Source: Anaeramoeba ignava BMAN (lineage: Eukaryota > Protista > Anaeramoebae). Taken from it: a stretch of DNA of 64,000 bases. The translations under genes were made by a program, and so were the position numbers. A model generated the notes under the pieces. It was not told where the DNA came from. It worked only from the letters and a program-made list of their open reading frames with translations, and made no database searches. Shown piece after piece: positions 1 to 64,000 of this stretch (position 1 is its first letter; each line of letters begins with the position of its first letter). The stretch covers positions 120,062 to 184,061 of the forward strand of contig JAPDFW010000113.1 in NCBI GenBank assembly GCA_028826165.1, written 5' to 3'.

Positions 1-1597
1 TTCAATATTTAATATTCAATTTAATTTCCAATATTCAATATTCAATAATATTCGATTCAATTTAATTCAATATTCAATTCAATATTCAATTTAATATTCA
101 ATTCAATATTCAATTCAATTCAATTCAATTCAATTCAATTCAAATTTAATTTTTTTAATTCATTCAATTTAATTCAATTCAATTCAATATTCAATTCAAT
201 ATTTTAATTTAATTTATTTTAATTTTAATATTCAATTTAATATTTTAATATTTAAATTCAAATTCAATATTTTATTCAATTCAATTTTCAATTCAATTTA
301 ATTTAATTCAATTCAATATTTCATTCAATATTTCAATTCAATTTAATTCAATATTCAATTTTTAATTTCAATTCAATTCAATTTAATTTAATTTAATTCA
401 ATATTCAATTCAATATTCGAATTTCAATATTCAATTCAATTATTCAATTCAATTCAATTTCAATTCATTTCAATATTTAATATTTTTATTCAATATTCAT
501 TATTTAATATTCAATTTCAATTCAATATTTCAATTTAATTCAATATTCAATTCAATTTTATTCAACCAATATTCAATTCAATATTCAATTTAATTCAATT
601 CAATATTCAATTTAATTCAATTTAATATTTAATTCAATATTTATTCAATATTTAATTCAATATTCAATTCAATTCATTTCAATATTCAATTCAATTCAAA
701 TTTAATTTAATTTTAATTTAATTTAATTCAATATTTTCAATATTTAATTCAATATTCAATTTAATTCCAATATTTAATTCGATATTTAATTTAATAATTT
801 AATTCAATTCAATATTCAAATATTCAATATTTAATTCAATTTTAATTCAATTCAATTCAATTTAATTTTTTTAATTTAATTTAATTCAATTCAATTTAAT
901 ATTTTAATTTAATATGATTAATATTCACCCAATATTCAATTCAATAATTTATTTAATTCAATTTATTCAAATTTTCAATTCAATATTTAATATTCAAATA
1001 TAATTCAATATTCAATTTAATTTTAATTCAATTCAATTTCAATATTTAATATTTTAATTATTTATTCAATATTTCAATTTAATTTTCAATATTCAATTTA
1101 ATTCAATTTAATATTTCAATTTTCAATTTAATTTCAATATTCAACCAATATTCAATTCAATTCAATATTTAATTTAATTCAATATTCAATTCAATATTCA
1201 ATTCAATATTCAATTTAATTCAATTCAATTCATTCAATTCAATATTCAATTTTAATTCAATTCAATTCAATTTATTAATTCAATATTCAATTCAATATTC
1301 AATTTAAATTCAATATTTAATTCAATTCAATTTAATTCAATTTAATATTCAATATTCAATATTCAATTCAATATTCAATTTAATATTTAATATTTAATTT
1401 AATTCAATATTCAATTCAATATTCAATTCAATATTCAATATTTAATTCAATATTCAATTCAATATTCAATTTAATTCAATTTAATTTAATTCAATATTCA
1501 ATTCAATATTTAATTCAATTTAATTTAATTCAATTCAATTTAATTTAATATTCAATATTTAATTTAATTTAATTCAATTCAATATTCAATATTTAAT
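1..1597 (+). repeat. Degenerate (ATTCA/ATATTCA/ATTTA)n microsatellite filling an intron of the downstream coiled-coil gene
   Basis: Continuous 5-7-nt repeat with no AG until the TGTAG acceptor at 1598-1602. Confidence 0.9.
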
Positions 1598-1602
1598 TGT
1601 AG

Positions 1603-3921
1603 ATCCAAAAAATTGCAGAAAAACTTTCACCTACAAATAAAAGTTTACCAAACCCACGATTATTTCCATTAAAAGTTAAAAGACTCTCAAGAACAAAATC
1701 ATTCAACACATCATTCGTATTAAGTTCACAAGCAAATTTAATCAATCCAAAAATACGCGATATTTCAAAACAATTAGAAAGTCAATATGAAGAAAAAATA
1801 CTTGAATTAAAAAAAATGATGAATGCATATGAAAACGAGAAACAGATGCTGAAAGAGCAAATGAAATCAGAAGAGAAAATCCAGAAGAAACAAATCAACG
1901 CGGAAGAGATGAAGGAAATTAACAGCAAAAAAGCAGAAATTAGCGAACTAAAAATTGAAAATCAGCATATTCGGCAGGAAATTCTCAAAAAACAAGAGGA
2001 AATTGATAAGGAAAACCAAGAGTATCAACGCCGTAAAACGGAGCTTGAACAAACGCACAAGGAAAGAGAGGATGAGCTGCTTTCAATCAAACAATCACAT
2101 GATAACGAATTGGAAAATATGCAAAAACAATTTGAAATAAGAAAACAAGAACTCGTTATGGAGCAACAAATGCTTGAGAACTTGGTTGCCCAGCTCGAAA
2201 AGGAACTGAACCAAGAAGAAAAACAATCGGAACAAATCAAGAAAAAGCAAATATTGAAGCAAACTTTCCAACAAAAAGAACAGCAAAAGAAAAAACTTGA
2301 ACAAGAAATTCAACAGCAAAACGAACGCAATCGTGCATTTGATTCCAAGAACAAAGAAGATCAGGAGAAACTGGAACGATTGCGCCGCAACAAGGAGATA
2401 CAAGAAATATCGCTGAAAAATATAAAAAAACAATATGAAGAATTAACTGTCGAAATTAATCAAATCAAAGAATCAAATCAGATAAAAATGCAGCAGTTGA
2501 ACAACAAGATTGAAGACAAGGAAAACGAGCTCAGAGTTCTTGTCTTCATTTCTGGAAATCCCGAACTTGGCGGTTATGAGAAAATTCCAGAAAACCACAA
2601 ACAAGAAAAATCATACTTTTTGCAAATGTCGCAAACAATAGAAAATTTAGAGTCGCAGATCAACAAACTCGATGAGAAGAAGGTGGACAATGCAGAACTG
2701 CAGAAACAACTGGATGAGATTACGCAGAAAACAAATCACTACCGCAAACATGAAAACGAGCAAGAGCTTAATCTTAAAAATATGAATGATCAAATTCAAC
2801 AAGATTTGGATCAATTATCAAATCACAGAAAAGATCTCCAGCAAAAAATCATGCAGAAAACAAAAACAATCAAAACCGCCGAGCGCAAAATCGAGCATCT
2901 CAGACAAAGCACTTATGGCGAAGAGCTGCGCAATAGAATGCTTAAGCAAGAAATTGAGGAAATTGAGCAACAAAAGCGCAATCTCAAAAATGAGTCTGAA
3001 TTTGAGATGAAAAATTTGAACATGAAATTGGAAAAAATAGCAGAGGAAGAAAAAGCACTCCAACAGAAAAACATTGAGTATCAAAAAAGTGTTGAAGATC
3101 TTCCGAATCAATTGTCTGAATCGCTGAAGAAATTGCGAGGATTTGTTGAGAAGGCACAAAAAGTGGAAAATTCAAAACTTTCCAAAAAACAAAAATTACA
3201 ATTTATTAAAGAAAATCAAGAAATCTTTCAGTTCTCACAAGGATATGAAAAACAGAAGCAGGAAATCAAGCAAATCACGTCTCAATACGATGATAATTCC
3301 AAGCAATTGAATATTTGTTTAGGAATGATAACACAAATCAATCAAGAAATTTCTGAACTTCAAAAACACATTTTGGAACAAAAAAAACTATTAGAAAATG
3401 AAATTGCAAGTTATAAACAGCTCAAGCGTGAATACCAGACTTTTCTTAGCCAGAATTCAATTTTTTTTGGAGATGTTTTTGAACAAACAAAATCTCATTT
3501 ACTTTCCAAATTAGATCGCAAACAGAAAAAATTACAACAGATTAAATACCAACTCAATTTGAGAAGATTTCAACGGAAATTAAAGAAAAAATATTTTTAC
3601 AGGCAAAAATTAACTGATAAACTTGATGAGATCAGAAAAAGTTCTCAAATGTCTTTACAACGTTCTGAATCGTTTCAATTTGCTCTTCGCGCAAAGGAAT
3701 TGACTAAATCTTTAAGAGAATTGACCCAAGAAAGAATTAGTGTTCAACAAAAACTTATTGCTCTTGAAGAAAAACGTGATTTTTTACTTCAATTAAAACC
3801 AATTTATAAACTTTTTTCTGCTCGTTCAGTTCAAATTGGTGTTCAAGCTCAAAAAGTTGAACAAGATAAATTAATTTTTCAAAGTGAAATTGATCGATTG
3901 AATAATTTTCTTTTGTTTTGA
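1603..3921 (+). CDS. Long coiled-coil protein, terminal exon (5' exons lie outside the window)
   Basis: AG at 1601-1602 is followed by an open frame (IQKIAEKLSP...) that runs in frame into ORF 1816-3921. The protein is E/K/Q-rich and heptad-like, with no recognisable catalytic motif. Confidence 0.8.
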   Translation: MQKIAEKLSPTNKSLPNPRLFPLKVKRLSRTKSFNTSFVLSSQANLINPKIRDISKQLESQYEEKILELKKMMNAYENEKQMLKEQMKSEEKIQKKQINAEEMKEINSKKAEISELKIENQHIRQEILKKQEEIDKENQEYQRRKTELEQTHKEREDELLSIKQSHDNELENMQKQFEIRKQELVMEQQMLENLVAQLEKELNQEEKQSEQIKKKQILKQTFQQKEQQKKKLEQEIQQQNERNRAFDSKNKEDQEKLERLRRNKEIQEISLKNIKKQYEELTVEINQIKESNQIKMQQLNNKIEDKENELRVLVFISGNPELGGYEKIPENHKQEKSYFLQMSQTIENLESQINKLDEKKVDNAELQKQLDEITQKTNHYRKHENEQELNLKNMNDQIQQDLDQLSNHRKDLQQKIMQKTKTIKTAERKIEHLRQSTYGEELRNRMLKQEIEEIEQQKRNLKNESEFEMKNLNMKLEKIAEEEKALQQKNIEYQKSVEDLPNQLSESLKKLRGFVEKAQKVENSKLSKKQKLQFIKENQEIFQFSQGYEKQKQEIKQITSQYDDNSKQLNICLGMITQINQEISELQKHILEQKKLLENEIASYKQLKREYQTFLSQNSIFFGDVFEQTKSHLLSKLDRKQKKLQQIKYQLNLRRFQRKLKKKYFYRQKLTDKLDEIRKSSQMSLQRSESFQFALRAKELTKSLRELTQERISVQQKLIALEEKRDFLLQLKPIYKLFSARSVQIGVQAQKVEQDKLIFQSEIDRLNNFLLF

Positions 3922-4003
3922 TTTTTTTTTTAATCAAAAAAAAATTTATTTTATTTTCAAAATTTTCATTTTTTTTTTACATTTTTAAAAAAAAATTTAT
4001 TAT

Positions 4004-4167
4004 GGTTTTGATAAATAAAATGGAATTAAAAAAGATTTTCCAAATCAATTTTTATATTCCATTTTAATAAAATTTAATTTTAAAAAACCAAAATTAAATA
4101 ATCCGTGTCCAATAGAGAAAGAAAATGAAATAACTTTCTTTCTTTTTTATCCGCGGAGATAACAATA
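4004..4167 (+). ncRNA. Candidate box H/ACA snoRNA-like double hairpin, copy 1
   Basis: Hairpin 1: GGTTTT..AAAACC with inner AAAATGGAAT..ATTCCATTTT. Hinge contains AAATTA (ANANNA). Hairpin 2: TCCGTG..CGCGGA with inner AGAGAAAGAAA..TTTCTTTCTTT. ACA at 4162-4164. Confidence 0.4.
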
Positions 4168-7140
4168 AAATAATAAATATAAATTAAATTATAATTTAAA
4201 ATTAAATTTCTTTATTTTTTTATTTATTAAAAATTTAATTAAAAATTAAATCAATTTTATATTTATTTTTAAATATATTTTATTAATATTTTAAACATAA
4301 AATTAATAATAAAATAATAAATATAAATTAATTTATAATTTAAAATTAAATTTCTTTATTTTTTTTATTTTCAAAATTTTAATTAAAATTTAAATCAATT
4401 TTATATTTATTTTTAAGTATATTTTATTTATATTTTAAACATAAAATTAATAATAAAATAATAAATATAAATTAATTTATAATTTAAAATTAAATTTCTT
4501 TATTTTTTTATTTATTAAAAATTTAATTAAAAATTAAATCAATTTTATATTTATTTTTAAATATATTTTATTTATATTTTAAATATATAAATTAATAATA
4601 AAATAATGAATATAAATTAAATTTATAATTTCAAAATTAAATTTCTTTTATTTTTTTTATTTATTAAAAATTTAATTAAAAAATTTAAATTAATTTTTAT
4701 ATTTATTTTTAAGTATATTTTATTAATATTTTAAAACATAAAATTAATAATAAAATAATAAATATAAATTAAATTATAATTTCAAAATTAAATTTCTTTT
4801 ATTTTTTATTTATTAAAAATTTAATTAATTTAAAATTAATTTTATATTTATTTTTAAATATAATTTTATTTATATTTTAAACATAAAAATAATAATAAAA
4901 TAATAAATATAAATTAAATTATAATTTAAAATTAAATTTCTTTATTTTTTTATTTATTAAAAATTTAATTAAAAATTTAGATTAATTTTATATTTATTTT
5001 TAAATATATTTTATTTATATTTTTAAACATAAAAATAATAATAAAATAATAAATATAAATTAAATTATAATTCAAAATTAAATTTCTTTATTTTTTTATT
5101 TATTAAAAATTTAATTAAAAATTTAAATCAATTTTATATATTTTTAAATATATTTTATTTATATTTTAAACATAAAATAAATAATAAAATAATAAATATA
5201 AATTAATTTATAATTTAAAATTAAATTTCTTTATTTTTTTATTTATTAAAAATTTAATTTAAAATTTAAATCAATTTTATATTTATTTTTAAATATATTT
5301 TATTTATATTTTAAATATAAAATTAATAATAAAATAATAAATATAAATTAATTTATAATTTAAAATTAAATTTCTTTTTATTTCTTTTATTTATTAAAAA
5401 TTTAATTAAAAATTTAAATCAATTTTATATTTATTTTTAAATATATTTTATTTATATTTTAAACATAAAATTAATAATAAAATAATAAATATAAATTAAT
5501 TTATAATTTAAAAATTAAATTTCTTTATTTTTTTATTTATTAAAAATTTAATTAAAATTTAAATCAATTTTATATTTATTTTTAAATATATTTTATTTAT
5601 ATTTTAAACATAAAAATTAATAATAAAATAATAAATATAAATTAATTTATAATTTAAAATTAAATTTCTTTTATTTTTTTTATTTATTAAAAATTTAATT
5701 AAAATTTAAATCAATTTTATATTTATTTTTAAATATATTTTATTTATATTTTAAACATATAATTAATAATAAAATAATAAATATAAATTAAATTATAATT
5801 TAAAATTAAATTTCTTTATTTCTTTTATTTATTAAAAATTTAATTAAAATTTAAATCAATTTTATATTTATTTTTAAGTATATTTTATTAATATTTTAAA
5901 TATAAAATTAATAATAAAATAATAAATATAAATTAATTTATAATTTAAAATTAAATTTCTTTTATTTCTTTATTTATTAAAAATTTAATTAAAAATTTAA
6001 ATCAATTTTATATTTATTTTTAAATATATTTTATTTATATTTTAAATATAAAAATAATAATAAAATAATAAATATAAATTAATTTATAATTTCAAAATTA
6101 AATTTCTTTTATTTTTTATTTATTAAAAATTTAATTAAAATTTAAATTCAATTTTATATTTATTTTTAAGTATAATTTTATTTATATTTTAAACATAAAA
6201 ATTAATAATAAAATAATAAATATAAATTAATTTATAATTTAAAAATTAAATTTCTTTATTTTTTTATTTATTAAAAATTTAATTAAAAATTCAGATCAAT
6301 TTTATATTTATTTTTAAGTATAATTTATTTATATTTTAAATATAAAATTAATAATAAAATAATAAATATAAATTAATTTATAATTTAAAATTAAATTTCT
6401 TTATTTTTATTTATTAAAAATTTAAATTAAAAATTTAAATTAATTTTATATTTATTTTTAAGTATAATTTATTTATATTTTAAACATAAAATTAATAATA
6501 AAATAATAAATATAAATTAATTTATAATTTAAAAATTAAATTTCTTTATTTCTTTATTTATTAAAAATTTAATTAAAATTTAGATTAATTTTATATTTAT
6601 TTTTAAGTATAATTTATTTATATTTTAAACATAAAAATTAATAATAAAATAATAAATATAAATTAATTTATAATTCAAAAATTAAATTTCTTTATTTCTT
6701 TTATTTATTAAAAATTTAATTAAAATTTAGATCAATTTTATATTTATTTTTAAGTATATTTTATTTATATTTTAAACATAAAATAAATAATAAAATAATA
6801 AATATAAATTAATTTATAATTCAAAATTAAATTTCTTTATTTTTTTATTTATTAAAAATAAATAAAAATTTAAATCAATTTTATATTTATTTTTAAGTAT
6901 ATTTTATTTATATTTTAAACATAAAATAAATAATAAAATAATAAATATAAATTAAATTATAATTCAAAATTAAATTTCTTTATTTTTTTATTTATTAAAA
7001 ATTTAATTAATAATTAAATCAATTTTATATTTATTTTTAAGTATATTTTATTAATATTTTAAATATAAAATTAATAATAAAATAATAAATATAAATTAAT
7101 TTATAATTCAAAATTAAATTTCTTTATTTTTTTTATTTTC
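4165..7140. repeat. ~144-bp AT-rich tandem satellite, array 1 (~20 units)
   Basis: The motif TAATAAATATAAATT recurs at 4171, 4315, 4459 and onward (period 144). Confidence 0.95.
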
Positions 7141-7186
7141 AAAATTTTCATTTTTTTTTTTACATTTTTAAAAAAAAATTTATTAT

Positions 7187-7352
7187 GGTTTTGATAAATA
7201 AAATGGAATTAAAAAAGATTTTCTAAATCAATTTTTATATTCCATTTTAATAAAATTTAATTTTAAAAAACCAAAATTAAATAATCCGTGGTTGCGTTAG
7301 AAAAAGAAAATTAAATAACTTTCTTTCTTTTTTATACACGGAAATAACAATA
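7187..7352 (+). ncRNA. Candidate box H/ACA snoRNA-like double hairpin, copy 2
   Basis: Near-identical to 4004-4167. The lower stem TCCGTG..CACGGA is fully Watson-Crick and the internal-loop sequence differs. ACA at 7347-7349. Confidence 0.4.
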
Positions 7353-10300
7353 AAATAATAAATATAAATTAAATTATAATTCAAAATTAAATTTCTTTAT
7401 TTTTTTATTTATTAAAAATTTAATTAAAATTTAAATCAATTTTATATTTATTTTTAAGTATATTTTATTTATATTTTAAATATAAAATTAATAATAAAAT
7501 AATAAATATAAATTAAATTATAATTTAAAATTAAATTTCTTTATTTTTTTATTTATTAAAAATTTAATTAAAAATTTAATCAATTTTATATTTATTTTTA
7601 AATATATTTTATTTATATTTTAAATATAAAAATAATAATAAAATAATAAATATAAATTAAATTATAATTTAAAATTAAATTTCTTTATTTTTATTTATTA
7701 AAAATTTAATTAAAAATTAAATCAATTTTATATTTATTTTTAAATATATTTTATTTATATTTTTAAACATATAATTAATAATAAAATAATAAATATAAAT
7801 TAAATTATAATTCAAAATTAAATTTCTTTATTTTTATTTATTAAAAATTTAATTAATAATTTAAATCAATTTTATATTTATTTTTAAATATATTTTATTT
7901 ATATTTTAAATATAAAAATTAATAATAAAATAATAAATACAAATTAAATTATAATTTAAAATTAAATTTCTTTTATTTTTATTTATTAAAAATTTAATTA
8001 AAAATTTAATCAATTTTATATTTATTTTTAAATAATATTTATTAATATTTTAAACATAAAGATAATAATAAAATAATAAATATAAATTAAATTATAATTT
8101 TTAATTAAATTTCTTTATTTTTTTATTTATTAAAAATTTAATTAATAATTTAAATTAATTTTATATTTATTATTAAGTATATTTTATTTATATTTTAAAT
8201 ATAAAATAAATAATAAAATAATAAATATAAATTAATTTATAATTTAAAAATTAAATTTCTTTATTTTTTTATTTATTAAAAATTTAATTAAAAATTTAAA
8301 TCAATTTTATATTTATTTTTAAGTATATTTTATTTATATTTTAAATATAAAATAAATAATAAAATAATAAATATAAATTAAATTATAATTTAAAATTAAA
8401 TTTCTTTTATTTTTTTTATTTATTAAAAATTTAATTTAAATTTAAAATCAATTTTATATTTATTTTTTAAATATATTTTATTTATATTTTATACATAAAA
8501 TTAATAATAAAATAATAAATATAAATTAATTTATAATTTAAAATTAAATTTCTTTATTTTTATTTATTAAAAATTTAATTAAAATTAGATCAATTTTATA
8601 TTTATTTTTTAAATATAATTTATTTATATTTTAAATATAAAAATAAATAATAAAATAATAAATATAAATTAATTTATAATTTAAAATTAAATTTCTTTTT
8701 ATTTTTATTTATTAAAAATTTAATTAATAATTTAAATCAATTTTATATTTATTTTTAAATATATTTTATTTATATTTTTAAATATAAAATTAATAATAAA
8801 ATAATAAATATAAATTAAATTATAATTCAAAATTAAATTTCTTTATTTTTTTATTTTATTAAAAATTTAATTAAAAATTTAAATCAATTTTATATTTATT
8901 TTTAAGTATATTTTATTTATATTTTAAATATAAAATAAATAATAAAATAATAAATATAAATTAAATTATAATTTTAAAATTAAATTTCTTTATTTTTTAT
9001 TTATTAAAAATTTAATTAAAATTTTAAATCAATTTTATATTTATTTTTAAATATATTTTATTTATATTTTTAAATATAAAAATAATAATAAAATAATAAA
9101 TATAAATTAATTTATAATTCAATTTTAAATTTCTTTTTATTTTTTATTTATTAAAAAAATTTAATTAAAATTTAAATCAATTTTATATTTATTTTAAATA
9201 TATTTTATTTATATTTTTAAACATATAAAAATAATAATAAAATAATAAATATAAATTAATTTATAATTTAAAATTAAATTTTTCTTTATTTTTATTTATT
9301 AAAAATTTAATTAAAATTTAAATCAATTTTATATTTATTTTTAAATATATTTTATTTTATATTTTTAAACATAAAAATTAATAATAAAAATAATAAATAT
9401 AAATTAATTTATAATTCAATTTTAAATTTCTTTATTTTATTTATTTATTAAAAATTTAATTAAAATTTAAATCAATTTTATATTTATTTTTAAATATAAT
9501 TTATTTATATTTTATATATATAAATAATAATAAAAATAATAAATATAAATTAATTTATAATTCAAAATTAAATTTCTTTATTTTTATTTATTAAAAATTT
9601 AATTAAAATTTAAAATTAATTTTATATTTATTTTTAAATTATATTTTATTAATATTTTAAATATAAAAATAATAATAAAATAATAAATATAAATTAAATT
9701 ATAATTTAAAATTAAATTTCTTTATTTTTTTATTTATTAAAAATTTAATTAAAAATTTAAATCAATTTTTATATTTATTTTTAAGTATATTTTATTTATA
9801 TTTTATACATAAAAATTAATAATAAAATAATAAATATAAATTAATTTATAATTTAAAATTAAATTTCTTTATTTTTTTTATTTATTAAAAATTTAATTAA
9901 AAATTAAATTAATTTTATATTTATTTTTAAATATATTTTATTTATATTTTAAACATATAAATAATAATAAAATAATAAATATAAATTAAATTATAATTCA
10001 AAAATTAAATTTCTTTATTTTTTTATTTATTAAAAATTTAATTAAAATTTAAATCAATTTTATATTTATTTTTAAATATATTTTATTTATATTTTAAATA
10101 TAAAAATAATAATAAAATAATAAATATAAATTAATTTATAATTCAAAATTAAATTTCTTTATTTTTTTATTTATTAAAAATTTAATTAAAAAATTTAAAT
10201 CAATTTTATATTTATTTTTAAATATATTTTATTTATATTTTAAACATAAAATAAATAATAAAATAATAAATATAAATTAATTTATAATTTAAAATTAAAT

Positions 10301-10495
10301 TTCTTTATTTTTTTATTTATTAAAAATTTTAAATAAAAAATTTAAATCAATTTTATATTTATTTTTAAATATATTTTATTTATATTTTAAACATAAAATT
10401 AATAATAAAATAATAAATATAAATTAAATTATAATTCAAAATTAAATTTCTTTATTTTTTATTTATTAAAAATTAAATAAAAATTAAATCAATTT
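7350..10495. repeat. ~144-bp AT-rich tandem satellite, array 2 (~21-22 units)
   Basis: Same unit as array 1. Ends shortly before the villin 3' end. Confidence 0.95.
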
Positions 10496-10669
10496 TCTCT
10501 TCATTTTTTTATTACTTTCTTTCTGTAATCCATAAACCAATCTTCAAAGAAAAAAGAAAAAAGAAAAAAGAAAAAAGAAAAAAAATTGAGTTGAATTGAA
10601 CTGAAAAAAAAAAAAATCAAATAAGAAGAAGAAGAAGAAAAAAAAAATTAAAAAAAAAAAAAATTAAAT

Positions 10670-13600
10670 TTAGAAAAGTCCAACTTTTTTCTTCGCATTG
10701 TTTTGTTTCCATTTAGGAAGAGCTTCAAAAGCAGATTTATCCATTGCGAAAACCTTCTTAAATTCCTCATCACTCAAATAAGTTTCAAGCCTAGTTGGGT
10801 CAACACCAACGGGTAACGGTTTCTTCTTAAGAGCAGCAAGAGGGAATACTTTGATGTCATATTTCTTAAGTTCTTGTCTGACATCTTGAGGACCAGTTCC
10901 CATCATTGCAGCAAGTTTTCTTGAGTACGGATCAGTACCCATTTTTTTACGGTCCCAACCAAGGAAATGAGCAGTAAAAAGTTGTGGTTCGTGACCGGCA
11001 ACAATTCTCAAAATGGGGGTATCTGGTGAACGACCATCAGGAGCGTTTTTGATATAATCAACGGCTGTTTCCATTGCTTTTTGATGTTCATTTGGATTTG
11101 ATTCACCGCCGATCCAAATGAAGATTTCGTTGTAAGTATCAAGCAAATAGACATCGTCATTTGTCAAGTCGTCTTGCGAGAAATTGAAGACTTCTTCGAC
11201 TCTGAAGACGCCAGTTGCGTCGCTCATGTGGAACAAACGGGGATCAGCAGGGTCGTCTTGCAAATAGTCTTCATCAGCATATTTGGTTTTTCCGCCGAGT
11301 TTGTCCCAGAATTCTTGTGGTTCGCTGCCTTCGTTAACGATTTGCTGTTGACGAGATCCTTTGACAATGTCTCCGATATGTTTTCCTGTTTTCTTCTCGT
11401 CTTGGTTCGATCCTTTGCCGTACCAGACGTATTGTTTGTGTGGGATGTTGAGAATAAACACATCGCCAGAGTTTAATGATGTTGCTTTAGCTTCCACTTC
11501 AGTTCCGCGAGTGTTGATTGCATTTGTTCCTCTGACATGGAAAAGTTCAATCTTTGATTCGTCGATTTTATCTGTATCGGTTTCCTTGAGGGTTTTGAAA
11601 CCGCTTGCCTTTCCTCCGGTTCTGACAACCATTTCTCCTTTGAAAAGACTTAAGAAATGGTTTGGTTCTTTTCCTTGAACAACACGCACTTGAACAGCGC
11701 ATCCGCCCATTGAATCGTCGAGTTCTTTTGTAAGCAAAGCAGATGCTCCCTTTTCATCTTGGGTGCTATCTCTTCCCTGCCAGAAATAAATGATGTGACT
11801 CTCGCGACCGTGATCCAAATATGTGTATAAGATGATATAACTGTCGCCGCCCCAGAATTGTCCGTATGTTTTTGGATCAACATCTGCGCGCTTGAAATCT
11901 TCCACTCGCCAGATCTTAAGCTTGCCGCTTCCGTCGTCAACCATTCTTTCTTTGTATTCTTGTTTCTCGTGCATTTTGGAAACATCGATTTTGGGCTGTT
12001 CTTGTTTGACAGCAATTCTTCTTTCAGGTCCTTGTATGTCTTTTGGCATCTTAACTTTCCTCCAATCGGGGAATTTCTCAATAAACAAGGGTGTTTCTCC
12101 TCCTTCAATAACACGTGTGACTGGAGTCCAATTGGGTCGATTATTTTTGGTTAAAAATGCAACGGCGTTTTTCATTGATTCCCGTTTTTCTTGATCTGTT
12201 GAGCCTTTTCCAATCCACACAAAGATCTCAGATGTGCAATCTAAAATGAAACAATCCATTGTGTCCAACATTGCTCTTTTAAGTGGTGCGCGTGCTTCTT
12301 CAGTGATTTTGAGCTCGCCACTTTCATCGCAAACTCGGTATAAAACAATTTGAGAAAGTGCCATTTTTTCGAAGGCAAGATCATCACCGCCTTCTTCAGC
12401 AGTCTTAATTCTTCCCTTTCCGCCAAGAGCTTTCCAGAACTCATCGGGTTCTTTTCCTTGTTCGATGATTTGTGCTTTTGCTCGTCCGCCTCTTTCGTCG
12501 TCTTTGATTCTTGAAACAACTTCTAATCCTTTCATTTTTTCCATTCGATTTGCTTCTTTTCCGTTCCATTGGAAGATCTCAAGTCCGCAATCAAGAACAA
12601 AAACATCTCCTGCGTTTAATGATTGATGTGTAACTGGTACTTGTGTGCATCTTACATTTCTTCTTCCTTTTAAGTGAAGCAATCTTGTTTTGTAAACATC
12701 TCGTTCTACATGTCGGAATCCTGAATCAATTCCACCTTCTTCGTATTCAATTCCTCCTTTCCAAAGTGCGAGAAACATTTCACTTTCATGATGTTGAACT
12801 TCACGATCTATTATAAAAATTAAAAATTATAAATAAAAATATAAATTATAAATAAAATTATAAATTAAATTATAAATTAAATTATAAATAAAATTATAAA
12901 TAAAATTATAAATAAAATTATAAATAAAATTATAAATAAAATTATAAATAAAATTATAAATAAAATTATAAATAAAATTATAAATAAAATTATAAATTAA
13001 ATTATAAATAATAAATAAAATTATAAATAAAATTATAAATAAAATTATAAATAAAATTATAAATTAAATTATAAATAAAATTATAAATTAAATTATAAAT
13101 AAAATTATAAATTAAATTATAAATAAAATTATAAATAAAATTATAAAATAAAATTATAAATAAAAATTATAAATTAAAATTATAAATAAAAATATAAATA
13201 AAATTATAAATAAAATTATAAATAAAAATTATAAATAAAATTATAAAATAAAATTATAAATAAAATTATAAATAAAATTATAAATAAAATTATAAATAAA
13301 ATTATAAATAAAATTATAAATAAAATTATAAATAAAATTATAAATAAAATTATAAATAAAATTATAAATAAAATTATAAATAAAATTATAAATAAAATTA
13401 TAAATTAAAATTATAAATTAAAATTATAAATAAAATAATAAATAAAATTATAAATTAAATTATAAATAAAAATATAAATTAAAATATAAAATAAAAATTA
13501 TAAATTAAATTATAAATAAAAATATAAATAAAATTATAAATTAAATTATAAATTAAATTATAAATAAAAATATAAATAAAAATATAAATAAAAATTATAA

Positions 13601-14612
13601 ATTAAATTATAAATTAAATTATAAATAAAATTATAAATTAAAATTATAAATAAAATTATAAATTAAAATTATAAATTAAATTATAAATTAAAATTATAAA
13701 TAAAAATATAAATAAAAAAATATAAATAAAATTATAAATTAAATTATAAATTAAAATTATAAATTAAAAATATAAATAAAATTATAAATTAAAATTATAA
13801 ATAAAATTATAAATAAAATTATAAATAAAATTATAAATAAAATTATAAATAAAATTATAAATAAAATTAAAAATTTAATTATAAATTTTAAAATAAATAA
13901 AATTATAAATATAATTATAAATAAAATTATAAATAAAATTATAAATATAATTATAAATAAAATTATAAATTAAATTATAAATAAAATTATAAATAAAATT
14001 ATAAATAAAATTATAAATAAAATTATAAATAAAATTATAAATTAAAATTATAAATAAAATTATAAATTAAATTATAATTTACGATGAACTGCTTTTCCTC
14101 CAAGATAATCATCTAATTCAACTGTTTTATATGCTGCAACTCCTGATTCATCTTGTGTAGTTTCAGTTCCAAGCCAGAAATAAGCATCATAACCTAATCC
14201 AAAAGTTAATTTTTTTGTCTAATAAAAAAAAAAGCAAAAAAAAAGAAAAAAAAAGCAAAAAAAAATTTTTTTTAATTGTTTTAATTTAATTTTAAATATA
14301 AATATTTAAAGGGGTATTTTTTTTGAATTTATTTTATTTTATTTTAATTTTTTACATGAAGGCAAATAAATGAATCTCCAGTTAAGAAAACACCAGGTCT
14401 TGGCCATGGAACCACTTTCAATTTCTCAATTCTCCAAACTTCAATTCCTCTGTTTTAAAATGAGAATTAAAAAAAAAAAAAAGCAAAAAAATTTTAAATA
14501 AAAAAAGATTAATTTTAATTTTAATTTTTTTTAATTTAAATTTATTTATATTTTTATTTATAAATCTTTACGGTTTTTGTCCTGGTTTAAATTTAACAAA
14601 TTCACTTGTCAT
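10670..14612 (-). CDS. Villin/gelsolin-family actin-binding protein with C-terminal headpiece (~802 aa, 4 exons)
   Basis: Exons 14612-14572, 14449-14356, 14218-14083 and 12807-10670 join in frame through GT-AG introns. Gelsolin motifs WRIE, FWLG..T.DE, REVQ..ES, SLN.GDVF. Headpiece [16 protein letters not shown]. Confidence 0.95.
12810..14080. repeat. 11-bp (AAATTATAAAT)n pure-AT minisatellite inside villin intron 3
   Basis: Direct tandem repeat lying between donor 14082 and acceptor 12808. Confidence 0.95.
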
Positions 14613-14871
14613 GTTTTTCTTTTAATATTTCTTTTAATTTAATTTTTTGAGTTTTTTTTTTTTTTAATTGGAAATAAAAAAATGAAAAGTTTGCAGGCAA
14701 AAAAATTTATTTTTTATTTTAATTTTTTTTTTTTTTAAAATTATTTAAATATAAATTTATATATATATCTTTTTATATTTTAAATATTTTTTATTTTTTT
14801 TTTTCTCCTTTTATTTATTTTTATTCTCCTTTTTTTATTTTTTTTTTTTCTTTTTCTTTTTTAATTAAAAA

Positions 14872-17800
14872 ATGAATGAATTAATTCAAGCAATTCAAAA
14901 TAATAATATAAAATTAATTAAACAATTATTAAAAAATTCAGAAATTGATTTAAATTTTCATTTTAATGAAAATAATGTAAATTTAAACTTGAAAAACACA
15001 ATTTTAAACACAAAATTTACATTTATAAAATGAATTCTTTAAAAGAATAACAGTTTTTTACATATTGCTTGTTCTCATAATGCTAATTTAAAAATTCTTA
15101 AAATATTAATTGAGAAAGGTGCTGATGTTAATTTAAGAAATGTTGCTATTCTTTTTATCAAATCATTTATAATTAAATTTATAATTAAATTTATAATAAA
15201 ATTTATAACAAAATTTATAATTAAATTTATAATTATATTTATAATTAAATTTATAATTAAATTTATAATAAATTTATAATTAAATTTATAATTAAATTTA
15301 TAATTAAATTTATAATTAAATTTATAATTAAATTTATAATTAAATTTATAATTAAATTTATAATTAAATTTATAATTAAATTTATAATTAAATTTATAAT
15401 TAAATTTATAATTAAATTTATAATTAAATTTATAATTATATTTATAATTAAATTTATAATTAAATTTATAATTAAATTTATATTTATAATTAAATTTATA
15501 ATTAAATTTATAATTAAATTTATAATTAAATTTATAATTAAATTTATAATTAAATTTATAATTAAATTTATATTTATAATTAAAATTTATAATTAAATTT
15601 ATAATTAAATTTATAATTAAATTTATAATTAAATTTATAATTAAATTTATAATTAAATTTATAATTAAATTTATAATTAAATTTATAATTAAATTTATAA
15701 TTAAATTTATAATTAAATTTATAATTAAATTTATAATTAAATTTATAATTAAATTTATAATTAAATTTTTTAATTAAATTTATAATTAAATTTTACAATT
15801 AAATATATAATTAAATTTATATTTAAATTTATAATCAAATTTATATTTAAATTTATAATCAAATTTATAATTATATTTATAATATTAAAATTTATAATTA
15901 AATTTATAATTAAATTTTATAATTAAATTTATAATTAAATTTATAATTAAATTTATAATTAAATTTATAATTAAATTTATAATTAAATTTATAATTAAAT
16001 TTATAAATAAATTTATAATTAAATTTATAATTAAATTTATAATTAAATTTTTAATTAAATTTTTTTGATTTATAGAATGTAAATTTATAAATTTAAAAAC
16101 TTTAAATTTCTAATTATTTATTTAAAAAAAGAGAGTAAATTTGAAAATAAATATTATTTTTATTCTATATTTTTATTCCATATTTTTAGTCTGAAACACC
16201 ACTTTATATAGCTTGTTTATTTGGTCTAAAATTAAATTGTCTTAAATTCTTAATTAAATCTGGTGCTGATATTCATGCTCAAAATGTATATTTTATCATA
16301 ATTATTTTTATTTTTATTTTTATTTTTATATTTATTTTTATTCCATATTTTTTTAGAAAGTAAAATTATTAAATAAATCTTAATTTCCTTTTTTTTTTCT
16401 TATTAAAAATGAATTAGGATGTAAGTTATTTTATTTTCTTGATAAAATTTTTTTTATTTTTTCTATATTTTCTAAATTAAAAAGAAAGATACACCATTAC
16501 ATGGTGCTTGTGAAAGAGGAGATTTAGATGCAATCAAATTCTTGATTGAAGAAGGTGCAAAAGTTAATATTAAAAATGTATAAAAAAAAAAAGCAAAATT
16601 CATTTCATTATATTTATTCAAAATAAATAAATAGGATGTATTTCATTGTATTTTAGTTTAGTTTATTATTTAATTTTGCTAAAATTTATTTATCTAGTGG
16701 GTTGGTTATTCTTTAATTTATTTATAATTCAATAATAATCTTATTTGCATTTTTTTGTTAAAAAAAAGGATGAAATTCCTCTTCATTATTCTTGTACTTC
16801 TCTCTTAAAATTGGAAATTATTCAAATACTTTTAGAAACAGGATCAGATATTCTTTCACAAACTGTAATGATTTGAATAAAACATTTCAAAAACATTTCA
16901 ATTCAAAAATATTTCAAAAACAATTCAAAAACAATTCAAAAACATTTCAAAAACATTTCAATTCAAAAATATTCCATTTCAAAAATATTTCAATTCAAAA
17001 ATATTTCAATTCAAAAATATTTCAATTCAAAAATATTCCAATTCAAAAATATTTCAATTCAAAAACATTTCAATTCAAAAATATTTCAATTCAAAAATAT
17101 TTCAATTCAAAAACATTTCAATTCAAAAATATTTCAATTCAAAAATATTTCAATTCAAAAATATTTCAATTTAAAAACAATTCAAAAACATTTCAATTCA
17201 AAAATATTCCAATTCAAAAATATTTCAATTCAAAAATATTTCAATTCAAAAATATTCCAATTCAAAAATATTCCAATTCAAAAATATTTCAATTCAAAAA
17301 TATTTCAATTCAAAAATATTTCAATTCAAAAATATTTCAATTCAAAAATATTACAATTCAAAAATATTTCAATTCAAAAACAATTCAAAAACAATTCAAA
17401 AACAATTCAAAAATATTTCAAAAACAATTCAAAAACATTTCAATTCAAAAATATTTCAATTCAAAAATATTCTAATTCAAAAACATTTCAAAAACAATTC
17501 AAAAATATTTCAATTCAAAAATATTACAATTCAAAAATATTTCAATTCAAAAACAATTCAAAAACAATTCAAAAACATTTCAAAAATATTGATTAATTTA
17601 AATTAATTTAGAAAGTAAAAATTTTATAAATTATTCCTCAAAATAAAAATTTATCTTTTTTTATTTGGAAAATTTATACTTTTTAATTTAGTTTGTAATT
17701 TTCAAATAAGAATTCTCTTTTTCTCTTCAAAGAAATGAAAAATTGTTTTGATTAAATTTAATCAATAAAATTCAAATCTATATTTATAGCAAGAAACACC

Positions 17801-19411
17801 ACTTCATTATGCTTGTGTAAATAGAGCATCACATGAAATTGTTCAATTAATGTTAAATTTTGGTGCAAGTGTTTCAATTGAAAATGTTCGATTAATTTTT
17901 ATAATTTAATAAACGAATTTTAATATTTATTAAATTATATATAAATAAAAAAAAAGAAAGTAAATTTGGAAATTTGGAAAATATTTAATGATTGAAATTA
18001 TGTTTTTTATTTTTGATAGAGAGTATTTATTAAAAAACAAAAAATCATTTAAAAACTTTTTTTTAATTTTTTTTTTGTATAAAATTAAGCTTTATACTCC
18101 TCTTCATTATGCTTGCTTAAGTGAATGCGAATATCAAGTTATTGATCTTTTAATAAAAGCAGGTGCAAATGTTAATGCTAGAAATGTAAATATTTCTGGT
18201 TTTTAAAGCTTTATTTTATCAAAATAACAATATTTTCAATAAATAAATAAATAGGATGTAAATTTATTCAATAAATTGTTTTTTTTTTAAAAATTAAAAT
18301 TAATATATTTAGCAAGTAATTTAAATAATTTCATATTTATATTTCAAATTTATATTCATATTTAAATTCATAAAGGAAATAACTCCATTACATTATGCAA
18401 TTAAAAAAGAAATGAGTTTTGAAGCAATAGAATTATTACTAAATGCAGGAGCAGATATTAATATTTTAAATGTATTGATTAAAAATTAATTCTCAATAAA
18501 AAATTGTTTTAAATCAATTTAAATTTGTTTTGAATATCAGAATGTAATTTAATCAAAAAGTAAATAAAAATAAAAAAATTAAAATCATTTTAAAAAGAGA
18601 GTAAAATAAAATTAAAATTAAATAAAAAATAATTTATTCAGAATTGAATTGAATATTATCTTAGGGAGAAGAATTAGAACCACTTCGTGATAATGTAAAA
18701 GAATTATTCCAATATCATTCCAGTTTCGAAGAAGATTTCACAAATTTATTTTCACGACAAGAATTTACAGATGAAATAATTCAATGCAAAAATGGAGAAT
18801 TTGGTGTTCATAAAATGATTATCAATTACAGAATTGGGGAGAAAAAATACCCACAAATATATCAAGTTCTGAAAAATTGGGATAAAAAAAAGGCGATGAA
18901 ATTTTTTGAATTTTTATATGGAAATTGTGTTAAAGCATTTACACAAGAAAACGAAATACAAAATCTTTTGAAAGAACTTTCTTTTACAGAATTTAAAAAT
19001 AAAAGAGGAAAAAAAGGATTAATTGATGATTTTGAACGAATGATTCAAGATGAAAATTCAAAAGATTTTCAAATTATTGTTGAACAAAAACCTATTCGTG
19101 TTCATAAAATTGTTTTGATAGCAAGAAGTGATCTTTTTAGAGGAATGTTTCTTAATGTTCAAGATGATTCCAATCAAGTAAAAGATTATAGTGGCAAATC
19201 TTATGAAACCATAAGAACTTTAGTTAATTTCTTTTATAATGATCAACTTCCTGATTCAGTTTCTAATCAAGTTGTAACGGAATTATTGGATTGCAAAGAT
19301 TTTTATCAGTTAAATCAAAATACTATTTTGAATTATAAATTGAAAAATATAATGAAGAAAAGAAAAATGACAAAAAATTTAGCAGAAATTGAGAATTATG
19401 AAAAGATTTAA
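14872..19411 (+). CDS. Ankyrin-repeat plus BTB/POZ protein (~520 aa, 23 exons including 14 three-nucleotide microexons)
   Basis: Exons: 14872-14976, 15046-15141, 16076-16078, 16132-16134, 16190-16285, 16357-16359, 16418-16420, 16485-16577, 16635-16637, 16698-16700, 16769-16864, 17612-17614, 17692-17694, 17790-17885, 17957-17959, 18020-18022, 18090-18185, 18255-18257, 18313-18315, 18376-18471, 18541-18543, 18598-18600, 18665-19411. All introns are GT-AG and phase 0. Repeats read TPLH/Y..GADVN. The last exon carries two BTB-like segments (FTD..GVHKMII; SKDFQIIV..IRVHKIVLIARSDLFRGMF). Confidence 0.9.
15165..16065. repeat. 12-bp (ATAATTAAATTT)n minisatellite in ankyrin-gene intron 2
   Basis: Direct tandem repeat, AG-free on the sense strand. 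Confidence 0.95.
16076..18600 (+). other. Seven pairs of single-codon microexons (N,R / K,D / D,W / K,F / K,R / D,Q / N,R)
   Basis: AG|NNN|GT occurs exactly twice after every ankyrin exon. Including both restores the consensus 7-residue spacing between GADVN and TPLH. Confidence 0.88.
16878..17590. repeat. 16-bp (ATTCAAAAATATTTCA)n minisatellite in an ankyrin-gene intron
   Basis: Direct tandem repeat between donor 16865 and acceptor 17611. It is the source of spurious ORF 16792-17475. Confidence 0.95.
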
Positions 19412-19594
19412 TAAATAATAAAAAATAATAAAAAATAATTTGGAAAAGATTTAATATTTAATTTTAAATTTGTTTTATTTGTTAATGTCAAAAAAAAATG
19501 TCAAAAAAAAAAAAAAATCATTCACTATAAAAAAACCGAAAAAAAAATTTTTTTCATTTTTCATTTTTCATTTTTTTTTTCTCTTATTTATTTA

Positions 19595-22063
19595 ATGACA
19601 ACATCACAAATCCAAACAACACCTAAAATCCAAAAATTAACGCAAGAAGTAATAAATCGAATAGCAGCAGGAGAAGTAATACAAAGACCAAGTTCAGCAA
19701 TAAAAGAATTATTAGAAAACAGTTTAGATGCGAAATCAACAAGCATCACAATACAAATCAAAGAAGGGGGATTAAAACAGATCAGAATAATAGATAATGG
19801 ACATGGAATTAAAGTAGAAGATCTGCCTCTTCTTTGCGAACGATTTACAACAAGCAAACTAAGAAGTTTTGAAGATCTTCAACAAATTTCAACGTTTGGC
19901 TTTAGAGGAGAAGCTCTTGCAAGCATTAGTCATGTTGCCCATATTTCAATTATAACAAAAACTCCTGATTCTTCTTGCGCTTATAAGGCTTGTTATGCTG
20001 ATGGCGCTTTATCTCCTTGCGGAAGAGACGGAAATAAAGACCCTCAGCCTTGCGCAGGAACAAATGGAACTCAAATCAATGTTGAAGATCTTTTTTATAA
20101 TGTTCTTACAAGAAAACGTGCTTTTGGAAATGCAAACAAAGAGTTTCGACGAATTGTCGATGTTGTTTCTAAATATTCTATTCTTAATAATCATGTTTCT
20201 TTCACTTGCAAAAGACACGATCAAAAATCTCCAACTTTGCATACTTCCCAAACAACTAATCGCACAAATACTATTCAAAACATTTATGGAGCAAATTTAG
20301 CTTCTCAACTTATTACTTTTAGTTTCGAAAATACTGACTATCCCCATTCAGTAGAAGCTATTATTTCAAACACTATTTATAGCATGAAAAAATTTCTTTT
20401 TATTCTCTTTATCAATAACAGACTTGTTGATAATGTTTCTTTGAAAAAAGCTGTTGAATCAGCTTATTCTGCTTATTTGCAAAGAGGTGTTCATCCTTTT
20501 GTTTTTCTTTCTATTAAAATCCCTCCAAATAATTTGGATGTTAATATTCATCCAACAAAAAAAGAAGTTCGTTTTCTTCATGAAGAAAAAATTATCGAGT
20601 CAATTCAAGAACAAATTATGAAAAAATTACAAGAATCTTCATCTTCTAAAACATTTATAACAACATCTCAACTTTCATCAACAAAATTATCTTCTCAAAT
20701 TTTAATTATATCAGATAAATCACAAACAAAGAAAACACCTGTTAAATCTATTATTGAGAAGAATTCAAGTTTACCATTTGAAAAAGTGAAGAAGAATTTG
20801 AATGAAAATGAAAATGAAAATGAAAATCAAATTAAAAATACAAATAATGAAAATAATGAAAATAATGAAAATACTAAAAAAGGAGCCTATCAATATCAAA
20901 GAGTTAGAGTTGATGATACAGATCAAACTCTTGATAAATTTATTCTTTCTGAAAGGATTCATAATAAAGAAAATAATAATAAAGAAAATAAAAATAATGA
21001 AAATAAAAATAATGAAAATAATAATGAAAATAATAATATGGAAATTGAATCTATTGATTTACTTGTTGAAAGTCAAAATTCTGAATCAATTACAAAAAAT
21101 TCAACAAATTCAACAATTTCAGATTTATCAATTTCTGTTGATGAAAAAGATAAAGATAAAAAGAAAAAAGATAAAAAGAAAAAAGATAAAAAAAAAGATA
21201 AAAAGAAAGATAAAAAGAAAAAAGAAGAAAATTCACAAATTTCTTCTAATAAAACATTCCTGAAAAAACGTAGAAAATGGAGAGATGTTCAACTCACAAG
21301 CATAAAAACACTTCGACAAGAAATCGAAGATAACAAACATGAAATAATCAGCGATATATTCAATCATCATGTATTTGTAGGATTAATCGACACAAGACAC
21401 GCACTAATTCAATACCAAACAAAATTATATCTAGTTGATGTATTTTTAACAACAAGAGAACTTTTCTATCAAAATATATTAAAAAAATTCTCAAACTTTT
21501 CAATCATAAAATTTGAAAAAGCACTTTCTTTAAAAGAATTAATATTTATAGCATTAAATAGTAATTTTAGTGGATGGAGTTCAGAAGATGGAGATAAAAA
21601 TGAATTTGCAGATTCTGTTGTTGATATTTTTCTCTCAAGAAGATTGATGCTACTTGATTATTTTTCAATTGAAGTTTCTCAAGAAGGAAATCTTTGTTCT
21701 CTTCCACTTTTGATTAATGATTATATTCCTAATTTTAGTTTTCTTCCTGTTCTTATTCTTCGTTTGGGAACTGAAGTTGATTGGAGTGAAGAATTTAATT
21801 GTTTAAAAATGATTAGCCATGAATTGGCTGAATTTTATGCTTTTAAAAATATTCCAAATTTTGAAAATCAAAATCAAATTCAAAATCAAATTCAAAATCA
21901 AAATCAATCAGATAAAATTTTATCACAAAAAGAAATTATTCAATCTCTTGTTTTTCCTACTTTTAAAAAGGGTTTTGTTGCTCCTCAATGGTTTATGACT
22001 GAAAGTGTTATTGTGGAAATTGCTTCTTTAGAAAAATTATATAAGATTTTTGAAAGATGTTAA
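19595..22063 (+). CDS. MLH1: DNA mismatch repair protein MLH1 (822 aa, intronless)
   Basis: INRIAAGEVIQRP, KELLENSLDA, GFRGEALASISHV, DVNIHPTKKEV, and the MLH1-specific C-terminal LYKIFERC. Confidence 0.97.
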   Translation: MTTSQIQTTPKIQKLTQEVINRIAAGEVIQRPSSAIKELLENSLDAKSTSITIQIKEGGLKQIRIIDNGHGIKVEDLPLLCERFTTSKLRSFEDLQQISTFGFRGEALASISHVAHISIITKTPDSSCAYKACYADGALSPCGRDGNKDPQPCAGTNGTQINVEDLFYNVLTRKRAFGNANKEFRRIVDVVSKYSILNNHVSFTCKRHDQKSPTLHTSQTTNRTNTIQNIYGANLASQLITFSFENTDYPHSVEAIISNTIYSMKKFLFILFINNRLVDNVSLKKAVESAYSAYLQRGVHPFVFLSIKIPPNNLDVNIHPTKKEVRFLHEEKIIESIQEQIMKKLQESSSSKTFITTSQLSSTKLSSQILIISDKSQTKKTPVKSIIEKNSSLPFEKVKKNLNENENENENQIKNTNNENNENNENTKKGAYQYQRVRVDDTDQTLDKFILSERIHNKENNNKENKNNENKNNENNNENNNMEIESIDLLVESQNSESITKNSTNSTISDLSISVDEKDKDKKKKDKKKKDKKKDKKKDKKKKEENSQISSNKTFLKKRRKWRDVQLTSIKTLRQEIEDNKHEIISDIFNHHVFVGLIDTRHALIQYQTKLYLVDVFLTTRELFYQNILKKFSNFSIIKFEKALSLKELIFIALNSNFSGWSSEDGDKNEFADSVVDIFLSRRLMLLDYFSIEVSQEGNLCSLPLLINDYIPNFSFLPVLILRLGTEVDWSEEFNCLKMISHELAEFYAFKNIPNFENQNQIQNQIQNQNQSDKILSQKEIIQSLVFPTFKKGFVAPQWFMTESVIVEIASLEKLYKIFERC

Positions 22064-22130
22064 AAAACAAAAATCAAAAAAAAAAAATTTTTAATTTTTT
22101 AATTTCATTTTTTTCATTTTTTTTCTTTTA

Positions 22131-24602
22131 ATGCAAAATAAAATTAATTCTATTCCAAATTTATTTTTTGATCAACAACCAATTTGTTTTGATTTTCATC
22201 CTAAATCAAATATTATTAGTGTTGGTTTAATTGATGGAAAAATTGAATTGTAAAAAAAATAAAATTTAAATATAAAATCTATTATAAAATTTAAATATAA
22301 AATCAATCAAAAAAAAGGTTTCGTTTTTCTTTAGAAGGAAATGAAAAAGTTATTGATATAAATATTCATAAAGATTCTTGTAGAAATATTCTTTTTACAT
22401 CTCAAGAAAATAGTAATAAAATTTTATTTTAAAATTAAAATTAAAATTAAATTTAAATTTAAAATTCGTTATTATTTTTTTTAAATTTATTTCAAGTTCT
22501 TTTATCAGCATCAAAAGATAGAACATTTTGTTTATTTGATTTAGAAAATCAATCAACAATTTGGCGTAAATTACAAGCACACACGTATTTATAAATGAAT
22601 TTTAATTTTATAAATGAATTTTAATTTTATAAATGAATTTTAATTTTAAATTTAATTTTAATTTTAATTTTAATTTTAATTTTAATTTTAATTTTAATTT
22701 TAATTTTAATTTTAATTTTAATTTTAAATTTAATTTTAATTTTAATTTTAAATTTAATTTTAATTTTAATTTTAAATTTAATTTTAATTTTAATTTTAAA
22801 TTTAATTTTAATTTTAATTTTAATTTTAATTTTAATTTTAATTTTAATTTTATAAATGAATTTTAATTCAAAATAAAAAATGTTTTATTTAGAACTCCAA
22901 TTTGTTCTACAATTGAATTTAATCCAAATTCTCTTATAACTGGTGATGAAAATGGAATTATTAAAATTTGGGATAAAAGAACTCAAAAATCAGTTAAAAT
23001 TTTTAAAGAAAATAGTGATTTTATATCACAATTAAAAGTTGAAGAAAATCAACAAATTTTATTAGCAACAAGGTTAATAAAATTTAAACTATTATGAATT
23101 TATTTATAATTTATTTTAAAATTTAATTTTTTATTCTTTTTTTTAGTGGAGATGGAACTTTATCAACTTTTGATCTTAGAAACATGAAACCTTATATTCT
23201 TTCTGAAACAATAGATGATGAACTTCTTTCTTTTGAAATTATCAAAGTAAATATAAAATTTTATCCGATTTTAAAACTAAATTAAAAATATTATTAAATC
23301 AAAAATAATTTTTATCTGATTTTAAAACTAAATTAAAAATATTATTAAATCAAAAATATTATTAAATCAAAAATAATATTAAATTCAAAATATTATTAAA
23401 TTGAAAATATTATTAAATTGAAAATATTATTAAATTAAAAATATTATTAAATTAAAAATAATATTAAATTGAAAATAATATTAAATCAAAAATAATTTTA
23501 AATTGAAAATAAATTTTATCCGATTTTAAAACTAAATCAAAAATATTATTAAATTAAAAATAATATTAAATTGAAAATATTATTAAATTCAAAAATAATA
23601 TTAAATTGAAAATAAATTTTATCCGATTTTAAAATTAAATCAAAAATAATATTAAATCAAAAATATTATTAAATCAAAAATAATATTAAATCAAAAATAT
23701 TAAATCAAAAATATTATTAAATCAAAAATAATATTAAATCAAAAATATTATTAAATCAAAAATAATATTAAATTCAAAATAATTTTAAATTTAAAATAAT
23801 TTTAAATTGAAAATATTATTAAATTGAAAATATTATTAAATTGAAAATAATATTAAATTGAAAATAAAAGAATGGTTCAAAAGTAATTTGTGGATCTCAA
23901 TCAGGTTCTTTACATCTATACGATTGGGATATGTTTGGTGCAATATCATCAAGTTTTGCAGGACATCCTGATTCAGTTGATACAATAGCAAAAATTAGTG
24001 AAGATTTAATTTGTACAGGATCTTTTGATGGATTAATTAGAGTTATTTCAATTCTACCAAATCAATTAATAGGAGTAATTGGAAAACATGAATATCCAAT
24101 TGAACAAATTCAATTTGATTCATCAAAATCTTTTCTTGCAAGTTGTTCTCATGATAATTTAATTAAATTTTGGGAAGTAAAATTTTTATTTGAAGAAGAT
24201 GATGAAAATCAAAATGAAAATGAAAATTCAAATGAAAATCAAAATCAAAATCAAAATTCAAATGAAAATCAAAATCAAAATGAAAATGAAATTCAAATTG
24301 AAAATGAAAATTCAAATGAAAATCAAAATGAAAATCAAAATCAAAATTCAAATGAAAATGAAATTCAAAATTCAAATGAAAATGAAAATGAAAATCAAAA
24401 TCAAAATCAAAATCAAAATCAAAATCAAAATCAAAATCAAAATCAAAATCAAAATCAAAATCAAAATCAAAATCAAAATCAAATGCAAATTGATAAGAAA
24501 AACAAAAACAACAAAAACAAAAAAAAACCAAAACAAAAATTCCAAAAGAAAAAGAAAATTTTAAAAAAAAAAAGAAGAAACAAATTTTTTTCAAATTTAT
24601 AA
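22131..24602 (+). CDS. WDR55: WD40-repeat protein, WDR55/JIP5-like (~437 aa, 6 exons)
   Basis: Exons 22131-22249, 22318-22412, 22497-22584, 22893-23072, 23147-23246 and 23871-24602 join in frame. Motifs [63 protein letters not shown]-rich tail, basic end, terminal FFSNL. Confidence 0.85.
22590..22865. repeat. (TTTTAA)n microsatellite in WDR55 intron 3
   Basis: Direct hexamer repeat. Confidence 0.95.
23255..23865. repeat. ~16-bp (AAAATATTATTAAATC/TG)n minisatellite in WDR55 intron 5
   Basis: Direct tandem repeat between donor 23247 and acceptor 23870. Confidence 0.9.
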
Positions 24603-24955
24603 AATTCCTTTTTCTCTTAAAAAAAAATAATAGATTTAAAAATAAATTTTTTTCAAGATCTTCTTTTAATTTTATTTCTATTGAAGAAAATGAAGAATTT
24701 AATTGATTATTCATTTTTAAAAAAATGGAATTGAAAAAAAAAATAAAAAGTGGAATTGAAAAAAAAATAAAATTGTTTAAAAATTGATCAAAAAAAACAA
24801 AAACAAATGACTTTTTAATCTTTTAAGTTTTAAAAAAATTTATTAAAGAATTAATTGTTAATTCCATTATCATTGATTGAATAAAAAAAATTTGTATTCT
24901 TTTCTTTTAATTATTTTAAATTTTTGTTTTTGTTTTTTAAAAAATTATTAAAAAA

Positions 24956-27492
24956 TTATTTTTTAGTTGAATGAATTTTAGTTTTTTTCTTTTTTGTTTT
25001 TTTTGGAGTTTCTAAAATTGTATTTGATTGAATAGAATCAGAAATTTGAGGATTTTCTTGAGAAATTTGAGTTTTCTTTTTTTTAGATTTTTTTGTTCTA
25101 ATTTTTTTAACAACTTGTTCATTTTCTTGTTGATTTTCTTGTTGATTTTCTTGTTGATTTTCTTGATTTATATTTTTATTTTTAACTTTTTTAGTTTTTT
25201 TCTTTTTTGGTTTTTGTTTAATTTGTTCTGTTTGTTGTTCTGTTTGTTGTTCTATTTCTTCTATTTTTGGTTTTTTCTGTTTTTTTGGTTTTTCTTCTAA
25301 TTTTGGTTTTTCTATTTTATTTTGAATAATTTCTTTTCCAGTAAATTCTTGATATTTTTGTTTCCAAGGAAGAGGAGTTTTTTCATTAGGTTTTCCAAAT
25401 TTATTTAATAAACCTTTTTGTATCATTTCTTTTTTTTGTGTTGCCTAAATTTAAATTTTTAATTTTATAAATGAATTTTAATATTAAATTTATAAATTAA
25501 TTTTAATTTTAATTTTATAAATGAATTTTAATTTTAATTTTAATTTTAATTTTAATTTTAATTTTTATTATAATTTTAATTTTAATTTTATAAATGAATT
25601 TTATAAATGAATTTTAATTTTAATTTAATTTTAATTTTAATTTTATAAATGAATTTTATAAATGAATTTTAATTTTATAAATTAATTTTAATTTTATAAA
25701 TGAATTTAATTTTATAAATGAATTTAATTTTATAAATGAATTTTTAATTTTAATTTTAATTTTTAATTTTAATTTTAATTTTAATTTTATTTTTGATTTT
25801 AATTTTAATTTTAATTTTAATTTTTAATTTTAATTTTAATTTTAATTTTAATTTTATAAATGAATTTTTAATTTTAATTTTAATTTTTAATTTTAATTTA
25901 ATTTTTGATTTTAATTTTAATTTTAATTTAATTTTAATTTTAATTTTAATTTAATTTAATTTTAATTTTAATTTTAATTTTATAAATGAATTTTAATTTT
26001 AATTTTAATTTTTAATTAATTTTAATTTTATAAATGAATTTTGATTTTAATTTTAATTTTAATTTTAATTTTAATTTTAATTTTAATTTTAATTTTAATT
26101 TTAATTTAATTTTAATTTAATTTTAATTTTAATTTTAATTTTAATTTTAATTTTAATTTTAATTTTAATTTTAATTTTAATTTTATAATTTAATTTTATA
26201 AATGAATTTTATAAATGAATTTTAATTTTATAATTTAATTTTATAATTTAATTTTATAAATGAATTTTATAAATGAATTTTATAAATGAATTTTATAAAT
26301 GAATTTTATAAATTAATTAAATAATATCAACCTTTGGCCCATATCCCCATTTACGAGGATATGTATCTCTATCCATAACAACTCTTTTTATTTTAGCAAC
26401 AGTACCAAAACTACAAGAACCCATAACAGCGGTAGTCATCAAAGCAATACCCAAACCAATAGCTTCACCTTTAGTTGTCATTAAAACAATTTCATCACCG
26501 ACTTCGATACCATTCTCAAATCTCAAAAGACCAGGGATCATAAGCTGAGCGCCGTAGCAAATGGAGTTTATAGTAGTATCTTTAACAACGATTCTCTTAT
26601 GCCCAGTAAGAATCCACTCCATAGGCTTAACAACACGACGCAAATAACTTTCATCATTAAAATTTTCATATAAAAATTGAGCATCTAAAATATCATGCAT
26701 AGTAACAATTGAATCATTCTCTGTTAAAAGACCCGAACGAACACGACGGAGTTCCTCCATTTTAGCACTTGTACCAACAAGGAAACCGATATGTTCGCAC
26801 ATGGTTCGTATGTAAGTGCCTGCTTCGCAAGAAACCCAAAAAACTCCAATATGTTTTTCATTATCAAATTCAATGAACTTAGATTCATACACAGTGCGGA
26901 CTCGCAGCTGCTTTTTAACCGCAGACATCAACGGAGGTCGCTGAAAGAGAGCTCCAGTCAAGGCCTGAAGTGTCAATTTGAACTTCCGTTCGTCTTCTAA
27001 TGCTGAGTCAAAGCGTATTATTGCTACATATTCTTTTCCTGCTCCTTGTTGCGATTTGGCTAGCTTAGTCGCACGGTTCAGGCATACTATTAAACACCCC
27101 GTCACCTTGGGATCAAGTGTTCCTGAGTGCCCTGTTTTTTCCGCTTTAAGGATCCGTTTAATCCATGATACAATTTCGTGTGATGATGGATTTGCGGGCT
27201 TGTCTAGATTGATCATCCCGTATTTTAAATACTCAGTGAGTGGTCTACGAAGCGGTGTGTAGCCTTCCTCTAGTTTGTGGAATGTGCCTGATCGGACATT
27301 TAGTTTATCGAAGTTCTTAAAAAATTAATTAAACAAAAATTTAAATAAAAATTTATATTAAAAATTTAAATTAAAAATTTAATTAAACAAAAATTTAATA
27401 AAAAAATTTATTCATACTTTTAATAATAATGGCCATTTTTCTGTTGGAATTTCTGTTTCTTCTATTTTTTTATGTAATTTCTTTTCAGTCAT
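24956..27492 (-). CDS. CBF5: H/ACA RNP pseudouridine synthase Cbf5/dyskerin (~515 aa, 3 exons)
   Basis: Exons 27492-27418, 27315-26332, 25444-24956. WPLLLK|[33 protein letters not shown] (catalytic Asp), PUA domain, [11 protein letters not shown]-rich tail. Confidence 0.96.
25447..26320. repeat. (TTTTAA)n/(ATAAATGAATTTT)n repeat in CBF5 intron 2
   Basis: Simple repeats filling the intron. Confidence 0.9.
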
Positions 27493-27599
27493 TTTATTAA
27501 TTTTTTAATTTTTTTAAAAAGAGAAAGAAAAAAAAAATGAAAAAAAAAAATAAAAAAAAATTTTAAAATTATTCAAAAAAAAATAATAATTAGTAATTT

Positions 27600-28890
27600 T
27601 GTTTTTATTATTTAAATTATTATTGAAAAGATTATTTAAATTATTAATAAAAAGAGATTCAAAATTAATCAAAAAAATTAAAGATTATTTTTGAATTATT
27701 TATTTAAATTATTATTAAATTATTTATTTGAATTATTATTGAAAAGATTATTTAAATTATTATTGAAAAGAAATTAAAGATTAATCAAAAAAATTAAAGA
27801 TTATTTTTGAATTATTTATTTAAATTATTTTTGAAAATAGATTCAAAATTAATCGGAAAAATTAAAGATTATTTTTGAAAAGATTATTTAAATTATTATT
27901 GAAAAGATTATTTAAATTATTAATGAAAAGAGATTCAAAATTAATCAAAAAAATTAAAGATTATTTTTGAAAAGATTATTTAAATTATTATTGAAAAGAT
28001 TATTTTTGAATTATTTATTTGAATTATTAATGAAAAGAGATTCAAAATTAATCGGAAAAATTAAAGATTATTTTAGAATTATTTATTTAAATTATTTTTG
28101 AAAAGATTATTTAAATTATTAATAAAAAGAAATTAAAGATTATTTTTGAATTATTTATTTGAATTATTTTTGAAAAGATTATTTAAATTATTTTTGAAAA
28201 GAAATTCAAAATTAATCGGAAAAATTAAAGATTATTTTTGAATTATTTATTTGAATCATTATTGAAAAGATTATTTGAATTATTAATGAAAAGATTATTT
28301 GAATTATTTTTGAATTATTTATTTAAATTATTATTGAAAAGATTATTTAAATTATTAATGAAAATAGATTCAAAATTAATCGGAAAAATTAAAGATTATT
28401 TTTGAATTATTTATTTGAATTATTTTTGAATTATTTATTTAAATTATTTTTGAAAAGATTATTTGAATTATTTTAAAAAAGAGATTCAAAATTAATCGGA
28501 AAAATTAAAGATTATTATTGAATTATTTATTTGAATTATTTTTGAAAAGATTATTTGAATTATTTTTGAAAAGATTATTTAAATTATTAATGAAAAGAGA
28601 TTCAAAATTAATCGGAAAAATTAAAGATTATTTTTGAATTATTTATTTAAATTATTTTTGAAAAGATTATTTAAATTATTATTGAAAAGATTATTTTAGA
28701 ATTATTAATGAAAAGATTATTTAAATTATTAATGAAAAGAGATTCAAAATTAATCGGAAAAATTAAAGATTATTTTTGAATTATTTATTTGGATTATTTT
28801 TGAAAAGATTATTTGAATTATTTTAAAAAAGAGATTCAAAATTAATCGGAAAAATTAAAGATTATTTTTGAAAAAATTATTATTGAAAAA
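27600..28890. repeat. Complex intergenic minisatellite with core GAGATTCAAAATTAATCGGAAAAATTAAAGATTATTTTTG
   Basis: The core recurs about 11 times, separated by variable numbers of GAAAAGATTATT/TGAATTATTT sub-repeats. Confidence 0.9.
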
Positions 28891-28892
28891 AA

Positions 28893-31800
28893 TTATTTAA
28901 ATCTCTTCATAAAATCTTGATGAAATTCTGTAAGTCTTTGAACAACAGAATCAATTTGTTCTTCCAAAGGTAAAAAGGTAGTACGGAAATGGAACGTTCC
29001 ATCTTCCTGACCAAACCCACTTCCAGGAACAATACAAACACCAGCATGTTGAACACATTCCAAACAATAAAAAACATCAGGATGAATTCCTTTTGATTTA
29101 GCAGCTTCAACAGCCTTAGGAGGTAATCTGATACGAGGAAACGCATACATGGCACCTTCAGGAACATTGCATGTGACGCCTTCCAACTTATTAAGAGCTT
29201 CACCGAGTTTTTTGGATCTTCTTTTTAAACTTTCATAAATTCCATCTCTTTCATTGATATAATTATTGTAAGAATTATCCCCCATTTTGGGGGGATTAAC
29301 CATTAATTCAATTAGGATTTGTCCAGCAACATTCGGACATAAACTCACAGATGCCATTTTGTAAAGTTGATGTTTAACTGCGGAATCGATGTTTGTGGTG
29401 TTGTAATATCCTCCTCTTTGACCACATTCTCCCAGAAACCCTTTGGATATTGAATGAAACGAGAAAAGTGGAACAGATGAATATTCTGGTCCCATTTCTA
29501 AAAGCACTTTTCTGAAAGATGAGAACGGTTTTTGATCTTTATAATAAACATTTTCTTGATAAACTTCATCAGCCATTAATATGAGTCCGTATTTTTGGCA
29601 GAATTTTATAATTTCCCTCTGGTTACTCGCAGTTAAACATTGACCCGTTGGGTTTCCTGGATTGATAATAACCAGGCCTCTCACGACTACATTATCTTTA
29701 TGAGCTTTCTGTATGGATTTTTCAAGTTCATCTACACTAAGACCCCAACCTTCTTTTTCGTTTAAATAATAATTAACTTGTTTGGCGCCAATCATTGCAA
29801 GAGATGCTGAGTAGAGTGGATATTGCGGAATTGGTATCATTATCCCATCGTTTTCGTTTCTTGTGATTGACCGAAGAATTGCTTGAACACCTGGTGATGC
29901 TCCATCTGTTAAGAATATATCGTCTCCATCGCATTTTTGTCCATCTCGTTTGCTGATAAAATTCGCTACGCTTTCACGTATGAATGGAATCCCTTGGCTG
30001 TGACTATATGCTCCCATTCCCCCTACTACATTTTTTAGAAAGATTTTCGATCTTTCTATTGCATCTTTTGGAAATATTTTTTCTACTTCTGGGTTTTGTA
30101 ATAAATCTGGATATTCACAAAGTGCCAGAACCTTTAATATTTTTTATATTAAATAAAATTGAATTAAAATTGAATTAAAATTAAATTAAAATTGATATAA
30201 AATTGATTTAAAATTGATTTAAAATTGATATAAAATTGATTTAAAATTGATTTAAAATTGAATTAAAATTGAATTAAAATTGAATTAAATTTGATTTAAA
30301 ATTGATTTAAAATTGATATAAAATTGATATAAAATTGATTTAAAATTGATATAAAATTGATTTAAAATTGATATAAAATTGATATAAAATTGAATTAAAA
30401 TTGATTTAAAATTGATTTAAAATTGATTTAAAATCGATATAAAATTGATATAAAATTGAATTAAAATTGATTTAAAATTGATATAAAATTGATATAAAAT
30501 TGATTTAAAATTGAATTGAAAATTGATATAAAATTGATTTAAAATTGATTTAAAATTGATTTAAAATTGATTTAAAATTGATATAAAATTAATTTAAAAT
30601 TGATTTAAAATTGATATAAAATTGATATAAAATTGATTTAAAATTGATATAAAATTGATATAAAATTGATATAAAATTGATTTAAAATTGAATTAAAATT
30701 GAATTAAAATTGATATAAAATTGATTTAAAATTGAATTAAAATTGATATAAAATTAATTTAAAATTGATATAAAATTGATTTAAAATTAATTTAAAATTG
30801 ATATAAGATTGATTTAAAATTGATTTAAAATTAATTTAAAATTGATTTAAAATTGATTTAAAATTGATTTAAAATTGATTTAAAATTAATTTAAAATTAA
30901 TTTAAAATTGATATAAAATTGATTTAAAATTGATATAAAATTGATTTAAAATTGATATAAAATTGATATAAAATTGATTTAAAATTGATTGAAAATTGAT
31001 TTAAAATTGAATTAAAATTGATATAAAATTGATTTAAAATTAATATAAAATTGATTTAAAATTGATATAAAATTGATTTAAAATTGATTTAAAATTGATA
31101 TAAAATTGATTTAAAATTGATTTAAAATTGATATAAAATTAATATAAAATTAATATAAATTAATTTAAAATTGATTTAAAATTGAATTAAAATTGAATTG
31201 AAAATTAATTTAAATTTTCATTTTGATTTGCATTTTAAAATTAATATAAAATTGATATAAAATTGATATAAAATTGATATAAAATTGATATAAAATTGAT
31301 TTAAAATTGATTTAAAATTGATTTAAAATTGATTTAAAATTAATTTAAAATTGATATAAAATTGATTTAAAATTGATTTAAAATTGATTTAAAATTAATT
31401 TAAAATTGATATAAAATTGATTTAAAATTGATATAAAATTAATATAAAATTGATTTAAAATTGATATAAAATTGATATAAAATTGATTTAAAATTGATAT
31501 AAAATTGATATAAAATTGATTTAAAATTGAATTAAAATTGATATAAAATTGATTTAAAATTGATTTAAAATTGATATAAATATAAAATTGATATAAAAAT
31601 TGATTTAAAATTGATATAAAATTGATTTAAAATTGATATAAAATTGATTTAAAATTGATTTAAAATTGAATTAAAATTGATTTAAAATTGAATTAAAATT
31701 GAATTAAAATTGATTTAAAATTGATTTAAAATTGATATAAAATTGATATAAAATTGATATAAAATTGAATTAAAATTGATTTAAAATTGATATAAAATTG

Positions 31801-33634
31801 ATATAAAATTGATTTAAAATTGATTTAAAATTGATTTAAAATTGATATAAAATTGATTTAAAATTGATTTAAAATTGATATAAAATTGATTTAAAATTGA
31901 TTTAAAATTGATATAAAATTGATTTAAAATTGATTTAAAATTGATTTAAAATTGATTTAAAATTGATATAAAATTGATATAAAATTGATTTAAAATTGAT
32001 TTAAAATTGATTTAAAATTGATTTAAAATTGATTTAAAATTGAATTGAAATTGATATAAAATTAATATAAAATTGAATTAAAATTGAATTAAAATTGATT
32101 TAAAATTGATTTAAAATTGAATTAAAATTGATATAAAATTGATTTAAAATTGATATAAAATTCATATAAAATTGATTTAAAATTCATATAAAATTGATTT
32201 AAAATTGATTTAAAATTGATTTAAAATTAATTTAAAATTGATTTAAAATTAATATAAAATTGATTTAAAATTAATATAAAATTGATTTAAAATTGATATA
32301 AAATTGATTTAAAATTGAATTAAAATTGATTTAAAATTGATTTAAAATTGATTTAAAATTGATATAAAATTGATATAAAATTGATTTAAAATTGATATAA
32401 AATTGATATAAAATTGATTTAAAATTGAATTAAAATTGATTTAAAATTGATTTAAAATTGATTTAAAATTGATATAAAATTGATATAAAATTGATATAAA
32501 ATTGATTTAAAATTGATTTAAAATTGATTTAAAATTGATTTAAAATTGAATTAAAATTGATTTAAAATTGATATAAAATTGATATAAAATTGATTTAAAA
32601 TTAATATAAAATTGATTTAAAATTGATTTAAAATTGAATTGAAAATTGATTTAAAATTGATTTAAAATTGATATAAAATTGATATAAAATTGATTTAAAA
32701 TTGATATAAAATTGATTTAAAATTGATATAAAATTGATATAAAATTGATATAAAATTGATTTAAAATTAATATAAAATTGAATTAAAATTGAATTAAAAT
32801 TGAATTGAAAATTGATTTAAAATTGATTTAAAATTGATATAAAATTGATATAAAATTAATTTAAAATTGAATTAAAATTGATTTAAAATTGATTTAAAAT
32901 TGATTTAAAATTGAATTAAAATTGATATAAAATTAATATAAAATTGATTTAAAATTAATTTAAAATTGATTTAAAATTGATTTAAAATTGATTTAAAATT
33001 GATTTAAAATTGATTTAAAATTGATTTAAAATTGATTTAAAATTGATTTAAAATTGAATTAAAATTGATATAAAATTGATTTAAAATTGATTTAAAATTG
33101 ATTTAAAATTGATTTAAAATTGAATTGAAAATTAATTTAAAATTTTGATTTAAATTGATTTAAAATTAAATTGAAATTTGTATTCGTAATTCTAAGTATT
33201 TTATTATTACAAAATAAATAAAAAAAAATAAATAATTTACCATTCTGAAAAAAGAAATAGGCTTCTGTTTAAGTTGTTGAGGATTTCCAATATTGCAATA
33301 AATAATTTCATCAAATTTATATTTAGAAGGATCTCTTTTCATTTCTGCTTCAATTTCAAGAGCTCTTAAAACAACTGTTCCTCTAACAGCATATTCAGTT
33401 TTTAAAACTTTAGAACTTAATGTTTCAACAGAAAGAGGAGGAGCTTTAACTTAAAAAAAAAGAAAGAAAAAAAGCAAAAAATTGTTTTTTTAAATTTTTG
33501 TATTTTTTTTTTATTTTTTTTTTTATTTATAAAATTGTTTTACAAATATCATGAAACATTGAAACTGGTGAAATAAATTTATAAAGTGGGTTTTTTTGAA
33601 TAGATTTCTTAAAATCTTTTAACGGAGTCAACAT
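28893..33634 (-). CDS. Alanine aminotransferase (PLP-dependent, ~512 aa, 3 exons) with a possible organellar presequence
   Basis: Exons 33634-33544, 33449-33241, 30131-28893. EYAVRG, CNIGNPQ, GAYSHSQG, IPQYPLYSA, INPGNPTG, ADEVYQ, SFHSISKG (PLP Lys), GECGQRGGY, HFRTTFLP. Confidence 0.95.
30150..33175. repeat. 11-bp (AAAATTGATTT/AAAATTGATAT)n minisatellite, ~3 kb, in ALT intron 2
   Basis: Direct tandem repeat between donor 33240 and acceptor 30132. Confidence 0.95.
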
Positions 33635-33784
33635 TTTTTTATTATTAAAGATATTTAGAAAAAAAAAAATAAAAAAAATAATTTTTTTCAGATTTATTTT
33701 TCGAATTTTTTTTCAATTTTTTTTCAATTTTTTTTTATTTTTTTTTCATTTTTTTTTTCTTTGAATTTCAAAATTAAAAAAAAA

Positions 33785-36700
33785 ATGTCACGTTCAATAA
33801 ACATTTATGAAGCAATTAAACAAAATCAACTGGAAAAAATTAAAGAATATATTGAAACACTTGAAAATCCACTTCTTTCAAATGTGTTAAAATTTGCCTT
33901 ACAACAAAATCCACAAAAAGATATCATTTCATTACTCACAAAAAAAGGGGTTAAGAAGGAAAAACAGGAGAGTTTCGAAACAAATCTTTTACACATTGCT
34001 TGTGAAAAATCAGCGGATATTGAAATCATTCAGATCTTAATCAATTTGAAATATGACCCAAATGGAGAATCTGTATACACAAAACAAACGCCATTGCATG
34101 TCGCTTGCAAAAACAAAAACTCATTATCAGTCATCCAGCTCTTAGTTCAACAAGGGGCGCAGATAGATAAGGTGGATATCAAAGGTTATATTCCTGTTTT
34201 TTATGCGCTTGAAAACTTAGATCTGGATGTGATTAAGTTTCTCTTGCAAAATTTGGATTGTCTCCCTCAAAACAAACCAAATCACATGAATATCCTTCAT
34301 TTTGCTTTGTCAGAACACCCGGCACATATTGATCTAATTGAGTATATTTTGTCCTTTCATGTTAATCCCAACGACCAAGATTTAAATCTCAAAACTCCGT
34401 TGCATTATGCGTGTGCTAATGCTTGTGAAGCTTCGGTTTTAAATCTATTGATAGAAAAAAGTGAAATTGCTGAAAACAATTTCTTAAAAAATAATGAAAA
34501 TTTGCAAAAAAACGAAAATTTCCAAGAACATGAAAGACAGGTAAAAATAGTCAATGTTTTTGACATCAACAAGCAAACACCTCTTCATGAATTATGCATA
34601 AATAAATGCACAGAGGATAGATTAAGTGTCTTGTTAAAGGCAGGAGCAGACCCCAATATCCAAAATCCAAAAAAAGAAACAGCTTTCCATTTGGTTTTGC
34701 AACACAATCCAAGTCTTGATGTTGTGAAAATGTTTATTGGAAGTGGCGCATCTCTAGAAATTCAAGATTTAGATGGAAAAACTCCTCTTTATGAAGCAAT
34801 AGAACACAATGCAAAAGACGAAGTTGTTTACGAACTCATTTCCAAAACAAAGAATTTCAAAATTGCGGAAAAAAGAACAAACACATCTTTACTTCATCTT
34901 GCGATCCAGAAATCAAGAGAGCCAGAGTTGATCAAAATGCTTATTGAAAAGGGAGTAGTAATTGATAGCGAAGACTCGATGAAAAAAGCACCACTTCATT
35001 ATTGTATCGAGCACAAAAAAAGAGAAGAAGTTGTGGAAATTCTTTTGGCAACAAAAACAGAAAAATTAAATTCAGCAGATCTTCAAGATAACAAGACAAT
35101 CCTGCATTTGTTGTGTGAGTTCTCAACAAATGCAGAATTAATCAAAACGCTAATAAGCAAAGGAGCTGATCCATTGGCATCTGATAATGCAGGACAAACT
35201 CCTCTTCATCTCGCTTGCATAAATAATCCTTCTGCCCAAGTTATTAATGTTCTTCTTCAATCTGGGGCAGATCCTAAAACAAAAAATAGACGAAGACAAC
35301 TTCCCTTGCATTTAGCACTTGAAGCAAATGCTGGTTTTCATGTTTTGGAAATTCTTCTTAAATCGGAAAAGTTTTCTGGAAGCAAAGAAATTCACAGTTT
35401 TGATTCCAAAAGACAAACCCTTTTCGAAATTGTTTTGCGCAGAAAATATCCATTGCCAATAATCAAGCTTTTTATTGACAACGGGGTAATGAGTGAGAAG
35501 ATAATTGGAAGAGGAGGACAAACTTATCTTCATTTCGCTTGCTTTCCTCCAATTGATCCAGAAATTATCGCATTGCTTTTAAAAAAAGGAGCTGATCCTG
35601 ATGCAAAGAATAATATGGGGAAAACCCCTTTGATATTGGCATTTATGAACAAGGCAAATAAAGAGGTTCTTCATCTTCTTGTAACCGAAAATAATTTTGA
35701 CACTCCAACAAATACAGGAAAAACACCTTTGTTTTTTGCAAGTGCAAATAATAACATTGAAATGATGAAATATCTCATCTCAAAAGGAGCGCAAATTCAT
35801 GCTCACGATAAAAAGGGAAGATCTGTGTTTCACTATGCAATCAAAAAAGGAGCAAAAGTTGATGTGATTCAACTTCTTTTGGAAAACAAAGCAGATCCAA
35901 ACGAAATTGTTAACAACATGACAGCTCTTGAATATTGCTTTGTAGGCAAAGAAAGTCCAGTCCAAGTTGTAGAGCTTCTTCTGAAAATTTGTAGATTCGA
36001 TTCATCTATTCACAATCCACTCAAAAAGGCTTTTATACTTGCTCTTGAAAAAAACGCCTCTTTTTTCAACTTATGTGCGCTTACAGAAGCAGGAATTGAT
36101 CTCGCAACATTTAAAAACAATTACTACGATTTTAATCATTATATTTTCAGCAATAATTTTGACCAGTTCAGACTTGCACTTTCTTTTGATTTTAATATTA
36201 AAATTGGACAATACACAACACTTAGTCGCTTATACCAAGAAGTAATGCAGGATTTCTATTCAATAATGGATGATTTTGAGCGTGTTTTGGAAAGTGGTGA
36301 GCTTTCTGATTTCAACGCTGTTTGTTCCGATGGTTCTATTCCTGTTCACAAACTGATTTTAAAAAACCGCATTTGTTTTCCTGATGAAAAAATCACTTTT
36401 GAAAAGGTTCTTGATATTCTGCATTCTGGATTGTGCGATTTTCAAATGAATGAAGTGCGTCCGTTTTTGAGGTTTATTTATTCAGGATATATCGATCACA
36501 AAGACGATCAATACGAAGAAAAAATTATGAAAATTGGATCACTTTTTAACCTTCAACATGATTGGTTTGTGAAAAAAAAGGGAAGGCATGGACTTCTTAA
36601 AGATATGGAAAGACTTTGGAATGATGATGAAAGTAAAGATTTTGTTGTGGTTGTTGAAGATGAGAGGATTAGACTTCACAAGGTGATTTTGTTGATAAGA

Positions 36701-36937
36701 TCAGAACTTTTTAGAGGTCTGTTTTTATCTGTTGATGATCCTTCTAATCAAGTTAATGAATATTCAGGAAAATCTATTCAAACAATCAAACAACTTTTCA
36801 AATTTTTTTATCTTGATGAACTTGATCCTGTTCTTCCAATGGTTGTTGTTTCTGAGATTGAAGAAGCACTTGATTTTTATCAAGGAAATGAGAAGACATT
36901 AACCTGGAAAATTTTATATAATGAGAAGTGTGATTGA
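33785..36937 (+). CDS. Ankyrin-repeat (~20 repeats) plus tandem BTB/POZ protein (~1050 aa, intronless)
   Basis: First ATG at 33785. Many TPLH..GADPN repeats. BTB-like segments LSDF..IPVHKLIL and SKDFVVVV..IRLHKVILLIRSELFRGLF, homologous to the C-terminus of the 14872-19411 gene. Confidence 0.93.
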   Translation: MSRSINIYEAIKQNQLEKIKEYIETLENPLLSNVLKFALQQNPQKDIISLLTKKGVKKEKQESFETNLLHIACEKSADIEIIQILINLKYDPNGESVYTKQTPLHVACKNKNSLSVIQLLVQQGAQIDKVDIKGYIPVFYALENLDLDVIKFLLQNLDCLPQNKPNHMNILHFALSEHPAHIDLIEYILSFHVNPNDQDLNLKTPLHYACANACEASVLNLLIEKSEIAENNFLKNNENLQKNENFQEHERQVKIVNVFDINKQTPLHELCINKCTEDRLSVLLKAGADPNIQNPKKETAFHLVLQHNPSLDVVKMFIGSGASLEIQDLDGKTPLYEAIEHNAKDEVVYELISKTKNFKIAEKRTNTSLLHLAIQKSREPELIKMLIEKGVVIDSEDSMKKAPLHYCIEHKKREEVVEILLATKTEKLNSADLQDNKTILHLLCEFSTNAELIKTLISKGADPLASDNAGQTPLHLACINNPSAQVINVLLQSGADPKTKNRRRQLPLHLALEANAGFHVLEILLKSEKFSGSKEIHSFDSKRQTLFEIVLRRKYPLPIIKLFIDNGVMSEKIIGRGGQTYLHFACFPPIDPEIIALLLKKGADPDAKNNMGKTPLILAFMNKANKEVLHLLVTENNFDTPTNTGKTPLFFASANNNIEMMKYLISKGAQIHAHDKKGRSVFHYAIKKGAKVDVIQLLLENKADPNEIVNNMTALEYCFVGKESPVQVVELLLKICRFDSSIHNPLKKAFILALEKNASFFNLCALTEAGIDLATFKNNYYDFNHYIFSNNFDQFRLALSFDFNIKIGQYTTLSRLYQEVMQDFYSIMDDFERVLESGELSDFNAVCSDGSIPVHKLILKNRICFPDEKITFEKVLDILHSGLCDFQMNEVRPFLRFIYSGYIDHKDDQYEEKIMKIGSLFNLQHDWFVKKKGRHGLLKDMERLWNDDESKDFVVVVEDERIRLHKVILLIRSELFRGLFLSVDDPSNQVNEYSGKSIQTIKQLFKFFYLDELDPVLPMVVVSEIEEALDFYQGNEKTLTWKILYNEKCD

Positions 36938-36944
36938 ATCGAAT

Positions 36945-37995
36945 CAAATTAAATTAAATTAATTTAAATTAAATTAAATTAAATTAAATTAAATTAAATT
37001 AAATCAAATTAAATTAAATATTTAAATTAAATCAAATTAAATTAAATTAAATTAAATTAAATTAAATCAAATTAAATTAAATCAAATCAAATTAAATTAA
37101 ATTAAATTAAATTAAATTAAATTAAATTAAATCAAATCAAATCAAATCAAATCAAATTAATTTAAATTAAATTAAATCAAATCAAATCAAATTAAATCAA
37201 ATATTTAAATCAAATTAAATTTAATTAAATTAAATTAAATTAAATTAAATTAAATTAAATTAAATCAAATCTTTAAATTAAATTAAATTAAATTAAATCA
37301 AAATTAAATCAAATATTTAAATTAATTAAAATTAAATTTAAATCAAATTAAATTTAAATTAAATTAAATTAAATTAAATTAAATCAAATTAAATTAAATC
37401 AAATTAAATTAAATTAAATCAAATTAAATTAAATTAAATTAAATCAAATTAAATTAAATTAAATTAAATTAAATCAAATTAAATCAAATTAAATTAAATC
37501 AAATTAAATTAAATCAAATTAAATTAAATCAAATTAAATTAAATTAAATTAAATCAAATTAAAATAAAATCAAATATTTTAAATTAAATTAAAAATTAAA
37601 TTTAAATTAAATTAAATCAAATTAAATTAAATTAAATTTAAATTAAATTAAATTCAAATTAAATTAAATTAAATTAAATTAAATCAAATTAAATTAAATT
37701 AAATTAAATTAAATTAAATTAAATCAAATTAAATTAAATTAAATTAAATTAAATTAAATTAAATTAAATTAAATTAAATTAAATCAAATATTTAAATCAA
37801 ATTAAATTAAATTAAATTAAATTAAATTAAATTAAATTAAATTAAATTAAATTAAATTAAATTAAATTAAATTAAATTAAATCAAATTAAATTAAATTTA
37901 ATTAAATCAAATTAAATTAAATTAAATTAAATTAAATTAAATCAAATATTTAAACTAAATCAAATATTTAAATTAAATCAAATCAAATCAAATTA
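36945..37995. repeat. (AAATT/AAATC)n pentamer microsatellite, intergenic
   Basis: Direct repeat of about 1 kb. Confidence 0.95.
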
Positions 37996-38199
37996 AATAA
38001 TCTAAATAAAGATCTCAAAAAGAAAATTTTAAAGAAAGAACTTGTTCTCAAATTTTAAAAAAAAACTTAATTACACAAAAAAATGAGTAAAACACATAAA
38101 TAAAAAAAAATGTAAAAGAAAAGAAAATTTTTTAATTAAATTTTATTTTATTTTTTTTTTCATTTTTTTATTTTTATTTTTTTTAATTAAAAATCTAAA

Positions 38200-39231
38200 A
38201 TGATTGCTGGAATGAATGATGAAGAAATTAAAGAACATCACGATACAGAAAAAGAAATAAAACAAAAAGTATCTGAATTAGCAAAAATGATAAAAGAATC
38301 AAAACATTGTGTAATTCATACAGGAGCAGGAATAAGTACATCAGCAGGAATACCAGATTTTCGAGGACCAAATGGAGTTTGGACATGTAGAGATCAAAAA
38401 AGAGCATTACCAAGAGGAAAAAGATTTAAAGAATGGCGACCCACTTATTGCCATATGGCTATTGTTGAACTTCTTAATCAAGGATTAATCAAACATTTAG
38501 TTTCACAAAATGTTGATGGATTACATGTTAGAAGTGGAATTCCATTAGAAAAAATCAGTGAATTACATGGAAATACTCATAAAGAATATTGTTCAAAATG
38601 TGGAAAGGAATATTTCCGATTGTTTGAAACAAGAAATGCATATAGTGTTACTGATCACAGAACTGGAAGAAAATGTGATATTTGTGGTGGAATGTTATTT
38701 GATTCTATCATCAATTTCGGTGAAAATTTACCTAAAAATGCTCTTGATAAAGCTTTTAAAGAAAGTACTAAATCTGATCTTTGTATTGTTTTTGGATCTT
38801 CAATGAGAGTTTCTCCTGCAAATTCTCTTCCTGTTATTCCTGTTAAACAAAAGAAAGGAAAATTAGTTCTTGTTAATTATCAAAAAACTCCTATTGATAA
38901 ACATTGTACTATGATTATTCATTCTGCTACTGATTTAGTTATGGAATTATTAATGAATGAACTTGATATTAAAGTTCCTGATTGGGAAGAAAAATTAACA
39001 GAAATTATTGAAGAACAAGAACAAGAATTAAAAAAGAAATCAGAAGAAAAATCAAAAGAAAAACCAAAAGAAAAACCAAAAGAAAAATCAAAAGATAAAT
39101 CAAAAGATAAATCAAAAGATAAATCAAAAGAAAAACCAAAAGATAAATCAAAAGAAAAATCAAAAGAAAAACCAAAAGAAAAACCAAAAGAAAAATCAAA
39201 AGAAAAATCAAAAGAAAAAGAAAAGAAATGA
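38200..39231 (+). CDS. NAD-dependent deacylase, sirtuin class IV (SIRT6/SIRT7-like), copy 1
   Basis: HTGAGISTSAGIPDFRGPNGVWT, SQNVDGLH, ELHGN, CxxC..CxxC zinc site, NFGENLP, KEKS/KDKS repeat tail. Confidence 0.95.
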   Translation: MIAGMNDEEIKEHHDTEKEIKQKVSELAKMIKESKHCVIHTGAGISTSAGIPDFRGPNGVWTCRDQKRALPRGKRFKEWRPTYCHMAIVELLNQGLIKHLVSQNVDGLHVRSGIPLEKISELHGNTHKEYCSKCGKEYFRLFETRNAYSVTDHRTGRKCDICGGMLFDSIINFGENLPKNALDKAFKESTKSDLCIVFGSSMRVSPANSLPVIPVKQKKGKLVLVNYQKTPIDKHCTMIIHSATDLVMELLMNELDIKVPDWEEKLTEIIEEQEQELKKKSEEKSKEKPKEKPKEKSKDKSKDKSKDKSKEKPKDKSKEKSKEKPKEKPKEKSKEKSKEKEKK

Positions 39232-39668
39232 ATTTAGAATTTAGAATTTAAATTTAAATTCAAATCAAAAAGAAGAATTTAAATCAAGATCTTTTTTCTT
39301 TTTTATCTTTTCAAACTTTCATTATAAATAAATTCATTTCTTCTTTTAGTTTCTTCTTTTATTTTTATTTTTTTCATTTTAAATAAATAAATTTTTTCTT
39401 TTAATTTGATCTTGTATTTGATCTTCTAATTTGATCTTGTATTTGATCTTTTAATTTGATCTTAATTTAAATAAAAAAAGAAAAAATTGATGATTAATTT
39501 TAAGAAAAAGAAAGAAAGAAAAAGGAATGTGAACTTTTAATTAAAATTAAAGTTGGAACAGGAAAAAAAATGGAATAAAACAAAATATCATTTTTTCATT
39601 TTTTCATTTTTTCATTTTTTTATTTTTTTCATTTTTTTATTTTCATTTTTTTTAATTAAAAATCTAAA

Positions 39669-40739
39669 ATGATTGCTGGAATGACTGAAGAAGAAATTAA
39701 AGAACATCACGATACAGAAAAAGAAATAAAACAAAAAGTATCTGAATTAGCAAAAATGATAAAAGAATCAAAACATTGTGTAATTCATACAGGAGCAGGA
39801 ATAAGTACATCAGCAGGAATACCAGATTTTCGAGGACCAAATGGAGTTTGGACATGTAGAGATCAAAACAGAAAACCACCAAAAAGAAACTATTCAAAGG
39901 AAGGATTGCGACCCACTTATTGCCATATGGCTATTGTTGAACTTCTTAATCAAGGATTCATCAAACATTTAGTTTCACAAAACACTGATGGATTACATGT
40001 TAGAAGTGGAATTCCATTAGAAAAAATCAGTGAATTACATGGAAATACTCATAAAGAATATTGTTCAAAATGTGGAAAGGAATATTTCCGATTGTTTAGA
40101 ACAAGAACTGCGAATAAAGTTCATGACCATCAAACTGGAAGAAAATGTGATATTTGTGGTGGAATGTTACTTGATTCTATCATCAATTTTGGTGAAAATT
40201 TACCTCAAAATGCTCTTGATAGAGCTTTTAAAGAAAGTACTAAATCTGATCTTTGTATTGTTTTTGGATCTTCAATGAGAGTTTCTCCTGCAAAATCTCT
40301 TCCTGTTATTCCTGTTAAACAAAAGAAAGGAAAATTAGTTCTTGTTAATTATCAAAAAACTCCTATTGATAAACATTGTACTATGATTATTCATTCTGCT
40401 ACTGATTTAGTTATGGAATTATTAATGAATGAACTTGATATTAAAGTTCCTGTTTGGGAAGATCAATTAACAGATATTGTTGAAGAACAAGAAGAAAAAT
40501 TAGAAAAGGAATTAAAAGATAAACCAAAAGAAAAATCAAAAGATAAATTAAAAGATAAACCAAAAGAAAAATCAAAAGATAAATTAAAAGATAAATCAAA
40601 AGATAAACCAAAAGAAAAATCAAAAGAAAAATCAAAAGAAAAATCAAAAGATAAACCAAAAGATAAATCAAAAGATAAATTAAAAGATAAACCAAAAGAT
40701 AAACTAAAAGAAAAACCAAAAGAAAAAGAAAAGAAATGA
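39669..40739 (+). CDS. NAD-dependent deacylase, sirtuin class IV (SIRT6/SIRT7-like), copy 2 (tandem paralogue)
   Basis: Same motifs as copy 1 (SQNTDGLH) and near-identical nucleotide sequence. Confidence 0.95.
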   Translation: MIAGMTEEEIKEHHDTEKEIKQKVSELAKMIKESKHCVIHTGAGISTSAGIPDFRGPNGVWTCRDQNRKPPKRNYSKEGLRPTYCHMAIVELLNQGFIKHLVSQNTDGLHVRSGIPLEKISELHGNTHKEYCSKCGKEYFRLFRTRTANKVHDHQTGRKCDICGGMLLDSIINFGENLPQNALDRAFKESTKSDLCIVFGSSMRVSPAKSLPVIPVKQKKGKLVLVNYQKTPIDKHCTMIIHSATDLVMELLMNELDIKVPVWEDQLTDIVEEQEEKLEKELKDKPKEKSKDKLKDKPKEKSKDKLKDKSKDKPKEKSKEKSKEKSKDKPKDKSKDKLKDKPKDKLKEKPKEKEKK

Positions 40740-40922
40740 ATTTAGAATTTTATTCCATTTTTTTTATTTTTGAAAAGAAAAACAAAAATGAAACAAAAAT
40801 TGATTTTATTCTTTTATTTTTTTTTTAATTTAAAAAAATTTTTTTTTCTTTTTTTTTTTTTCATTTTTTTCTTTAATTTCCTTTTTTTTATTTTTATATT
40901 AAATTTAACAATAATTATTAAA

Positions 40923-43900
40923 ATGAGTGAAAAAACAAATCAAAAAACAAATACGTTAAATAAAGAAACAAATAAAGAAACAAATCAAAAAACAAATCAA
41001 AAAACAAACCAAAAAACAAATCAAAAAACAAACCAAGAAACAAATCAAAAAACAAATCAAAAAACAAATCAAAAAACAAATCAAAAGACAAATACGTTAA
41101 ATAAAGAAACAAATCAAAAAACAAATCAAGAAACAAATCAAAAAACAAATCACGTTAAAAACAAATAAAGAAACAAATCAAAAGACAAATCAAAAGACAA
41201 ATACGTTAAATAAAGAAACAAATCAAAAAACAAATCAAAAAACAAATCAAAAAACAAATCAAAAAACAAATCAAAAAACAAATCAAAAAACAAATACGTT
41301 AAATAAAGAAAAAGAAAAACCAAAAGAAAAAGAAAAACCAAAAGATAAATCAAAAGAAAAAGAAAAAGAAAAAGAAAAAGAAAAAGAAAAAGAAATTGTA
41401 ATGGAAATTGAAGAAGAAAAAAAAGGAGATCAAACAAAAACAAATCAAGAAAAACAAAAAGAAAAAGAAAGTGACAGTGAAAGTGAAAGTGGAGATGAAA
41501 GTGATAGTGGAGATGAAAGTGGAGATGAAAGTGATGAAAGTGAAAATGAAAAAGAAAAAGAAAAAGAAAAAGAAAAAGAAAAAGAGAGTGACAATGAAAG
41601 TGACAATGAAAGTAACAGTGAAAGTAACAGTGAAAGTGAAAGTGAAAGTGAAAGTGAAGATGAAAGTGAAAGTCAAGATGAAAGTGATTATGTTAATTCT
41701 CCTTCAGACGTTGAAGAAAAATATGAATATTCTGATGATGAAAAAATAATAAATAAAACTAAAAGAAGAAAAAAAACACCTCAAAAACCAACAAGAACAA
41801 GAACAACTCGTTCAAATTCAAAAACAACAAAAACAACAAAAACTCCAAAAAAAACACCTCAAAAATCAACAAGAGTAACTCGTTCAAATTCAAAGAAAAC
41901 TCCAACAAAAACAAGAGTAACTCGTTCAAATTCAAAAACAACAAAAACAACAGAAACAACAAAAACAACAAAAACTCCAAAAAAAACACCTCAAAAATCA
42001 ACAAGAGTAACTCGTTCAAATTCAAAGAAACCAGCAAAAAAAACTACAAAAAAAACAAATTCAAAAGCAAAAAAAACTACGAAAAGAACAACTCGTTCAA
42101 ATTCAAAAAAACCAACAAAAAAAAGAAAAACTCCTTCAAAAACCAAAAAAACCAAAAAAACCAAAAAAAATAAATCAAAAAAAGTTCCAAAATCTGAATG
42201 GAAATGGACAACATTAAGTCATAATGGGGTTAAATTTCCAGCAGATTATGAACCACATGGAGTTAAATTATTATATGATGGTAAGTTTAAATAATTTTAA
42301 TTTCAAAATGAATTTTAATATTAATTTGAATTTTAATTTTATTTTTAATATTAATTTAAATTTATAAATGAATTTTAATATTAATTTAAATTTCAAAATG
42401 AATTTTAATATTATTTTTAATTTCAAAATGAATTTTAATTTAATTTTAATATTATAAATAATTTTAATTTCAAAATGAATTTTAATATTAATTTGAATTT
42501 TAATTTTATTTTTAATTTTAAATTAAATTTTCATAATTTTTAGGAAAACCTGTTGCATTAACTCCAGAACAAGAAGAACTTGCTACATTATATGCTCAAT
42601 CAATGGATATCGATATTGCACAAGACCCACAATTCAAAGAAAACTTTTTCAACGATTTTTTAGAGGTTTTAGGACCAAAACATAAAATCAAAAAATTTGA
42701 AAAATGCGATTTTACAAAAATTAAAGACTATTTAGAACGAGAAAAAGAACGGAAAAAAGAAGTACAAAAAGCAAAAACAAAAGAAGAAAGACAAAAAGAA
42801 AAGGAAGAAAAAGATGCAATCAACGAGAAGTATCTTTATGCAACTGTTGATGGAGAGCCCCAGAAAATAGGGAATTTTACAATAGAAGCACCAATACTTT
42901 ATCGGGGAAGAGGAAAACACCCGAAATCAGGGACATTCAAAAGAAGAATAGTTCCTGAAGATATTATAATTAATGTTGGAGAAAATGATCCAGTTCCGGA
43001 ACCACCGGCTGGACATGAATGGAAGGAAATCGTGCATCGACACGATGTTCAATGGATTGCGAGCTGGAAAGAAAATGTTTTGGGCGCAAATAAATATGTC
43101 AAATTTGCTCGCAGCGCAAAATTCAAATGCGAAAGTGATTATGACAAATATGAGCTTGCGAGAAAATTGAAGGATAAAATTGATGGAATTCGCAAGCAAT
43201 ATTTAAAGGATTTAAAAAATGAAGACTTACTTATTAAACAGCGCGCAACAGCAATGTATATCATCGACAAATTGGCAATGAGAATTGGGAATCCAAAAAA
43301 GAAAGACTTGGCAGACACTGTTGGATGTGTCACTCTCAGAGTGGAGCATGTCAGTCTTGTTCCCCCTTCTTCGTTGCATTTTGATTTTCTTGGAAAAGAC
43401 TCAATGAGATATGAAAATACTGTTGAAGTTTCCAAACAAGTTTATAAAAATTTTGCTTTGTTTCGAAAGTCGAAAAAAAAACCCGATAGAATTTTTGATT
43501 TGCTTACTTCTTCATTGCTTAATTCCCATCTTAAAAGTCTTATGCCTGGATTGACAACTCGTGTCTTTCGTACTTTTAATGCAAGTCTTACTCTTCAACA
43601 AGAACTGGATAAAATGCCAAAAATAAAAGCAAAAACAAAACGCAAAGAAATTGATGAAAAATTCCAATTCTATCAAAATGCAAACCGTCAAGTTGCCATT
43701 CTTTGTAATCATAAGAAAACTATCTCAAAAGCTTTTCCTGAGCAAATTAAAAAGATTCATGAAAAAATTGATGAACTTAAAAAGGAAAGAAAGCAGTTGA
43801 AAAGTTGGATCAAAAAAGGTGATCCAGTTATTATTCAAAAAAAAAGAAAGAAAAGAAAAAGAAAGAATTCACAAGAAGATGAAAAATCCGAAAAAGATGA

Positions 43901-44330
43901 AAAATCCGAAAAAGATGAAAAATCCAAATCAAAAAAATCCAAAAAAGAAAAAGAAAAAAAATCAAAATCAAAATCAAAATCAAAATCAAAAAAAGAAAAA
44001 GAAAAAGAAAAAGAAAAAGAAAAAGAAAAAGATTCACAACAAAATGATGAAGATGAATACGAAATTGTCGATTATAAATATACAGTTAAAAGAATGGAAT
44101 CAAGAGTTAATACTATTCGTGATCAAATTGAAAGATTGAAAAAAAATTTGGAATCAAGAGAAAATCTTAAAGATATTTCACTTGCAACTTCAAGAACAAA
44201 TTATCTTGATCCAAGAATTTCTGTTGCTTGGTGTAAAAAATGGGAAGTTCCAATTGAAAAGATTTTTAGTAAAGCACTTCGTGAAGCATTTCCTTGGGCA
44301 ATGGAAGTTGATTCTGATTGGAAATTTTAA
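40923..44330 (+). CDS. TOP1: DNA topoisomerase IB. Start is either 40923 (needs a 1-nt correction near 41151) or 41401; intron 42281-42543
   Basis: KWTTLSHNGVKF, RGRGKHPK, DKLAMRIGN, ADTVGC, FDFLGKDSMRY, VFRTFNAS, ILCNH, NYLDPRI (catalytic Tyr). GTAAGT donor at 42281 and TAG acceptor at 42543 join in frame. Confidence 0.93.
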
Positions 44331-44624
44331 AAATTCAAATCTTTAATTCAAATTTTTAATTCAAATTTTCAGTTTAAATTTTCAGTTTAAATTTTTAATT
44401 TTTTTATTAACTTTTTAGAAAGGGAAATTTCAAGAAAAGATAAACTTAAATTTTTAAAATTTTTATTAATTTTTTGATTGAATTAAATTTAAAATTAAAA
44501 TTGAATTGAATTGAATTGTTTATTGAGAAAATCCAAATCTCAAAAAATTGGAAATCAAAAAGATATCAAAAAGAAATCAAAATCAAAAAGATATCAAAAT
44601 ATGATAAAAGCGAAATAGAGAGTT

Positions 44625-46807
44625 TTACATCAAATTGCATTTCTTCTCAGTATCTATGTATTCCAAAGGAGGTAAATCTTGATTAATAAACAATTCAGTC
44701 TGAACTGGGAATTTATTAAGCAAGATATACATCATTGGACATCTTCTAACACAATCCTCCGACAATTCCTTAGCAAGTTCAAGAGATTGGTCAGTACCGA
44801 CATCAAAATGGAAGCTCATTTTAGGGATTGCTGGGTTATCAGACATAAGAAACTCAGCAGATAAATCTTGGTCTAATTGAGATTCAATTGATAAAGATTT
44901 CAAAGATAAAGCTCTTAAAGAAGAAGCATAAGCGTAGTGAGTAAGAAGACAACAAGAGATGCCACCCAGATAGTACTGGATAGGGGACGGCGCGGAAGAA
45001 TCGCCTCCAAGAAACTTTTGAGAGTCAAGTTTCCATAAATTGACTGATTTTTGACCTTCAATATAAGTTGATGAAAACTGCGGGCTCGTTACGTTCTCGC
45101 AATCCCAGGCTCCTTCCACTATCGTTGGCTTGATAGATGTGTTCGGTTTCGCCCGCAATTCAGATTGGAATGTGTACACTGAGTCTAAATTTATGTTGTT
45201 GATTTTCTTTCCTTTTTTTTGAGCTACTTTGTTATAATGTTTGATTGTTGTGTTCACTGTTACTGGTATAGAATTTTCCCCAATTTGTACGCTCGGACAT
45301 CTTTTTCTTGATACTTCAAATGCTTCCTTCAGTTTCTCGTTGCTTTCAAATGAAAATGCTGAAAGTGATATTTTGAATTGAGTTGCTGGTGGTTTCTCCA
45401 TGTTTAATCCAGTTACTCGTGAAAAATCAAAATCTATTTCGCATCGTGAAATTAATTTGTTTAATTTGATATTCATTCTTGAACATGTTCTTGCAAAAGT
45501 TCTTTTTATATTTTTATATTTTGAAATGATTTATTTTAATTTTGATTAAATAAATTTTTAATTTGATCTTGAATTGAATTAATTAAGTTTTAATTTTGGA
45601 TTTTGTTTATTTAATTATTTTTAAAATTATTTATAAATAGATTATTAATTAAAATTTAATTAGAATTTAATTAGAATTTTATATTTATTTATTAAATTGT
45701 TTTAATAAATTTTTAATTTGATCTTGAATAGAATTAATTAAGTTTTAATTTTGTATTTTGTTTATTTAATTATTTATAAAATTATTTATTAATTAAAATT
45801 TAATTGTTTTAATTAAAATTTAATTAGAATTTTATATTTATTTATTAAATTGTTTTAATTAAATTTTAAATTTGATTTTGAATTAAATTAATTAAGTTTT
45901 AGTTTTATATTTTGTTTATTTAATTATTTTATAAAATTATTTATAAATTAATTTATTAATTAAAATTTATTTAGAATTTTATATTTATTTATTAAATTAA
46001 AATGGGGATTAAATTGTTTTAATTAAATTTTTAATTTGATCTTGAATTGAATTAATTAAGTTTTAGTTTTGTATTTTGTTTATTTAATTATTTTTAAAAT
46101 TATTTATTAATAGATTTATTAATTAAAATTTAATTAGAATTTTATATTTATTTATTAAATTAAAATGGGGATTAAATTGTTTTAATAAATTTTTAAATTG
46201 ATCTTGAATTAAATTAATTAAGTTTTAGTTTTGTATTTTGTTTATTTAATTATTTTTAAAATTATTTATTAATTAAAATTTAATTGTTTTAATTAAAATT
46301 AAATTGATCACAAATTAAATTAATTTTAATGATCAAAATTAATTTAAAAAAAAAAACTATTGGGGGATTTAATTGTAAATTGAATTTACGAAGCAAATAA
46401 TCCAGCAAAACTAATTAAAAAAGTAAATTAAAAAATAAATTAAAAAAATTAAAAAAATAAATTAAAAAAATAAATTAAAAAATTCTTACGCAAAAATACA
46501 TAAAGAGAGAGGAGAAGGTCCATTTCCTTGGCCGCCCATCAATTTAGGATTATCAACTTTGATTTTTTCTTCACCTTTATCATAATGAAAAACTAAATAG
46601 AAAAAATTAATAAAAAAAATTAATTTAAATTAATAAGAAAAAATTAATTTAAATTAATTTAATTTTACTCGCGCCAAATTGTGATTTTCCTTTCATAAGC
46701 CATTCAAAATCAAGATTTATTTGTTTGATTGCATTTTCTGGTCTTTGTTTCATTTCTTGAATTGAGTCTTCGATATTACCAAGATTAACATGATTTATTG
46801 ATAACAT
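44625..46807 (-). CDS. Tandem double OsmC/Ohr-like domain protein (~379 aa, 4 exons, one of 21 nt)
   Basis: Exons 46807-46669, 46592-46490, 46410-46390 and 45501-44625 join in frame. Two internal repeats: INHVNL..D.PKLMGGQGNGPSP..AGLFA..RCP and INNINL..D..KFLGGDSSAPSP..ISCCL..RCP. Confidence 0.85.
45530..46310. repeat. Degenerate ~150-180-bp tandem repeat (~5 copies) in OsmC intron 3
   Basis: The block TTTGATCTTGAATTGAATTAATTAAGTTTT..TTTTGTTTATTTAATTATT recurs. Confidence 0.85.
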
Positions 46808-47059
46808 TTTGTTTTATTTTGTATTTTTAAAAAAAAAATTTAAGTTGTTTTTGTGTTTTGTTTTGGTTTTTGTTGTAAAAAATTCTTAAAAAGAAAAATT
46901 AAAAAAAAAAAATGATTTGAGAAAAAATTCAAAAAAAAAAAAAACAAGTGGATTTTAAAAAAAAATTACCCCTAAATTCCAATTTATTTAATCATTTAAA
47001 AAAAAAAAATTTTTTTTCTTTCTTTCTTTATTTTTGGATAATCTTAATTAAAATAATTC

Positions 47060-47230
47060 AAATCAAAATCCAAAATCAAAATCAAAATCAAAATCAAAAT
47101 CAAAATCAAAATCCAAAATCAAAATCAAAATCAAATTCAAAATTAAAATAAAATTCAAAATTAAAACCAAAATCAAAACCAAAATCAAAATCAAAACCAA
47201 AATCAAAATCAAAATCAAAATCAAATTAAA
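47060..47230. repeat. (AAAATC)n hexamer microsatellite
   Basis: Direct repeat. Confidence 0.85.
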
Positions 47231-47343
47231 AATGGAAATAGATTTAATTTAATATTTAATTTATAAATCAATTTAAAAATATAATTTAATATTTAATTTT
47301 ATTATTAAAATAATAATTTAATGTTTTAGATTTAAATATTTTA

Positions 47344-49921
47344 TTATTTAAAAATATTTTGAAAATTGATTTTTTCCCAAATATGTTCAATTTCCTCAAG
47401 AATTCGTTTCAAGAAAAATCTAGCGGTTGAGTTGTTAATTGAAATGGGTCTGTAGTTTTTGATTTCTTCAGGGTTTCCTTGTTTGTAGATAAAGATCATC
47501 CTTCTTTCTTGTATATATTCTATTATCTCATCATTTGGGTTACTTATCCATTTTTTGAACATTCTATTGATCGATTTTAGGAATTCTTGATATCTTGAGT
47601 CTGTTTCATTTATGTAGGGATTTTTGTACATGTCAATCTTATCATAATCGCAAGTTGAGTTATTTTTACATGTTTTGATTATTTTGCTTAATCTCTCAAG
47701 TGGAAATAATAGATTCAATTCTCTTGTGTCTTCCAATATTTCAATATTGGAGGTTTTAATTTTCTCAATTGTGATTTGTGAGGGTAGGAGTCTAATTGAA
47801 TTGATCATTTGTTGGAAATCTTGTTCCATTTTGGGTGTACCTAACACTACTCTTGTTTTCTTTTGTGTGATTCTTTTTATCTCAGCCCAGTAGTTCAATT
47901 CATTTCGATTATCAATTTCAATTCCCTTCATTGTTTTCTTCCATTTTTTATTCAATAACTTTTTCCAATTAAATTCTTTTTCTTCAAGAAAATTGTGGAG
48001 TTGATAATCAAGTTCACTTTTTGTTTCAATATGAATTGTATTCTTTTTTCTGAAAGAATTCTTCATGTCTTTTATTATATTTGTAGACAAAACTAGTTTT
48101 GAAGATGGAAATGCTTCTTCTTCCATTTTTTTTATGATTTTATTTTGAAATTCCTCTTGGGTGGGTTGGTAATATTGTAGTTGAGTGGTAATTGGAGTTT
48201 TGAATGAGATTTTATTCAGGAGCATTTTGTGATCAGACAATTTCTTGGCTGTTGTATCTATTATTTGGGAATTGTTTATTTCTAGTTCATTATTAACACA
48301 GAAATGATCGATATTTCTGGTTCTCGATATGGATTCATTGGGGATTATTTTGAAATTTTGGATTGTAATTTGTTTTTCTATTTCCTCTTGTGTTAAATTA
48401 AAATCCCCTCCGATGATATATTTCTCTGTTTGTATATTTTGTATTATTGCTTGTAGTTTTCTGAGCATTTCTTTTTGTGTTTTTTGTCTTAGATAACAAT
48501 TAATGATATGGAGATCAGTAATTTTTATATGTAATATATCTTGATCTTCATGTTTGATTTCTTCAAAAAATTTTTTGAATTCTTTTCTTATTGCAATACA
48601 TAACCCACCTTTAGATTTCTTTTCTCCATAAACTTCCTTTTTTAGATTTCTTTTCTCCATAAGCTTCCTTTTGGAAACTTTCGAATTTTGTAAAATATAT
48701 TCTTTTCTTTAAGTGAGTTTCTTGAATTAAGACTATTTCAATTTTTTGTGATAGCAAGAGTTGTTCCAATTCTTGTGTTTTTCCTAGTTTGAGAAGTCCA
48801 TTTATGTTTATAGAAGCAATGTTGGTTGAATATTCCTCAATTAGATATCTCTTTTTTCCTTTCAGTTTCTCTAATAGATTTTCATCAGGGTCGAGTAATT
48901 TGATTTGGATACTAGAAGGAATTCTTTCAATATTCTGTTTACATTCATCAAATATAGTTTGAATCATTGCCTTTCTATCCCAAATTTCCATTTTATGTCC
49001 ACCCTTTTGGATCATTCTCAAGACATCCCAATTCTGAATAGCTGATCTCGTTTCAAAAATATTCAAATGAGGTTTCTTAATTACAATTTTATTTGAGTTT
49101 TTGATTTTGATGATTTTCTTTTGGTTAAGATCTGTATATTCTTTAGAATTTTTGTATTTAATCGTTCTCTTTAGAGTGGAATCAATTTGCCATTCATTTT
49201 CTTGTAATTTTTGTATTATCTGATTTTGTAATTCTTGAATATTTCTTTTTGGAAGAGTATTGTATTCTTGATATGTTTTCAAATAAGTGTAGTTGGTCGA
49301 TTTAAGTAAGAATTCTCGGAGATCAGCTTCGATTATCTTGAATTTATGAAGGTGATTTATTTCTTTGAAAATTATTCCTTTGATTTCTTCAGTAACGTAG
49401 TTTAGCTTTTCTTTATTAGTAATGAGATCATTTTCTTTGTCTAGTTTCAAGATAATGGGAGTTTTGAGCCAATTTTCAGAATCGAGTGTCTTGTAATGAA
49501 TTACCTCTTCTTGATCAAATTCTTCATTATGCGTTAAATTAACGGTTTCTCTTTCTTCTCTTAAGTAGAAATTTTCATCTTCGCTCTCTTCTTCAATAAA
49601 TTCAAGATTGTCTTCTTCAAAAGATTCAAAAAATTCACTGAAGTCATCGGATTTAGGATTTGAGGTGTCTATATTTCCATTGATAAGTTTCTTAAAATGA
49701 TTTGAGATTGAAATTGAAATCTTGGTTCCATTTCGGATCACTCTCCTTCTCTCTTTTGCAGCTTTTCGAGGTTCTTCAACAAGGAAGTGTCCTTGACTAT
49801 TTCTTTCATATTGGGTCCAATATCCTTTTATTGGACCATAATTCTCAATTAATCTTAAAATGAGATTTAAAGAGATAAAGGGGGAATCTGCAAAAATGAA
49901 CAGATTTCCCCAATTGACCAT
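47344..49921 (-). mobile_element. Degenerate non-LTR (LINE-like) retrotransposon: N-terminal RRM-like region, APE endonuclease, truncated reverse transcriptase
   Basis: APE motifs IASININGL, LIQETH, GGLCIAIRK, IINCY, IGGDFN, IDHF, LSDH. RT start IFIYKQG..KNYRPISI. The frame is broken by a 31-bp tandem duplication at 48610-48671, and the element stops before YxDD. Confidence 0.88.
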
Positions 49922-50118
49922 TTTCCAAAAAATTTTGAAAAACGAAAGAAAAAAAAAATAAATAAAAATAGTTTTGTTTTATTTTGTTTATAAAAAATAA
50001 ATAAATCAATTTTATTTTTATAATTAATATTTTATTTTGAAGAGAAAGAAAAAGAATTAATAAAAATATAAATAAGAGAAGAAGAAGAAAAGAAAATTGA
50101 ATATTTATTATCAATTTG

Positions 50119-50151
<33 letters not shown>

Positions 50152-52665
50152 GGAAGATAAATTATAAAATTAAATATTAATAAGAAATATTTATTAAATA
50201 TAATGAAATAATTTATAAATTTTGTTTTGTTTTTAAATAATTTTATTCTTCTTTTTTCTTTTTATTTATATTATTTAATATCTTCTAATTTTTTTTTAGG
50301 GAATTTAAATTTATTTTCTCTTTTTTTTTTTCATTTATTATTATTAATTATTTTGAATTAAATATTATTTCAAATAAATATTTATTTATTTATTTATATT
50401 GATTCTGTTTTTGTTTTAGAGAATAAAAGAATTAGAAATAATATTGAATTAAAAAACTTCTTCTTCTTCTTTTCTTTTTTTGTTTAAAATATTTTTTTTT
50501 CATTTATTTATTTATTTATTGATTGAAAATATTTTAGATATAAATTTTCTTTTTCTCCTTCTTTTTTTCTTATATTTTAATTTTAAATAAAAATTAATTT
50601 TATTTTATTCTGTTTATAAAAAATAAGTAATTTTTTCTTATTTTTATAATTAATATTTTTGGAAAAAAAAAAGTATCAAATTTTGTTTTCTTTTTTTTTT
50701 ATAAATTTAAAATTTAAAATTTAAAATTGTTTTTGTTTTTGGTTTTGGAAAATAAATTAAAATTTATTATAATTTTTTTCCCTTCTTAGTATTAATATTA
50801 ATATTAATTTATTATATAAAATATTTATTATTAATAATAATAAATTTATTCTTTAAAACAAAAAAAAAAACAAAATATTATTTTTCATTTTTTGTTAGAT
50901 AAAAATATAAATATAATCAATTTTCATTTAATCTTCAATTTATAATTAATTAATATTAATATTAATATTAATAATTTTCTTAATAAATTTTATTCTCATT
51001 TTATAAATAATTTTATTTATTTTAAATCCTTTTTTTTTCTCTTAAATCTTTAATTAATTTCATTTTCTAAAATTTTATTTTATTTTATTTTATTCATAAT
51101 AATAAAAAATTTAATTAAATCAAATAATTATATTTTCCAAAAATAAATAATAAATTTGTTTTTTGTTTTGTTTTTCTTAATCTATAAAATCTATTTTTAT
51201 ATTATTTTTTTTTTGAAATTTTTTCATTCCACTATTCTCTAATATTTTTTTGAATAAAATAAAGATTATTTTTAATTTTAATTTTTTATTTTTTTATATA
51301 AAAAAAAAGTTAAATATAAATTAATAAATTAATAAATATAAAAAGAAGATAATTAAAATATTGAATAAATTTAATATTGATTTAATTCTTGTTATTTTTT
51401 TTTCTTTTTAAATTTTGTTTTGAAAAAATATTTGATTTCTTTTCTTTTTCTTTTCTTTTTTTCCTAATCAAAAATAAATAAATAAATAATAATAAAAAAG
51501 AAATTAAGAAATTAAATAATTCAATTCTTCATTAAAAATAATTTTTTAAATTTCCTTTTTATATTATAAATAAAATAAAATAAAATAAAAAAGAATAAAT
51601 TGGATTTTATTTTTATTTGTAAATAAATAAATAAATATCATTTCTTAAATAAAATTCTTTTGTTTTTATTTTTGTTTTTGTTTTTGTTTTTATAAATAAA
51701 AGAAAAAAAAAGAAATTTTCAATAATTTTCCTATTTAAAATCTTTTTATTAATTATTTTAAATTTTGATTAAATTATATTTTATTATTAATTTTTATTTT
51801 CCAAAACAAAACAAAAAAATAATTTATACTTTTAAAAATTAATTAAGATTTAAATTTAAATTTATTTTTTTTGATTGTAAATTTATATTTATTTTTAAAT
51901 CAATTTTGAATTAATTTAGATAATAAAATCCTTTTTATAAATTTTATAAATAAATTATTTTATATTTTAAATTACATTTTCTCTTTATTTTGTTTTATAT
52001 TTTTATTTTTATTTGTAAATTTTAGAAAATAAAAAAAATTTAAAAATGAAAATAGAAAAAATAAAATCGATAACAGAAACTTTTTTTTCCCTATTACTTA
52101 CCCAAATAAACTTGAATCAACTAAACTCAAAATAAAATTTGTCGAATTTTGATCTTCTTTTATTTTTTACCTTTTTCATTGTTTTTTTCATTTCTTTTTT
52201 TTGTTCTGTTTTTATCCTCAATTTTCTTAATTAAAAAAAAATCTTCTCACCCATTACATAAAACTCCATCTTTTTCTTCTTAATGAAGGTTTGAGACAAA
52301 ATTAAATATAGAATAAAAGTTTTGAGATAAAATAACTTTTAAATAGCAATACATTTTTTATATTTACTCAATTATATGATACTAAACTTGAAAATTTCTC
52401 ATTTCTCAACGATATCAGAAATCAATAAAAACAATCATAAAATTATAACTCATATTTTTTCATTATGAAACTAAAAATATAACTTTAATTAGGGAGTTTT
52501 TATTTAGAGGAAAAATTGTTTCATTTTTAATGTTTTTTTTTGTGTTAAGTGATTCAAAATGAAGAAAATGAAAAAAAATGAAAATGTTAGAAATCAATGG
52601 AAAAAAAGAAGGAAAAAATGAGATCAACTTCAAAGAATTCTTATTGAATCAAATTCATAAATGCT

Positions 52666-54995
52666 TTAATTTAAGTTTTTCCAATATAGAAGTTTTCGAT
52701 AAATCATCCGATAAGTATCAATCAATAATCTGATGTTATCCATCTTTTTTTTCTTTTCTTTTCTACTTTTCAGATGAGTTGATGCAGAGATTATTTTATC
52801 AATCTTCTTTTTTTGGTTATTTAGTTCTTCTTTGATTTCTGAAATTTTGTTTTTTTGCTCACTCTTTTCATTTTCATGAAAAATTGAATAGATTTCCTTT
52901 CTAAATTCTGAACCATCTTTAGCAATAACTTTTTTTCTCATTTTTTCTAATGTCCATTCTCGAAAAATCCTGCATCTTATAAAAAAACAAATAAAGGATC
53001 CACAATCATCTCTATTTTTTTGGATACTTTTTTGACCTTCAAATACCTCAACAAAACTGAAAATCAATAATTTTGCAATTTTTTCTCCTAATTTTAACAT
53101 TGAAAAATATCCCTCAAAGCTATTAAAATATTCTACCCTTTTCATTTCAAAATTAACAACAAAAATTACCCAATGTAACCCTGTTATAACAGGTAAAATG
53201 ATCCATTGAACAGTTGGATACAGTTGAATCTTTTGGAGTACATCAATTACATCTTTTGGTTGTTGACTGGGAACAATAATAATATCTTCTCTTTTGAAAT
53301 TACTTTTTTCCAAAATCAAAAATTGATCAATATCAAATTCACTTAACCAATTTTCATTCGAATTGGGATTCATAATCCTTTGTCTCCAACCATGAAGATT
53401 TGCAAATGATTTGGTAACCTTTTCTTCATTTTTAATCTGCTTTAGCTGTTGGGTTATATCTTCTCTCTTGATTTGATATTTAGATTCCTTATCTTTAACT
53501 AAATCTGGAGATTGAGTATTGTTTTTTGAAATAGAATCCTTTTTCTTTTGAGTTTTCCTTCTTTTTGGTTCTTGACTTTTTGTTTTCAGTTTCTTATTAG
53601 AGTTTTTTTTATTATTTTTCTCATTTTCTTTCTTTTCTTTCTTTTTCTCTTCCTCTTCTTCATCATTAATGTTTCTTTTAGATCTTCGTTTCTGATGAGT
53701 TTTCTTCTCGAAAAATCCTATCATTTCTTCGAATTCTTCCACAGCTTTTTCATCTATGGTATGAATAGAATCACAAATCACTCCTGTTTTTCTGAAGGAA
53801 GAAGCAATTTTTGTTGAATTTAAATTATTCCAGCTTTTTAGTGCATTTTCTATTACATCTTCTCTTCTTAAAATACCCATTTCATTCATTTTGGGTAGAA
53901 TATTTGACCGATAATTGATTTTGAAAGGACCAAAAACGCTCTTGTCTAATGGTTGTAAGAGGCCAGTCATATGAGAAGGTACATGTATGATTCGAATTTT
54001 GTTCTTTTCACAAACTTTTAAAAAGTCCTTATCTCTATGGGCAGCAAAACGATCCAGGACTAAAATCGAATCAGGAATATCACAATTGTTCTCTTGCTTC
54101 ATTTTATCCTTAATATGAGGAATTAACACCTCTTCCAACCATTTAATCATTATGAAAGTATTTGACCATCCTGAATTTGAATTCAAAAAATAGCATTTTG
54201 AAAATTTTTTTTGTAATTGAGGGATCAATCTTATGCCACTTTTTGCTTTAATAATGAAGGTAGGAATTATTTTCGTACCATCTGCAGCAATTGCAGCAAT
54301 CATTGTAATAGTCTGTTTTGTATTATGAACACATATTGATTTCCCATTTTTACCTTTGTTTCCAATTGAATTGGAAGTAGTAAAAAATTGTACATTAGTC
54401 TCATCAACGTTGAAAATGAAGGAATGATCAATCTTAAATTTGGAAGATTCATGATTTATAATTCTTTTTGTTTTACACTCTTGCCAAAATTGTTGAGCTG
54501 TTTGTTTTGGTGAAATGTGACTGGTCCATTTATTCACAAGTTTATTTTTTCTAAAAACAAAGTTATTCCTTTTCATGAATCGGTATGGCCAATGTATAGA
54601 AAGAGGTTTTTGATTTTTGCCAATAAACATTTGATTAGCTAACGCTCTTATAGAGGATGGAGAAACAATGAAATTATCTAAAATTTTTGGTTCAGGATCT
54701 TACTTATTTGGTTTTCTTGTTCAAAGGTAAGTCGACAACATCTTTTTTGATTAGCAATTTTTCTCTTTTCATTTGAAGTTGATCCCATTGGATTTCCTAT
54801 TTTATATCCCTGATAACGTGAATAAAGAGTTTGATATGGAATATTCAACTTTTTACTTAAATGACTGATTACTCCATATGGACCTTCTTCAATTTGTTTA
54901 TACAATGAACACCAATCTACTTTTTGTTTTGGTGGTTCAAAAGAGCGACGAGGAGAAGACACTAAACAAGAATGACTTTTTGAAGGATTTGACAT
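52666..54995 (-). mobile_element. pogo/Fot1-like (DDE_1, DD35D) transposase with HTH domains and a C-terminal Ulp1-like (C48) protease domain; one frameshift near 54680
   Basis: HTH KKLNIPYQTLYSR and CENP-B-like LTFEQE..IRALA..W.YRFMKR. Catalytic NVDET, LVLDRFAAH, LQPLD with 35 residues between the last two Asp. Ulp1-like WLSEFDID, LPV..LHW, YFNS, QKNRDDCG. Confidence 0.88.
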
Positions 54996-57344
54996 CAAAT
55001 TAATTAAAGTTTTAATTTAATTTTGTAATCGATGAGAAAAAAAAAATGAATAAAAAATTTTATGATCAAGCTTAAATCTGAAATTTGATCATGAATCATC
55101 ATAATTTTTGTTTTGATCAAATTAATCTCTCAAAATGGGAAATTGATATAATAAAATTTTATTGGTTTATAATTGAACTTCTTGGGAAAAAATGAATTTT
55201 TTTGTAATTTATGTTATCGGTGAGAAAGAGAGTAATTAATTTTATTTCTTGATTTTTAATAATATTAATTTAATATTAATAATAAATTCTTTTTTTTTAA
55301 AATTATTCATTTTCTTATTTTTATTAAATTTATATTTATTTTTTGTATTTTTTTTTTTGATTTGAAAACAAAAATAATTAATTCCAGTTTTGTTTTGTTT
55401 TGTTTTGGATTATTATTATTATTATTATTAAAGAAGAAGAAGAAATTCTAAATAAAAATATTTTTATTTTTTATTTTTATTTTTAAATCATTTCTAAAAT
55501 TAATTAAATATTATTAATATTATTTGTTAATATTATTTATAATTTTTGATTAAATTTCTCTTCAAAAATAAAATAATAATAATAATTTCCTTTTATTATT
55601 TTATTATTTTTATTATTGAGAAGAAAGAATAAATAATTTAAATCTTTAAATTTAATAAAAATTATTTTGTTTTATTAAAAATATTTATTTAAAAATATAA
55701 TCAATTTGTTTGTTTTTCAAAATTTAAATTTATTCATTTTCTTTTTCTTTTCTTTTTAAATTAATTATTTTAAAATTTAATAATAAAATAAAATCAAAAT
55801 CATTTTCTTATTTATTTATTCCTTTTTCTATATTTTTATTATTATTATTTAAATTTTTTGATTATTTATTTATTTAAAATAAATTATCTGAATAAATAAA
55901 TCTAAAATGAAAAAATTCTAAATCAAAAATAAAAATATTTATTTATTATTCTTAAAAATAAAAGAAAAATAAATTTAAAATGATTAAAAAAATAAATTTA
56001 TAAATCAATTAAATTTAAATCAAAAGGAAAAAGAAAAATAAATTAATCTTTTAATATTCATTTTTCATTTTTCATTTCTTTATTTTATTTTTGTTTTTAA
56101 AATAATAAAATAATTAAATATAAATTAATAATCATTTATTTCTTTAATTTTATATTTAATTTATTAATTAATTAAATTTTTAAAAATAAAATAATTTGAA
56201 AGAATTTTTATATTTTTTATTTAAATTTTAAAATTAATTTTCCTTTTCTTTTTATAATAATTTATTTAAGATTTTTCTTTTTATTCTATTTTTATTTTAT
56301 TATTTTTATTATTATTTTTAAAGAAAGAGGAAATAATTTTATTCTTTAAAAATAAAAATAAAATATAACAATTTAATCTTTAATAATAATATTATTATTA
56401 TTTAATAAATCTAAATAATAAAAAATATAAATAATAAATTTATTATTTAAAATTCTTTGTTTAAATTTTGTTTTTTTTTAAAATAAAAATAATAAATGAA
56501 AAAGATAAATTTTTATTAATTAATTAATTAATTCCTTTTAAAAAAATAAATCTAAAATTATTTGATTAATTAAATATTTTTTCCAAAATTAAAAAAAATT
56601 TGTTTTGAATTTTGTTTTGTTTTTAAATAAAAAAAAATTGGAAATTTATTATTAAATAAATAATAATTGAATAAATTATAATTTAATTATTAATTTCCAT
56701 TTTTCCTTCTCAAAATAATAAAAATAAAAAATAATTTATGTTTTTTGTTTAAATAAATTTATTCCCCAAAATAAAAATATTTCTTTTCTTTGTCTTCTTT
56801 TTTGTTTTTGTAAATCAAAAATCAAAATAATATTTTTATTTAAATAATTAACAAATTAGAAAATAAATTTTAATTTTGAATTATTTAATAATTTATCTTT
56901 TTGTTTTTCTTTTTCTTTTTGTTTCTATTTTTCCAAAACAAAAATTTTAAATTAAAAAAATTTAAAATAAAAAATTTTGTTTTTTGTTTTTTGTTTTTTG
57001 AAATTCTTTATTCTTCAATTAATTAGAACGAATAAAGAAAAAAAAAAGGAGAAAGAAAATGAATTTGTGAAAAAAGAAAGAAAGAAAGAAAATGAATTTG
57101 TGAAAAAAAAAATTTGGAAAATGTTCTCCTTTTTTTTTGTAATTCGAATTGGAAATTGAAATTAATTCTTTGAAAAAAAAGAAATTGAAAGTAATTCTTT
57201 GAAAAAAAGAGGAGATTTAATCTTCTTGGAGAAAAAAAGAGGAATTGATTTTGGATTTGAATATTTTTTTTTCCAAAGAATTACTTTCAAAAAAAAATTT
57301 GAAAAAAAAAAGAAAAAAAGGAAAAAGAAATTTTGATTTGTTTT

Positions 57345-57484
57345 TTAAATCATTTTCTTGAGAGAATCTGGAAGTAAATCTTTTGGTGTTGTTTCAAATT
57401 AAAATTAGCATTTGTTCCTTTCAATAATTTGATCATTTCTTCTGTAATTGATGAATTCTTGCAAAGATAATGTAATGGAGATTC
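57345..57484 (-). pseudogene. Orphan or degenerate terminal ankyrin-repeat exon
   Basis: TTTAG acceptor, then [31 protein letters not shown]. After a frameshift it continues [14 protein letters not shown]. Confidence 0.65.
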
Positions 57485-57884
57485 CTAAATAAAATTATTT
57501 TTATTTTTATTTTTGTTTTTTAAATTAATTTTTTTTGTTTTTTGTTTTTTGATTAAATTTACCCTATTTAATTTCCCAAAAAATAATTCAAAAAAAAAAT
57601 AATTCAAAAAAATAATAATTAAATTTGAGAATTTAAGATATTTTTTTGTTTATTTTTTTGTTTATTAATAATAAAAATATATTTTGAAATTTTGAATTTT
57701 GAATTTTGAAAATTTTTTTATTATTAAATAATTTTTTTATTATTATGAATTTATTTAAATTTATTAATTAATTAATTTTTGAATTTAATAAAAAAAAATA
57801 GAAATAAAATAAATTAGAAATAAATAATAATAATAATAAATTTATAAAAGAAATAAAGAAAAATAAAAAAAAATATAATTAAAT

Positions 57885-58360
57885 ATTTTTAATTTTAATT
57901 TTAATTTTAATTTTAATTTTAATTTTAATTTTAATTTTAATTTTAATTTTAATTTTAATTTTAATTTTAATTTTAATTTTAATTTTAATTTTAATTTTAA
58001 TTTTAATTTTAATTTTAATTTTAATTTTAATTTTAATTTTAATTTTAATTTTAATTTTAATTTTAATTTTAATTTTTTTAATTTTAATTTTAATTTTTAA
58101 TTTTAATTTTTTAATTTTAATTTTAATTTTAATTTTAATTTTAATTTTAATTTTAATTTTAATTTTTAATTTTAATTTTAATTTTAAATTTTAATTTTTA
58201 ATTTTAATTTTTAATTTTAATTTTAATTTTTAATTTTAATTTTAATTTTAATTTTAATTTTAATTTTAATTTTAATTTTAATTTTAATTTTAATTTTAAT
58301 TTTAATTTTAATTTTAATTTTAATTTTAATTTTAATTTTAATTTTAATTTTAATTTTAAA
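57885..58360. repeat. (TTTTAA)n microsatellite
   Basis: Direct hexamer repeat. Confidence 0.95.
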
Positions 58361-58921
58361 TTTACTTTCTAATTAATTTAAATTAAATTTTCCAAAAAAA
58401 AAATAAATTAAAAATTAATTTTAAATATTAAATAAAAAAAAAGAATTGAAATTTGATTTGTTTTTTAAAAAGTATTATTTCTTTTTTAAATTATTTTTTA
58501 TTTCTTATTCTCTTTTATTATTTATTATTTATTAATTTGAGAAAAAAAAAAGAAAAAAATCTTCAAAATATTATTAATATTATTATTTAAATATTATTTA
58601 TAAAATGAAAATAAAATATTAAATTTAATTTTATTTTAATATTTTATATTCAAAATATTTATTCAAATTTAAAAGTATTGAAATAAATATCTTAAATTTT
58701 TTTTTGATATCTTTTTATCTTTTTCCTCTAAATTTATTCATATAAATAAATATAAATAAATATAAATAAATATAATTTTATTTTTGAAATATTTTCATTT
58801 CCATAATAATTATAATAAAAATAAAATTCTAAATAAAAATAATTCAATTTTTTAAATGTAGGAATAAATTTTGGAATAAAAATCATTAAAAAGAAAAAAA
58901 AAGGGAAATTAGAAATATTTC

Positions 58922-59225
58922 TTATATTTATATTTTTATTTATATTTATATTTATATTTATATTTATATTTATATTTATATTTATATTTATATTTATATT
59001 TATATTTTATATTTATATTTATATTTATATTTATATTTATATTTATATTTATATTTATATTTATATTTATATTTATATTTATATTTATATTTATATTTAT
59101 ATTTATATTTATATTTATATTTATATTTATATTTATATTTATATTTATATTTATATTTATATTTATATTTATATTTATATTTATATTTATATTTATATTT
59201 ATATTTATATTTATATTTATATTTA
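58922..59225. repeat. (TTTATA)n microsatellite
   Basis: Direct hexamer repeat. It is the source of the spurious YKYKYK ORF. Confidence 0.95.
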
Positions 59226-61779
59226 TGTTTTTTGTTTTTGTTTTTGTTTATTGAGAAATAATTATTCATTTTCTTAATATAATTTTAATTTCTTTAATTT
59301 TTTTTTTGGGATTTGATTTCTTTTTTAAATTATTGTTTTTTTGATTTAAGAATTGAAATAGATTATTTCTTTTTGAATACTTCTGAATCCAAATAATAAT
59401 AATAATTATTATTATTGAATTTGAGATTAATTGAAAAAAAAATTCTTTTCTCAAATATTTAAAATAAATATAAATTAATGGAAATTTTATCTTTTCATTT
59501 ATTTAGAGAAATTATTGGAAAAATGAATTTTTATTTTTATTTTTATTTTATTTTCAAATTTTTAATATTATTTGTATCTTATTATTGATTAAAAAGAAAA
59601 AAAAATATTTTTATTTTTCTTCTCAAATAGAATTAAATTATTTTTTTTTTGGATTAATTATTGAATAAATATTCATAATTTCTTTTTTTTAAGAATAATT
59701 CCCAAAAAAAATATTGTTTAAATTGATAAGAAAAAAAAAGGAATTATTGAAGAAATCATTAATAATATTCAATAAATATAAAATATTATTCAAAATCAAT
59801 TCAAATTTAATCAAAAAGAAAAAAAGAAAAAAAGAAAAAAAAATAATAAGAATATGATAAAAATAAATAAATAAAAATCAAATAATATTAGAGTTTATTT
59901 TATTTAAATTTTGGTTTTTTTTAGGGGAAATTGAAAATAAAAGGAAAAAATGAATAAAAAAAGATAAATGAAAATTTTTTTTTATAATTTTTTTTTGTGA
60001 AGAAAAGAAAAGAAAAGAAAAGAAAAAGAAAATTTGTTTCAGAATAAATTTAATTTTTTTGTATATGTGTGTGAATATTAATGATATATAATCATGTTTA
60101 AAAAAAATATTAATAAATATTTCTAATTTCCAAAAAACAAAAACTTAAATATTATTTCTTCATTCAAAAATTATATTAATTAATATTTTTATTTATTTAT
60201 TTATCTTATTTATTTTGGAAAAAAAAAACTCAATTTTCTTTTTTGATAAGAAATTAAATTTGAAAATTTCTAATATAAAACAAAAATAAATATAAATGTA
60301 AATATATTTTAAATTTTAATTTTAATTCATTTTTTTTTGGAATAAATTAATCTTCTTTTCTTATTTATATATTTTTTATAAATAATAATAATAATAATAA
60401 TATATTTTTTCTAATTTTAATTCTTTTATTTTTATTGAGAAAATATTTTTCAATTTTGTTTAATTTAATGTAATAAATTTTTTTTTATACATTTCTCTTA
60501 ATTTAAATTAGATTTTTAATTTAATCTTTTTTTTAAATTTTTATTTTATTAAATTTAAAAAAAAAATCAAAAAATAATTTAATTTGTTAAATGGAAAAAT
60601 ATAATTTAAATTTAAGAAAATATTCAAAATAATATTTTTATTTTTAATAATAATAATAATTTTATTTATTATTAATTAAATTGATTTTTCCATATAACAA
60701 ATTAAATTATTCTTAATAATTCCTTTTTTTTTTCTTTTAAATTTTTTTTAAAAAATTAATTAATTATTTTTATAATAAAAATATTCTCATTTAAAAAAAA
60801 AGAAAAAAAGATAAAGATTGTAATTTATTTAATTTTCCTTTCAAAATAAAAATAAATTATTAATAGATTTTTTTAAATGTTTGTTTGAGAAAAAAAAATA
60901 TGAATATCTCTTCTTTTCCTTTTTTTTATTCATAAATTTTATTTTATTAAACTAAAATTGAAATTAAAAACAAAAAGAGAAAAAAAACCTATATTCTTTT
61001 ATTCTTTTTCTTTTCTTTTTCTTTTCTTTTGAATTTGAATTTGATCTTGATTGTGAATTAAATTACTTAATTTAATTACTTTTTTTTTATCAAATATTTT
61101 ATTATTATAATAATATATAAATTAATTTACAAAATCAATAAAAAAAATAATAAATTATTTCAATTAATAAATTAATTATTATAATCAATATTATATATTA
61201 TAATAATAAAAACTCATTTTTTATATTTTATTCTCTCCTTTTTTTTTGGTTTATAAATTTAAGAATATATATTAGAAATAATATTATTATAATTAAATTT
61301 AATTAATTTTTTATTTTAAAAATATAACAAAACATTTAAAAATATCACTTTTTTTTTTGAAATAAATTTTCTTTCTTTCTTTCTTCTTCTTTTCTATTGT
61401 GAAATTTAAGAATAAAAATCAATAAAATGTTTTTATTTTTATTTTTATTTTTATTATTATTTTCAATTTTTATAAAAGAAAAATATATTTAAATAAAAAA
61501 TTTGTGTTTAATAACAATAAATATCAAATTTTTTATTTCATTTTATTTCTGGAAAATAAATAAATTATATTTTTCTTTCTCTTTTTTTTTATTTGTAAAT
61601 TAAATCAAAATTTTTATTTTTCAAAAATATTTTTTTTTCCAAATTAATTTTTCTTTTTTTTCTTTTATAACAAAATAAAACAAAACTATTTTTATTTATT
61701 AATATTGAATAATAATAAAAAACAAAATAATTATCAAAAAAAAGAAGAAAAATTTGTAATAAAATTATTATAATAATAA

Positions 61780-62415
61780 TAATAAATTTATTTATAATTA
61801 AGAAAATAAATTTATTTTAAAAAATTAAATTTTTAAAATTATTTTAATAATAATTTTATTTATTTACAAATTTAAATATTTAAAAATAATAAAAATAAAT
61901 ATTTTAATTTAAATAAAATAAATAAATTTATTTTAATTAAGAAAATAAATTTATTTTAAAAATTAAATTTTTAAAATTATTTTAATAATAATTTTATTTA
62001 AAAATAAAAAAAAATTTTAATAAAATTTTTATTTAATTTTAATAAATAATTTTATTTAAGAAAATGAATTTATTTTAAAAATTAAATTTTAAAATTATTT
62101 TAATAATAAATTTTAATAAAATAATAAGAAAAAATATTTTTAATTTAATATAAAAAATAATAATAAAAATTTAATTTATAATTATTTTAAAAAATTAAAG
62201 AAAATAAATTTATTTTAAAAATTAAATTTTAAAATTATTTTAATAATAATTTTATTTTTTAAAATACTATTTAAAAATAATAAAATAATTTAAGAAATAA
62301 TAAATATTTTTTTTAATTTAATATAAAATTATAATAAATTTATTTATAATTAAGAAAATAAATTTATTTTAAAAAATTAAATTTTTAAAATTATTTTAAT
62401 AATAATTTTATTTTG
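61780..62415. repeat. Degenerate ~120-155-bp tandem repeat (~5 copies)
   Basis: AAGAAAATAAATTTATTTTAAAAATTAAATTTTTAAAATTATTTTAATAATAATTTTA recurs near 61800, 61939, 62058, 62198 and 62352. Confidence 0.75.
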
Positions 62416-64000
62416 AGAAATTTAATTAAAAAGAAAAAAAAAGGAATTATCTCTTTCTCCTTTAAATATTAATTATTTTTCTTTTCAATAATTGATTTTT
62501 TTTATTCAAATTAAAATGATTGTTTTTATTTTTATTTTTATTTTTATTTTTATTTTTATTGAAATTATTTAATTTCACAAATATAAGTGAAATAATTTTT
62601 TATATTATTGATTTGAGTATTTAAGCTTATATATATTAATATTATTATTATTATAAAATTCTTTTTTTTTCTTTGTTTCTATTTTTATTTTTGTTTTTAT
62701 TATTTTTAAAACATTTTATAAAGCAAGAAATATTTATTGAAATTTTTTTTTTTTTCTTTTCTTTCTAATTATTTATCTTTCTCACTTTTAATCATTTTAT
62801 ATTTACTATTTTTATTCAATAATTTCTCATTTATTCAATTCATAATCATATTTTTTTTTGGATTTCTTAATAAATAATTTATTTATTTTAGAGAATTTAA
62901 GAATTGGATTTTATTTTTATTATTTTTTTTGTTTTAATTTTAAATATCTTAAATAAAAATAAAAAATATTTTAAATTTATCTTCTCTTTCTTTTTTTGTT
63001 TTTAATATTCAATTTAAATATTTTTTTTCTTTCAATTTTGATTTAATAATTATAATTATTTTATTTTATTTTCAAAGTATAAGATTATGATTAAAAATGA
63101 AATAATTTTCAATCCAAATTTTTTTGTTTTTGTTTTTGTTTTGTAAATTATCTTGAGGAATAAAATAAATTATTTAGAAAATCTATATGTATAAATAAAT
63201 AAAAAATGAAAATAAATAAATAAATAAAAAGTAAGGAAATAGAAAGAAGATAAATATAAAAACAAAAATTATTGATATCTAAATTTAATTCATTTCATTA
63301 TTTAGTTTATAAAAAAAATAATTAAATAATATATGTGAATTATGATAATTACAAATTGTTAATCAATTTTAATTTATATTACAATTTATTAAATTAAAAA
63401 AAATTTAAAAGAATAAAATTTTATTAAATTTAGATTATCTTATAATATTTACAGATTTTTGGTTTTTGATTTTTAATAATCTAGAAATAATATTTTAATA
63501 TTATCAAAAATAAAAATAAAAATAAAAATAATATTTGGTTTTTTCTTTATTTTCTTAATATTTCTTTGATTATAATTGAGTAAATATGAAACGAAACAAA
63601 AATAAATATAATTAAAAACAAAAAAAAATATGTGAATTATATAAGAAAGAAGTTTTAAAAGGAGAAATAAAATAATTTTAATATCTTATTTTATTTCTAA
63701 AATTTCGATAATATCAAAATTATTAAATTGAAGAAGAATTTTATTTCAAAAAAATAATATAAATAAATATTGGATTTAATGTAACATTTTTATTTTTATT
63801 ATTATTATTTTGTAATAATTAATATAAAAGAAATATTTATTGTTTTGAGTTTATATTTGAATAAAAAAATAATTAATTTTTATTCACATTAACACAAATA
63901 TTTAATTAAAATTTATATTATAAAATTAAATTAAATAAAAATAAAAATAAAATATTATTCAAATTAAGAATTTATTCAATATTATTAAGAATAAAATTTT

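Follow-up and report, generated by a model that had tools for sequence, protein, structure and literature searches.

The micro-exon genes (MEGs) of Schistosoma consist of exons mostly 6 to 36 nt long that form most of the protein, and Dscam draws on mutually exclusive spare cassettes. The ankyrin-BTB gene of the anaerobic amoeba Anaeramoeba ignava analyzed here recalls the former in its runs of small frame-preserving exons and the latter in the idea that choosing among cassettes could generate variation; it differs from Dscam in having exactly two units per junction, although a paralogue, L044, has four at one. In the truffle Tuber melanosporum, NACHT-ankyrin genes contain tens of codon-sized microexons that are alternatively spliced and reportedly alter the recognition domain at the C terminus (Iotti 2012, PMID 22289772, as relayed in passages of PMC4986451, PMC3689799, PMC9815663, PMC10197012, and PMC13449251). 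On these relayed accounts, the lack of precedent suggested in an earlier note on this DNA for serial 3-nt exons is not supported. Both cases involve an expanded ankyrin family with many 3-nt exons. However, the truffle proteins are described in these passages as fungal NLRs with NACHT and alternative splicing, whereas the Anaeramoeba proteins are ankyrin-BTB proteins from an unrelated lineage, in whose contigs and assembled proteins full inclusion alone was seen.

Plant microexons of 1 to 15 nt are real, often constitutive, and usually missed by annotation, their flanking introns are removed consecutively, and one case of adjacent microexons (5 and 12 nt) is reported (passages of PMC8831610). 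As portrayed there, they are scattered single cases, not pairs of 3-nt exons that accompany each repeat throughout a protein family. The Tetrahymena LRR genes, a very large protist family, are arrays of exons of exactly 90 bp in phase 2 (PMC6564038). They share with the Anaeramoeba gene one repeat per exon, a fixed phase, and spread by duplication, and they differ in their phase, in encoding LRRs, and in that microexons are not described in the passages of PMC6564038 used here. Ordinary ankyrin-BTB proteins (PF00023/PF12796 plus PF00651) have the same domain content, and only the gene structure differs. Our literature search, which covered few subscription papers, found no report of microexons or ankyrin introns in Anaeramoeba, and the Anaeramoeba genome paper mentions neither microexons nor ankyrin nor BTB.

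The window, a 64,000-nt stretch of A. ignava DNA, carries the gene on the + strand. Exon 1 (14872..14976), an N-terminal capping repeat of 35 codons that agrees with GenBank model P0001, is followed by a plain 69-nt GT-AG intron without microexons (14977..15045), which splits the first coding stretch. The seven ankyrin exons are 96, 96, 93, 96, 96, 96, and 96 nt long, all in phase 0. Searched exon by exon, six of the seven matched Pfam PF00023 (15046..15141, E value = 1.3e-7; 16190..16285, E value = 1.6e-6; 16485..16577, E value = 1.5e-8; 17790..17885; 18090..18185; and 18376..18471), while the ankyrin-like exon at 16769..16864 had no match alone. The terminal exon (18665..19411), of 248 codons plus stop, matched BTB/POZ (PF00651, E value = 7.6e-17). 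The Pfam search of the gene returned ankyrin and BTB only, with no NACHT domain; from family knowledge, we take the protein to be probably a Cullin-3-type substrate adaptor that combines BTB with an ankyrin binding surface.

Each ankyrin exon is followed by two one-codon exons on the same strand: AAT (Asn, 16076..16078) and AGA (Arg, 16132..16134); AAA (Lys, 16357..16359) and GAT (Asp, 16418..16420); GAT (Asp, 16635..16637) and TGG (Trp, 16698..16700); AAA (Lys, 17612..17614) and TTT (Phe, 17692..17694); AAA (Lys, 17957..17959) and AGA (Arg, 18020..18022); GAT (Asp, 18255..18257) and CAA (Gln, 18313..18315); and AAT (Asn, 18541..18543) and AGA (Arg, 18598..18600). The first three pairs are called from the sequence and its statistics. 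The introns beside the triplets measure 53 to 95 nt, with two exceptions: a 934-nt intron (15142..16075) grown by an AT-only tandem repeat without internal AG or GT and a 747-nt intron (16865..17611) grown by a tandem repeat. Introns have a median length of 71 nt, are 83 to 99% A+T, and are almost without internal AG or GT. The 14 AG-NNN-GT triplets that the earlier note had placed here, all of them sense codons, were recovered in full, as were its exon sizes, phase, and intron lengths. Its predicted mRNA of 1563 nt likewise agrees with the coding sequence, which, counting the plain intron at 14977-15045, has 1563 nt and an open frame of 520 aa by script translation.

The seven inter-exon spans each contain 4 to 6 AG and 2 to 8 GT dinucleotides, yet exactly two AG-NNN-GT units each. 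Dinucleotide shuffling (n = 3000) gave a mean of 0.6 units and a maximum of 5, versus the 14 observed, and no shuffle placed two units in all seven spans (0/3000). In the rest of the window, 3-nt units in an AT-rich context were at background level (3, like other lengths). Chance occurrence of the motif was rejected on the shuffles together with the background level elsewhere in the window.

We then evaluated RNA by mapping assembled contigs of a public run (X1), which are spliced and exon-only, onto window positions 17596 to 19470. In a 1352-nt contig, exon 17790-17885 occupied positions 516-611 and exon 18090 started at 618; exon 18376-18471 occupied 720-815, and base 18666 was at 823. The contig thus carried 6 additional bases at each of four junctions, and the letters could be read at two of them. 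At one they were GAT plus CAA, as at 18255 and 18313; at the other, the contig end ahead of 17790 consisted of the last 24 nt of exon 16769-16864 followed by AAA plus TTT (17612 and 17692), the 747-nt intron being absent. The pairs at 17957/18020 (contig 612-617) and 18541/18598 (contig 816-821) were supported by length only. Contigs reached 19365 within the terminal exon. The proposal that the triplets are exons was borne out at these four junctions, by identical letters at two. Direct joining of ankyrin exons without the 6 nt, the outcome the earlier note had named as contrary to its reading, was not seen there, while the pairs at 16076/16132, 16357/16418, and 16635/16698 fell outside the mapped stretch. 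No joint skipping the triplets was seen in the X1 contigs, although assembled contigs drop rare isoforms. A single 6-nt exon or shifted splice sites were rejected as sources, as the hexamers never occur as AG|6|GT or at intron ends.

A database search found no transcript-derived protein for the ankyrin-BTB gene itself, and none was found for the array gene on C1 described below. Two paralogues, however, were represented in EukProt: transcript protein P0151 carries QE, KV, YM, and MF, the microexon codons of L046, and P0175 carries RG, NN, and KS, those of L028. Microexon residues were therefore present at 7/7 DNA-mappable junctions in the two paralogues, whereas the GenBank counterparts of both proteins are without them. 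Where a transcript protein and a GenBank model differed by two residues, both residues were included in 12/12 cases; the X1 contigs and the EukProt proteins, both assembled, may share one RNA data source. The GenBank model of the gene in the window, KAJ5068816.1, has six 2-residue deletions and, at the junction of 16635..16637, one false 16-residue insert where microexons belong, as anticipated by the suggestion that gene prediction would skip them. Many public Anaeramoeba ankyrin models are without their hairpin-tip residues and need correction. Among database proteins, the loop spacer has a bimodal distribution, at 5 (57) or 7 (90), and two microexon codons lengthen it from 5 to 7, the canonical value. 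An AlphaFold model of a transcript-derived paralogue (pLDDT 97.6) places the microexon residues in the inter-repeat loops. A single-sequence fold gave low confidence only.

Similar features were found across the gene family. Twelve paralogues contained 119 microexon codons with 0 stops, versus 12% expected, and the median intron span was 75, 149, and 218 nt at junctions with 0, 1, and 2 microexons. Microexon donors had A at +3/+4 at frequencies of 0.90/0.84, versus 0.77/0.67 for plain donors, and were at least as close to consensus. WD40-BTB paralogues had 13 introns and 0 microexons. The ankyrin-BTB expansion in the A. ignava genome comprised 150 scored matches and 2370 candidates. Genome-wide, the tandem pattern occurred 1156 times for 3 nt, versus 131 for 4 nt and 176 for 6 nt, control patterns in which many matches were simple repeats, and the excess of tandem 3-nt pairs is about 1,000; a control with the pattern reversed gave no information, since that motif is itself frequent. 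Junctions with 0, 1, 2, and 4 units, plus 6-nt units, coexist in the family. At C1:409-413 kb, arrays of ~40 near-identical intron copies have differing codons between them. Together with the L044 junction (C124, upstream of 16309, minus strand), where the four units are properly spaced, these long arrays mean that alternative splicing may occur in the family.

Both strains of A. flamelloides likewise carry the tandem 3-nt pairs. That species and A. ignava share only 37% average amino acid identity (PMC11550330), and a layout common to two species at that distance is old. In a tree of the BTB region, microexon and intron-free genes were intermixed, with 2/66 branches well supported; the state was taken from loop spacing for most rows, and the tree does not give the order of gain and loss.

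The earlier note had held that the triplets encode exactly the variable binding-surface residues of each repeat. They do encode the two hairpin-tip residues (the xx of D/N-x-x-G-x-T-P-L-H). Variability at the tip was 2.9 and 3.5 bits, and several positions embedded in the large exons reached 3.3 to 3.8 bits, equal to or above the tip. The stronger claim, that each specificity-determining residue lies on its own exon, is not supported, and a DARPin-like surface wholly on microexons was not found: the large exons hold equally variable positions. The same two positions in intron-free paralogues were equally variable, with 3.1 and 3.3 bits, and this comparison, of 35 versus 78 motif-selected repeats and hence a weak test, showed no extra diversity at microexon positions.

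The likely explanation is that this is an expressed gene built of a repeated phase-0 module, in which a 93- to 96-nt exon would supply the helix-turn-helix body and two one-codon exons the hairpin-tip residues, with both normally included and the short AT-rich introns removed singly. The triplets combine canonical AG/GT borders and spliceable introns with a spliced transcript and coding constraint; the assembled transcript contains them at four junctions, and they restore the canonical loop length, and we infer that inclusion of both codons is the normal state. Since the introns are short, A+T-rich, and almost without internal AG or GT, each is recognizable across the intron. If the flanking introns are excised in succession, as we propose, a 3-nt exon would never need recognition of its own. 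The module was probably in place before A. ignava and A. flamelloides diverged and probably spread as repeats and genes duplicated; paralogues and junctions that have the same two in-frame residues without introns would reflect precise intron loss or introns never gained. Microexons would be retained because the loop requires their residues.

Truffle-like diversification, in which one-codon exons are variably included to give tips of 0, 1, or 2 residues and up to 4^7 forms and paralogues with spare cassettes choose codons, seems unlikely for this gene. The Tuber precedent, the frame-neutral position of the units at the binding surface, the L044 junction, and the C1:409-413 kb arrays all speak for it, but no skipped joint appears in the X1 contigs, the 12/12 transcript differences include both residues, and the microexon donors are not weak. 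Exactly two units at every junction of the gene, without spare cassettes, also leave no choice among cassettes. We entertain tentatively, as rather unlikely but worth stating, a broader version: in genes with spare cassettes and long arrays, the one-codon exons may form a splicing-level library whose alternative inclusion varies binding-loop residues, a naturally occurring counterpart of a DARPin repertoire in a protist that carries symbionts, convergent with truffle NLRs, of which the ankyrin-BTB gene would be the fixed two-cassette state.

Variation could instead arise in the DNA, with tip codons between AT-rich introns swapped as whole cassettes (by duplication, conversion, or new AG-NNN-GT) and specificity changing faster. 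The young arrays, where intron-plus-codon units duplicate and codons diverge, and the side-by-side presence of 0-, 1-, 2-, and 4-unit junctions and 6-nt units agree with this; yet tip diversity does not exceed that of intron-free paralogues, and 6/6 clear microexon codons (or S/Q, C/D, F/R candidates) are identical in the two A. flamelloides strains, so we consider it very unlikely. It is extremely improbable that the units are chance AG-NNN-GT or that a single 6-nt exon, displaced splice sites, or a processed DNA copy accounts for the 6 bases: the type of run X1 is unrecorded and the triplets are missing from GenBank models, but the shuffles, the contig letters, the lack of any AG|6|GT source, the 119 stop-free codons, and the paralogue transcript proteins all oppose it.

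With both codons normally included, about 1,000 tandem 3-nt exon pairs in a 43-Mb genome would mean that a spliceosome can assemble protein loops codon by codon, and the layout offers a clean natural system for intron definition and removal order. The truffle NACHT-ankyrin parallel suggests that codon-sized exons entered ankyrin binding loops on two occasions, which opens the choice between adaptive diversification and neutral intron gain to a direct test. As a separate observation, further candidate cassette arrays lie at C1:942 kb, C1:1058-1073 kb, and C2:7-9.5 kb.

The ankyrin-BTB gene (window 14872-19411, +) and the window around it (G000:C114:120062-184061) belong to a very AT-rich genome of 42.8 Mb, that of the anaerobic metamonad Anaeramoeba ignava, whose introns have a mean A+T content of 91.9% (PMC11550330). 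A plain 69-nt intron interrupts our gene model close to its start; the model has 23 exons (1563 nt, 520 residues), with Pfam Ank matches in six of seven large exons and a BTB domain in the last exon, which is 100% identical to GenBank KAJ5068816.1 (Anaeramoeba ignava). Judged by its family, the product is probably a Cullin-3 substrate adaptor. All 14 three-base exons proposed in the earlier note were located (pairs at 16076/16132, 16357/16418, 16635/16698, 17612/17692, 17957/18020, 18255/18313 and 18541/18598), each a sense codon preceded by AG and followed by GT. Each of the seven stretches separating large exons has just 4 to 6 AG and 2 to 8 GT but exactly two AG-NNN-GT units; shuffled spans gave 0.6 units in total on average (maximum, 5) versus the real 14. 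Gene predictors had indeed skipped them, as anticipated: the GenBank model lacks all 14 residues, with deletions of two residues at six junctions and a false insert of 16 residues at the other. In database homologues, the loop spacer came in two lengths, 5 (57 times) and the canonical 7 (90 times).

Next, we compared the model with X1, a public run of unrecorded library type whose contigs cover exons only. For 16050-19411, the share of words present in X1 (0.32) equals the exonic share (0.319). On a 1352-nt X1 contig, exon 17790-17885 occupies positions 516 to 611 and exon 18090 starts at 618, while exon 18376-18471 occupies 720 to 815 and base 18666 lies at 823. Each junction placed on this contig thus carries six extra bases, and where letters were visible they equaled the microexons (GAT+CAA, and AAA+TTT behind the 3' end of exon 16769-16864). 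X1 supports the proposed mRNA at four junctions by length and at two of these by letters; the stretch compared, 17596-19470, takes in the four downstream pairs, and the contig register (model + 5 nt) is compatible with the three 5' pairs without proving them. A single 6-nt exon or intron ends were rejected as the source of the hexamers (0 of 7 flanked as AG|6|GT; 0 of 7 obtainable from intron ends). The 3-nt exons of this gene are real and transcript supported. At 18829, the contig has C>T relative to the assembly, a synonymous (Tyr) allele or strain difference.

Evidence separate from this gene came from EukProt transcript-derived proteins of paralogues, in which two-residue inserts relative to the GenBank models were the microexon codons: QE, KV, YM, and MF at locus L046 (P0151) and RG, NN, and KS at locus L028 (P0175). 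Further two-residue inserts (four in P0175 and one in P0177) lay beyond the DNA compared. X1 and EukProt may share the same underlying RNA.

The microexons supply the two x residues that follow D/N in D/N-x-x-G-x-T-P-L-H. In the AlphaFold model of a transcript-derived paralogue (pLDDT, 97.6), these residues fall in inter-repeat loops, and in a PDB comparison a transcript-derived protein aligned to ankyrins and DARPins; the ankyrin inter-repeat loop is an established part of the binding face (PMC4986451). Both positions vary (2.9 and 3.5 bits), but the earlier claim that they are exactly the variable residues is too strong, because they are equally variable in intron-free paralogues (3.1 and 3.3 bits) and exon-embedded repeat positions reach 3.3 to 3.8 bits.

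Across 12 paralogues, 26 junctions lacked microexons (median span, 75 nt), 13 had one (149 nt), and 53 had two (218 nt). None of their 119 microexon codons was a stop (expectation, 12%), and the leading residues were Asn, Lys, Asp, Tyr, Phe, and Ser. Twenty 9-kb loci held 184 three-base units and about 10 of most other lengths. A genome-wide scan gave 1,156 strict tandem matches at 3 nt, long arrays as well as ankyrin pairs, versus 131 at 4 nt and 176 at 6 nt. Two WD40-BTB paralogues (L043 and L050) had no such units in 13 introns, and in the window outside this gene they were at background level. Introns in L043 and L050 are in phase 0, with roughly one repeat per exon. Long ankyrin-BTB genes at L040 (G000:C112:79400-88400, minus) and L032 (C65, minus) carry about 36 and 32 units, respectively. 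Intron-free ankyrin-BTB genes keep the two hairpin-tip residues in frame, and one in the window (33761-36937, +; 1058 codons, full-length loops) serves as an internal control. Both strains of A. flamelloides have the same paired microexons (E,F; S,Q; C,D), with intron-free junctions beside them within one gene, the two residues being kept.

The triplets are included in the assembled transcript, restore the loop length, and are under coding constraint. The introns are short (median, 71 nt) and nearly free of internal AG and GT. They would be recognized across the intron (intron definition), and neighboring introns would be taken out one by one, as proposed for plant microexons (PMC8831610), so that each triplet would first be joined to one neighbor. 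Both codons are quite likely normally included in this gene, because spare cassettes are absent and X1 contigs, which hide rare isoforms, showed no skipped form. Those hidden isoforms leave some room for diversification at the splicing level, by variable use of one-codon exons, as do two loci elsewhere. At the third ankyrin junction of paralogue L044 (G000:C124:14600-23600, minus), four 3-nt units with proper spacing (Ser, Gly, Phe, Gly) stand in place of the expected two residues; by its sequence, this junction is the leading candidate for a choice among cassettes or an extended loop. At L051 (G000:C1:409200-413300, minus), about 40 near-identical intron copies (~75 nt) are separated at the DNA level by single differing codons, and some donors have decayed. 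A BTB and coiled-coil frame lies upstream (L053:463-1539, minus; frame break near L053:460); a search for a transcript-derived protein of this array gene found none. The array may be spliced in serially, offer alternative codons, or be a dead repeat. For the gene in the window, with neither spare cassettes nor a skipped form in X1 contigs, such diversification seems unlikely.

Pattern searches also found long runs of consecutive 3-nt units on the minus strand at G000:C1:942331-942795, C1:1058078-1073176, and C2:7158-9498, the last with unique, nonrepeated introns. Candidate 6-nt microexons at ankyrin junctions (L037:4710, +; L047:4972 and 5060, +; L040 5934 and 6562, minus) are possible intermediates between zero and two one-codon exons. 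Junctions with zero, one, or two units and occasional 6-nt units fit either stepwise gain or precise loss, and the BTB tree does not decide between them.

The earlier note knew of no description of such exons, but tens of alternatively spliced codon-sized exons are reported in the Tuber melanosporum NACHT-ankyrin family (Iotti 2012, as far as described in PMC4986451, PMC3689799, PMC9815663, PMC10197012, and PMC13449251). As portrayed there, this is the nearest known case, alike in having codon-sized exons in an ankyrin family; our gene resembles that family but is not a member, since it lacks NACHT. The Tuber exons are described as alternatively spliced; in our gene, the junctions covered by X1 contigs, which hide rare isoforms, had both codons included. 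Plant microexons (PMC8831610) and Tetrahymena 90-bp LRR exon arrays (PMC6564038) have single features in common with our gene. A literature search, genome paper PMC11550330 included, found no account of one-codon exons in Anaeramoeba.

An intron-free MutL-family (MLH1-like) gene (19595-22063, +) starts 183 nt past the ankyrin-BTB stop, and villin lies at 10670-12778; further neighbors are dyskerin-like, aminotransferase, Sir2, and topoisomerase I genes. On the minus strand, two overlapping frames at 47344-49921, one with a non-LTR retrotransposon-type endonuclease, are probably an element fragment, and a DDE_1 (pogo-type) transposase frame at 52666-54630 carries a fused Ulp1 (C48) protease domain.
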